A stretch of DNA of 63,055 nucleotides, filler included, from Reticulomyxa filosa (Eukaryota > Protista > Foraminifera), in NCBI GenBank assembly GCA_000512085.1. It is 18 parts of 18 records of this genome, joined end to end, with 100 filler letters (N's around TTAATTAATTAA, not from the genome) between each part and the next. Parts side by side here need not be neighbours in the genome. Positions count along the whole stretch, not along the records: positions 1 to 12,242 come from ASPP01007509.1; 17 more parts are not named here. One strand, 5' to 3'. Position numbers and translations under genes: made by a program. Positions 1 through 63,055 of the stretch are shown here, one piece after another; the stretch's first letter is position 1; each line of letters starts with the position of its first letter. The notes below the pieces were generated by a model that saw only the letters and a program-made list of their open reading frames with translations, was not told the DNA's origin and did no database searches.

Positions 1-89
1 AGATACTGCTAGATATCGCAGTATCTAGTTGTTTTGTACTTTTTTTCCTTCAAAAGACAACTTTTTTTTTAAAAGTTTATAGATGATGA

Positions 90-399
90 ATGATATTAAA
101 ATGATTTTTTAAAAATTAAAAAGTCAATTGTTAAAAAGAAACAAAAAGATTTAAAAAATTTTCTTAGTGATATGTTTGATTTATATATTCCTGCGAAATT
201 TCGAAAAATCATTTGAAAAACTTTGGTTTTATAATAACTTTTTCTTATGTTGACTAAAAACAATTTCATATTTAAAACTACAATATTTGTATATATTTTT
301 AAAAAATTATGTTTAAATGTTTATTTTTCATGAAAAAATCTATTCTCTTCATAGAGGTGCCATTTAGTTATGTCAGTTTCTTTGCAATCTACTGTAGAA
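90..399 (+). repeat. Dispersed AT-rich repeat family, copy 1
   Basis: Core 301-399 (aaaaaattatgtttaaat...caatctactgtagaa) matches 44981-45080 and 60151-60240. Confidence 0.7.
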
Positions 400-1033
400 C
401 ATTACGCAAAAGAAAGACAAAAACAATTGCAAAGCCACATGAAACCTCAATGGCCAAAAGGTCCACACAAAATAATTAAAGAAAAACATTAAAGTAATCA
501 ATTTGAATTTAGATTTATCTCATAAAAAACTTGACGATTGTTCAAATCCTCCTCTTGGTCGAATTCCATCCATTTTGAATTAGTTCCATTCAACACCAAG
601 CCTATCTGATAAAAAGCTGTTAGCGATAATAAACAAAATAAAACAATCTTAAAAATAAATCAGCAAAGACTTTTTTAAAATATAAAAAAAACAAATTTAA
701 GGAATGTGAAAACTTAAATGGATTTTCAAATCTCATTGAGCCAACGTCAATTTTGTTAAAATTCAATATCAAATAAGAGATTCAAATGTTTGAAAATTGG
801 TGATACGGACTTTAGCGTTTAAAGAAAACAAACGTAATACACATAAATCCGAAAATTTGGTTTGAAAATAGAAAGCATGTGTACAAAATTAAAAGCGAGC
901 ATATGAATGCAAATGAAAAAGGTGTAGTAGAGAGCTTTTGTTTGGACAAGAACCTGTTGGGTTTTGTGTAAGAGTGTTTAAAAAAAGTCTTGGGATTCTT
1001 TTTTGTTGTGAAACGCAAGCAAAAGCCAAAAGA

Positions 1034-2929
1034 ATGCAATCATTTCAACAGTGTTATTTTTCTGTGCCTACAACTCTTGAGAGTTTCGTTTTACCTGCGA
1101 TAAGTTGTTGGGTTGGGACGGTCTTGTACAAACCGTTCGTACCAACAAAGCTATAAAAAAAAAAAAAAAACTTGGTTGTGTGACATGTGAAGGTTTGGAC
1201 TATCAGCCAGCAATAATCCAGCCGAAACTGGGGTATCGAAGCAGTCATGAAAATGTGCACGGGGAAAATGGAACGGCCTCTCCAGTCGTGGTCATTATTG
1301 TGTTGGACAACAAGAACAATGGTACAGGCAGTAGCAACAGCAGTATCAGCAGCAGTAGTAACAGTAGCACTAGCCCTAGCAACAGCAGCAGTAGTATGAG
1401 TAGTGGCATTAGCACAGCGAATGGTGGCAATTGCGCGTACCCCTCGAACTGTATCAGTAGCATGAGCAGCAATCCATTGTCGACTCATTTGACATGTGGT
1501 TCAATTGGAAGTGCGCCACAGACGAGCTGTCTGAGTTGGGTCGGAGACCGGCTTCCGTCGATGTATCCGCGAACGAACAAAGACGTCCACGTCGTGCGCC
1601 CAGCGTCGCAGCTATGGTCCCCTCCCTACTCGTCGTACTCGTCCTACTCGTCATTCGTGTCGTTTCCGCTGCGCGAAGACGGAGCTGGCGTAGCCAAGTC
1701 GCCCAATGTACCAACCAAGCTCCCAGTGAGCACCAGTCATGACGCCACTCCTCCTTCCCCTCCTCGTCTCTACGTCGAGGCTGTTCCTCACCCGTTCCGT
1801 CCCGCCTCCTCCTCCGCCGCTGACATCATCCTCGCCGACCACGTCTCCGTCGCGACACACGTCGGCAAGTCCCAAGACATACGCAATTGCTGTTTGAAAC
1901 AGCCATCCCTTCTCGGTGCCAACACCAACGTCAACACTAACACCGAGTCTCCTTCGGACAAACCTCACAAGCTGCCCAATGCCAATATCAATACCAGCAA
2001 TGCCAATGTCAATGCCAATAATACCAATAACAAGGCCAAACATCGTGCCCACAGTATTCGTGGACAAATCTTGCAGCGATTGCAAACTGTAAAGCCTTTA
2101 GAAGACTGTCCACAAAAGCCTTGGATGTGTCCCGAGTGTAATTGTCGCTACACCACTTTCAATGGATTGCAATCACACTTTCGAATTCATACTGAATGGT
2201 AATGCGCTAATGTTGTCGTTCTTGTTCTTGTGTTCTTGTTGTGTAAGAGAAAAAAAGGCTTTCTGCGTTTATTTGTACATGTACATTGTCATATATACAT
2301 ACTTTTTTTTTTTTTTTTGCTCCAGTGAGACGTATACTCAGTTCAATTTTTTTATTTAAAAAAAAAACTTGTAGAAACAATATAACTTTTTTTGGGGGGG
2401 GATGGCTATACGAAAGGTGCTTCAAATGTGAGACATGCAATCGTCGGTTTGCCCGGAGCCGTGATTTTCAAGAGCATATGCGTGTACACACCAATGAAAG
2501 ACCTTTCGTTTGTCGATTTTGTCATAAAGGATTTAAACAGCGCCACAAGTTTGGCTTTTTTTTTAAGAGGGAGAAATAACTGCGTAATTTTTCATTCTTT
2601 CGTTCTTTTTTTTTCTTTCCTTTTTTTTTTTCTTTCCTTTTTTTCTTACCCCCTCGCTTTCCTCCCTGCTTTATTGATATTCTTCCAACAGCCAACAACA
2701 AAAAAAATAGCTTAAAGGACCACGAAAGAACTCATACTCGAGAAGATCTCTTTGCTTGCGATATTTGCCATAAAACGGTAAAAGCGCTTTTTTTTTCTAC
2801 TTTTGTTTTTTTTTTTTTACGTATCAAAAAATGAAAACAAATAAAAATAATAACTAAAAAAAAAAACAATGACAGTTTGTGGCGAAACATAACATGAAAA
2901 ATCACCGAAAGTTGCACTCAAACAATTAA
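1034..2929 (+). CDS. C2H2 zinc-finger transcription factor (4 fingers, Ser/Asn-rich N-terminal region), multi-exon; start codon uncertain
   Basis: Manual splicing gives CPECNCRYTTFNGLQSHFRIH, CETCNRRFARSRDFQEHMRVH-TNERPF-VCRFCHKGFKQRHNLKDHERTH and CDICHKTFVAKHNMKNHRKLH, ending at TAA 2927-2929. GT-AG introns lie near 2199-2417, 2549-2710 and 2778-2875. Confidence 0.85.
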
Positions 2930-5042
2930 ATTTGTCTCTTTATCTCTTTCTTGGATTTGTGCGTGGGATTTTCTGGCGTTTTTCTGTTGTTTTTGTTTTA
3001 TTTTTTGTTTTGTTTTTCTTTTTGTTTTGTCTTTTTTCCTTTTTTTGTCTTTGTTTTGTTATTTTGTGCTTAGTTTTGAATTTCTTTGTTTTTATTTGTA
3101 GTTGTTGTAGTGAAGGTGGGGGTGGATTAAAAGGGAAAAAAAGGTGAATTTGAGATACTGGTTAACAAACAAACAAGTTTTTTTTGGTAACAATCCACCG
3201 ACACAGTTGAACTATCATTTATTAGCACTAAGTGATTGGGTTGGTTTGTTTGTTTTCCTTGGAAGTGGATGTAGCTTTGTTTTGTCGTTTTTTTTCTGTT
3301 CTTTATTTTTTTGTACTTGGTTTCTGCTGTTTGGTCCAGCGCAACGTTTTGGTCTTGGATTCTTTTGTTTATTGCTGTTTATTTGTTTGTTTGTTGTTTT
3401 TTTTTTTCTTCTTTTTCTCTTTTTCCAGTTCCAACTTCTTTTGAATAAATACTACTAACAAAAAATTTTTTAAAATTGAGCACTAATGATTGTCATATCC
3501 ATTGTTTTATTTTTTCTTGATAAACCGTGGTCACTTTTTTTTACTGGCATTATCGGTTTCTGGCCATACATACAAGACTTTTTTTAATGACAACGAAGCG
3601 CGGCTGTACACGAGGCAACAAATCTTCATGCAGTTTCCCACATTCATGTTACGCCCAACTAGTGTTCAAAACAACCACTTCGGAATGGAACACACTTTAA
3701 AAAAGCAGATGTTAAAAACGATAATTTAAAGCGTCAAATAGCCCCTACATAGTAATTATTTAAAATACATAAGCGTTTCGTTTTGGCAAAAGCTTATTAA
3801 GAAACGTTTTGACGTTGGACTCTAATAGGCCAAATTCGTCCATCTTAAAAAGATTTTTCCAAAGTGAGATACAGAATTTTATTCGTGCATAAACGATCAT
3901 GACTATTTTTTGCCGGAGTGTTTATGCTGGTTTGTTTCGCTTTTTTCTTATTTCATAGTACAAATTATCTTATTTATCCCGATTATAAAAGATTTCGGTG
4001 TCCTCAGTACTCAAAAAATGGACCCCTTGATAAAACTCATCGCTGCCAACCAGTAGGCTGGGAGGGTATACAGCAAATACACTAACTCTTATAATGGAAG
4101 AAGATAACAGCTCGGCCCAATGAAACCTCTTTGTAACTTCATAGTTTTGATACTCTCAAAACTTTGTTTGGTGTGGATTTGGCTTTGGAGTCCACTGAAC
4201 TATCTTAGCAAAAATAAAACTGTAGCATTTGTTTTCATTTTTTGTAAGAACTCTGGAAAGTGGTAGTGCCAATTCTGACTCAAAGGCGCTTGTCGAAATC
4301 AATGATTTTTTTGGTCGTGCTGCCACATATGACGTTTGTTTTTTGTCCCGTTGCCAATGGCACGAATACCTTCTTAAAATTCAAAATCAAACAGCAACTG
4401 GATGGAAATATCAAGTTAGAGCTTTTTTTAAGAAAGATGGAGTCAGAAAGTAACAATATACAAAAATTAATGTATTTGAATTTTTGCCAACGCTAGCAGC
4501 GAAAAGGTGACATATTCGCTATAACTCAATTGTTAGGCCATTTATGTATTAAACAGTCCCCAAGTTGCAATTTGTCTATTCTGCTTTGAAATAATTCGTT
4601 TTTTTATGACTGTTATCAAATTTAATCATTTTTTTTTTATTCCAAACTCTGACAAACTCGAACTGCCTTGGATTTCTGCAATAGCTCAGCTAGAGCTTTA
4701 TTTTCACTGAATGTAAACAAAAGAAGTAGTTTTGTCGATATGCAAAAATTATATTGAATAAAAGCCTAGAAATGAGCAAATGTAGCATTTCATAAAAGTC
4801 TGATGAATAGTTTGGCGAATTTCTTCACATAAAAAAACAAAAACAACATGACACACAAATGCCAATCAAATTGAACGCCTCAAAGCAGACCTAATTGCAT
4901 TGGTTTTTTGTGGCCATATGTTCCAAATCAAAAAATATGATTGTACGTATATCTAGTGATACAAAATTTCACTTTTTGTGTAAATTTTGCTAACTAAAAA
5001 AAAGTTCACCAGACATATTTCTTAAAATTCAGTTGGTGACAT

Positions 5043-6751
5043 TCATTTTAATCCTGCTTCTACCTTTTCTTCCAACAGCTCTTTATGGGTTGCTTTAAGC
5101 AGTTTTTCGGTTTCCTCATCCAACTTTTGTCCCTGATAAAATTTCAACCCAATACATATAAAAAAACGTGGGCACAATTCGAGACACAAAAAAAACAAAT
5201 AAAAACTTACCGTCACAATGTGATAATCACCATTCTTGCAAACACAAGGAAATGAAAAGATAAGTTCATCGGTAATGCCATAGCTGCCATCAGTAAACAC
5301 TCCCATAGACACATGTTCTCCCTGAAAACATTAGCAAACAATCCCATTCCATTCATATATATAGTCACAATTTAAAACAAGAAAACACATAGGCAAAAAA
5401 AAGACAAAGAAGTGTGCGTGCGTGTCTAACCTCGTGTGTTCCTTGCGCCCAATCTCGGAGGCAATCTTTGATTGCATTTGCTGCCGACATAGCAGACGAC
5501 ATTCCACGAGCGTCAATGATAGCTTTGCCACGCTGTTGAACTATCTTTGTAAAGTCACCTCGCACCCATTGTGCATCTACCTTTACTTTCTCGTATTTTC
5601 CGTTTGTCAACACTTGGGCATCGCTCACATCAGGCACTCTTTAATGATTCCATTTGATCCACATTACAAATAGTGTATACATATTGTATGTATATGCATC
5701 GTATACACGTTTGTAAGATTTTTTTTAAAAATATAATAATAACAATATTGCAAATAAAAAATAAAATAAAAACTGAGTCGAAGAATGGTTTCCCCAAATG
5801 ACAACATTTCGAACGTGAGCAACAGGCACGGACAATTTTTCAGCCAATTGTGCAAGGCCTCTGTTTTGGTCTAATCTCGTCAATGCCACAAAGTTTTTCT
5901 TTGGTATTTTCGGGGCATAATGAGCGCACACCAATGCGTTCGTGTTCACAGGATTTGCCACAACCAACACCTTTCAAACATATTTCAACCATTGCATCAT
6001 CGTGCATATATGTGTTGTTGTATGCTGTGACATCGATTGATGCGCATGCAGGTAGTATATATTACATATATACATATAAATATATATATATAAGCCGTGA
6101 TATGCAAAGTGTCAATCTTTGCCAAACAAAGTGTTCTGTGCTATGTTTAACTTTGCAAGTTTTTTTGGCGTATTTTTCTAATCCTTCGCCCATCGCCTTA
6201 AATATTGGCGAATTTTTTTCCATCAGTTGTTTTCTTTCCATGCCCGCTTGTCTTGGAAAGCCGCCCACTAATACTGCGTAATCAATGTCTTTGAAAGCCT
6301 AAATCCACAATCATCATTACTCATTATTATTATCATTTTTTTTTTCAATTGTTCTCTCCCCCCCCCTCTTTGCTTCTTTTCTTTCATTCATCGCGTGTTT
6401 CGATGTCATATAATATACAAAATCCCAAAAGAAAAGTGACGCGATTCTGCGGGGTTGTGTCAGTGGAGGAAACGCCCCCTTTTTTTTTTGTTAAACTTCT
6501 TCAGCTCTGAATGTTGCTACAACTTTTCGTACTAAGGGATACGCACCGTCTGTAATTTCCATTGCCACACCATTCAATGATTTCATTGCATTCTCAATCT
6601 CCAACAAGTGCAATTCGACCGGTTGGTTTGGACCAAACACCAAACCACTTGCGAACAGTGGGATGACCGCATATCCAATTTGTCCTGCTGCACCACTGAT
6701 GAGAATACGTACTGGCTTGTCACTGTGACTCTCTTTGTGTTCAGACGCCAT
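5043..6751 (-). CDS. MDH1: Cytosolic-type NAD-dependent malate dehydrogenase, 6 exons
   Basis: Motifs [64 protein letters not shown] and FSFPC. Five GT-AG introns join these in frame. Confidence 0.95.
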
Positions 6752-7142
6752 CTTTTTTCGGAAGAATTTATTCTTTAGAGTTTTTTAAAAACTTTAGGAA
6801 CAAGTACTCGTGCTGAAAACAATCAACAAAAAGCGAGTGAGCTTCTTATTTCAAACTACAAACATTTAAATACCATTGCACTAAATTTTATACTTGCTTA
6901 TTTGAGAAAAATATCAATGGCTTTTTAAATATTGCATTACTTTGTTATCCATACACTGAACAACAATCACCACAATTTCTTTTTTTCTTTATCTATACAT
7001 TTTACTATGTCACCAAATAACTTTTACATCGTTGTCTTTATTGTTCCACACAACCCATTCAAAAGTAAAAATTTTTTGGACGGAAAAAACATTCATTTTT
7101 GGCAAACATTATCGAACCTTAAATCACTGACTACATTGCAAA

Positions 7143-9506
7143 ATGTCGTTGTTCACTGTATATGTGGAAGATGGAGCAAAAGTGCGTTCACTAGTGTTGC
7201 CAGAGCAAAATGTTGAGAGGACAACTAACGAGAGAGACGACTGTTATGCAGAAAAAAAAGAAATAAATAGGCAGCCAACATTACCGTGTAAAGTAAAGTA
7301 TCCATTGGTGTTGTTGACTGGGGCAATTAAATACCTGCAACACCAAAGTTATTTAGAGTGGGTTAAATATGATCTCAATTTATTGCAAATATTATTCCAA
7401 TCGAAACTTAATTATCAAGTATTTAATACTTATAATCTACAAAATACAAAAACTGAATTACTCACTTTAAATGAGTTGGATAATTTTATTTTGAATGCAA
7501 TTGATAAAGATAATAAAGATTGTGATGGGTTGATTTTTGTGTGGTGTGGATATGGAAGATCCGAAAGAGATAGAGAAACATTGATCACAAGTGATAACAA
7601 AATGAAAGATTTCAAAGAAATTCAAAATGATCTTATTGGAAAGACAAACTATTTTGTCGGAAAGCCAAAAATATTTATTAAAATAACATGTAAAGAACAA
7701 GATGACTTTGGTCAAGTCACAGCCAATCAAAAAAATATATTGTATAGGTGTCATGAAGATATATTTACAATTTGTGCAGATGTACCTAGAACATCAATCA
7801 TTAATAGCGCAGGGAGTTATTTCACAGAGATATTTTGTCGAGGTATCGAAGGCAATATAGGCAAAAGTTTGGAGTGTATTGTGAAAAGTATATTTGCTCA
7901 GATATCAGAAAAGGCAATTGTGCAAAGTGTTTCCACTCCCCGTTTTGACATTTATTTGATCCCGAGAACACGACAACATCACATTGAAAATGACCGATCA
8001 TCCATTGTCAAGAAAGACAATATTCCACAGACATTAGACTTGAAGACGCATTGGAATAAGTATTGGAGAAGAGCAAACGTGGAAGCTGCAAAAATAATGA
8101 AAAAAATGATGGATGGCAATGAACAGGGATTGATTGTTGTTGCGTATAATACACCTGAATGGAAAGGTGCGAGGGATAATCCATTTTCATTTGTCACATT
8201 AATGAATAAAGACAATGTGATCAAAAAACAATTTGGATCATATTGGTTATATGCGACGAAAAGTGAATTGGTGATTTTAGAGGATATATATGTCGATGGA
8301 AATATATATGAAAGTAATTGCAAACTCGTATGTAAAGAAAATGTAAATATTACAATTCAAATATTTGTTATGACAAAATCTGTTATTGATCAACAATTGC
8401 AACAATTGTTTTCATTTGTTCAATGGGACACCAAAATACATCACGATATTCCAATACAACTCCAAGAGTTGGAAGAAAAAAAAGAAGAATGCTTAGCAAA
8501 AGAGCTCTTGGATGATTCCATTGTGCATTTACAAAAATATTTACAATTGTGTATTGACACATTCGGATGTAATCATCCCTATGTTGCCATTTCATATAAT
8601 CTACTTGGAATTACCTATTTTGATAAGAAACAACAAGATGAATCCATTGAAATTTTTGAAAAAGCTTTGAAAATTGTATTAAATAATTTTGGAAATAATT
8701 GCAATATCATTACCTTATTATACAACAATCTAGGCGGTGCATACGCAGATAAAAATCAATACGATGAAGCAATTGCATATCACCAAAAAGCATTGACAAT
8801 TGAATCGTGTAATGACGGAGATATTGCCACGACATATTATTGTTTGGGACACACATACAGAAAACAAAGTGAACATAATAAAGCTATTGAATTTTATGAA
8901 AAGGCATTGGCGATCAAATTGAAGCTCTTTGGAGATTTTCATGAAGAAATTGCAAATTTGTATTATAACTTGGCAAGCGTGTATCAAGATACAACCCAAT
9001 ACAATAAAGCAATCCAACTCTATGAAAAGGCATTGCTAATCAAATTGAAAGTGTTTGGAGCTTCTCACGGAAGCGTTGCCGATTTGTACTATGATTTGGC
9101 GAGTGTTTATCAAGACGCAATGGAATATGAAAATGCAATTGAATATAACCAAAAAGCATTAAACATTGAGTTAGTGCTTTTTGGAAAGAATAACAGTAAA
9201 GTGGCTGATTCTTACAACAATTTAGGTAGCTGTTACGAAGACATTGAACAAAATACAGAGGCAATTGAATGCTATAAGCAAGCATTACAAATAAAAAAAG
9301 AGATATTTAAAGGACCAAATAAATCTATTGGAGATTCACTTTGGAATTTGGGACGCGTATTTAACAAGATAGGAGAAACTCAAGCTTCATGCAAATATTT
9401 TGAAGAGTCGTGGAAAACATATCATATCGTATTCGGAGAATGGGATAGATTGACAGTGGAATCGAAAAAAAGAGTAGAAGAGCATTTAATAATGAACAAC
9501 ATCTGA
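7143..9506 (+). CDS. Caspase-like (peptidase C14 fold) domain + C-terminal 42-aa TPR array, intronless, 787 aa
   Basis: DGLIFVWCGYG and GKPKIFIKITCKE correspond to the caspase His (SHG) and Cys (KPKIFIIQACRG) motifs. About 8 kinesin-light-chain-like TPRs follow (SYNNLG...Y...A.E.Y.KAL.I). Confidence 0.8.
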   Translation: MSLFTVYVEDGAKVRSLVLPEQNVERTTNERDDCYAEKKEINRQPTLPCKVKYPLVLLTGAIKYLQHQSYLEWVKYDLNLLQILFQSKLNYQVFNTYNLQNTKTELLTLNELDNFILNAIDKDNKDCDGLIFVWCGYGRSERDRETLITSDNKMKDFKEIQNDLIGKTNYFVGKPKIFIKITCKEQDDFGQVTANQKNILYRCHEDIFTICADVPRTSIINSAGSYFTEIFCRGIEGNIGKSLECIVKSIFAQISEKAIVQSVSTPRFDIYLIPRTRQHHIENDRSSIVKKDNIPQTLDLKTHWNKYWRRANVEAAKIMKKMMDGNEQGLIVVAYNTPEWKGARDNPFSFVTLMNKDNVIKKQFGSYWLYATKSELVILEDIYVDGNIYESNCKLVCKENVNITIQIFVMTKSVIDQQLQQLFSFVQWDTKIHHDIPIQLQELEEKKEECLAKELLDDSIVHLQKYLQLCIDTFGCNHPYVAISYNLLGITYFDKKQQDESIEIFEKALKIVLNNFGNNCNIITLLYNNLGGAYADKNQYDEAIAYHQKALTIESCNDGDIATTYYCLGHTYRKQSEHNKAIEFYEKALAIKLKLFGDFHEEIANLYYNLASVYQDTTQYNKAIQLYEKALLIKLKVFGASHGSVADLYYDLASVYQDAMEYENAIEYNQKALNIELVLFGKNNSKVADSYNNLGSCYEDIEQNTEAIECYKQALQIKKEIFKGPNKSIGDSLWNLGRVFNKIGETQASCKYFEESWKTYHIVFGEWDRLTVESKKRVEEHLIMNNI

Positions 9507-9579
9507 TTTTATACACTTTTTGAACAGCTGAATTATCTTTTCTCTTTTGCTATAACAAGGAGAAAAAAAAAGGAGTTCT

Positions 9580-12242
9580 TTACAATTGCAATTGGGAATA
9601 TGTTTTTTTAAGCTTTTTATCCAGTTCTTCTTCTTGATCCTTTAACTTAGTAATTTCTTTATTGATTGAATCACGAAGTTTCTGTTTTAAAACTTCGTGG
9701 TCAGTCTCAGTGCCGAGTGAGTGATCAACAGGAAGTATTGTAGTCTCCAGGCCTGGTGTTGGAATTTGTTTGGAAAATACATGTTCGGACGGCCAATGCT
9801 CACAGCTTTTGTTACATACGTATTTTTCAACATAAGAAAAACATATTATGCTAGCAACGCCTCCAACGGCCAATGTTGGAACAGCACCTGCCCAAGCAAT
9901 CGCTCCAACAAGAGCACCTTTTGCAGCCATAGCTACTCCACCACCTTTTGCAACTATCAATCCAAAGGCTCCAGCTTTAGCAGCTATGGCACCACCTCCA
10001 GCGGCTGCAGCTGTACGCAAAAATGCGGAAGCTGCAAGTTTATTGAAAACAGCACATTCTCGTATGTCATCTGTATCTCTCTTGTTGCAATTTCTGCAAC
10101 AAGATTCAGTTCCGATAGGGCATTTCAAACAGATGACATGCACCTATTGAAAAGAGAGTGTTTCGAAACAAAGCAAAAAAAAAAAACAGAGGACGTAACA
10201 AGACAAATAAACAAGTTAACTTCGTCGTTATCAGTTCGTTTCAATTTCCATGGCTTAAAAACAACTTGAAAAGTTTGGAGTTCTTCAATGGTCCGATTCT
10301 CTTTCACGATTGAATCAGAAGTGCTCTCCAATTTGCGAATCATTAACTTTATATTCTCTCCTATAATCTGGAATTGTAAACATTCCAACTTTCTTTTATT
10401 GTATTGGAACCTTTCATCTTTGAGCATTTTTCCTTGATAAAGCTTTTTATTTCATTTATATAGTGTGAAGTATATACATATGTATGTATACGTATATGGT
10501 GTATATTGGCTATAAAACTGGAAGTTTTGAGCATTTAGTCAATATTTCGTGGATCTGTTGTTTTGCCTTATCGAAAGGGGTTTTACATAGGTTTACGTTG
10601 TCTGGAGTCATGGTAAAGTTGGAGGTATATCTGGAATTGTCCATAAACACATGATCGCACGAATGCAACTCTGTCTTTTCAAGATTTTTCAAAATTTCTT
10701 TACCAGGTTCGATCAGAGTGTGTGTAAACACCACAAAGAAATTGGTTTTGGAATCGAGAGACAAATTGTCGGTATAGTGTTTAATTTGGTCTTGCAATGG
10801 TTTTGATTCTCGATTCCAAGTCCCAGGGATAGTAAAGATAACGGCATTGAATTCTATACGCTCTACAAAATCCAATATTTGTTTACGGTATTGATTGTCT
10901 TGCTCTTTTCCTTTGGGATCAAAAAAACCTGGAGTGTCAATAATATCTACATCAAAGTCTTCATTGTAATAATTGAAGATGTCACACTCGATCGATTGGC
11001 CCTCTGTGAGTTCGGGTATTATCTTGTTTCTGTTTTTACGTTCTTGCGTTTCTCGATCCGACGTTGACATTACTTCTTCAAACGATTTGTCCTCCAAATA
11101 GTCTTGAATTGCAAAGCGTAATGTCGTCTTCCCTGATCCACTTTGTCCAATTAACAATAATTTCACCTTTGTATTTCCCTTTATCGACATTACATCTCTA
11201 ATTTTTTTTAAATTTATATTTATTCTTTATATTGCAAATTGTTTGCTTTCAACAAATAGCGAACCTCAAAATTCCTTTCAATTCGTTTTTCCATTCCTTT
11301 TGTATTTTCAAACTTGGACTGGGTCTACCTTCCATCTTTCGTTTTACTGCGTCTATGCTCTTACGCAGTGGTCCTCTTTTTGGCGATTTTTTGAGCTTGT
11401 TCACTTTTGCTTCAACTGTTTCGAGCAATTCTCTAATCTCTCTTTTTATTTCTGTTTCCACTTCTTTCTTTTCATCTTCGTCCTCCTCGATTTTTTCCTC
11501 CTCTTTTTTTCTTCTTCTTTTTTTTCTGCCTCTTTTTCATCGTCCCATATCACGTCCAAGTGCGTCATCGACTGATCCGCTTGCATTTTACTGCCCAGTA
11601 TCATCGCATGAATTACTGTCCCTTGCATAACTGCACTATTGCAATGCTTGTCGACGCACACATCTGAAATGCCTACATGCTTTTCGATCAACTCACGGAG
11701 TTTGGGAATCTTGGTGCACCCTCCAACCAAATATACTGCGTCTATGTCTGTTTTGAATGTCCCTCCTTTTTCCAATACCTCATCCACACTCTGCAAGCAT
11801 TTCAAAAAATGATCTTTGCAGAGCTCTTCAAATCTTTATTTTGTTTTGTTTTTACATTCATATTACATATACATATATATATATACATATATGTATATAT
11901 ACTTAGTGCGAGAAAGGTTAAATTGAAAGTTTTTTCCTTGATGGAAATCGCGAATTACTTTTTTATATGTTTTTTGAGTGCTCAGTTTTGCTTGTGCCTC
12001 AACACAATGACTACGTAGTATCTCCACGACCTTTACGTCTCGGGTTAATTCGTCGTAGTGATCTTTGTTATTGTTTGTAAACTGTCCGGCCATATACGCA
12101 ACCAATCGATTGGTTATGTCTTCGCCTCCAAACTTGACACTTTCTGTCACCGCTTCCATTTTGATTTTCTTCTCTTCAATGTGTGCCAAAGACACACCCA
12201 ACTTCCCACTTCCCCAATCCACAATCACCACTTTTTTGCTCG
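9580..12242 (-). CDS. 5'-truncated multi-exon fusion gene: Hsp70-like NBD + acidic linker + AIG1/GIMAP/septin-like P-loop GTPase + Cys-rich/glycine-zipper region + coiled coil
   Basis: Hsp70 motifs: VIVDWGSG, FGGEDITNRLV, LSRTKFEELC, YLVGGCTKIPK. GTPase motifs: GQSGSGKT, DTPG, VVFTH. Introns 11902-11834, 11264-11198, 10518-10443 and 10220-10144 are all GT..AG and phase-compatible. A 1-nt shift is needed in the A-run at 11504-11525. Confidence 0.7.
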
Positions 12243-12342
12243 NNNNNNNNNNNNNNNNNNNNNNNNNNNNNNNNNNNNNNNNNNNNTTAATTAATTAANN
12301 NNNNNNNNNNNNNNNNNNNNNNNNNNNNNNNNNNNNNNNNNN
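12243..12342. other. Artificial contig spacer N44-TTAATTAATTAA-N44 (first of 17)
   Basis: Identical 100-nt spacers start at 12243, 18745, 20480, 22058, 27899, 31113, 33666, 36254, 44542, 47466, 49182, 50421, 52634, 55259, 58694, 60333 and 61731. TTAATTAATTAA places stops in all six frames. Confidence 0.98.
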
Positions 12343-12431
12343 AAGATAAAGAATAAAGATAAAGAAAAAGATAAAGATAGAGATAAAGATAAGGATAAAG
12401 ATAAGGATAAGGACAAGGACAAAGACAAAGC
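12343..12431 (+). repeat. Coding (GAT/GAC AAA/AAG)n repeat encoding a poly-DK tract
   Basis: aaagataaagaataaagataaagaaaaagataaagat...gacaaggacaaagacaaa at the contig start. Confidence 0.8.
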
Positions 12432-15400
12432 TAAAGCAGAAGAAGAGGCACAAGACAAAAAAAAAGAACCTGATTTTTCATTAAGACAACCTCTCCCAAC
12501 AGCGTCCCCATTGACTCGATTATTGGTGTTGATCCAAAGAGAATTGGTATTGAAAGCAAACTCTCGCAAGTTGTCCACACATAATGACGTGAAATTACTG
12601 CAGCAATATACACAGCAATTGATTCAGGGCACAATAATGGCATTGACCCAACATGTGTATCCACTTTATGGAGAATACAGAACAGAGTGCTTAAATATCA
12701 TTGGACAAAGCTTCATTGCCAAAGTGTTTTTGCCATTGCTAACAGTATTGTCTGGAACCATGTTTGTGGATTTGTTCAGACAAATGATTGAAAGTTAAGA
12801 ATTTCTTTTTTTTCTCATTTTCAACAATACTGTTGATGTCTTTGTGCTTGCCAAACTAAAAATGACAATATTTTTTTTGCTATCAATTTGCATAGACGTG
12901 TGGAAAGACTTGGTTGAAGTATTGCGCATAATAGATGATTTTTGCAATAAAGATACAACAATAGCAAGTGAATTAGATCATTTACACGCAGTGGAACCTC
13001 TTCCTGGTGATAACTTTGTGTTTGTTGAGTCTCCTCATTCTTATTTGCCCAATACTTTGGACGAAAAGTTGGTATCCATGCCAGGTGCCGACTTTTTAGT
13101 GTTGCAGTTTGACGAACGCTGCAATACTGAACGTGGCCAAGATTATTTGGAGCTGTGTTTAACTGATGGTACACCTATATGTAGTGAGTTGCATGGACCT
13201 CCGCCAGAATGGAACAAAACCCCTTTGATCATTCATTATAGTGAAATTGTGTTCCGCTTTACATCTGGGCTGTCTGGTGCCCAAAGTCGTAATTATTGGG
13301 GTTACGGTTGTTTGGTTACGGGAATCAAATTTGGTCATTATCCAAATCACTCCATTATGTTGGATTTGTTGCATACCACGGCAAATGTGGTTGGAAAAGT
13401 TAGCATTTTTTTTCAATGTTTTTTTCTTTGTTACAATAAGAACACAAACAATGACAAAACAAATGTCGATACCATGTATTGTAAATAGAGTTTGAGAAGT
13501 GTCATGGTTGGCCCCGAACCTGATGACATTGAAAAGGCGCATTCCAAATGGCTTACATCTCCTTTGTTCAGCAGAGGTCGAGAAAAACATATCCTGGAAG
13601 AAAAATCTGAAAAAGATAAGGACGACAGCAAAGAAAAAGAACTCAAAAAACAAGAAAATGTAAATGTCGAGCGAAATGAAACTGTGGATAGTTCAAATGA
13701 TGTGAACCCTTTTTCAAAGAGTCCAGTCTCCTCATGGTCACAAGTTCCCTCTCATCAAGAGTTCTTAGGGGATCTTGCCTTAATGAAAGCAGATTCCAAA
13801 GCAATGGCGTTTTCTCGAAAAATGTTTGATCAACTGAAAAAAGAAGTAACAGATCGAATGGGAGGGAAAATTGTCGATCAAACAATACATTTTGCAATTG
13901 CCGCCATTATGAAACATCTTGGTTTGGTAGAAATTGCTACCAAATTTGCTTTGAGTGCAGATTCGGTGAGCAGCCTTGCCTTTGCTTTTGTATCTTGCTG
14001 CTTTTTGTGTCTGCATTCTTTTTAAAAAGTGTTGTTTTAAATTGCACAAAATAGACACCAAATCACTTGCAAAGTCAATGGAATCAAAAACTGTTATTCG
14101 TCTTCAAATTGGCAAAACGATTGCGACAATGGATTGTCAACGAAAAACAAACGCTACAGCAAGACCATGAAAGGATGATCATTGAGGCTTCTGAAAAAGG
14201 AAAGGAATTGGGAACACATCAAATCAAAGTTTTGTCAACTTTATTCACAAATTAATTATAAAATAATAATATACAGATAGCATACTGCAATGTTTGTCGG
14301 GATCATATCACGACTTAAAATAGACATCCGAAGAAAAAGCGACATATGAAGGGCTATGTAATGAAATGATTGAAAAAGCAAAGTTTTTGTTGTCAATGCG
14401 CCCCTATTGCCCAATGTATATGGAAGGATTGACATCAGATGAAGAGGTTCAAGATTTTTCATTTACAGTGCAGATATCAAAGCTCCAATCAATGGAAAGG
14501 CAAGCATCAGATATCAAATCTGAATTTGAATCGTGGAAAGCCGCATTTTCCACCTGGCAGACATTGAACACAATGATTTTCCATAAAAAACTAAAAAAAG
14601 AAAATTTGGGACAACAAATTTCCCTACCAGATTTGATTGTTACGTTCATTCAATCGAGCACACCTTTGCAGACGTATTTACGACTCGTCGAAACACACCA
14701 AAAGCGAGGCTCGCTGCGCGGCACTGTATTGCAAACTCTGTTGGAATTAATTGATATTCGTGAATTGGATGAATTGAAAATGATTGACAAATTAAGTGGC
14801 AAGCGCCAAAAATCGTTGAAAAGTCTGTCCGCCAAAATTACTGTGATTGGAGAATGGCGTTGTCCTTTACGCGAATTTGGAGACAAGGATGGCCCAAAAA
14901 CGGATCACTTTTTGAGTCACATTGAGTCGTGTGGCGAAGTCATTGAAAAGTCAGTTCGCAAAAATTGGGAAGCATTGTATGAATACTTTACTCATTTGAT
15001 CAGAGTTTAGCTTTGTTTTTTTTAATTCACTCAACAAACAAAATCCAATGATCTCGCACACATGGATATGTGTATAGAGCCCTATTGCACCATTATCATT
15101 GAAACAACAAGCTCTCAATAGCTGGGCAGTTGTATTAACACAAGGAGAAGAAGTATTTGTGTCAAACTGCAAAGTAATTGATTTGCTTCATGACATATTG
15201 GCTCAATACATTTTAATTTTGGATAAAGTATGGTCAGCAGGTGCCGACAAAACAAAGGTATCATCGACAATGATCAATGAAGCTAAATCAGACTCGACAG
15301 ATAATAACAAGCCGGCAATACAAGCACTTTTCCCTAGCATAGGTATTGATTGGACCATATTGTCACCTCACCAAAAAGATGCAACCTTGCGACTTGTGGA

Positions 15401-18400
15401 ATGTTTATGCACATTGCTATCAATGGTCTTGGTCGGTTTCCATCCTCAAGGAACCAAAGTTGCCTCGCCCCCGACTCCTAATAACTTGAACTTGCAAAAT
15501 TTGCAATTATGTATATTGTCGCATTTGCACAACGAAGTGAAGGATCACATTTTCCTATTGTCGTCAGCACGTGAAAAAGGTCACACAAACGCACACTCTC
15601 AAGTCCCTGGCGATGAATCATTAATTTGGGATACACAAGCAGATGTTCGATTTGTCATGACAGAGTTTGACCGCAACTTTTTGGAAATTGAAGAATTGTG
15701 TTATAAGCAATTGGTAGAAATTCGTGCATTGACATATCATGCTAACAATACTGCACAGTCGTTTTTGAAATCAAAAAAATTTTTGCAGACTTTAGTCGAC
15801 TCATTGACACATGGATCACCACGAATTAAGCGATTAGCCGTGGTAATATTACGTGATATTTTGCAATTTTTATCTCCAGCAGAATCAACGGAATTGGATT
15901 TGCTGAGCATTTTGCAAAGCCAGCCCCCAAAGCAATCGAGCACAGCCGAGTCGAAAGAGCCCGAAAAAAAAACATTGTCAGCATTACAATTTTTGAATGA
16001 AACGCAAAGTATGATGGAAGAAGAAAGTCATGGCCACAAAAGCAGCCCATTGGACTTGATTAATTACCTGTTGGAAACTGCCGGTAGTTTGCTGTTGGTC
16101 CATGATGACTATGCTTCAAAAAACTTGAAGAGTGAATGGTCTGCATTAGATCATACGTTGCGATTGTCTGCAGAAGTAAAGCGAGATTTGGGATTAGAAT
16201 TTATCATGTTGGTTCGTTCATTGATCCAGGCACCAAACTGGAGGCATTTGGTAACGGGAGGTATTTACGAGACATTAAAACAAGCATCAGATATTATTGA
16301 TTTGGAAAATGGAGCCATTGTAAAAGAGCAGCTGGGTGGGCCAGATAATTCCACATTGGCAAACACTGAAAACAATGGATTGGCAAGTCAAACCTATTTG
16401 CAAGTGAAGCGATTGGTTGGATGTCTTGGTGTGTTAGGTGGACATATTGACAGATTGCGTCCAGGATGTCGCGTGGAACTCAAGATCAACGAAGAAGAAG
16501 ATGATCATATGATTGAACGCGGTTTCTGTTTATCTGTGAGTCGATCCACTGGACTCTGTTCCGTACTATTTGATAATGTTAAAAAACCAGTCACAATCGA
16601 AATTAAAAAAGTATCATCGAAAAGCGAAATCAATCCTTTGGGATGTATCCCGGTTACAAGAGAGCTCTTGTCTAATTTTGCCATATTCACACAACCGATT
16701 CATATGGACACTCGCGATCCGCGAAAGATTTCCAGTCGACCTGCAACTGAAAATAAGGCCCCTGCATCCAGTACTACTGAAGCCAAGCCAGTCCAAACTA
16801 ATGAAAAAGTGGTAGATGCACCGGTCGAAGAAGAACCATTACCGACTACATGGGAATGTCCTATTTGCACCCTTGTCAATCCTATGGTCTTGTCGGCGTG
16901 TGAAGCTTGTCAAACACCCAACCCAACCCCAAGTCAACGCACTGCGCCTTCCCAGCAGCGCTCTTTTGAAATATCACAGTTTAGTTCGACAGGCAACAAT
17001 GAAAATGAAGCAAAAGAAGAAAAAGGAATTGACATCCCACAAATGGTGCCAGAACCAGCGCTCGAACAATTGTTGTTTTACCAACTGCGGTCATTGGGTT
17101 TGAAGGCACTTTGTTGTTTGTTGCAACAACCAGAGGCAACCAAGTTAATCTTGGAAGAGAAACAAGGATTAGAAAAAATCTTGCCACATTTATTGTCAAT
17201 TGCAACCAGACCAGTGGATCTGGATCAATATCGCAGTGTGGAATTTTTGGAAGAGCAAGAAGATCGCTTGTTGGAAATATTGCATGACAAACCACTTAAT
17301 TTGGAAGATCGAATTCCCAAATCGGCTGCACAAATGACTCAAAAGCAATTGTTGAAATTTTCACCATTTCGAACATTGCAAGTGCATTTGCCAAGTCGCT
17401 TGGACACGGAATCAGCAAGCGGAGTCATTTTCTCAAGAAGTCACGAATTCCGAATCATGTTCAAAAAGACACACAACAATATGGTTGGATACTGTCGAAC
17501 AAACAATTTAATACCACTGTCCATACCAGGGTATTACTTTGAAGTGAAAATATTGAAGCTTGGAAATATATCCAACGAAAACAAGGACAATAATGCTCCC
17601 CCTGATGACAGTGTCACTCGTGATGAAAAGAGTTGGAAAATTGCAGTCGGTTTGTGGCGCGCTGGCATGAACTTCCAAGGGGATTGCGGTGACCAAAACA
17701 GCTATGCCTATGGAGCGACAGGTTATGCTTACAGCACAGTTTCACGAAAGCGAGTATCGCTCGATTTAGAAGAGGACTTTGGTGAAGGTGATGTGGTTGG
17801 TGTGGGCTGGGATCAGAGAGAGAGAGCAATTTACTTTACAAAAAATGGAGTTTTGCTTGGCTCGAAGAGTTGGTTTGATGAAGTGAATGGTCAATTTTAT
17901 CCAATGATATGGCTACAAGCAGACGGTGCACAAGTTTCAGTGAACTTGGGACAAGAGGCCATGAGCTTCAACATCGAAGAGTTGTTGGGCGCTTCCGAAC
18001 TTCAAAAACTGAAGAATGAAAACCAAGTCCAATATAGTGAAGCAGAAATCCAACGACGCACAATGGCAGAAGAGTTGGTTCGTATGATGGGTGACATATT
18101 CCCATTAGAGTTTGCCGTCGTCACTTTGGAGCAATGTCATGACGACATGGCAATGGCTGCAGACTACCTTGTGAACAATGCATCACGAGAATTGGATCGA
18201 ATCGCACAAAACCTTTCTCGAAACAATCCTCAAGAGGATGATGGATTACAGCCACAGGATGAAATCAAAGACGACAACAAAAACGCAGACGCAGATGATG
18301 AACAAACCGGACTTATGGCTTTTATTGCAAACAATTTGGATGACGCCGCAGGTGGAGACAATGTTGGCAGAGGTGGACGCGCAGGTGGAGAGAATTTGTT

Positions 18401-18744
18401 AGAAGATGAAGTGGACGCCCAATTACCAGTTGGATTGACGGTGGAAGAAATTGCTGCAAATGCAAATTTCCGAAATCAGGAACAAGCTGAAAATCAGCAT
18501 CGACGAGCACCAGCAAATGAAGAGGATGATAACAGTCGTAGACAAATTGGAATTGGAAGTCGCTTGAGACAACAATTACCTCCGATTCAAATACAAAAAA
18601 TACTCCCTGGTCAACATTTATCTATTTGGAGTGATGCCCATCGCATATGCCACGAGTTATGGCAAAAAGATTGGAAAAGACTGCAAGGAAAGACAGGCAT
18701 TGTGCAATCAGTAGATGTCAATAACAGTTAAAAAAAAAAAAAAA
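12343..18744 (+). CDS. Internal part of a giant multidomain protein (CUB-like, RanBP2-type Zn finger, SPRY, UBA-like); probably a HECTD4/HERC-like E3 ligase, truncated at both contig ends
   Basis: VESPHSY...FDERCNTERGQDYLEL...FRFTS...WGY (CUB-like); WECPICTLVNPMVLSACEAC (RanBP2 ZnF); YYFEVKI...FGEGDVVGVGWD...IYFTKNG...FYPMI...VNLGQ (SPRY); ELVRMM..FP....LEQCHDDMAMAADYL (UBA). Five in-frame GT-AG introns. No HECT domain is visible in the window. Confidence 0.75.
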
Positions 18745-19891
18745 NNNNNNNNNNNNNNNNNNNNNNNNNNNNNNNNNNNNNNNNNNNNTTAATTAATTAA
18801 NNNNNNNNNNNNNNNNNNNNNNNNNNNNNNNNNNNNNNNNNNNNAAATTCCTTCAATACAATGTCTCCTATTTGAATATGGCACAAAATGGTATTTAATG
18901 TGTAATGTAAATTACTTATTATGTATTAAATGAGTTTTTGCATTGTTCGGAAAAATGTGCTGACATACAAGAATGAAATAAACATAAATTGAATGCTATT
19001 ATTCCAGTTGTTATTTTTAAAAACTTTTCTTTTTCTTAGAAATTTCTTTATGTACTTTTGTAAATTGTGATCAAAATTGTAAAAATCTGTGAAGTTTATT
19101 TGAAAATTCTTATGAAAAACAATCAAAAAATATACTTTGAACAATGTCAGTTGGAGACATGTTTAAAGGAGAATATGGAAATTGATGTGAAAAAAAGATT
19201 GAAATGAAATTGAGCATGGTTTGTTTCTCTTTAATCCTTGTATTTAAGGAATGAACATTTTCAATTCAATAATTGAATGGCAATGACACCTTGCAAACTA
19301 GACTGCAACACTCAAATAGTAATATACATAAGACTTATTATATTTCCATTACAAATAGCAATACATAACAACACTGTATTTCTACCCGTTATTGCGTTGA
19401 ACAAGCTACATAGATTGATGTCAGAAGAGTGTTTTTGGAGCAAGTTCTTGTGAACAAGTCATGAATTGATTGGAAAAAAAACAATAAAAAGAATAAAAAA
19501 ATATTCATAGCTTATAAAAATCTGGTTTATTTGAATTTTTTTTAAAAATTATAATTGAGAAACTTAAGTGGACAATAAAATTGATATGATTTGTATCACA
19601 ATCAGTTTGTGGAATGAAATTATATATATGTGTATGTAGCATTTTCTTTTGCCAATAACAGCTCTAATGCAATCTTTTTCATAATAAAACTTAACAAATG
19701 ATAACTTGTATTTTAACATAAACAATAGAACTCTCATTGTTATTTGTTTTGTGTGGCAATTGAGCTGGAGTGAAAATTTCAAGAAAAGTAAAAAATAAAA
19801 CGTACCAGCAGAGAAAAAACTGGCGACAAGGAGAACAGGACCGGTTTGACGTGAGTTGATTGCAGTCTTTCAAAAGGAAAAATTGGAAAAA

Positions 19892-20377
19892 ATGCTCTCT
19901 CTATTTTGGGCATGTTCATGTTTACTGATTATTTTTGTCATAGTTGAGTGCGAAAAAAGTCAATGTAATTATGTAAGCCTAAGGATTGGCATAGTGGCAA
20001 TTGGAGAGTGTTTTGTTGCTTCGGACAGTCGTACAGAAAAGCAGTGGAGTTTTGATGTTCAATGTGACAGCAATGATCCACAATCGTTTCCATACTCGCA
20101 TATCTATTTGCACTCTTTGAATTGTTCTGGAGCCTCGTCTTCCACCGAAATTTGGAATACAACAAAGAAAGGTTCTTGCAACGAACAGCCAAAAAAAAAA
20201 AACGACACTATCAGGAGAGAAAAAAAAGGTAATACGAAAGAATAGGTTGATCACTCCCCCTAATGTTTGTGTGATATAATTTCCAAAAAAAAGAATGTGA
20301 AGCCAGAAATTGTAACAAAGTGAGATATCGTGAGTATGGCATTAAGAACAATCAGGATGGCCCTTGTAATGATTCAA
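19892..20377 (+). CDS. Secreted Cys-containing protein of unknown function (partial, multi-exon)
   Basis: Signal-peptide-like MLSLFWACSCLLIIFVIVEC followed by spaced Cys and N-glycosylation sequons. A further exon lies around 20293-20377; the contig ends shortly after. Confidence 0.5.
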
Positions 20378-22211
20378 GTTATATTTCAAACCAATCAAAA
20401 AAAAAAAAAAAAAGAATGATACGACCTCAAAGAGAAGAAGGGAGAAGGTTATTGCATTCAATTGAAAAAAGCAACGAACNNNNNNNNNNNNNNNNNNNNN
20501 NNNNNNNNNNNNNNNNNNNNNNNTTAATTAATTAANNNNNNNNNNNNNNNNNNNNNNNNNNNNNNNNNNNNNNNNNNNNGCCATGTTGTAAATGTTTAGG
20601 AAGTTTTTTAGTTTAATTTTTTTTAGAAAAAGGTCTGTGATCTGACCCTTTTTGAGAAAACAAAAAATATTTTACATTGAATTTTTTATTTGGTGGAAAA
20701 GTAATACCATTGTTAAACGTTGTTGTCTATCAATCAAGACTGAAATTGTGGCAGTCTTGAATAACGAAAATATCGGATGTTGTACTTTTCTTGAAATAAT
20801 TTATACTTGTGTAGCTTTAAATTGTATTTAGTCTTTATCCTTGTGTTAAGACTTACAAACAAGTTCGTTTTTAGTGAAATTTAAAAAAAGAGAGTTTTAT
20901 GGCATTTTATCCTTTCGTTTCTTTGCATTATAAAATGCTTGGCGTTTTTAATGGTGTTCTCCACTAATATGTGACCCGTGCTTCCATTAATTGGAGACTC
21001 CAAAAAAAGATTGCTTGTGGTTTTTTTATGAATCAAATAAAATCAGATTAAATTTGTTTCTTTCAACAAAGTTCTACTGCATTCCAATACATTCAAAAAG
21101 CATTGCATATTCGCCATTCTGTGGAGGAATATACAAAGACAATTTAAAAACGTTTAGAATAGATTTTTTTTAATTTAAAAAATACTGCATTTGGGAAAAT
21201 GTCAACGATTTGACATACCAAAATTACTTGTGACGATAGATTCTTAAAAGGCAAAAATAAAACAAGGATTTTAAGTTATACAAATACATACATTTTAAAA
21301 CTAATGTTACAACCAAAATCTTATTTTGCATTTTTTTTTAAACAAAAAATAAAAGTTAAATTTAAAAGAAGTGAAACAAATTCATCCTCATTGTAATACA
21401 TATATATTTGCATGTTATTTGAAACACATAGTAAAAAATAGAAATTACCTAAAGAGTTGATGGGAAGAAACAAAAAGAGTTTGATTTTAACTCAAATTTA
21501 AACATTATAATTTGGTCAAATTACCAATTTTGATATTGTCACTGTCAAATTGTCAAATTTTATTGAAAAAAAGCATTATTTCTCTTAAATAAGGTAAATT
21601 ACACTAAGGATGTTTTTTTTAAAAAGAAAACCAAGTGTATTTCCTTTTTATTGTTGTGCAATTTGGTAAAAGAAATATTCTTCAAAAACCACTCACAAAA
21701 GTAAATATTTGTGCGTTCGCATAACTTTGTTTTTTTAAAAGATTGGTTGACAAGGAAAAGATACATAACTACCGACTCATATGTTTATGTTTAGAACGTG
21801 TCGTTCAACTGGATTGTTTGCTATTTGTTTGAAATTACAGCAGACCTAAAAAGGTTCCCACTACTGTTGTTGGTTTATTGCAACATTAAATAATGTCAAT
21901 AATTTTCAAATTGAAAAATAAAATACATTGTAATTAAATCAAAATTTTAAAGAAAATATAATAGCTCACTCACAACAATAACTTCCCATTAATACTTTCG
22001 ATCAAATAATCATTTTATCGCTGATTTATTAATTATTTAGGAAATATGTAAAAAAAANNNNNNNNNNNNNNNNNNNNNNNNNNNNNNNNNNNNNNNNNNN
22101 NTTAATTAATTAANNNNNNNNNNNNNNNNNNNNNNNNNNNNNNNNNNNNNNNNNNNNATTACTTTGTTGTTTAAAAAAAGCTTCGTTCAATGTTTTTTTT
22201 ATTGTCCCAAC

Positions 22212-22310
22212 TGGTGACGATACTGTGCCATTCCGACCATCAATGAAACTAGCTTTCACCATACCACTGCCATTGTCAACAACAAACGCTTGTGTCCCCT
22301 TTCCGTCCAT
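22212..22310 (-). pseudogene. Actin/actin-related N-terminal fragment
   Basis: MDGKGTQAFVVDNGSGMVKASF matches the actin phosphate-1 loop (ALVVDNGSGMCKAGF), then diverges; the contig ends. Confidence 0.55.
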
Positions 22311-23136
22311 AATTTCTTAGAGTTAAAATAAAATCAACAAGTTACTTTCACAAAAACTAGTTTTTTTTGGACTGTCTTGCTACTAAAAAAAAACTGGTTT
22401 TAACAATGAAGAAAGTTTTTGTAAAGCGTTTAGATTGAAATTCAAGACATACTAAATGAATTATATTATATCATTAAAAACGATACCAGATATACAAAAA
22501 ACTAGTACGATAAAAGCATATTTCAAATAAATGCTTATTTTAAAGATTAAATTTTTTAAAAAATGCTATTGTAGTGTTCATGATATGTCGTAAGCTCTGC
22601 CCGAACACGTCGGTTTGTTTTGATCACTATTTTTCTGATCGGCACGATGGGAATTTGTATTCTTTTGGGAAGGGTAGACATAATATCTAAAAAAAGCGAC
22701 TTGCAGCTAGTACTGTGTTTGATATGATGAAACTAAATGTTTTTTAAGTTGAATTTTTTTGTGAAAAAGGAGGTTAAAAATTGAAAATCAATTGAAGATA
22801 AATACGTACAAGAAAAAACTATGCTTTTTATTATTTAAATCTTTATCAATTGCATTGTTATTGTATGGTGATATATAATGTTTTGAGATTTTCTGTACGT
22901 TTCGTTAAACAAAAAAAAACGCTGGCTTTTTTATGAATATTTAGCAAAAAAGTGTTATAAAGCCACGAACTCACATTTAACTGTTGCAATTTGAGTTTTT
23001 TATCATGCAAACTATCAATCACATTTAGTAAAAACACTATCTTCGGTTCCTAGCCTGTTACGTCATATTTTAATTTATATATAAAAAAATCTGGGAGTTT
23101 TTCACTCAAAAAAAAAGAAATTGAAGCTGCAAATAG

Positions 23137-25385
23137 ATGAAACCACTTGCACTGACTTCTATTTGTGGTGTGACATGGACAAGATCTTCACAATTCCAAT
23201 GGTGTCCACTGAGAAATGAACTTGTAATTGTGCAAGGTGGTATAATAACCTGTGTTAATATTCGGACATGGAAGAATACACGTTATATCCGTTGCTATAT
23301 TGGCAATTCTCCAATTGAAGCATTATGTTTTTTTGCAAATGATACACGGATTCTCGTAGCTCAGCAAAACTATGTTTTGCAAGAGTATATTCTATCACAT
23401 GCATATATTACAAACGATAACAACTCACTTGAGCGCAAAAAAAACGCATCCACCAATTCGGGATTGCCGATTATTGTTACAATTCCTATTAAATTATGCT
23501 TTCCAAATTCCACGCATGCAGTCACACTTTCACCTCTAATACATTCGGATGTTTCAAATGACATGAAAAAAGAGCCTATGGAATTCAAAATGAATTCTAC
23601 GATAATCCAAGTGAAACACCTCAATGACGAATTGTTCCTTGTATTGTCATCTGATCAATGCATTGTATTTCAGCTCGCTATACCGACAAAAAAGTCTGTT
23701 GTCAAAATCAAATGTAAACCACTTTCAAATAAGAAAGCACGAGAGCCAACAATAGGAATAATTATAGCGCAAATCCATAGCATTTCTCAGCATTGTTCTG
23801 TGTTGCCTTTGGGTGTAGATCACTTTTTTACGTGTGGACTCCATCATTTGAGTTTGTGGAAGTTGGAGCCACTCCCTCCTGCAAAGAACTATTCTTATTT
23901 CTCAGATGACGCTACTCACAAAGAGTGCGATCAATCTTTTCAATCGCAAAATAACATGCACAAATTTTCCGACAATCTGGTCTGTCATTCAGTCATTTGA
24001 CACTTTTTTTTTTTTTTTTGCCGTTATTTGCACAAAATTTTTTTTTAAAAAAAAATGATCACAACAACCAAAAAAAAAAAAAAAAATAGAAACAATTCAA
24101 TTTCAAATTAGGCACATTTGCGAATCGCATGTTTGTAAGCATGCAGGCAAAAAAAAACGATCTGTTTTCACTGACTCAAGAAGGTGTACTATGTGTGTTT
24201 TCCATTAGTGGAAAGTATCTGCAAAAATGGGTGAACTTGAGATTTGACATTGGATGGAACGTATTCCTCCAATCTAATTATATCGTTGTGTGCGGTGCTC
24301 CCAACAAAGTCCGAATATTTGACTGCGACACATTACAGCACTTGGGAACATTGCCACCGCCCTTTGAAGTTGCCGACTTACCACAAAAGCGAGTACCAAC
24401 CCATTCGGGATCGACTAAACCCGAGTCAAAAGAAAAAGGAAAAGAAGAGGACTATGATGAATCAGGTTGCAAGTTACCGATAGGGATACTTGAACAAAGT
24501 GCGATCGCCGCAGGTGGATTTAAAAATTGTTTGCAATAATTTTTTTTTTTTTTTTCTAAAAAAAAAAAAAAAAAAAAACAAGAACAAATTATTTCGTTTT
24601 ACGTGATGAAATAGAATTGACCGAAGACAATAAGAAATTGATTGCATTGTATGGCAATGGTAGTATGGTTGTATGGAATGTGTATTCCCCTTGTTCAATT
24701 GCCAATTATACGTTGGATCAAAACAACAGCAAGTTGAGTGAGCAATGTGCCGAAGGCTGTGCACTTCGGTTCGATATTTTCCAATGCCTGAAGTCCTACA
24801 ACAACGAAATAACGCACTCCATCTTTACGAAGAATACGATTACAGAGCGTGGTGCACGGAACGTCCTTTTCTACGTTCACAAAAATTGCACTCAAATTAA
24901 AACTTTGGAGCCAACATATAACCGATGCCACAAGAGCGAATCCAAGGGCGACGAATTTAAAACCTGTCAGAGTCCTTCGGATGCTGAATATTTTACCGAA
25001 GACACGAACAAAATAACTTGTTTCACAGTGTCATCCAACGGGAGAGATATTATCATTGCCCATCAAAATGGAGACATCAAGTTTGTTTCTTTTTAAAAAA
25101 TAAATAAATAAAGAGTTTATATGAATATGTGGCACATTGTAGGTGGTTCGAGCGCTCAATTACTGACGGAGCTTTATTTTACAAGCATATTCATACTACT
25201 CAATTGCACACCGATAGTGGAAATGCGCAAGTCCAATGGCTCGAAAGTTCGCAATTACAAAACTATGTTATCATTGCTTTAAAGTGTGGCGACGTACTCG
25301 TTTATTTAATGAAAAATAATCAATTAATCTCTTATGACAAGATCTTGCACAACAAAGAAACCTCAGGATATGAAGGTAATCTTGC

Positions 25386-25416
<31 letters not shown>

Positions 25417-27253
25417 TAATTAGCCCATTAGATGACTCCTTTTTAAAAAATTCACTTAGACTGCTGTTTCAACCAAGATGAGACGATTTTGTATCTTATG
25501 TCGCCATCTTTAATTGCGTCTTACCATTTTGACTCCAAAGTTCTGGACACACTCTTTTTTATTGGAAATAGCTTTTTTTTTTTTTTTTTTATCAAAGCGT
25601 TAGTTTGAAAACATGTACACCATTACAAAAAAACAAACAAAAGGGCTATAATATCCTTTATCAAAGCAAACTTGTGTCGCTGCAAGGTCTGTCCTTGCAC
25701 CCAGGTGGAAAATTTCTGTCTTGGTTTGACAGTAATTTATCTCAAATTCATGTGCTAAATTTAGAGCAGCATCAACAAAATCGCTGTTACAAGTTGCCTT
25801 CGCCTCCTACAGTGGTAATCTTTGACAGTTCTGGATTGTATATGGTAGTTGCATGTGTCGATTGTAGCATCTATATGATGGATTGGTTTTCAGGCTGCAT
25901 TCTTCATAAAGTCTGTGCCTCTTGGAACATCTTTTCATTTTTTACTTAAAAAAAAAAACAACTGGAAATGGATAAATATTGAATACTACAAAAAAGGGTA
26001 TTGGACAAACAGAGCAAATGGTCAGTTTAGCGTTTTCTATTGATAACAAGTACGTGTCAAGTGTTGCAAAAAATGGAGTTGTGATAACATGGGAAGTCCC
26101 ATTTAAGCTTTTGAATGCAATGGAACAACGGTCACAAGAGATAATAAATACTGACTCCACTATACAACTATCTTTTGCACAACTTCAGGTTCAGATATCT
26201 TTTTGTTGTTGTATGCTTTTCTTGATACCTTTTGCCATCTTCTATAAAATATATTACAAGTTTTTATGTTTTGTCATCGAAAACATACAGAAGCTTCAAG
26301 AAGATCTTCCTGGAGGTCTAACATTGACTGATTTGTTGTCACCAGAGAAGGAGCCACTTAGTTACTTTGTTTTATATTAAGTCAAAAAAATCCCTCTTGA
26401 CACGCTTGTATTTGAAATAATAGAGCGTGAAAAAGTTGAAATACATGACACTCACAATGACCAAGACTCCGTAGTTACGAAAGAGCCAACTCAACTTCAA
26501 GTCTTGAATACTCCCAAACAAAATCAAATGCAGTTGAGGTTATGTTTTGATACAAGCAAACCTCTGCAAGACTTCGACTGGGCCCCTCATTTGAATGTAC
26601 CTTTGAATTGTAGTAAAATCAATAACACTACTCAATCTGCAGCAATTGTATCAGAGAATTGTGAAAGTTTTGAGTTTTATTGCAATTACATTCTTTTTTT
26701 TTTTGGAACCTAATGTAGTCTGTCACGTATACTGTCTTAGAAGCGTTGCCAGTGGAGATAGAACAAAATGTTCGTCCGCTGACAAGTTCCTCAGAATTTG
26801 TTGGGACACCTAATGCACTTGTTGCCATTCCGAAACTTGAGACTGTTGAGGTTAGAATGAACGTACAAAACAGATGTTGTGTTTTAACTTGGTACTAATC
26901 TCTATTTGTGATTTGATATTTTATAGAGTAATGAATGGTGCATATTACCGACCAAACCAAACAATGTTCTTCAAATCGAAAATGATGTATTTGTCGTAAA
27001 TTTGATAAGTGAACATAAACAGAGTGAGAAAATGAACAAATTTGTCCAATGCCTGAATAGTACTTTAAGTAGCTTTGGAGGTATATGTGATAGCTTAGAG
27101 TGCATATTCGAAATGATGGAGAAGGAGTTCAGCAATGAAGCTAATTCCAATAATCAAGATTTCCACGAGTGGCTCCAGAGTGATATGCAAAAAAACGGAG
27201 GAAATTTGCAATTGTTTCAAAAATACATTGCATTTCGTAAAAATTCAAATTAG
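23137..27253 (+). CDS. WDR62/MAPKBP1-like WD40 repeat protein, multi-exon
   Basis: LTQEGVLCVF...KWVNLR...VRIFDCDTLQHLGTLPPP, LIALYGNGSMVVWNV and FDSSGLYMVVACVDCSIYMMDWFSG...LAFSIDNKYVSSVAKNGVVITW resemble conserved WDR62/MAPKBP1 blocks. The 3' end is approximate. Confidence 0.7.
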
Positions 27254-28042
27254 TAAGGTCTTGGATATATTGTTTGCTTCTAATCAAAAATGTTTTTTTT
27301 CGGTTATTTTATTTATTTATTTTAAAATAGAAAGGGTAAATGTTTTTTTCACCCCTTGCACGATTATCTTTAAAATTTTAAATACTTGTTTCAGAATCCA
27401 TTGCAATCGTTGCTGGACGACTCAATCCATCCCTTGTTTACTTTTTTTAAAAGTGTATCTTTGTAAACCGAATTACCTTGAGCATAGCTGATGCTATATT
27501 TATTTAATGTTCTACCAACTTTTTTTTCTTAAATTGTTGATGAGCAAAAAGTAAAAAACTGTGTACTTTGGGCAAAGGTGTACGTTATTCCAAATCGTCA
27601 ATCAATGAAAACAAACAAAAGAAAACAAAAAAAGGACAACTCAAAACCCTCCCATCAAATTCCAAAACAACCAGACCCAAACAAACGAAATTTAGGATCA
27701 ACAAAACATAGCAAAAGTCTTTAATTTTTTTTTTAGTCCAAAAGTGAGTGTTTTTGTGCTACAAAAACAAACAAACAAAAAAGAAGGCAAAAAACAAAAC
27801 GAAAACAACAAAAACAAAAACATGCGTTCCACACACACACAAGAGTAAAAGATCTTTTTTTTTTTTTTTACTTCTTTAAAAAAAAAAAAAAAAAAAAANN
27901 NNNNNNNNNNNNNNNNNNNNNNNNNNNNNNNNNNNNNNNNNNTTAATTAATTAANNNNNNNNNNNNNNNNNNNNNNNNNNNNNNNNNNNNNNNNNNNNTT
28001 TTTTAAAAAAATGGGGGTATATATTTACCAGAGAAAAAAGCT

Positions 28043-30095
28043 ATGTATATCGTGATATTATTCGCATTACTTGCAAGTTTTTTGAAAGGAATTTATGGTA
28101 CTGACGAAGGAGAGGCCGTGTATACCCTCACTCATGAAAATTTCACCGAATTTCTGGCGTCTCATCCAAAAGTGTCGGTTGAATTTTACGCTCCTTGGTG
28201 TAGCCATTGTAAAGTTACGGAAGCAAAGCACTGAAAAAAAAAAAAGCCGTACATACACAAACAATCAACAAAAGTGATTAAAAAAAAAAAAAAAAAAAAA
28301 AAGATGCTAGCCCCACAATACGAGCTAGCCGGACAGCAATTACGCGCGACACAGTCGAAGGTAGTGTTGGCGAAATTGGACGGAAGTGAGCAAAGCAACC
28401 GGCATATCGCAGAAAAGTATGAGGTGACGCAGTTTCCAAAAGTGGTGATGATAGAAAACGGGGAGATGGTGGAAGAGTACATAGGTGGACGTGAAGTAAA
28501 GGAAATAACCGAGTGGCTCCAAAAATATGAACAAGAGGTAGTGCATAGCGTATTGTGGAGCGAATGGAATGATAAGTTAAAACTCGATTTGACGTTGTTG
28601 TTGACAAGGTTCGGACAAAACCTTGTCGTTTGTAACGTCTCCGATCGCAATTCAAAAGCCAAAGCCAATTTTGAAAAGTTTGCAAAGAGTCATCGCGGCG
28701 ATGGATTCACTTTTATCCAACTCATTGACGCCCCTGTCGATTCTCATACACATACGCACGATTCCCCTCTTCTTCAATTTTGGAGGGTCAATTCCACTTT
28801 ATTTCGCAATCCAACATTCGATGGGCCTGTCATACTTTCTTATAATGGTTTGTACGCTCTGTTCTTTGTGTATATGTGTATGTTTTTTTTTTTAAAAAAA
28901 AAATGCGGAGTATACGTGCGCAGAGTACGACTGGCTCCAGAGTTTTTTTGGAGTTGTACTCAAAGTAGAAGTTTTGAGTCAGAAAGATAGAGCCAGACGT
29001 GATCTTGTGTATACGTGGACAAAAAAAGATACAGTCAGTATTTTTTAAATTTTTTTGGGGTACGTATACTAAAAAAATGATATAAAAAAGGCAAGTGGAA
29101 AAATTTGGAGGGCTGGCTTCATGAGAATCGATATCCATTGTTTATTGACGCGGATGACAAGAATGTAATCGACGATCATTTCGTGGAAATATTTTATTAC
29201 AATTCAGAAAAGCCGGAGAAAGGAGTGTTGATACTACGAATGGAGGAAGGGCAAGACAAGGACGAATTCGAAAGCACATGGCGATCGACTGCACAGCTTG
29301 CACGACAAAAAGGCCTTTGGCCAGTGATATATCGAGTAGGCCGAACGGACATGTATTATGGGTTGCTTGAACAAACACGTGCAGCAATTGTGAGATATGT
29401 ATCATCAACTTTGAAGCCTGGAAAAAGGGCAGTCCGAAAGTCATCAAAAAACACAGAGGTTCGAAGACTCCAAAAGTACATATTTGAACAAGAATTGACC
29501 CATCAATCCGTGCTTGACTTTATCAATCGAGTTTTGTCTTATTTTTATTTTTATTTTTATTTTTATTTTTATTTTGTTTTACGAAATAAATATACAGGCG
29601 GAACAAGATCAATGGCCTCGATGGTATCGCAGCGAACCTATCCCATTGACACCCGAAGCAAAGATAATTGGATCAAATGTAGAGGTCGTTGTTGCCAACA
29701 CTTTCAATGACATTGTTTTGGATGACCAATTTGATGTGTTTGTGTTTTATACTGCTTCTTGGTGCAGAAAATGCTCCAATGTGCTGCCTCTGTTTCTCCA
29801 ATTGGGAGAGCATGTTAAGAGTGTTTACACTCCAAAATTTTCCAAATCTGGCAAACCTACCAAAGGAATTAAATTGGCGATATTTAATGCTGAAGCCAAT
29901 GACATGGATGAGATTGTCTCGCCCAATAAATTGCCTGCCTTCTTTTTATATCCGGCAAAACCAAATAAAAGCATTGATGGCAGTATTTACTTTGAAGGCG
30001 ATGCATCTGATATAAACGACTTCACTGATTTTATCGAAGAGCATTCTTATTGGTTGAGTGCCTCCAAACGACACAAGAAAAAACAAGAGTTGTAA
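28043..30095 (+). CDS. Protein disulfide isomerase family (a-b-b'-a'), multi-exon, ER-retained
   Basis: Signal peptide, [12 protein letters not shown], second active site [10 protein letters not shown], and C-terminal KQEL. Confidence 0.9.
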
Positions 30096-32299
30096 AATTT
30101 TCCAATTACATTTTAAACATTTGCAACTGGAAGAGCTGTGGAACAGACTCGTGCATCTTTTCTTTTTGTCTCTGCAACACTCAATAACATGCGTTTATCA
30201 CTTTTTACACGAAAAGAGAAAAGTTCAATAACGCTGTTATGTCACAGACTTTTCTTTTTTGTTACAATAACTGAACAATTTTTTTTGGTTAAAAAAGCAA
30301 AATTAACCAAAGATAAAACAATTATTGAGCACATACATAAAGTAATAAAAGTCAATTATCTCAATCTATTCGCTTGTTTACCTTCGGATTTTTAATGAAA
30401 AAATACTTTGTCAATTATTTTCTTCTCAACAGTAAAACGACGTCACGCAAAGTCGTTTGCTGCGTCTTCGTTTTATGACAATAAATCTTAGTATTAAACA
30501 ATAATCTAAGTAGTCCACTTTTCAAATAATCAATTACACTTACCTTTAAATGACATACAAATACTCATTAAAAAATTTTTTAAAAAATGAACGAATGTTT
30601 GAAAAACATAAAAAATGAAACATTTAGACTATGTGACCAGTGCTCAAGGGTCCAAATTTTTTATTTTTGTCTTTTCACCTTAGTTCGTTTTTATTTAATC
30701 AACTTTTAAAAAATAGTTAGATTCGCCACACAAAACTACACTAGAAAATACACTATATCTAGAATAACTACCAAACGAATGACGAAAAACAGCTTCAAGA
30801 ACACAGCAGTGAACTTGATCATAAGTGACTATTGCAACTAGCTATTGTGAATGCAAAAGCGAAGTTATATCTTTTTTTGTAGTTGTTTTAGATGAAGTTG
30901 TCAAACATTTGGATTTAGCATTAATACAAATAATAATAAACAAAACAAAAAAACAATTATTATAACTTTAGTTTGTGGAAGTTATAAAAAATGAATTAAA
31001 AAAAATCTGATTTTAATGTTTGTAATCATTTTGCTAGTACTGCAATTCAAAAATTATTGTAAGAAAAGAAGCTTTAGCAAAATGCAAATCGTCACTATGC
31101 ATTAAAAAAGAANNNNNNNNNNNNNNNNNNNNNNNNNNNNNNNNNNNNNNNNNNNNTTAATTAATTAANNNNNNNNNNNNNNNNNNNNNNNNNNNNNNNN
31201 NNNNNNNNNNNNGCAATTCAGCTATTATTTAATATTGACGTGATTTTTGTTACGGAATGGCTAAGTTTTGTTTTACCGCTTCATATATGTACATATACAC
31301 ATATATATTGTAAGACGATAGAAATAAATGTTGATTTGGCTGTGTTTGTGCATGAATATATATTGTGGCTCTATCTTTTGAATGAAAAAAGATGATATGC
31401 GATTTGAACACTCTGTGATATGTTGTTTGTCGGAAAAGATATTTTCAAAGACCCTTTGAAGTTGTTTCCTCATTTAAGAGACATAAGTATGCCTTTTCCG
31501 CCTTATGCGAATGACAAAAACTTTGGTCAAAATTTTTGCATTGAGTGAGCAATCTGCTCAATTGGACATTCAATTATATCAGTTTGCAAAAAAAAATAAT
31601 GTTTCAGCGTTTACAAGCTGTTGTTCATCCACATGATGATACTTTGAATTTAAATTTAAACGATATCTTCTCTCAATGGAATTGTGTTTTTTAATTTGAA
31701 AATGAGCGCAGTGAATGAATGAATACACAAACAATTGATATTTAATCAATTTTTTTTGTGCCTAGCTTGAACACGATCAAGTACTTCTTTCATGAGGAAG
31801 ATATTCCCATTAAAGAAAGATTCTAATATTGGGAAAACAAAACAACACAAATGAGAGCTTGTGTGTCAAAGTATTCACTCAGCGGCCTTTGACCTTCTAA
31901 AGTCGTAGTGAACAATTTCTCTTGATTTTTTGTTAGTTCTAGTTACAAAAACTAAGTCCGTTTTCTTCGTATGAAAGAACTCTTGCAATAAAAAGCTTGA
32001 TTCCTTGCTTTGGCAAGTACCAAAAAACTTGCATAAATGTTCAGATAAATTGTACACGCCAATCATGTAAATTTTTGTGTTTAGTGCTAAACTTTTGCAT
32101 TACATATCAGCAATACTAAGTTCAACATTGTACAAAGCATATTGATAACATAAATTATCAATTTAAAGTCAGTATTTAATATTTTTGTTAAGTTTATGTT
32201 TGTTTGGAAAAACGTTAAGAACTAACAGTTACAGCAAAAAGGGCCAACCCATTTTTCTTCCTATTTGAAGCATTGCTTTCAAGAAGAAAGTTAAGGAAA

Positions 32300-33276
32300 A
32301 TGGCAACAGATTCCAATACAAACGACGATAACATCACAAAAAAGTTGCTGATTTTGGATGATACCATTAAAAGTTGAGCTAGTGACCATTTTGTTTAACT
32401 TAAAGTGTGACCATTAATATTGTTGTATTTTTAACAGAGGGACCCAACTGTGCGTCGAGTTTTTATACTTATAAAAATAACTGGTTCCATCGTGTCCGAG
32501 CTGAAATTTTAACTCCCAGTGACTGTATTCACAAGGAAACTGATGGCAGCTCGTACTTTCGATACGACAAAGCAGCCGAGACAAGTGAGATTTCAGTGAT
32601 GCTCATTTTAATTGCGATTACATGGCGTTCGAAGACACATGCACTACTGATTGATTCCATATATTGCCTTTTACTCAGCAGGTAACCAATCCTTTTTTTT
32701 TTGTCGAGCAACTTTTTTTTTCGGACAGAAGAACGATCCTTTGTGTTTGTGCGTTGACTCGTATGCATAGTAACGTTGCTGTTATTTATTTTACAGCTAG
32801 TTCCTTCGACGCCAGGCTTTAGCAGTTATGTTAGCTGTCTTTTTTTTTTGTTGCTACGTGGGTGCTTCTCACCCCTTTTTTTTTTGACGAATAAAAATTG
32901 AAGAAAATGTTATTTTGGTATTGAAATGAACAGCAATACGTATAAGGAAGATTCAGAAAGATATTCTACTGATGAAAAAGGAGGCACAAGACAACTAGGC
33001 ACGACGAGACCGATGTCACTCGAATTGGAATTGGAACTTGTGACTGATTGTAATATTACGGCACAAGGAACAATATGCGATGATGTGGTAAGTACTTTTT
33101 GTTATCTCTTTTTTTTTGATGAAAAAACTTGAATGAATTTGTTAATTTAGGTTGAAGCAGTTCTGAGTGATTCAAGTGATGCTGATGAAGTAGCGTTAGC
33201 AAGTGACAAGGCAAGGGCAAGAGAATTTGCAGAAAAGGGGGCAATTGTTTACTTCAAAATGCCTACTTGTTGGGAA
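32300..33276 (+). CDS. Hypothetical multi-exon protein
   Basis: Exon-like segments with higher GC (MATDSNTND..., EGPNCASSFY..., NSNTYKED..., VEAVLSDSSD...) separated by poly-T GT-AG intron-like stretches. No recognisable domain. Confidence 0.35.
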
Positions 33277-33996
33277 GTAAACATAATTTTTGTGATTGCC
33301 TTTTTAATTGCTTTGGGAAGAGGCTTACTTCTATTTCACTCTCCTTGTTTCGACAGCGCTATTTGCAAGAATTAAAAAGAGTGCGGATTACTAAATTGTA
33401 ATTCGATCTTTGTGAATGTGGGAGGTTGAGTGATGAGAAAAAAAGCCGACGTGTTATTTTTTGGCTTTACAGTTTTTTTTTGTCGATTCTGTGAATTTCT
33501 GTTTTATGTTGGGTTTTGTGCGATAAAAAATTTTTTCTTTTTGCATTGATTTTTTTTAAATTTCACTTGTTATTTGTTTATATTTGGATTGAACAACAAA
33601 ACAATTGTAATTTCATCATAAACCAACTAAAATTTTCAATAAACATTCAAGTATTACGATATGAANNNNNNNNNNNNNNNNNNNNNNNNNNNNNNNNNNN
33701 NNNNNNNNNTTAATTAATTAANNNNNNNNNNNNNNNNNNNNNNNNNNNNNNNNNNNNNNNNNNNNTTTTTTTGTTTCGTAGAAGTTCGTAAAATCATAGT
33801 GCATGAGTTTAAAACCATTGTTGAACTCAGAAAAAAAATAAAGAGCAACCCCTTTAGAATGCGTGCAAGGAAGATTTCAAACTTTATCTTAACAAGTTTG
33901 ATGAGAGGCAATACATTTAAGATTGCCCAAAGTCAGAAAGGTTAGAGGAGTCAAGCGTTGCAGAAAGTTTTCTTACCAGCACTTGTCGAACGCACC

Positions 33997-34124
33997 AAAT
34001 CCAAAAATCACGAATCAATAAAAGGAAAAAAAAAGTAAAACTATGGGCCACGCGGCACTCCGTGCCGCTTGGCTCATAGTTTTATTTTATTTTTTCCTTT
34101 TATTAATTCGTGATTTTTGGATTT
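33997..34124. repeat. 128-bp near-perfect inverted repeat (foldback) with GC-rich core
   Basis: AAATCCAAAAATCACGAATCAATAAAAGG...CTATGGGCCACGCGGCAC-TCC-GTGCCGCTTGGCTCATAG...CCTTTTATTAATTCGTGATTTTTGGATTT. Confidence 0.9.
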
Positions 34125-34399
34125 TAACTTAGTTTAGTTTAATTGGCATTAAGATCGTTGTATTTGTGTTAGTTTATGTAAAACATCGGAATTTATTTTA
34201 GTGAGATTGAATAATTGATGATAAAGTTATTGAATATATTTCATTTAAGAAATGAAAGTGATTTGATACGCATTTATTTGGTTGCATATTTTTGATAGAA
34301 GAGTTTAAGTATTGATCAAAATAAAAAATGATTGAAGATATATTAAGAATATAACAAATTAGAGACAGTGTTTGCAAAGAAAGTATGAAACATTTATAT

Positions 34400-34747
34400 T
34401 GCAGTGACAATAATAAATTATGTCTTTTTCTTGTGAGAGAAATTTGTTGCTTATTGTAAAGCATCCAATTCAAAAAATGTACAATGCGTGGACATACAAA
34501 CAATAAAAGGTGATAGTAAATCAAATACATTGAATGAATACCACATATTTACAGTACTCAGAATTGATAAACTTACTCTCGAAACAATTGAGTAAATTAA
34601 GCGCATCTCCATCAGTTCACGTTTTAGGACATCTAGAGCTTCTTTTGTGTGTAATCGTTCCAATGTTGAGCATGCTAAGTCATGATGTATCCCAAATTGC
34701 TGGTCAGCCTTACGATACGACATTCCCATACGTATTCTTTCAAACAA
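34400..34747 (-). mobile_element. Degenerate PIF/Harbinger-like (DDE_Tnp_4-type) transposase remnant
   Basis: HTH-like RMGMSYRKADQQFGI, then Q*ATNFSHKK/RHNLL (with a stop and a frameshift), resembling the Q..TYS.YK.HNT.K block of Harbinger transposases. Confidence 0.35.
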
Positions 34748-36354
34748 AATTAATTGTTGTATTCCAATAAAACAAAAAACTTGTTGGAATGTTGAAAAAG
34801 AAAAGTAGATTGAAATCGTGACCGCAACTAAAGCAAATCCAACAGGAAAACTATAACTTCCAAAATTTTTTTCTTATAGTTTTTACAAACTACTTATAAA
34901 AGTGTAAACGTATATCCAGTACAGGAAAAATAATCGCAATCTGCTACTAAAATTTTTGTACAAACACAAAAATTTCATATTTTAGTGATGGCTAATTTTT
35001 TTTTGTCGCAACTTTAAGATAGAGATAAAATTTTGGAATTGGATTTGGGTTATTATTACCATCAATATCAAGGACTTTGTTTTTTCCAGCCAACATAGAA
35101 GGAAATATTTGTTTTAGATTTAGTTATTTTGTGATTATGTTGTTTTGATTTTGTGTTGTGTTGGATTGATCTGTGATAGGTTGAATTGTCTTGGGTTTTG
35201 TTGTGTTGAGTTGCGTTGGGTTAAATTGTGTTCGGTTGAGTTGTTGGGTTGGATTGTGGCGGATTGTTTGGTGTATGTTGAATTGTATATTATTATAATA
35301 AATATTTTTGTGGTTGAATTGTGCGTGTTAGTTTATATAAATAAAATAAAGAAAATAGTGTAATGTGGTTATAAATGAGATTCAGATTTAAATGATACTA
35401 TGGAAAAGGGTATATAATAAAGAGGGGGATAGAATGATATTAGAATCAATTATTAGATGAATTTTGTAAATTTGATCAATAAGGATTGTTAATTAAACCA
35501 TTTAAGTGTCTTTTATACATATATTTATTTTTTTTTAAATAAAGACTTTAATTTAACAAAATTTTGTTTGCTGTGTTTATTTATTTTTATGTATTTGTGT
35601 CTGTATTTGTGTTTGTTCTATAAAAGGATAAAATAAATTCAACATTAAACATCCAATTATAAATTATATTGTGATAAAGCGCACCATTGATATTTTTTTG
35701 TAGTTTATTGTGTCGTGCAATTTTAATTTTTTAATTGGAAAGATTGTTTGAATAGTGTTATTTTTTAAAAGTGAATAAACATGAAAGTGGCATCAATTGA
35801 AGAGGGTAATTAGCGTTTAATTGAAAGATTCATTTGACAAAATAGTAATAAAACAAGTTTTTTATGTTCCTCATGCTAAAGTGTTTTTGGCAACTTTTTT
35901 ATTGAGAAAATAAGTTTAAATAGTTTTATTTTATGTCTAATAAAATCTTAAGTGCAAAAAATTAAAAGGCGTTGAAGAATAACTTCGAAGGTTTAACGCA
36001 AAAGGCATTGGTAAGCTCATTTTAATCTTTTATAAATTTTGTTAATTGTGTTTATCATATTTATTATGTGATTTATGATTGAATCATCGTTGAAAATTGG
36101 ATTAGGAAATTAAAATTAAATTAGAATGGATCTATAATTTTGACAAAATCATTATCAATTATGTTAGTTCTTTTTTTTGTTCATTCAGTGACTTTTTATT
36201 ATTCTATGTTAATAATCACATGTTCATACTATAACAATAAAAAAAATTACAAANNNNNNNNNNNNNNNNNNNNNNNNNNNNNNNNNNNNNNNNNNNNTTA
36301 ATTAATTAANNNNNNNNNNNNNNNNNNNNNNNNNNNNNNNNNNNNNNNNNNNNA

Positions 36355-37404
36355 TCATCATCATTATCATTACAACCACAATCACAATCATTATCATCAT
36401 CATCCGAACAACATGAAACACAAACAAAAGAAAACAAGACAGACATAATAGTAAATCCAAGCAAGCAAGGACACGAGTTGAAGCCAAGAACGTACGATAT
36501 GACGGCGAACCAATCGCACCTGCCATCGCGCGGACTTCGTTATCACTTTACGCCATCGGTGTATTCGCAGCGACACCTGATTCCGAAGGAGGTGTTGCCG
36601 ATCACTATGAGCGAGGGTCTCCCAAGTTCACTTCAACAACAACAACAACAACAACAGCAACAACAACAACAACATTTGCCAATGAATATAACTGCCGAAG
36701 AACTAAGCAACTGGCCAACACCTCCATGGAAACTGGAAGGGTTCATTGAACCCAGTCGCGCCGTCACGGCAGTTCGCCATACCAACTATCCCGAGCTGTT
36801 CGATCAGTCGTTGGAGAGCAGACGTCTTTCCGACGAAGAGTGGCTTCGCAGACTGGAGAAGAAAACATCTCTCGATAAGGGCGACGCACTAGCGCTAAAG
36901 AACCAATCATCGTCGTTGTCGCTGCCATCGTTGGATCATCACCGACGACAACAACTTGTGAACGTGCGCGAACATGCGCTGGAGGAACAGAAAAAACAGG
37001 ATATGATGTATCGTCTCAAACCTGACCCGGACAAACAGCGCAAACGCAACAAGACCATGCACTTTTGGGATGACCCCATGTGGACCCTCGGCTCGTATAT
37101 CGTCGTCGCCCTTGGCGTCGCCGTGTCCTTCTTCTTCCTCAAACTCAAACCTGCACTCGCCACGCTCGATGTGCTCGCCTCCGAAGAAACCATTCGCAAC
37201 CAACGCTTGCATCAACTACCCGTTGTCTGGAGGACACAGGGACAGATTGTTCATGCTGATCTCTTAGGTCACAATTTTTCTACTACTACGGCTATTGCTA
37301 TTGATAATACCAGTAGTAGTAATCATAATAATAATAATGATGACACTGCTACTACACTTTCACAGACACATCAAGAACACCAAAATCAATCAACAAAACT
37401 TTAA
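36355..37404 (+). CDS. Hypothetical single-pass membrane protein with polyQ tract (5'-truncated)
   Basis: Frame is open from the contig start (350 codons) with GC-rich codon usage, a Q-run, and one hydrophobic segment (TLGSYIVVALGVAVSFFFL). Confidence 0.6.
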   Translation, partial: SSSLSLQPQSQSLSSSSEQHETQTKENKTDIIVNPSKQGHELKPRTYDMTANQSHLPSRGLRYHFTPSVYSQRHLIPKEVLPITMSEGLPSSLQQQQQQQQQQQQQHLPMNITAEELSNWPTPPWKLEGFIEPSRAVTAVRHTNYPELFDQSLESRRLSDEEWLRRLEKKTSLDKGDALALKNQSSSLSLPSLDHHRRQQLVNVREHALEEQKKQDMMYRLKPDPDKQRKRNKTMHFWDDPMWTLGSYIVVALGVAVSFFFLKLKPALATLDVLASEETIRNQRLHQLPVVWRTQGQIVHADLLGHNFSTTTAIAIDNTSSSNHNNNNDDTATTLSQTHQEHQNQSTKL

Positions 37405-38300
37405 CAAATTTTTTTTTTTTAAAAAAAAGTCAAATTCAAATGACTTTTTTTAAAGCTTGAAAGATATCACTCTTTTTTTTTTCTATCATATATGACCTCG
37501 ATTTAATAGACTCTCTTTTTAGTTCTTGCTCCATCTTTCTCTTGTCCCTTTTTCCAAGTTCAAAAAGTAACTCTTTTAAAAGCTTAAAGGTTTATGACAT
37601 TTTGATGCTCTTACAAACGACTTGACGCTGCTGCCACTAACTCAATTACTCAAGTCTTTTCTGTAGATTTTTTTTCACTAGCTTGGTAAATTTATTGAAA
37701 ACGTTTAGATAGTAGTTAGTCGACAAAGCATTTGGAAAATCCGATTATTTATCTTCAAAAAATCTTTCAGCTAAAAAAAATAATAAACTGTTTGACTGAT
37801 ATATCTCAGCTTTTCCAAGTGTTTATTTTTTAGTTAAACTATACCTGCATTATTGCACATAATTGTGCAAAACATTTGTACAACAAGATCCAATTAACTT
37901 TTACTAATTTTAAATATTTAAATTATTTATTTTATTTCCCTAATGTGATCATTTATTATGTACAAAAAAAGTAAAAAAAATTTAGTTCAACCAGATATTT
38001 TTAAGTTATAAAACAGACATCATTCTAGATATAAGGTTTAGTTTGCAGCTATATTCCTTAGTTGCATAGATAAACATTTCGCTTCTTTGAAGCTTGAATT
38101 ACTGTCCTTTAGAACTAAAGTGTTTGTGAGGCAAGATCATACATCGCTTTTTTGTTTTTCATTTATTCTATATAAATACAATTCTTTTATTGTCTTGAAG
38201 AAAAGACTTTACAAACAGTTGCTTATATTTAATATTAAGTGATCTTCTCAAGTTGTTTCGTCCTCAAAGATGAGCCTTATAAAAAGTAGTATGAGTTTGC

Positions 38301-40415
38301 TCATTTTCCATTGCCAATATTTTCATTTGAAAATAGATTATTTCCAAACGCTGCTTGCGTTGACGCAATACAGTCGTTATATTCTGTAAAAAAAGGAACT
38401 TTTTCTAGTGGAGGTATCCCAATTGTAGAGGAGCTCTCTTGTTGATTTATGTCAGTATCCACCAACACTTGGGAACTCTCCTTTGTTTGTTTTTCTGTTC
38501 TTGCTTTGATGTTTTTTCTAACTGTTTTTATTGGTTGATTGGGATGTATATGCTTTTCATGACGATACAACGAGCCTCTTTGAGTGAATCTTTGATTACA
38601 ATACTCGCACTTTTTAAAAAGGTTTGAGACGATCATCACTGACAAAATATTTCACAGTTCAACCTTAAAACCACAAAAGTTCAGTATTAACTTGAAATGG
38701 CTTAACCCCGTCATGGACTCTCATGTGTCGGTGTAGATCACTGGACTGATAAAAAGAGCGCTGACATTGCTCACATTGATGACGGCGAGTCTTGTCACGA
38801 ATTGAAGAGGTGACACTTCGTTTGTGAATTTTACCTACATGTTGACGGTAACCCTTTTCCTAAATTGATTGCAGCCGATCCAAACGATAGTATTCAAACG
38901 TCAGAAAGAAATTGTGTTAAAACATAAATAGAATAACTAAAACAAAACATTGGCAAAAAATTTTGGTACAACACAGTATTCACATCGGTATTGTTTGGCC
39001 ACTCCGTTGGAAATCAAACCCTTTTCTTGCACACTAGACAAGTTGAAATACTTATCACTGTCTTCCTTTGTCGTACTTTTAGATGATGTTATTTCTATTT
39101 TATTTATCTCTTGCATTGATCGAAATTGAGTGTAAGTAATATTTTTGCTATTGGCAGTACTTTTTATTTCCATTATACCTTCATTGCCAATCTTTTTTCT
39201 CTGCAATGTTTTTTGTCGATCCGCTCTAAATTTGTTAATTACTTTTTGTTAAAAGGTAAAAATGCATGTAACAAGAAAAACTCCTCAAAAATTTACATAT
39301 AAATAGTCCTTAAACCTCTATTATTTAGATAACACAAAATATGCCGTCGTGAAAACTACAAAGGCACAGTTCGAGAACCAGAAAAGTATCAAGTTGGAAA
39401 AGAACTTCAAAAAGGGGCATAATCTCTAATAGAAATTGATACCTGTCAGTTTTATTTGTTGATTTTTGTTCTTTGATTGTATCCAAAGAATTCACAAATG
39501 CAAATGGCTGTGTGACTATTTCTTGCTGTGGCTGATTTAAAGTTAATCCGAAGGCGGCAGGACAGTTAGCTTGTTGATCGAATAAAACGAGTGGCGATAT
39601 TGGCAATTCCTCACTGTAAGTCTCCTCTTTCAAAACGTCTGCTCGTGTTGGTGCATTTGCTTTATCATTTAGTGCTTTGTCATTACTGCCATCACCACCT
39701 AAGATTTCAATCATACCAATATAAAAGAACTAACAAAAACTGAAAACAAACTTTTTTTCAAACCAGTGTCGTCAACGGAGGAAGACTTAATCATATCAGG
39801 CTCCTGCAAAAATATAACATAAGAAGTTTTTGGAAATATCTTTGTCACGTAACTTTTTAAAAAGGATATATACTCAGTAAATCTAAACTTTTTTTTCATA
39901 GAATGTTTTGTTATACATTGGATCAGTTAGTTGATGCTGTGTAAAATACTGATACATCGGAAATGGGTAAGAAGCACATGGCATTTGACATAAATGCGAA
40001 GCATGTGTCAGATTCAGCATCTAAATTTTTAAATTATTTTTTACTTAGCGGGAATTTTAAAAAGTTTTATTAGTAAACTGTATATGAAATAACACTGATG
40101 CTTGGTAGAAATTGAAAAGCTAGCAATTTATCTTCTTCTTCCAAATAGATAAATCGATTTGATTGTGTGAAGTACCATCCGAAGCGATACTCTTCGTACT
40201 CACGCAATTTTTTGTCAATTTTCTCACGAACCTACATTTTTTTTATTTATGCTGTTTTTTTATCTTGCAAAAAGGGTGTATATTTTGATTGATGAAACTT
40301 GGGCTAGAGTTAAATTATCTGTCTCAATTTTTACATATCCCAAAGCAACACAATCGTAGGTAGATTGAATTAACAACCGAATTTCTTGTGTTTGAGTCCA
40401 AGGATCCATTTGCAT
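38301..40415 (-). CDS. C2H2 zinc-finger protein, multi-exon
   Basis: Spliced CEQCQRSFYQSSDLHRHMRVH-DGVKPFQ-CEYCNQRFTQRGSLYRHEKHIH plus a degenerate CEYC finger. Upstream exons join to MQMDPWTQ...TLAQ|VREKIDKKL; the N-terminal exons are less certain. Confidence 0.7.
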
Positions 40416-40936
40416 TCAATTGTTTGATATTTTTTGAAAATAGTCAATAAATATTGCTGATCAATAAACCTATTTTCTGTACACCTCAAAGTAATCTTCA
40501 TAATTTTTAAACTAAAGAAATTTTTTTAGCAAGGTAACAATAATAAGAAGTAATCTGTTAAAAATGTCCAGACTCCAATAGAAAAATATATCACATAGTT
40601 TGTAACTTTTCTCAAAATAAATTAAATTTGTTTAATTTTTAACACACACGTTGTTAGTTTCAATGCATAAACGTCAAAAACCAGTGCATTTTAAAATAAA
40701 ATATATAATTTATGATCCGTACATGTATATCCCTAAAAGAATTCTTCATCTAGGGGATGACGTACTCAGGAAACAAAGTTTATACCAAAAGTGACCGGAT
40801 AGTTTACGGTTAATCGCAGCGTGACTTGTTGCTGAATTGCCCCTGTTTACTCAAAAATACTTCAGCCTTTGATATTCTTCAACATATTACGTTTAGCTAT
40901 TGGTTGAAGCAGTTTTAATCTTACTTTTTTATCGCG

Positions 40937-41795
40937 ATGTCCTTTTTGTGGAATTGGTTTTTCAAGGCTTTGAATTACATTGGCTTAGCAAACAAAGATG
41001 CTACAATTCTCTTTCTTGGGCTAGATAATGCAGGCAAAACAACATTGTTACATGTTTTACGAGACAATCAAGTTAAGTGACAAACGTTGTCTTAATTGTT
41101 CGCTCGATCAAAATTGATTTTTTGATACAATGCAATCAATTCAAACAGGCACACGTCAGCGAACCTACAAGACACGCCACCAGTGAAGATTTGGTTATGG
41201 GCAGTGTCAAATTCACTACTTATGATTTGGGAGGCCATTATGCAGCAAGAAGGATCTGGAAGTTAGTCAAAGCTTTAACGCTCTACAATTGTTTATGTGT
41301 TGCTTATGTTACCTAAAAAGAGCAGAATGGCAAAAACTTTTTCTTCTAAGTACGTATACACATCATCCAAACCCTGTGTTTGTACTGTGACTATACAGAG
41401 ATTATTGTCATCAAGTTGACGGAATAGTTTTTTTGGTTGACGCTGCCGATTCCGACCGTTTTGAAGAGTCTCGCAAAGAATTAACAAATTTATTGTCCTC
41501 TCAAGATCTCAAAGACGTTCCGTTCCTTGTATTGGGAAATAAAGTCGACAAAAAAGTTAAATTCATTTTTTATGAGGGAAAATCCAAACTAATTTTGACT
41601 TCAAATTGTCTTTTTTGTTTGAAGGGCGCTGTTGGAGAAAAAGAATTGCGATCTTCATTGAGCTTAACACAAACCACTGGCAAGACAGGAACACCAGAAA
41701 AGGGTTCTCGCCCAGTTGAACTATTTATGTGCTCTGTGATCAAACGCAAAGGGTTTGCGGATGGTTTCAAATGGCTTGCAAATTTCATCGAATAA
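40937..41795 (+). CDS. SAR1: Small GTPase Sar1 (COPII), 4 exons
   Basis: [48 protein letters not shown] and ELFMCSV...GF..GFKWL. Three in-frame GTT..AG introns. Confidence 0.95.
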
Positions 41796-42057
41796 ATAAA
41801 TTTTTTTTTGTAAAGAGGAGCGTTTTATCTTTGTTGATTTTTTTTGGCGTGTATTGCGATTTTCGTTAGTGTTCCACAATTAAAAAGTTTATGTTTTTTT
41901 TTTTGAGACTTTGAAATTTCAGAAAACAATTTAACTTCAGCAATCGTCTTTCATACGTTGAAATTTGATTTTTCTTCCTTTGATAAAATTCTCTTAAGAA
42001 TTTTTAAAAGAATGTATTAAACGTTTCAATATTTTTTCTTAGAAAAAAAAGATCAAA

Positions 42058-42733
42058 TTAGAATCTTCCTGCATAAAAAGTTATCTTATCACGAAATTTT
42101 TTTTCGAAAGGGTTTATAGGAGGAACATGCCTTGCTTCAGGGGTGAGCTCATTCAAAGGGACTCCATAAGGGACAAATAATTCACCAAAATAATGCCTTG
42201 GGATTTGCATTTTGGACGAAGTGTAGTCATCACAACAACCATTGAGATGAACCTGTTTGTGTTTAGCATATGTATACGTATTTGGTCCTACCAAAAGTTT
42301 TTGGTGTATTCCTTTCAAGAGAGTTGAACTTTTATGTGAGCTCCATTGTTTGCTGGAGAAGGACCAGAGCAAGTGTTTCTAGAATAAACAGGCTCTTGTG
42401 TAGAAATAGGTTGTTTGCACTCGGGATCACTGAAGTATGTCAGCTGAATCTCATCCCTTCCGTGGCAAGTCCAAGAGAAAAATGGATATTGTTCACTTTC
42501 CTGTTGCATAAACTCGTGATTGCGATCCCCTTGTGATTGACAGCAAAAAAAAGAAACGAAAACAGAAGGAAAAAGGTCAAAACTCCTTGTTGGCACAAAT
42601 CTGGGACTTGATGAAAGAAGACCTTAGTTTTGGTTTGAGTTGTGCACTGATTGTCCAAATGACTGTCAACTTTAAACTCGCAGGCGTGGCAAGTCACAAG
42701 CGTAACTGCCAAAGCAAGTAAACAAACTCTCAT
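42058..42733 (-). CDS. Secreted Cys-containing protein of unknown function, 3 exons
   Basis: Signal peptide MRVCLLALAVTLVTCHA. The ORF pieces 42440-42733, 42315-42596 and 42058-42372 can be linked through poly-T introns. Confidence 0.6.
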
Positions 42734-44659
42734 TTCAATTATTGTGGTTCCAAGCTAAGTGACATAAAAAAAAACTTGACCCCTTCTGTTGCAGTTTTTC
42801 TTTGTAGGGGCGACTGAAATAAAAAATTGGTACGGGCAGTAACAACACTATTACGATTTGTTGAATTGACGTTGACCGACAATTTTTTTGTTCTACTTTA
42901 CTTAAATGTTCTTCATGGACTAAAACAATTGCGACTGGAAAATTTATACGTTTTGTTTCTAAAAAAGTAGTTGCTTTCAAAGTACGATGTGCATGCAAAA
43001 TTATTGCAATTTAATTTCAATTCTCAAAAAAATGAATTGAATTTCTTCGATAAAAAAAAAAAATCAAACGCGAATGGATACAACAAAAGCAAACGCGTTT
43101 CAAACGTTACTGCCGGTACATAGTTTAAGCCTATCTTGAAACCAGTTGTGCACCACTAGACTAATGCTACTTTATTGTTGGTTTTTAACTATTAGACAGT
43201 TGCATTTGCTTCTTTCGATTTGATATCAGAACGGTAATTTAAAGAAATAATCATATACTTGTTTGTGAAGTTCACCTAGTTTGATCCTGCTGAAGACAAG
43301 TTCGCTGACTTAAAGCACAGTGATATTTTGGACATCGTTTTGCGTAGTTGAAACATCGGCATTTAGTATAATTGTGTGCATGTCAGTCGTCATGAAGTGT
43401 AAACGGTGGAAAGTGCCAAGTTTGTTTAGAACTAGTTTAAGTCTACGTTCAATTCAAAACTAAATCGCAAATACGATATCATATCTTAGATAACTTTCGA
43501 AATAAATTTGTTCAAATTGTTCAAATCTGGTTTAGCAATTCGCAATTGTTTTTGGCAGATCACGTAAATGATCTCACTATCTAACAATAAAGAAACTTAC
43601 GTATGGTCTAACAACATGTTAGTCGCCAACAACTCATTATATTGTTCTACTACGCATGTGGACAAGTTTGTAACTGGTAACTTTCAAAGACAAATTTCAG
43701 TTTTTTTCTGTATTAAACAGCCAAGCGTTCAAAAATTAATTACCCAACACAGAGCCAGTGTTTTTTCAAGAAGACTTTAAAAGATTCATTTACTGAGTTC
43801 TATTTTCTTTTGACACTGTTATCAATTCACAATAATGTCACAGATGGCACTTCCTAGTCGTATGCAGACTTGGTCGACATCTAGTTTTTGATCGAGCTTT
43901 CGATTTGGGATTGAAGTTTTTAAAAAGTTTTTCAAGGAACATCAAAACAAAACTTTTTTCCGTTGTTGTCAAAGTTTTTTGCTCTGAGTTTGATACAGAA
44001 AATGATAGAAAAGGCGGCCAAATTATCAGCAAAATTGTCATACTGTGTGGAACAACGATTTTTTAGTCAAACATTATCTAAGAAACTAAAACGAATATTT
44101 TTTTTAGATATTGTATTACGAGCTGAGCAAGTGCAAAAGTGAAGCAAATGAAGAGATGCGAAACAATGTCAAAACTGTTGTGGGTTTTTCTGCTGCTGAA
44201 AGAGGTGTGCAAACTGTAATACGAAAGGCTTTCGCTCTTTTGAGTAATTTAAAACAAAAGAGTAATGATTTAAATAAAAGAGAAAATAAACAACAAGATT
44301 CAACAAGTGAAAGAGGAAAGACAAGTCGTGAAAGTGAGTAGTGTGTTGTTAGAATAAAGGGTTCCAAAGTTCACTTGTACTTATTACGATATCATGAGTA
44401 CTACACTGTACAAAACGTCAAATCGTTTTAATTAACGATCTTTAAAATCTGTTCAATGACAATACCGTTTTAAAAAAAAACAATTCAGACGTTTACAATG
44501 AAAAAAACAAATTGAGATTATTGGAGATACCTTTCGTACTTNNNNNNNNNNNNNNNNNNNNNNNNNNNNNNNNNNNNNNNNNNNNTTAATTAATTAANNN
44601 NNNNNNNNNNNNNNNNNNNNNNNNNNNNNNNNNNNNNNNNNCTAGGTTGATCAAAAATA

Positions 44660-45080
44660 TGATTTTTTAAAATGATTTTTAAAAATTTCGAAGGAGTTCA
44701 TATAAATTGAACATGTATTGAAAATAAGAAATTTTTAAATCTTTTTGTTTTCATTTTAGGAATCTTCAAGTCAAATATATACTTTTTTAAAAAAATTAGC
44801 ATTGTATCTTTCGTAGTTTTTAACAAAATTTTGAAATTCTTCTTGGCATTAACTCAACTAGAGCTTGACATAGTTTAGTCAAATGTTTCACTATTTTAAA
44901 TATCAAATTATCAACAATAAAGAAAATTAGCAAAAAAAAAATTTAATATTTAAAAACTACAAGATTAGTAGATTTTTTTTAAAAAATTATGTTTAAATCT
45001 TTATTTTTCATGGAGAAAATCGATTCTATTCATATAATGCCATTTATGTATTGCAGTTTTTTCTTCAATCTACTGTAGAA
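44660..45080 (+). repeat. Dispersed AT-rich repeat family, copy 2
   Basis: taaaaactacaa...aaaaaattatgtttaaatctttatttttcatgg...caatctactgtagaa aligns with copy 1. Confidence 0.7.
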
Positions 45081-45497
45081 TCTCCTTGTTACTAAATATT
45101 TTGATATATTTAAATAAAAATGTTAACATTGCATGTTATTTTTAATTTTTAGCTTCTTCAATTATAATAATAAATTCAAATCTTAAACATAATTCAAAAT
45201 AAATCGATATTCAAATACACTAACACAGATAAATTAGTATACTTTTTATGATTGCGTTTTAATTTGTTTGACGCTTTTTATATTTTTGAATGACAATTTA
45301 TTCATAACACCCTTGAGCAGTTTGTATTTTTTAAGTAAGAGTTTTATTAAGTTTTTTCAGTTCTGTTATAATTTTGATCATATTTTTTTAAAATCCAATA
45401 TTTGCTTGTACATATTTGACTTACAAATTTGCATATTTTGCTTTGACTAATCGTTTTTTTGTTTTTTTTTTCCAGTTTTGTAAATATAATAGTTAAA

Positions 45498-45612
45498 TCT
45501 TGCTCAAAACACTTGCTCACGACCACTGCTCAAGATTTCAATACAATTGCTCGCGACACTTGCTCACAATCACTGCTCACGACTCTTGCTCATGACCACT
45601 TCTCACAACCAC
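45498..45612 (+). repeat. Degenerate 13-15 bp tandem repeat (approximately CTTGCTCACGACCA)
   Basis: cttgctcaaaacacttgctcacgaccactgctcaag...ttgctcgcgacacttgctcacaatcactgctcacgactcttgctcatgaccacttctcacaaccac. Confidence 0.75.
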
Positions 45613-47799
45613 AGTATTGACAAATTTCAACAGTCGATAATTCCATTTTTACAAAAGATATAATAATAACAATGCAAATGCTAATATTAAATTAAAAAAA
45701 TGTATAAAGAAATTAACACAAATTACTAGTAGCAAATCTTATATTAAAAGATAATTAAATGATATATGATGAAAAAAGAATTTATATCATTTATGAATCT
45801 TCATAAACATTACAGAATTCACACTAAATTGTTTTTTTTTAATTATATTATTAATATACATATATATAAGTAACAAGTAAAACAAAAATATAATTGCATT
45901 AAGTGCAAAGATTGTCACGTTTATTTTCTAAACAAAAAGAACTTGAAATACATTAAAAAATACATTTATCTGAAAAATCTAATCAATGTGATATTTGTGA
46001 AAAAAAATTTAAAAGAAGACACAAGTTAAGTAATTATTTTAAATTATATTATTTAAAAAAATAATAATAAAAATACAGACTGAAAAAGACATCAATTAAC
46101 ACATTCTGAAAGATAAAAAGAAATAAACAATTGCAATTATTAAAAATGTAATGTTTAAATTTCATGTATTGTTGTTTCTATAAACTACTGGAAATTGAAA
46201 TTAACTTTTAAATAAATATATTACAGTAACTATCAATTTGATGATATTTAAAATTATTAAAAATAACTAAAGTTTGTAAATTGAAGTGGAATTGTTTGTA
46301 ACATTAATTCATCATTAATTCAATTATTCAAAAATATCAGTTTATGTTTGTCTATTATTTGTACTAAATATTTATTAGTGCGTTTTTTGTGCATGAAATG
46401 GCCACATAAAAATTGTTATATAATTTTATGTTTATTGTGTGAATAGAATTAACTGACAATTTATTCTATTATGATCATATATAGTTATGTTTTATTTGTC
46501 AAATTTTTTTCGAAATGCAAAATCTTATTAAAAAATATAATTGAATTTATTTTCTTTTTTTTCATTTAAATCAATTACACAGATCCTTAAAAACACTTTC
46601 TTTTAATAGACTTATTATGAGAAAATAAAACTCAGGATCCAGATAAAACCAATTTATCGAATAATAAAAAAATAATGTAAGTTAAATGAAGAAAACAAAA
46701 AACTGTTTTTTATAAAAAGATTATGTCAAATCTGTATTACATACAGTTTTTTTAACATAAAATATGTTATTAAGAAAGCAAGAATATTATTTCTAAAAAT
46801 AAAGATATATCTGATTTACAATATTTAAAAGAAGAATTATCACGTAATGAAGAAGAAATATTGTAAAACATGTTGATATGATGTACATTGATTAAGCAAA
46901 GACAAAAGTATTAATTAAATTTTCTGCTGGAAAATAATATCAAATAAGTATTGTCTTGATATACAACAAAATTTACTATTATTGATGATGTGAAGTTCTT
47001 TCTTAATCTATTGGAGCATTTGGTTCAATGAATAAAGTGATTTATTCTTTTTTAAATAGCTTCGTTTATACTTTTGCTGAACGATGATAAATCTGTCACT
47101 ACATATCCTTTTGTAATGATCAAATAATGAAAAGGTCATAGTTTTTATTATATAAATCAATACATAATCGCATTTTAAATTGATCAATGATAAAATTTTA
47201 GTTAAATATCAAGCAAATGATATTATACAATCAATTGATAATAGTTTTTTATCTAATGACAAGCACATCATATTTATGTCCACAAATAATTTATATTTAT
47301 TGTCTTGAAGTCCAAAATCTGAAATTGCAGTTTGCAAAAATGATTAAACATTTTTTTAATAATGGAATAAGTATAAATTATAATTTAATTCTTTTTTAAA
47401 TAATTCAATAAAATTCTTGATGTCATTTTCTACACTTAGAATGTTATCATTTTGATTACAATATTNNNNNNNNNNNNNNNNNNNNNNNNNNNNNNNNNNN
47501 NNNNNNNNNTTAATTAATTAANNNNNNNNNNNNNNNNNNNNNNNNNNNNNNNNNNNNNNNNNNNNTTCCAATAAAAAATGATTTCACATTACACATTTTT
47601 CTAAGTTTACGTATTTTCTCATTTTTTGAAACACTAAAATGAGTTTTGCTTTTAAATATAAGCGGCAAGTAAAAACAAGATTATACGTAATCAAAGAATT
47701 GTTTCAATATGTATATTCCCACTAACATCGCTAAGGATGAAAAGGTGCATTTATTCAGTTGTATGAATTCCCACATTCAGTTTCCATATTGCGCTTCAT

Positions 47800-49181
47800 C
47801 TTCTTGTTATAACTGACACTGTCGACGTGGTATGTTTATGCAATTGATAGACAGCAAAGAGATTTGGATCTAACAATTATTATTTCTCTTGTACCATTAC
47901 AGTGCAATGTGCAAGCTTTATTACAACGTGGAATGTCCTGATATTGTTTCGACAATACTTCCCGCACAAATCAATTTAAACACTCAACAATCGTATAAAA
48001 TTTATCAATCATATTCCCCAACAAGAGCTCAACTTTGATGCAAACACGATATCAAACAGTACATCTCTCTATATATTCCCAACAAGGCAATATCTCTACA
48101 CATTTACACTACAGTTGTGAGCAACCATAGTTTGATACGAAGCCATCTTGAAGTGTGCTGTATTTTTTGGATTGTATATATTAGATTAATTGCATCGATA
48201 GTGAAAAGCAAGGACGTGCCTGTATTACAAGTGGTGGCGCAGTGGCAAAGGTATCTAGTAACAAGATAGACGTCCATTGAACAGATACAACTAGTGACAA
48301 GATGAAAACATTGCGAATTGAGTTTGGATAGTCCATTTACAATTACCGACGTTGTGATGTATGGTAAGTGACTTCACACTATATCAATTGTGGAAGTCTT
48401 GGCGCGTGTGTTATTCGTCGTGGAAATTTAGTAAACGTATCCCTCGGATGGAGGAGCCATCATTTTATTGCGGACATGCAGTGAAACCAAACAGTCAAGC
48501 GAATTTCCGTGCGGCGTGCAAAGTTTTGGATTCGATGCAGTTCTTTCTCGTATTTGAATCACGTATTGCTAGAGAAATGGATTAAAACAATTGTCTGTTT
48601 CAATTCGGACCACACTATGATTTATCTTCATTGAAACGTGAGTATCAAATGCGGTTCGGATACTCACAATGCACGATCATATTCAATCAACAATGGCACT
48701 ATTTTCACTCATGCACTTAATTCAATGGTTGCTCCATTCCACCCCACTTTTTTTTGCCAACACCAACGCTGGTGTAAATTGAAGTTCTATTGTGTACAAG
48801 TGTGTTGGAAGTGTATGAACACTGGCTGCTGATACTTCTGGAGTCATCTTCAATTTTGACGACTAACTATACGACATTGTGCAAATGGTTTGGTTGTATC
48901 TATCCTTGCACATCGGTCGGACTCGTGCAATCAAGCAGGCGATGTCAATTTTTTTCCAGATGCTCGAGAACGTATTACGAAGATCACATCTAATCAAACG
49001 AATATATCCTCGATAATTGAACGGTGCCTCCAATGCGTTGTACCGAGATACGAGTGGAACAACAATAGTCGTTTATATTTGGGAAGCAAATAGATATTTT
49101 TTCAAACAAGCAATCCTTCAAGAAATAATACCAAGCCAATCCACGTGTTCAATATTGCCATCGAAAGAAGATACTCTGAGT
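47800..49181 (+). pseudogene. Decayed coding-like sequence of unidentified family
   Basis: GC is above the intergenic level, there are no poly-A/T introns, and many short overlapping ORFs are broken by stops. Confidence 0.3.
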
Positions 49182-49281
49182 NNNNNNNNNNNNNNNNNNN
49201 NNNNNNNNNNNNNNNNNNNNNNNNNTTAATTAATTAANNNNNNNNNNNNNNNNNNNNNNNNNNNNNNNNNNNNNNNNNNNN

Positions 49282-50420
49282 GTGAGCATCCGAAGTTAGA
49301 CGTATCAAAAAAAAAAAAAAAAAAAAAAGCCGTCAATGCCGCCCAAAGATGCCACAACATTTCAGAAAACACAAGACCAAACTGAAACGGATCAAGAATC
49401 TGGCGAACACACATTGCAAGGATATGTTCCCCCTCTTCCTGTTTGGTTTTTTTGTTTGTTTGTTTGAAAACACATTTTAAAAAAAAAACAAAACAAAACC
49501 AAAAAAATAAGGGTGAAACAGATTACACAGTACGGTTTTCCAAAAAAGTGTTGGGGTTGGAGCTGTATTCGGACGAAGGTGGACAGAATTGTATAGTAGG
49601 ACGCTGTGTGTCGCAGGTCGCAATTGAAAATGTTCGCCCTGATTCGATCATTATTCAGGTTAATGGCCAATGGCTTGCCGGACGACGCTTTGCTGAGATT
49701 CGGGATTGCATCAAGCAGGCCGCGCGAAGCCCGCCTTTGGAAGTCACATTTCGAGTTTGGGTTTATTCGCGTCACAGATGAAAGAGAAGAGAGATGTGCA
49801 GTGGGGTGGGAAGAAACAAAGAAAAATGGAGGGGAGGAAAGGAGGAGGAGAGAGAGAGGAGGGGAAGGGTTTAGAGTAAGGGTAAAAAAAAAAAAATAAT
49901 AATAATAAAAAATAACTCACTTCAAACTTTCTTTGCAATAAACAGATACGTCAAAAAAAAGTTGGAGAGTCTCTTCAAACACGACCTTCATATCCGCACC
50001 CGCAAAAAACAACTGGTTGGTATGATGCGTATACACAAATTAATTAAGGTGGTCTCAAGCATGACGTCGTTTTTTTTGTTTTTTTTTGCAAAATTAAAAT
50101 TTTGGAGTGAGTGCCAAAGGGCAGAGAGAGAGAGAGAGAAAGAGAGGCTTTGCACAAATAACGTAAATACATCTTTATGTACGCACACATACACATACGA
50201 ATATAAACAGATACAGTGCATTCCAGTGAGGCTTCAAAACATACTCATGACAATCCATCGACAAACGCAAAGTCCAATGCTGACGATACAAAACAACATC
50301 ACCATAATGCACATAACAACGACGAAGTTTCTGCACATGTTGATTTGACCAGTGATCCCATTTATCAATCTGTTTTAAAAAAAAAAAAAAAAAAAAAAAA
50401 ATATTTTTTTTCTCTTTTTT
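49282..50420 (+). CDS. PDZ-like domain protein (internal fragment)
   Basis: YTVRFSKKVLGLELYSDEGG..CIVG...VRPDSIIIQVNGQWLAGRRFAEIRDCIKQA...PLEVTFR fits a PDZ fold. Confidence 0.6.
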
Positions 50421-50624
50421 NNNNNNNNNNNNNNNNNNNNNNNNNNNNNNNNNNNNNNNNNNNNTTAATTAATTAANNNNNNNNNNNNNNNNNNNNNNNN
50501 NNNNNNNNNNNNNNNNNNNNAAAAAAAAAAAAAAAAAGATACGAAAGTAAACACCTCCACAAAAAATGGACCTGTAAAAGCCGAGAAAAAAAAAATAGAT
50601 GAGAAAGCACAATGGAGAATAGGG

Positions 50625-51779
50625 ATGGCCTTGGCATGCATTGGACTGGCAGTTGCCAGATATCTGCTGTATGAGACACATAAACATATTAGTGCGTGTG
50701 TGTTGGTGGCGGCGCTGATATTAAGCCATCAATATACGCGTGGACCTATCCACGCCAGTCAGACCATATTTGCGGAATTGTGGGTGTGCTTGATACTCAA
50801 TGTTGGCTTGCCTGTGTTTGGCTATTTCATCAATGTTGACAAACCATGCTTGAAAAGTGTTCACGAGTTCTTCGCCGTCGCCAGTGAACTTTGGGCGGGA
50901 AGGTTTTTCACCATTGTCTTTATTTCTTGGTTTTTGGAACATTCGCGAATGATGCTGCTGAATATCTTTCAATTTCAGCATGTTCGTTGTTTATCTGCTG
51001 TTGCTTGTTGCTTTCAGATTTCTCTCTCTCTCTTTTGAGAGGTCAGAATAAGCAGAGGGAGAGAAAGAGGTACACAAACATTGGGAAATAAATACAAAAT
51101 GCTTGTTTTGTTTTGCTTTGCTTTGTTTTTATCTTCTCTCCATAACAATGTAGGCAGACAACAATGTAATTTTAAAAAATGAAACACAATTACAAGCAAT
51201 GATTCAACAAAGGCCTAACGCATCTGGCCCAATCTTAGAGGATGGCAGTGTGTCCTTGTTGCGACAAAGAAGAATGAGTCGCACAGTAGCGGCACATATT
51301 GGCTTTGATAACACTCGCACGCTTTTTGTCGGCGAAATGTTTATTGGCTATTTGTTATTGTTTATATTTTTGTGGATAGGTGCTGTGCACCTTTGGACTG
51401 GATTAATTGTCATCGTCTTAACACTGCCAATGGCGGTGAATTTAATGTATGTGGTGTGGAATAACTTGAATGATCAAAATACCAATCGTTATCACGCCCA
51501 CTTAGTTAATGGAACATGGACATTGTCTTTGTATTTGGCACAAGTATTGCCATTCTTTTCTAAAACAGTGTTCCAAATACTATATGGAATATGGATTTTT
51601 CTAACGACCAATTCACAAGAAATGCAAATATTGAGAAACAGTGGGGTGAAGTACCAGACTACCCATGGCAAAATTGCTTTGTCATGTTGCCTTTGCTGTT
51701 AGTTTTGCCAGTTTTACACACTTTGGTTGGAGAGTACAGGTGGGCAGTCTCGAGATTTATCACAATCATCAATTTTTGA
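50625..51779 (+). CDS. Multi-pass membrane protein of unknown function (partial)
   Basis: Several hydrophobic helices in ORFs 50625-51038 and 51199-51702. Exon joins are not resolved. Confidence 0.5.
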
Positions 51780-52335
51780 ATTTTGTTGTTGTTTTTTTTT
51801 TTTGTGAACCAATTGAAAATTGTATATTTGCGTTTGTCTTCGATAAAGGGTAAAAAAAAAAGGGGTTTTCTGTTGGTAAAGTTTTTGAAAACTGCTTCAA
51901 AAATTATAACATTTTTGGACATTTTGTTACCACCTGTTCCAATTACCAGCGGTGACCAAACAGAAAGCAAATTTCAAGTACAACAACACTTTTGTTCACA
52001 TTTGCTGAGAAATCACAAAACACATTGCCTTCACTTTTATCTCACTCAACTTTTACGATTCAATATTTTTTTTATACTCACAAGAACGTGGAAGAACCAC
52101 AGCGAGAGGGGGGATGGAGGAAGAAGAGAGAGAACCAAAACAAACAAAATAGTGAAACAAAACACTCCGCAATAAGCAAGCTTTGTAATACTAAAAAAAA
52201 ACAACCATAACACACCATTATCTACACTCTTCTCTTTGTCCCCCAATCTCGGAAAGAAAAGGTATGGGATAGAAGGAGGAAGGGGGGGAAGTGGAAAAAG
52301 AAAAGAAAAATGATAGCATTATATGAATTACTCAT

Positions 52336-52633
52336 TTATGCACCAAGACCGGCTGTGTTTGAGTCATCACCAGTGACATGACTTTTTTCAAATTGTCCAT
52401 ATGAATCAGCTTCATAGTTGGTTCCTCCTGGTGTAGTAATTTTAATGTGATAAGCTCGTGACGGAATATGACTACTGTCGATACTGCTTTCACTTAAGTG
52501 CCGTTCTCGAAAGGGGCTTGGAACGGTGCATTGGCTTCATGTTCGTGAGTATTTTCAGGAGAGTTAGAAGAATTGTCATGTTTGTCAGAACTGTTTTGTT
52601 TGTCGTCATTTGAATCATATGCATTGCTGGTTG
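52336..52633 (-). CDS. C-terminal low-complexity fragment of an unknown gene (one frameshift)
   Basis: Reads TSNAYDSNDDKQNSSDK... and, in another frame, HLSESSIDSSHIPSRAYHIKITTPGG...GLGA*. Confidence 0.3.
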
Positions 52634-54377
52634 NNNNNNNNNNNNNNNNNNNNNNNNNNNNNNNNNNNNNNNNNNNNTTAATTAATTAANNNNNNNNNNN
52701 NNNNNNNNNNNNNNNNNNNNNNNNNNNNNNNNNAAAGTGGGCAGCTGTTCAAAAGAAAAACAAATCACTTTTTTAAGCTGAAAAGTTAGAAAAAAATATA
52801 TATAAGACATACTAGTTGTGGAGAGTGCGTTGTCACTCTAATTTCGAGCTGGTACGACAAACAACAAAAAAAAAAAGAAAAAAACCCTTTTTTTCAGTAA
52901 AACGTTAACACTCACAAAGTTTATTCCAAAATTGCAACTTTTTGAAATATTTGACATTTTGACAAATAACTTGGAAAAAAGAATTGTTAAAATTTTTATA
53001 TATTATTTCATTTGTAGTTCTGCAATTGTGGTTCCAAAACAGACAATTAAAAATTAAAATTTTTTTTTAGAATACTTTTTTTTTTTTTGGGTAGTGATTT
53101 TTCTCTACCAGAGAAAAGTTTTCCCTTTCTAGAAAAAGTTCTCTTGGGCATTACGAATATGGTTTTAGTTGTTCTCTCTTCAAATAATCTAACAATCTAA
53201 ACGTCTACAACATGGAAAGTTCCTTCAGCACTGCAGTTCTTTGCAAAACTGCAACAGCTGCCGAAAAAAGAAAGAAGCTAGTCAGTGTGAACACAAGACT
53301 CAAAATAACGACATCATTTGAAAAAAAGGTGCTGTCCGCGATTCAAACAAACACGCTTGTCTATTGTGATCTCTCCTGGCATTGGCAATATTCATTTTGA
53401 CATTGTATATCTATCTTCACAATCAAAGCGAGGATACTAATTTTGTTGATGTTTGTTTCGAAAGTGCATAATAAATGAAATTATTAATAAATAAATAAAT
53501 TAGATATTCGATCATATGTCCTTCTTTTATTCATCGATCGAAATTGATAGTTCATAATAATTGATACGTAGAATTACAAAAAATCATCACACAGTGGGGG
53601 GGTCAATTGTTACAACGAATGTTAATGTACGTATTAGCTTTTTTTTAGTACTATCATGTTTTTATTTATCATTACAGTCTTACGCGTGGCTCTTTATTGC
53701 AAGATAGCAAAATCAGTCTATTGCATATCATCACCTGCAACTAATTCCAGTTATCAGTTTTTTAAAGACAAAAGTGAAAACTAAATCGAGTCTATCGAAT
53801 ATTTTTTACTTTCTTTTAGATTTAAAATATTAAAATTTTTTACGATGAGCATAATTTGATTAAAGATAACGTGTGAGCTGAAATTATTATATAAAAAATC
53901 AAAAAAAACTTCAATTCACAAAAAAAAAAATATTTCAATCAAAAATCAAATACTTGAATCAAATAAAAAAAATTCATTAAAGGCTCGTACAATGGCCGAT
54001 TTTGTGTCATCTTCTTTTGTTGTGACCAGATGTCCTAAAGATGTTTCGATCTGTGATATTGAGTTAAGTTTACGCACATATATCACTATATGCTCTTTGA
54101 TCCCAACAATCAATGAACAAATACTACAAAGAAAAAAAAAACTGGAAACTTAATGAAGCTAAATTTTGTCGAAAAAGTTCTGAATCTTTTGAAATGCCAG
54201 ATCTTGCCTCATTACAAAAAAAATAGCAATAGTAGATGAATACTAACATTTAAAAACAAATGCAACTATTATTTTTTTTGCAAAGCATTAAATACTCAAA
54301 AAAAAGGAATTTATATTTTATATCTCAAAAAGGGTTGAAATGAAGATAAAAAAATTTTTCAAAATCAAAATGGTTTG

Positions 54378-55218
54378 TCACCCCTCCAAAGCCTCCAAAA
54401 CCTCTTTAACAAACGAATCAGTAGGAGATTCACCCAATAATAATCGTTGTTTGAGAGCGTAAACACGTGCATTGCTGTTTGGCTCTATCAACACAAGTTC
54501 GAGTACATTTAATGGATGAGAAAGCCTATTATCCAGTCTCCAACGGTGCCACATTCTATCGGTGAATTCCTCATCGCTGATCTCTGGATCACTAAGAAGG
54601 CGATTCCATAAGTAGGGGAAAAAAGTATCATCATTACTTTTCATCAGCGTCTTAAAATAGTTGCAGTGTTTACTGTATCCAAAAAAAAAAGAAATTTCTT
54701 TGCAATGATTTTACAAACATATCTGTCCAAAAAAAAAAAAAAAGGAGCTCTAACAGGATATTCAGTGTTGCATGAGAATCATTGGGATTGTTATCAGTGA
54801 GCGGCATAGATTGGATGCGGCCAAGGACAGCGGATAAGCTCCTTTCCCAACATTGCTTTGTTTGATTGGGTTTGAGTTTGGGTTTGGTTTTGCATTGCTT
54901 TGCAAAGTGTACACACACACACACACACACATACAAGGGGATAATGCGCACACAGCCCAAAACTTGAAAGAGAGCAGAGCGTCTGAAGTGTAAATGGATC
55001 TCCTGGCAAAATTGGTCCATATTATCGAACTGAAAGACTTCCAACGCAGAGAAGGACCCATTGGGACGATCGCATAACTTCACTGCAGTTTTATTGCGAT
55101 GTAAGTTGTTCCAATCCCATTCTATGTTATATCTAGATTTAAGTTGCAGAAACATTTTCCACAGGCCTGAAGGCCTCTCTGAAACGCCTTTCAATGTGCT
55201 GTCCATGAGTATAGGCTA
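54378..55218 (-). CDS. Hypothetical protein, 3' exons
   Basis: Exon-like ORFs 54670-55206 and 54378-54644 with a (GT)n-containing GTT..AG intron; stop at 54378. Confidence 0.5.
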
Positions 55219-55258
<40 letters not shown>

Positions 55259-55358
55259 NNNNNNNNNNNNNNNNNNNNNNNNNNNNNNNNNNNNNNNNNN
55301 NNTTAATTAATTAANNNNNNNNNNNNNNNNNNNNNNNNNNNNNNNNNNNNNNNNNNNN

Positions 55359-57416
55359 GGGGATTTTGCAATTCACGCACTTTGGAATGAACTCTGGTAA
55401 TGTTTTGCTGTAAGACTTCGTTTTGACGTTGCAACAGACGGAGCTGTTCCTCTTGCTGCCGCACATCAAGATCTCGATTGGAGGAGACACGCGTTTCCAG
55501 TTCTTGTTGTTGCGGTCGAAGCGTCTGAAGACGTTGAAGACAAGTTTGAATCTCTTTCTCAATCTGCTCCAATTGACCGCGCTGTTGGTTGCGATTCACT
55601 CTGGCTTGTTCGGTTTCAATGTCTTTGAGCAGTCTCTGATACGTGGTCTGCTGCTGTGCCATCAAAGTCTCGTGTGACTTCTTCGTCCCGTGACACTCGC
55701 GACTTTCATTGTCGAGCTTCACCTTCTCTTGACGCAGTACCTCCAGATCGCCATGCTTCGCCTTGACCGTTTGGTCAAACTCAGTGCCCTGACTCATTTG
55801 CTTCTCCACCGTGTCCTTCTCTGTGCGCTTTGTTTCCAACTGCTTGCTCTGCTTGTCAATAAAGTCTTCCACGCGCTTTATATCGTTCACCGACTTGTCG
55901 TACTCGTTTTCGCTTTTTTTCGTTTCTTGTTGCACTTCCACCCACTCACGCCATTGCAATTGTCGTCGCAACTCTATTACTTGCTCGTCGTATTTCCTTT
56001 TAATACATGTAATATATACATGTATATATTACATATTATGTATACGTATACATAATGTATATGCATATATATATATATATTTATATATATATGTATAACT
56101 TGAGGTTTTCAATTTGTTGCATTCTCTTTTTTGCTTGCTCATACTGGAACTGAATATGCTTCGATTCTTCACAGATTTTATCGTGTTCGTTGTTCGCTTC
56201 CTCCAACTTTGAATCTGTCTCGTTGAGCTTCTCTTCCATTTCTTGCAATTCGGAGGCCTTTTCCCCCCCCCCCCCACCCCATTTGCATTGTGATGTTTTA
56301 CATTGGCATATACAATTGCATTCGTTGCAGTTTGAATTTTGTGTGTATGTGTGTATGTTCGTAAAAAAAAAAACTAAACTTGCATGAACATGCCAAATTT
56401 GGCATTGTCCTTTGTCGACGTCAAGAATTGCTTGGCCGTTTCTTGCTTCAAAATGACGCAAGGGTTGTCGACACGTATGTTCAATGCCTCGGTTATTTCT
56501 TTGACGGCCTGAAGTCCACTCGCTTTTTTTTTTTGCTGTCCGTCCAACACCGCAAATGTGGACGTCGCATTGCCGGTGCTATTCTTTCGAAGTTCGCGTT
56601 GGATTATTATCTCTTCGCCGTACTTTTCAAACCGTTCTGATCCGGAGTTGTTTATAAACAAACGGATTCGACACCACCTAACAAATCATTTATCACAAAC
56701 AATATACATATACATATATATATATGTATATATATATATATGTATATGTATATATTAATAACTCTTCTCGATCTTTGATCACTTCCACCAACCTTTCGCC
56801 ACGACCTGTTTTTCTTGCAGACGCTCCCAGTCCCATGGAGATTGCTGCTTCGATGGCTGATTTTCCACCTTTTTTTTTTTAACAAAAAAGGAGGAGCGCA
56901 AATGAAAGTTCAAGGTTCAAGCCCCCTTTTTTTTTTTTTCTCCTCCCCCTCTCCCATTTTTTTTTTTTTTAAATGTTTTGGTACGCAACTTCCATTCCGA
57001 CCACAAATGATATTAATGTGCGGACGCAAGTCAATGGAAAAGTTACCGTGACACAAAAAGTTGATCAGTTCCACTCGTCGTATCGTCCCCGGCTTTGGCA
57101 GATCTGCTTCCTCTTTTATCTTTGGAGCGTTGTCTTCCTCATTGTGCGAGGAGTCACTGTCATTTATTGTTCTGCTCTTCTTCTTTCTTCTGTTCCGGAA
57201 CTCTTCTTCTTTTTCATTGTTATCATCTACTTCCTCTTTTGCTTCTATTGCCGAATTCAAACCATTTTCGGCAGATAACTCACTATACGTTCGCTTTTTT
57301 GGCTTTCTTTTGTCTTGTTTCTTGCTTTTTGTTTGATTGTTGGTCCTCTCCAGATCCATTGCTCTTGCTGTCGCTTCAAAATTCGTGTCATCCTCCTTTT
57401 TTTTTTTTCCCTCCAT
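55359..57416 (-). CDS. SMC6: Structural maintenance of chromosomes protein 6, N-terminal half (3'-truncated)
   Basis: GTIRRVELINFLCH...INIICGRNGS|GKSAI (Walker A across an intron), GLGASARKTGRG, LNIRVDNPCVILKQETAKQFL, then coiled coil. Confidence 0.88.
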
Positions 57417-57864
57417 GTTTTGCCCTCAGTCCTTACATCTCCATGTGTCAAAAGGTAAATTATGTGGTCAGAAGAGGAACACACAAGAAACCAGAACAAC
57501 ACACAATCACAGACCGAACGTTTCTTTCAAAACTTCGTCGGAATTGAGAATTACATAGCTCTTTCCTAATTGACGAGGATAGTTCATTATTAGTCGCAAT
57601 GAGCTTCACCTGCCTTGACTAACCGACGACGAACGAAGATTTGAACATGAAGAGTATTTTTTAAGAAGTTGGGCCACGACGAACCTGCCAATTCGTTGGA
57701 AAAATGTTCACAAAAGTAAAAAGTGTAGTCGTTGACATACAAGTTTCAAGGAGAAATAGATATTTTTTTTTCCTTTCGACAAAGCTGAGTGTGGAAGAAC
57801 GAGAAAAAAAGGAGGGGTGACGGGGGAAAAAAAAAAAAAATTATTGGTTATATATTTAAAAAAA

Positions 57865-58617
57865 ATGAAGCCATCATCCAGCAGCAAGTCAGGCTCGCAT
57901 GGTTCCCGGAGCACGATAGTTCCAGGTTCTTCAACGACGATCGTGACGTTACCTATGAATGCAAGTTCGAAGGCGTGTGAGATATCATTTGAGGAGGGTT
58001 GGAAGACAGTAAACAAAGGGCTACAAAAAGTGTTGGAGATAATCGATTCGGACATGAAGGTAACGACGAACACACGAGGGATTAGCCACGAAGAATTTTC
58101 ATCAATCTACACAACAGTATATAACATGTGTTTACCGTCGGGGAAATTATCGGCGCAGTTATATTATGATAAATACCGTGAGACATTGGCGAATTACTTG
58201 ATGAATAATGCGCGCAAAAAATTGCAACGTTGCAAAGAGCGCTTCAACGCATTGGACAGTGAGCACTTTTTGATGGAGTTGGTGAAGCAATATCGCAATT
58301 ACAAAATCCTGACGAAATGGCTAATGGAGGCGCTTTGCTACTTGGACCGCTTCTTCGTCACCAGAAACCGGGTGCCGTCCTTACGCGAAGTCGCCAGTCG
58401 CGAGTTCTATCAACATGTGTTTGAGAGTATACGTGAGGAATGTATACCCATTGCGTTGCGATTGGTTGAGAAAGATCGTGATTACAGCAATGAGAGATAT
58501 GACAACGCAAACAATTATAATTATAATTTTAACAATGATAATAATGATAATTTATTTAATGTCTTCACTCATGAAGCCAATCGACATAGCACGATCATCG
58601 AAAAACGGCTGCGATGA
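57865..58617 (+). CDS. Cullin (CUL1-like) N-terminal repeats, partial
   Basis: ISFEEGW, IYTTVYNMC, LYYDKYRETLANYL, LCYLDRFFV...PSLREV and LRLVEKDR. It probably continues through an intron past the contig end. Confidence 0.85.
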   Translation: MKPSSSSKSGSHGSRSTIVPGSSTTIVTLPMNASSKACEISFEEGWKTVNKGLQKVLEIIDSDMKVTTNTRGISHEEFSSIYTTVYNMCLPSGKLSAQLYYDKYRETLANYLMNNARKKLQRCKERFNALDSEHFLMELVKQYRNYKILTKWLMEALCYLDRFFVTRNRVPSLREVASREFYQHVFESIREECIPIALRLVEKDRDYSNERYDNANNYNYNFNNDNNDNLFNVFTHEANRHSTIIEKRLR

Positions 58618-58794
58618 AAGACTTTGTTACCATGTTTATTGATGTAAGCAATAATGTTTCAGTGCAAGAATTATCCAATAATAACAATAAGAANNNNNNN
58701 NNNNNNNNNNNNNNNNNNNNNNNNNNNNNNNNNNNNNTTAATTAATTAANNNNNNNNNNNNNNNNNNNNNNNNNNNNNNNNNNNNNNNNNNNNT

Positions 58795-59022
58795 GCTATT
58801 CCAATTCATGCTTTTTTTGTCGATGACAAGGCAAAACAAAATTTTACAGCGATAGCTACAGCTACAAATGGCCGGTGCGAAAAATTGGACATTAATTCAA
58901 ATAGAGGCTCAGAGCAATTGACTGATCTAGTCTCTGAAGAAGTTCTCAGGAATGCAGGAGGTGCAAATGGAAACGAGTTTGTGGAAGCATACAGAGCCAA
59001 ATTCTCGAAGTCATTTACTTAA
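58795..59022 (+). CDS. C-terminal end of a vWA-like domain protein
   Basis: Open frame from the contig start: AIPIHAFFVDDKAKQNFTAIATATNGRCEKLDINS...YRAKFSKSFT*. The IP.HAF...F..IA..T.G pattern is typical of vWA C-termini. This frame is not in the ORF track because it has no start codon. Confidence 0.55.
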   Translation, partial: AIPIHAFFVDDKAKQNFTAIATATNGRCEKLDINSNRGSEQLTDLVSEEVLRNAGGANGNEFVEAYRAKFSKSFT

Positions 59023-59759
59023 TACACTTTATCTTATTTTGAAATAGCGTTTTTTGAACGTTAAGATGTAATTTTCTATTCAATGCCCGAAAATTTATTT
59101 TGGTAAATGATGCCAAAAGAATGAGAAAATTACGTGTGAAATGTTATACATTTTTTCCTTTATTTATTAGTTTAAAAAAAAAAGAACGTAGCTAATATTT
59201 TACTGATTTTTGAAAATTTTTGAGAAAAAGTTGACATCGTGACTGTATGGTAACCTAAAATTGCCAAATTTTTTAAGCATTTTCGAAAATGTTCCACTAT
59301 AAATATTTTGCATCAATTTTTCCAAAAAATAACAAGATTTTGCAATGAAAATGAATAACAAACATTTGTTAAAAAAATGCGTTTAAAATAAAAATTATTG
59401 ATAGAGTTAAAAAAAAGAAATAAATGATGCAAAATAATTTTATGTTAAGAATATTATAATTTAAATGAAAATTTTTTTAAATTTGATTTGTTATTTTTTT
59501 ATTTTGTTTTATTTAAAAATTACTTCATAAGCTATGCTCAAGCTACCAGCAATATTAAATGAGATAAATATTGCCAAAAATAAATTAGCAAAAAATCTTT
59601 TCCAAAATAAACATCATTTTGGTTATTATACCATTTTAGAGAATAAAAAGAACATAAAAGAAAAATAACAATAAAAATGGCAAAAATTTCAAAAAAACTT
59701 AGCAATTCTTTATAAAAACGAAAATTCTGTCGAAAAAAGGATTTAAATTTTTAAACAAT

Positions 59760-60332
59760 TAGAAAGATTTAATAAAAAATCAAATTACATTTAAAAACTA
59801 CATGATTTGTGGATATTTTTTAACCTTTCTTTTGCATTACTGATTCATGTGTGTTCATGCGAAATCTTCAAAAGTCATGTGAAAAAAAGATGTTTTCATC
59901 CAATTTTTAAAAAGTTATTATAAAATCAATTTAATATTTTAAAACTACAAGATTTAACCTTGTTTTACATCAACTAAATAGCATAAAGACTAAATAATGG
60001 AAAAAAATTGACACCTAAAACGCCACTTTATGAAGATAATTGATTTTTCCCATAAAAAACAACATTCGATCAAATTTTTTTTATTTAAAGAAAAAGGTAC
60101 TTTTTCAAATTTCTAAACTAAAAACTAATTAACAAAACAAGATATTGTTAAAAAAATTATGATCAAATGTTTATTTTTCGTGGAGTAAATTGACTATCTT
60201 CATAAAGTAGCATATATGTTTTTTTTTTGCAAACTACCATATTGTAAATCAGAAAAAGTCAACACTAGCATGAAACATACAGTATGATAAAAAGAAAGTT
60301 GACACCTAAAATACCACCTTATAGAGATGATT
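59760..60332. repeat. Dispersed AT-rich repeat family, copy 3 (subunits in both orientations)
   Basis: 60151-60240 matches the core. 60001-60080 and 60295-60332 are reverse-complement versions of it. Confidence 0.65.
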
Positions 60333-60526
60333 NNNNNNNNNNNNNNNNNNNNNNNNNNNNNNNNNNNNNNNNNNNNTTAATTAATTAANNNNNNNNNNNN
60401 NNNNNNNNNNNNNNNNNNNNNNNNNNNNNNNNGGAGGAGGAATGTGCAGTGTTGTTAGCATAAATATTGACAATAGAGCATCATTGAGTGATGATGAGTT
60501 AAAGACATGATCAATGGACGCAAAGA

Positions 60527-60844
60527 TTGAATATGGAGTATTGGATTGTTCAATATTTGATAGTAGTCAACTCATTTGCTCTGAATCAATCGTTGTATAA
60601 AGATTCAAATAATGTGTATTGTGTGAAATTTTCACAATACCATTACTATATAACATATTATTTGTTTTTTTTATCATATGACAATAAGAAAATAAGCAAT
60701 TTCAAATATTTTAATCAACATACTGGCATTGAATTGATCTGCATTTATATTTTGTATCGACGACAAAATGTCGAAACATCTAAATCACTACATGTTTTTA
60801 ACGAACATACAGAAACCATTTGGTGTATTGATGACAAATGGTAA
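60527..60844 (+). pseudogene. Degenerate WD40-repeat gene fragment
   Basis: VYCVKFSQYH, FNQHT and VETSKSLHVFNEHTETIWCID are WD40 pieces with internal deletions. Confidence 0.6.
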
Positions 60845-60867
60845 TAAAAGTTATAGCATTGAAACAA

Positions 60868-61152
60868 CTAAACAATTGATTGTGACATTTGCCGGCGAAT
60901 GTGATGGAAATCGTGGGCTTCGAGTCTCCAGATGACCGAGGTCTCGACAGCGACGAGCGTGGCGGTGCGGAGAGTGTGATAGAGCAGCGCGTACTCGCCG
61001 ACCTTTTTGCGGTCATGATTGGCGTCGATAAAGATATCGAACTTGCCATTCTGGATGGAGTAGAACGTGTCACCTTCGTCGCCCTGTCGCATCAGTATTT
61101 CGTCCTTGTCGACGTGCACGCTCTTCATCAGATTGATTACTTTGGAGGCCAT
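60868..61152 (-). pseudogene. cNMP-binding domain fragment (PKA regulatory subunit-like) with internal deletion
   Basis: ILMRQGDEGDTFYSIQNGKFDIF...GEYALLYHTLRTATLVA...IWRL matches a cNMP domain but lacks the GSFGEL segment. Confidence 0.65.
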
Positions 61153-61830
61153 GTGATCTTTGTGTTACTTCCGAATAGATGCTTTTTTTTCAAAGACCCC
61201 CCCCCCACTCGACACTTGCTCCAGTTTTCTTCTTCTTCTCTTTTGTCATCACCGATCCATTTCAGATCAATCCATTCATTCCATTTCTCATTATCATTAT
61301 CATCATTGTCATTGTCATTATTATTATTATTGAGTGTCCACACATACTCTTGTACTTCATTAACAATGTATGTCCTCCAAATGATAACTCTTTTGTCTGA
61401 AGTCGGAGGTTTTGATGAGTTCAAGATTTAGAGCCAACTGAATTTTTTGGGGGAACGACATTGCGTGACATTGTCGATGTCTGCGAGTTTGTCTTTTCGT
61501 TTTCTTCTTTGTTCTTTGCTGGCAAAGGAAAAAAGCTTATTTTGGCTAATTGTAACACAACTAGACTGTAATGAAATGATAGTGTATGTAATATTCATAT
61601 TTGAAGAACGTTTTTCCAAAAAATAAGTAATATTATTGGTCAGATAAGGTCGGGAAAAGGATTAAATATGCAAAATATAGCCCTTTTTCAAAGTTTGAAA
61701 GAATTGTAAATGATGAAATCCTCATTTGTGNNNNNNNNNNNNNNNNNNNNNNNNNNNNNNNNNNNNNNNNNNNNTTAATTAATTAANNNNNNNNNNNNNN
61801 NNNNNNNNNNNNNNNNNNNNNNNNNNNNNN

Positions 61831-62720
61831 ATAGTGAAGCGAAGCAGAATAAAATCGATAATATTAGTACCAACTCGAGAGTTGGTGAATCAAGGGCTGA
61901 AGTTGTGAATGACATGATATTTTTTTGCAACCACATATTGTCATGTTATTCTTTGATCGGAATCGATAAAAAGGCTTGATATGGAAAAGCCTCGATTGCT
62001 GGAGCAGCCACAAATCATTGTATGCACCACTGCAAGGTAATTTTTTTTATTTTTAGACACATACATCAATGTGTACAAAATACCTTAAGAAAATACAAAA
62101 CAACAACAATAACAAACAGATTGGTCAGCCATTTGAAAGCAGGAAATCTGAGTTTGACAGTCATTGAAATAGTTGCAATTGACGAAGCCGATCTGGTAAT
62201 GGCTCATGAATTTGAATCGGACATTCGTGAAATCGCTTTGAACATGTCTTCGTCCCGAAAACATCAAATATTCGTTTGCAGCGCCACATTGAATCCTCAC
62301 ACCACTGCGCTTCAAAAGCACTTTTTGATGCATCATCCAACTGTTATTCAAATCGATCAAGTTTCGTTTGCAAAAATAAATAATTGACACACAAAAAGGG
62401 GGGGGGGAGGAAAAGTTATACGTATTATAAACACTTATATCTTTACAAGCAAATATAATAACTTAAACAACGATCCATAATAGACCGGATTTGATGAAAG
62501 TTAATTGAGTGAGTACTACCTCGAAGTATATGATGCCAATTATCAAAGGCAAAAGTATTATGTTTCTTCACAGTATTGATTTGTGTTATCATTTGAAATT
62601 ATTTTTGGAAAGGTTTTCAGTCCCTACCACTGTTTTAAACCTAATTTACCTTACAATTCCATACAATCAGTTCTTGACAAATTTAACTGTTGTTTATTCA
62701 CATATGCTATAAGCTATTTT
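61831..62720 (+). pseudogene. DDX56: DEAD-box helicase DDX56/Dbp9-like, frameshifted and truncated
   Basis: AIDEADLV, CSATL and IKGKSIMFLHSIDLCYHLKLFLERFSVPTTVLN are characteristic of DDX56. There is a frameshift near 62640 and the downstream motifs are lost. Confidence 0.65.
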
Positions 62721-63055
62721 GATTTTGTTATTGTAATTCATATGAAAAAAATAAGTAAAATAATACAGTTGCGACAAAAAAAAATTGCCAACCCTAAAAT
62801 ATGAACTTTTTGTGTTTCTAACGAAAATTTTAGTAAGAAATTATTATTTTTTCTGGTTTACTGGATATACGTTTACACTTTTATAAGTAGTTTGTAAAAA
62901 CAATAAATAAAAATTTATAATATTTGTTGGAAGAAAAAAATTTTCAAAAATGATTGGCAGGTGGTAGTTTTCCTGTTGTACTTGCTTTAGTTGCTGTCAC
63001 AATTTTCCATATAAACTTTTGTTTTTCAACATTCCAACAAGTTTTTTGTTTTTAT

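Follow-up and report, generated by a model that had tools for sequence, protein, structure and literature searches.

Gene models at the locus

Contig ASPP01007509.1 of Reticulomyxa filosa (12,242 bp) was examined whole, and it supplies positions 1 to 12,242 of the window, that is, of the entire 63,055-nucleotide stretch of DNA that was analysed. At the locus described here, two minus-strand genes are annotated in GenBank, namely, a 228-aa HSP70 fragment and RFI_10116 (hypothetical protein, 506 aa), the former lying directly upstream of the latter. The Hsp70 gene is cut by the contig edge at 12242, inside the ATPase domain. At the other end, the stop of the RFI_10116-side ORF (9582-9580) lies 73 bp from the stop of a convergent TPR gene, and a malate dehydrogenase (MDH) gene with five introns is also found on the contig. 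In a preliminary description, 9580-12242 had been read as a single hidden gene, in which an Hsp70 ATPase domain is fused to an AIG1/GIMAP-like GTPase, a Cys-rich region, and a glycine zipper. As both pieces are already in GenBank, the word hidden does not apply.

Exons were searched singly, and spliced joining was used only to count stops and to check phases. All six minus-strand ORFs of the preliminary description were present, and the four introns proposed between them, of 69, 67, 76, and 77 nt, were recovered where it had placed them, each bounded by GT..AG and 70-86% A+T. Joining the exons across each of the four introns left a stop-free frame in a script check, and the intron donors (GTT..., GTA...) were similar to those of the five MDH introns on the same contig. 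Homology backs three of the four introns, while intron 2 is plausible only. Intron 1 (11834-11902; 69 nt, 86% A+T, TA/TG microsatellite-like) is corroborated because its flanking exons abut at position 298 of the Pfam HSP70 profile (186-298 and 298-389), and it is identical in the 228-aa model of GenBank. In the case of intron 2 (11198-11264; 67 nt, GT..AG, in phase), GenBank pairs the same donor with an acceptor at 11225, 27 nt upstream, and so has an intron of 40 nt; an intron is also present in paralog L004, about nine codons upstream of the first G-domain strand. The junction made by intron 3 (10443-10518; 76 nt), ..KLP/LYQGK.., is kept in paralog P0005 (..VLP LCQGN..) and is also the splice that GenBank uses in RFI_10116, and the GenBank model of paralog P0002 reads into the equivalent intron. 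Intron 4 (10144-10220; 77 nt, poly-T tract before the acceptor) is corroborated because the resulting start of exon 6 restores C5, C8, and C15, three cysteines invariant in 65 aligned relatives, which the alternative splice of GenBank deletes. On the sequence, the intron 4 proposed earlier is accordingly judged better than that of GenBank. Overall, the two sets of models are identical in intron 1, intron 3, and the donor of intron 2, and differ in the two genes kept by GenBank, the acceptor of intron 2, and intron 4; the exon model of the RFI_10116 gene in the preliminary description is correct.

The upstream piece carries an Hsp70 ATPase domain. Its exon 1 (11903-12242, minus strand), open to the contig end, matches profile positions 186-298 of Pfam HSP70 (PF00012; 1.2e-12, 47.3 bits), and its exon 2 (11449-11833, minus strand; stop 11448-11446) matches positions 298-389 (1.2e-13, 50.6 bits), so that positions 186-389 are covered above the cut-off of 20.6 bits; the N-terminal ~185 profile positions are absent from the contig. 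Exon 1 contains DWGSGK (12219-12202) and FGGED (12132-12118), the former being the degenerate phosphate-2 motif pointed out earlier, with DWGSGK instead of DLGGGT and Thr replaced by Lys. Exon 2 runs through subdomain IIA/IIB to AMILG (11607-11593) and a remnant of the interdomain linker, THLDVIW (11565-11545), and then into a Lys/Glu/Arg-rich tail; its best solved relatives are the ATPase domains of Cryptosporidium Hsp70, BiP, and HSPA1A. The substrate-binding domain is lacking, as had been claimed: the HSP70 match stops at profile position 389, the sequence after THLDVIW is Lys/Glu-rich, and no HSP70 match to this domain (profile ~390-599) was obtained in the linker, G-domain, exon 5, and exon 6 ORFs. 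An Hsp70 ATPase domain that stands alone with a 48-aa charged tail is itself unusual. HSPA13/STCH of animals is an Hsp70 with an ATPase domain only. Word-index protein searches with RFI_10116, Hsp70 exon 1, and Hsp70 exon 2 as queries returned only the query itself or nothing; this index therefore contains no close relative of similar length for the Hsp70 fragment.

The GTPase domain and its C-terminal modules

The G-domain exon (10519-11197, minus strand) matched MMR_HSR1 with 24.3 bits, above the cut-off of 21.9, and contains the P-loop GQSGSGKT (11148-11125), GQSIEC in the switch-I region (11001-10984), DTPG (10938-10927), and VFTHT (10731-10717). The GTPase assignment was borne out. The TRAFAC signatures G1 (GxxxxGK[ST]) and G3 (DxxG) were found, and G15, G18, G20, P87, and G88 were invariant in 60 relatives. 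The G4 motif is devoid of its Asp, with F-T-H-T-L where [NT]KxD or the family form T-x-S-D is expected, so that specificity for guanine is putative. At the same position, paralogs have T-F-S-T and T-S-S-I, and relatives from Ammonia and Darwinula have T-F-S-D.

Profile scores for the narrower families fell below their cut-offs, with 20.3 bits against 27 for AIG1 (PF04548) and 21.0 bits against 26.2 for Septin (PF00735), the latter over the first 77 profile positions only; 26 of 30 relatives match AIG1 at E<=0.001. Fold comparison supported the AIG1/GIMAP-like call. The AlphaFold model of the G domain had a pLDDT of 93, and GIMAP7, Toc34, GIMAP2, and Toc33 were its top Foldseek matches, which places the predicted fold closest to the GIMAP/Toc members of the septin-like clade. 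The human GIMAP2, GIMAP7, and GIMAP5 structures matched the model with Foldseek E values of 1.5e-8 to 1e-6 and TM-scores of ~0.5-0.56. A P-loop and DTPG are common to the GIMAPs and the locus, whereas identity is 11-14%, the locus lacks the G4 Asp, and the GIMAPs have no Cys/His module. Several GIMAPs have C-terminal hydrophobic anchors and undergo nucleotide-dependent dimerisation or oligomerisation on membranes. The highest TM-scores to the modelled domain, 0.57-0.64, were those of Toc34 and Toc33. These are GTPases of the septin/AIG1/Toc clade that are tail-anchored in membranes and dimerise through the G domain. Unlike them, the locus belongs to a heterotrophic foraminifer with no plastid context, and its domain order and C-terminal modules are different.

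Exon 5 (10221-10442, minus strand) is an open frame, also present in P0001, whose charged, helical product connects the G domain with the Cys module as a stalk; it had no Pfam match, and its composition suggests a coiled-coil character. It is followed in exon 6 by a Cys/His module in two halves, namely, C-x2-C-x6-C-C-x2-C ... C at 10054-10143 (model pLDDT ~85-88) and C-x3-C-x-H-x5-H at 9781-9816 (pLDDT ~86), both on the minus strand. The module was located by pattern in 65 of 151 relatives. Among these 65 aligned sequences, seven of the eight ligand positions, C5, C8, C15, C19, C110, C114, and H121, never vary, and the eighth, C30, shows at least 90% conservation; the Cys/His-rich region of the preliminary description is therefore well founded. 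No Pfam model covers the module and a fold search of its model against the PDB gave no match; it is probably zinc-binding.

Between the two halves lies a Gly/Ala-rich hydrophobic insert of ~70 aa (9829-10041, minus strand) with 23 Ala, 13 Gly, and Lys at intervals of 8-10 residues. Its hydrophobicity peaks towards the C-terminal end; Kyte-Doolittle means over 19 residues are 1.0-1.7, 19 small-xxx-small motifs are present, and the model has a pLDDT below 50. The insert was absent from all non-Reticulomyxa relatives aligned, and L003 and P0005 have shorter hydrophobic inserts in the same position, such that the Reticulomyxa inserts range from ~35 to 70 aa or more. This stretch had been called a glycine zipper, a term that suits its Gly/Ala-rich hydrophobic composition but finds no support in a zipper profile match. 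Membership in the glycine-zipper families (Gly-zipper_*, Rick_17kDa_Anti) or Ifi-6-16 was rejected, as exon 6 matched no Pfam family at E<=0.1. An Atlas feature search with the Gly/Ala segment returned only unnamed clusters, with scores <=0.82. The gene closes with a long helix and the stop codon (9580-9705, minus strand; stop 9582-9580), exon 6 residues 146-185 having a pLDDT of 92-98; the long helix of the proposed terminal coiled coil was thus modelled with confidence above 92, while the coiled coil itself is probable.

As judged by these comparisons, the GTPase/coiled-coil/Cys-module architecture is that of a widespread, uncharacterised eukaryotic family. Its members are automatically named 'AIG1-type' or 'Septin-type G domain-containing protein' and occur in forams, Dictyostelium, fungi, and many animals. 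Outside Reticulomyxa, phmmer E values for the G domain reached 1e-13; examples of the family are Dictyostelium purpureum DICPUDRAFT_150025 and Ammonia sp. CAMPEP_0197074478. The locus shares with the family the helical stalk, the invariant C-x2-C...C...C...C...C-x2-3-C...H, and the helix that follows. In contrast to the wider family, the Reticulomyxa paralogs have the hydrophobic insert in the Cys module and are without the Asp of the T-x-S-D G4-like motif. The architecture had been described as unrecognised; GTPase, coiled coil, Cys/His module, and coiled coil form an arrangement already widespread, and only the Hsp70 fusion would be unusual. A directly upstream Hsp70 gene was found only at this locus.

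The Hsp70-GTPase junction

Whether the two pieces form one gene depends on the stretch between them. As assembled, no uninterrupted spliced frame connects them: the Hsp70 frame stops at 11448-11446, and the linker frame, which leads into the G domain, is one base apart from it. The linker frame has an upstream stop at 11539-11537 and is open only from 11536. Both frames are consequently open over 90 nt (11447-11536, minus strand), and because they are out of phase, a fusion would need one more base somewhere in 11447-11536. The 1-nt shift in a homopolymer run given in the preliminary description is hence an assumption rather than an observation, and the join is unproven.

Two neighbouring minus-strand genes, as in GenBank, are the most likely arrangement, which we give about an even chance. 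Gene (a) would be a divergent Hsp70-like gene with an ATPase domain only, followed by a short charged tail; the contig end truncates it, leaving its 3' two-thirds. Gene (b), RFI_10116, would begin 110-250 bp downstream and consist of an AIG1/GIMAP/Toc34-like G domain, a helical stalk, the Cys/His module, and a C-terminal coiled coil. The first ATG of the linker frame, at 11335, is the annotated RFI_10116 start; its context, gaaagATGg, is similar to that of the start codons of MDH and paralog L003. Counted from this ATG, 41 aa precede the P-loop strand as an N-terminal extension, versus 47 aa in L003, the closest paralog. L003 has its own clear ATG start with 1.6 kb of stop-riddled, Hsp70-free sequence upstream, and an opposite-strand SBDS gene lies ~400 bp upstream of P0005, so that there is no room for an Hsp70 before it.

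A single fused gene is possible, although we consider it doubtful. It would encode an ATPase-only Hsp70 that leads through a Lys/Glu-rich linker into the GIMAP-like GTPase, with the Cys module, the Gly/Ala insert, and the coiled coil behind it. The contig would account for ~790 aa of this protein, whose full length, once the absent N-terminus is added, would be roughly 980 aa; the frame break would be an under-called A-run. The overlap holds exactly such runs, A8 (11525-11518), A7 (11510-11504), and A6 (11496-11491), and homopolymer A-runs are a classic site of base-calling error. Moreover, the two pieces share a strand, and the annotated ATG follows the Hsp70 stop after only 110 bp; the median intergenic distance reported for the R. 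filosa genome is 426 bp (PMC13746701). The linker ORF (11265-11536, minus strand; 90 of the 95 open codons) is Lys/Glu-rich and then helical, without a Pfam match, and intron 2 is in phase with it. In shuffles, an open bridging frame of 95 codons had P ~0.003-0.014, and the 67 open codons upstream of the first ATG, of which 30 overlap the Hsp70 ORF, had P=0.023. These values refer to a T-poor sequence (9% T) in which any of three frames would count as a join, which roughly triples the chance. The codon-usage log-odds were also positive in the 'intergenic' stretch 11446-11336. Other N-terminal domains are readily acquired in this family (SAM in P0053; fn3 and thioredoxin in Atlas clusters), which likewise favours a fusion.

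On the other hand, a fused gene demands a sequence change that nobody has observed, and the relatives speak against it. No Hsp70-like sequence, and hence no HSP70+AIG1 architecture, was present among the best 150 of 318 GTPase relatives, tblastn detected no Hsp70 in any of the paralog loci or upstream of the paralogs, and the foram homologue examined, the transcript-derived Ammonia protein P0008, starts ~60 aa before the P-loop and is without Hsp70. The linker ORF showed no significant similarity to the N-terminal exons of the paralogs (BLASTP E 0.21 and 4.2; hhalign E 0.5), while P0003 and P0005 match each other in theirs (E 2e-4). A fusion would be specific to this locus, and it could stem from an upstream Hsp70-like gene being read through into the 5' part of the GTPase gene. 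In sum, the splice model behind the proposed fused gene is largely right, but the join itself rests on an assumed one-base correction and none of the relatives examined carries it.

As a different way of connecting the pieces, a single GT..AG intron of 237-453 nt that connects the Hsp70 and G-domain frames directly was considered (11 candidates, e.g., donor 11461). It was rejected because chance alone puts one-third of such pairs in phase, and because such an intron would discard the linker frame, which is significantly open.

The adjacency or the frame break might also not reflect a working gene at all, either through a contig that is chimeric via the low-complexity, purine-rich stretch or through a decaying gene with a real frameshift; this we regard as improbable. 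The assembly is highly fragmented, with 50,809 scaffolds, an N50 of 3.6 kb, and 30% repeats (table in PMC13746701), the junction falls in a low-complexity (GAA/AAG)n-like stretch, and two frames meet there out of phase. Decay is countered by both coding parts being long and intact despite strong divergence (228+ and ~580 stop-free codons, four phased introns). As for a chimera, no positive sign of a misjoin was seen; the only external reads, from two 'synthetic metagenome' runs, gave one 171-nt contig that covers just 11928-12098. A search of sequencing runs for this stretch matched no RNA run.

Possible function and significance

For the separate GTPase gene, which we prefer, a membrane role may be proposed by analogy with GIMAP2/7 and Toc33/34. 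Its G domains would dimerise or oligomerise on a membrane in a nucleotide-dependent manner. In the Reticulomyxa paralogs, the hydrophobic Gly/Ala-rich segment inserted into a loop of the Cys module might act as a membrane anchor or hairpin, and the coiled coils might serve as a scaffold. These results allow the gene model of RFI_10116 to be corrected and assign the protein to a large GTPase family of eukaryotes that is still unstudied, and the Cys/His module with the Gly/Ala insert in Reticulomyxa leads to a concrete membrane-anchoring hypothesis.

In prokaryotic conflict systems, HSP70 proteins, some 'sans peptide-binding domain', are linked to TRAFAC GTPases (Kaur et al. 2020, PMC7159879), a pairing that would lend the fused gene some plausibility. 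Those systems and the locus have in common an Hsp70 ATPase domain without a substrate-binding domain and a GTPase in the gene neighbourhood; the prokaryotic genes, however, are separate members of operons, not fusions, and their GTPases are of other families (DO-GTPase, GAP1-N2), and the likeness may be no more than a parallel. If real, the Hsp70 join would represent a rare case in which an actin-fold ATPase and a P-loop GTPase are covalently coupled; the role of decoy or nucleotide switch suggested earlier for the Hsp70 domain is purely speculative. Even if true, the fusion would concern one locus only, in a genome whose assembly is poor, and its general significance would be limited until confirmed. 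It appears rather unlikely that the locus encodes a ~980-aa, two-NTPase, membrane-anchored protein with an Hsp70 ATPase, a GTPase, and a zinc module with a membrane-inserting Gly/Ala hairpin, beside the caspase-like-TPR gene; such a protein would be a eukaryotic, fused counterpart of the bacterial GTPase and HSP70 conflict systems.

The convergent neighbour offers a further clue. In a paralogous two-gene block, a GTPase gene is likewise paired with a caspase-like-TPR gene, and this conserved pairing hints at an immunity or cell-death-type role.

Exon structure of the locus

The analysed piece (1-12242) is the entire contig ASPP01007509.1 of the draft genome GCA_000512085.1, and its DNA is eukaryotic, AT-rich and interrupted by short introns. 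Both pieces of the gene that the preliminary description regarded as hidden are already present in GenBank on the minus strand, namely, a 228-aa HSP70 fragment at 12201-11446, which matches Pfam HSP70, and a 506-aa hypothetical protein, RFI_10116, at 11335-9580. The exon model and domain calls of that description are correct and better than the public annotation; its observation as a whole was confirmed in part, and its interpretation was supported in part. The exons were analysed singly and were joined only in a script that counted stops and phases.

The six minus-strand ORFs are real. The four proposed introns (11902-11834, 11264-11198, 10518-10443, and 10220-10144, all on the minus strand) start with GT, end with AG, measure 69, 67, 76, and 77 nt, respectively, and contain 70-86% A+T, and their donors (GTA.. 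or GTT..) resemble those found in the malate dehydrogenase gene of this contig. When they were spliced in the script, a stop-free frame was obtained on either side of the proposed frameshift. In the case of intron 1, which is identical in the GenBank model, the flanking Hsp70 exons abut exactly on the Pfam profile (186-298 and 298-389). The junction of intron 3 is also used by GenBank, and its sequence is kept in the Reticulomyxa paralog P0005. At intron 4, the proposed acceptor is right and that of GenBank is wrong; three cysteines decide, because exon 6 then opens with C5, C8, and C15, which are invariant among 65 aligned relatives and are deleted by the GenBank splice. Intron 2 is plausible only: GenBank uses the same donor and an acceptor 27 nt upstream, and the resulting 40-nt intron falls below the size range of the verified introns here (63-198 nt). 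In the paralogous contig L004, an intron likewise lies a few codons ahead of the first G-domain strand.

G domain and Cys/His module

The G domain scored above the Pfam cut-off of MMR_HSR1 and below those of AIG1 and Septin. Its AlphaFold model, built on 60 relatives, reached a pLDDT of 93, and since the best PDB matches of this model were GIMAP7, Toc34, GIMAP2, and Toc33, the proposed AIG1/GIMAP-like assignment is supported at the fold level. Motifs G1 and G3 have their canonical form. The window and its Reticulomyxa paralogs lack the G4 aspartate, while T-F-S-D is kept by more distant relatives; thus, guanine specificity is not assured. Used as query in an exhaustive phmmer search, the G-domain exon returned 318 relatives, the four closest being the Reticulomyxa paralogs P0002 to P0005 (contigs L003, L004, L005, and L002). 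Others came from the foraminifer Ammonia (transcriptome), Dictyostelium purpureum, a coral, and an ostracod, and Atlas clusters added fungi, arthropods, rotifers, molluscs, and chordates. Their automatic names are "AIG1-type" or "Septin-type G domain-containing protein". Most of the architecture that had been described as unrecognised belongs to a widespread, uncharacterised family. The closest paralog, P0002 (369 aa), has a GenBank model that reads into an intron and then stops; downstream of it, a conserved Cys/His-module exon at 2876-3217 (+) of its contig is unannotated.

The Cys-rich region noted earlier, on the C-terminal side of the G domain, is a Cys/His module that a pattern scan recovered from 65 of 151 stored relatives. 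The alignment of these 65 shows no variation at exon 6 residues C5, C8, C15, C19, C110, C114, and H121, and very little at C30. No Pfam model exists for the module, and no PDB fold matched its predicted structure; the module was modelled confidently (pLDDT about 85-88), and the long C-terminal helix that follows it, where a coiled coil had been proposed, reached 92-98. A Gly/Ala-rich hydrophobic stretch exists where a glycine zipper had been suggested, but it matched no glycine-zipper family in Pfam. Judging from the compared sequences, this stretch is a lineage-specific insert within the conserved module, because the C30-C110 loop has about ten residues in non-Reticulomyxa members and carries a hydrophobic insert in Reticulomyxa (about 35 aa in L003, about 55 aa in P0005). 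The insert of the window is about 70 aa long, was modelled at low confidence, and shows transmembrane-like hydropathy over its final 25 residues or so. The new elements here are this Reticulomyxa-specific insert and a possible locus-specific Hsp70 join.

One gene or two

Although strongly divergent, the ATPase domain of the Hsp70 part is intact and is closest among solved structures to the ATPase domains of cytosolic Hsp70 and BiP. As noted earlier, its phosphate-2 loop is degenerate (DWGSGK), and a Pfam search detected no substrate-binding domain in any downstream ORF; THLDVIW is a remnant of the interdomain linker. Since the contig ends inside the domain, the N-terminal half of the gene is absent from the available sequence. 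Within Hsp70 exon 1, 11928-12098 is identical to a 171-nt contig in two "synthetic metagenome" runs (2020), which contain nothing else of the stretch; that contig probably goes back to reads of this assembly that were simulated or spiked in.

Fusion to Hsp70 is the only really unusual element of the original claim and is unproven. The postulated 1-nt shift in a homopolymer run is not visible in the assembled sequence, where the frames remain out of phase: a stop codon closes the Hsp70 frame at 11448-11446, the linker frame is open only from 11536, and the two overlap by 90 nt. This overlap includes A8, A7, and A6 runs, which favours a true one-gene fusion, although such a fusion requires a base absent from the assembly. 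A chimeric join or a decaying frame is an improbable explanation of the break. For a fusion also speaks the distance from the Hsp70 stop to the annotated ATG of only 110 bp, compared with a tabulated median intergenic distance of 426 bp in the Reticulomyxa genome (PMC13746701). Moreover, no stop interrupts the bridging frame over 95 codons (shuffles give P of about 0.003-0.014, a figure to be roughly tripled because a join would have been read in any frame), its first 67 codons lack an ATG yet are open in T-poor sequence (P=0.023), and its codon-usage score is positive within what GenBank treats as intergenic.

However, the context of the annotated ATG is similar to that of other starts on these contigs, and the N-terminal extension from it (41 aa) is nearly as long as the one in the nearest paralog (47 aa). 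This nearest paralog, located in L003, is preceded by 1.6 kb of stop-riddled sequence without Hsp70; an SBDS gene on the opposite strand lies 400 bp upstream of P0005; and the transcript-derived Ammonia homologue begins about 60 aa ahead of its P-loop. Comparison of the linker with the N-terminal exons of the paralogs gave no significant match, and no Hsp70-like sequence occurred in the best 150 of the 318 relatives. On balance, we give even credence to two separate genes, whereas a fusion is considered less likely.

Possible function and neighbouring genes

By analogy with GIMAP2/7 and Toc33/34, the G domains would dimerise or oligomerise in a nucleotide-dependent manner, scaffolded by the helical stalk and C-terminal coiled coil. 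The Cys/His module would probably bind zinc, and the Gly/Ala-rich insert is predicted to anchor the protein on or in a membrane. If fused, Hsp70 could add a second nucleotide-gated oligomerisation or client-binding module. In bacterial conflict systems, TRAFAC GTPases are paired with HSP70 proteins, some of them without a peptide-binding domain, but unlike the fusion proposed here, these are separate genes with other GTPase families (PMC7159879).

Convergent with the GTPase gene, 73 bp stop to stop, lies an intron-less 787-aa ORF at 7143-9506 (+) encoding a protein with TPR_12/NPHP3-type repeats; the N-terminal part of this protein resembles a Peptidase_C14 (caspase-like) gene at L003 3722-6431 (-). 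The pair recurs, convergent again, in that paralogous two-gene block (ASPP01037773.1) at about 43% protein identity; it may reflect block duplication or a functional pairing. The sharing of this neighbourhood by two paralogous loci would fit a role of the immunity or cell-death type, but it may be mere block duplication.

The region 5046-6751 (-) contains a gene for a cytosolic-type malate dehydrogenase, interrupted by five introns. The GenBank product (313 aa, start at 6387) appears to miss the first exon (6751-6497), which bears the GAAGQIG dinucleotide-binding motif; as we read the sequence, the last intron (about 5213-5151) lacks an AG acceptor immediately before the conserved exon. In the region 1105-2579 (+), a GC-rich island, with 58% G+C at 1501-2000 against about 30-38% for the contig, sits within a Ser/Asn/Pro-rich ORF that has C2H2 zinc-finger motifs at its end; more C2H2 fingers occur in a second ORF (2286-2579, +), and 1105-2579 is probably a single spliced zinc-finger gene. 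Finally, a TA/TG microsatellite-like stretch (..TATATACATATATGTATATATA..), translated as Tyr-Ile-Tyr runs, occurs in introns of different genes (11902-11834, 10518-10443, about 6100-6040, and about 5700-5660, minus strand) and may be a common intron element of the Reticulomyxa genome.
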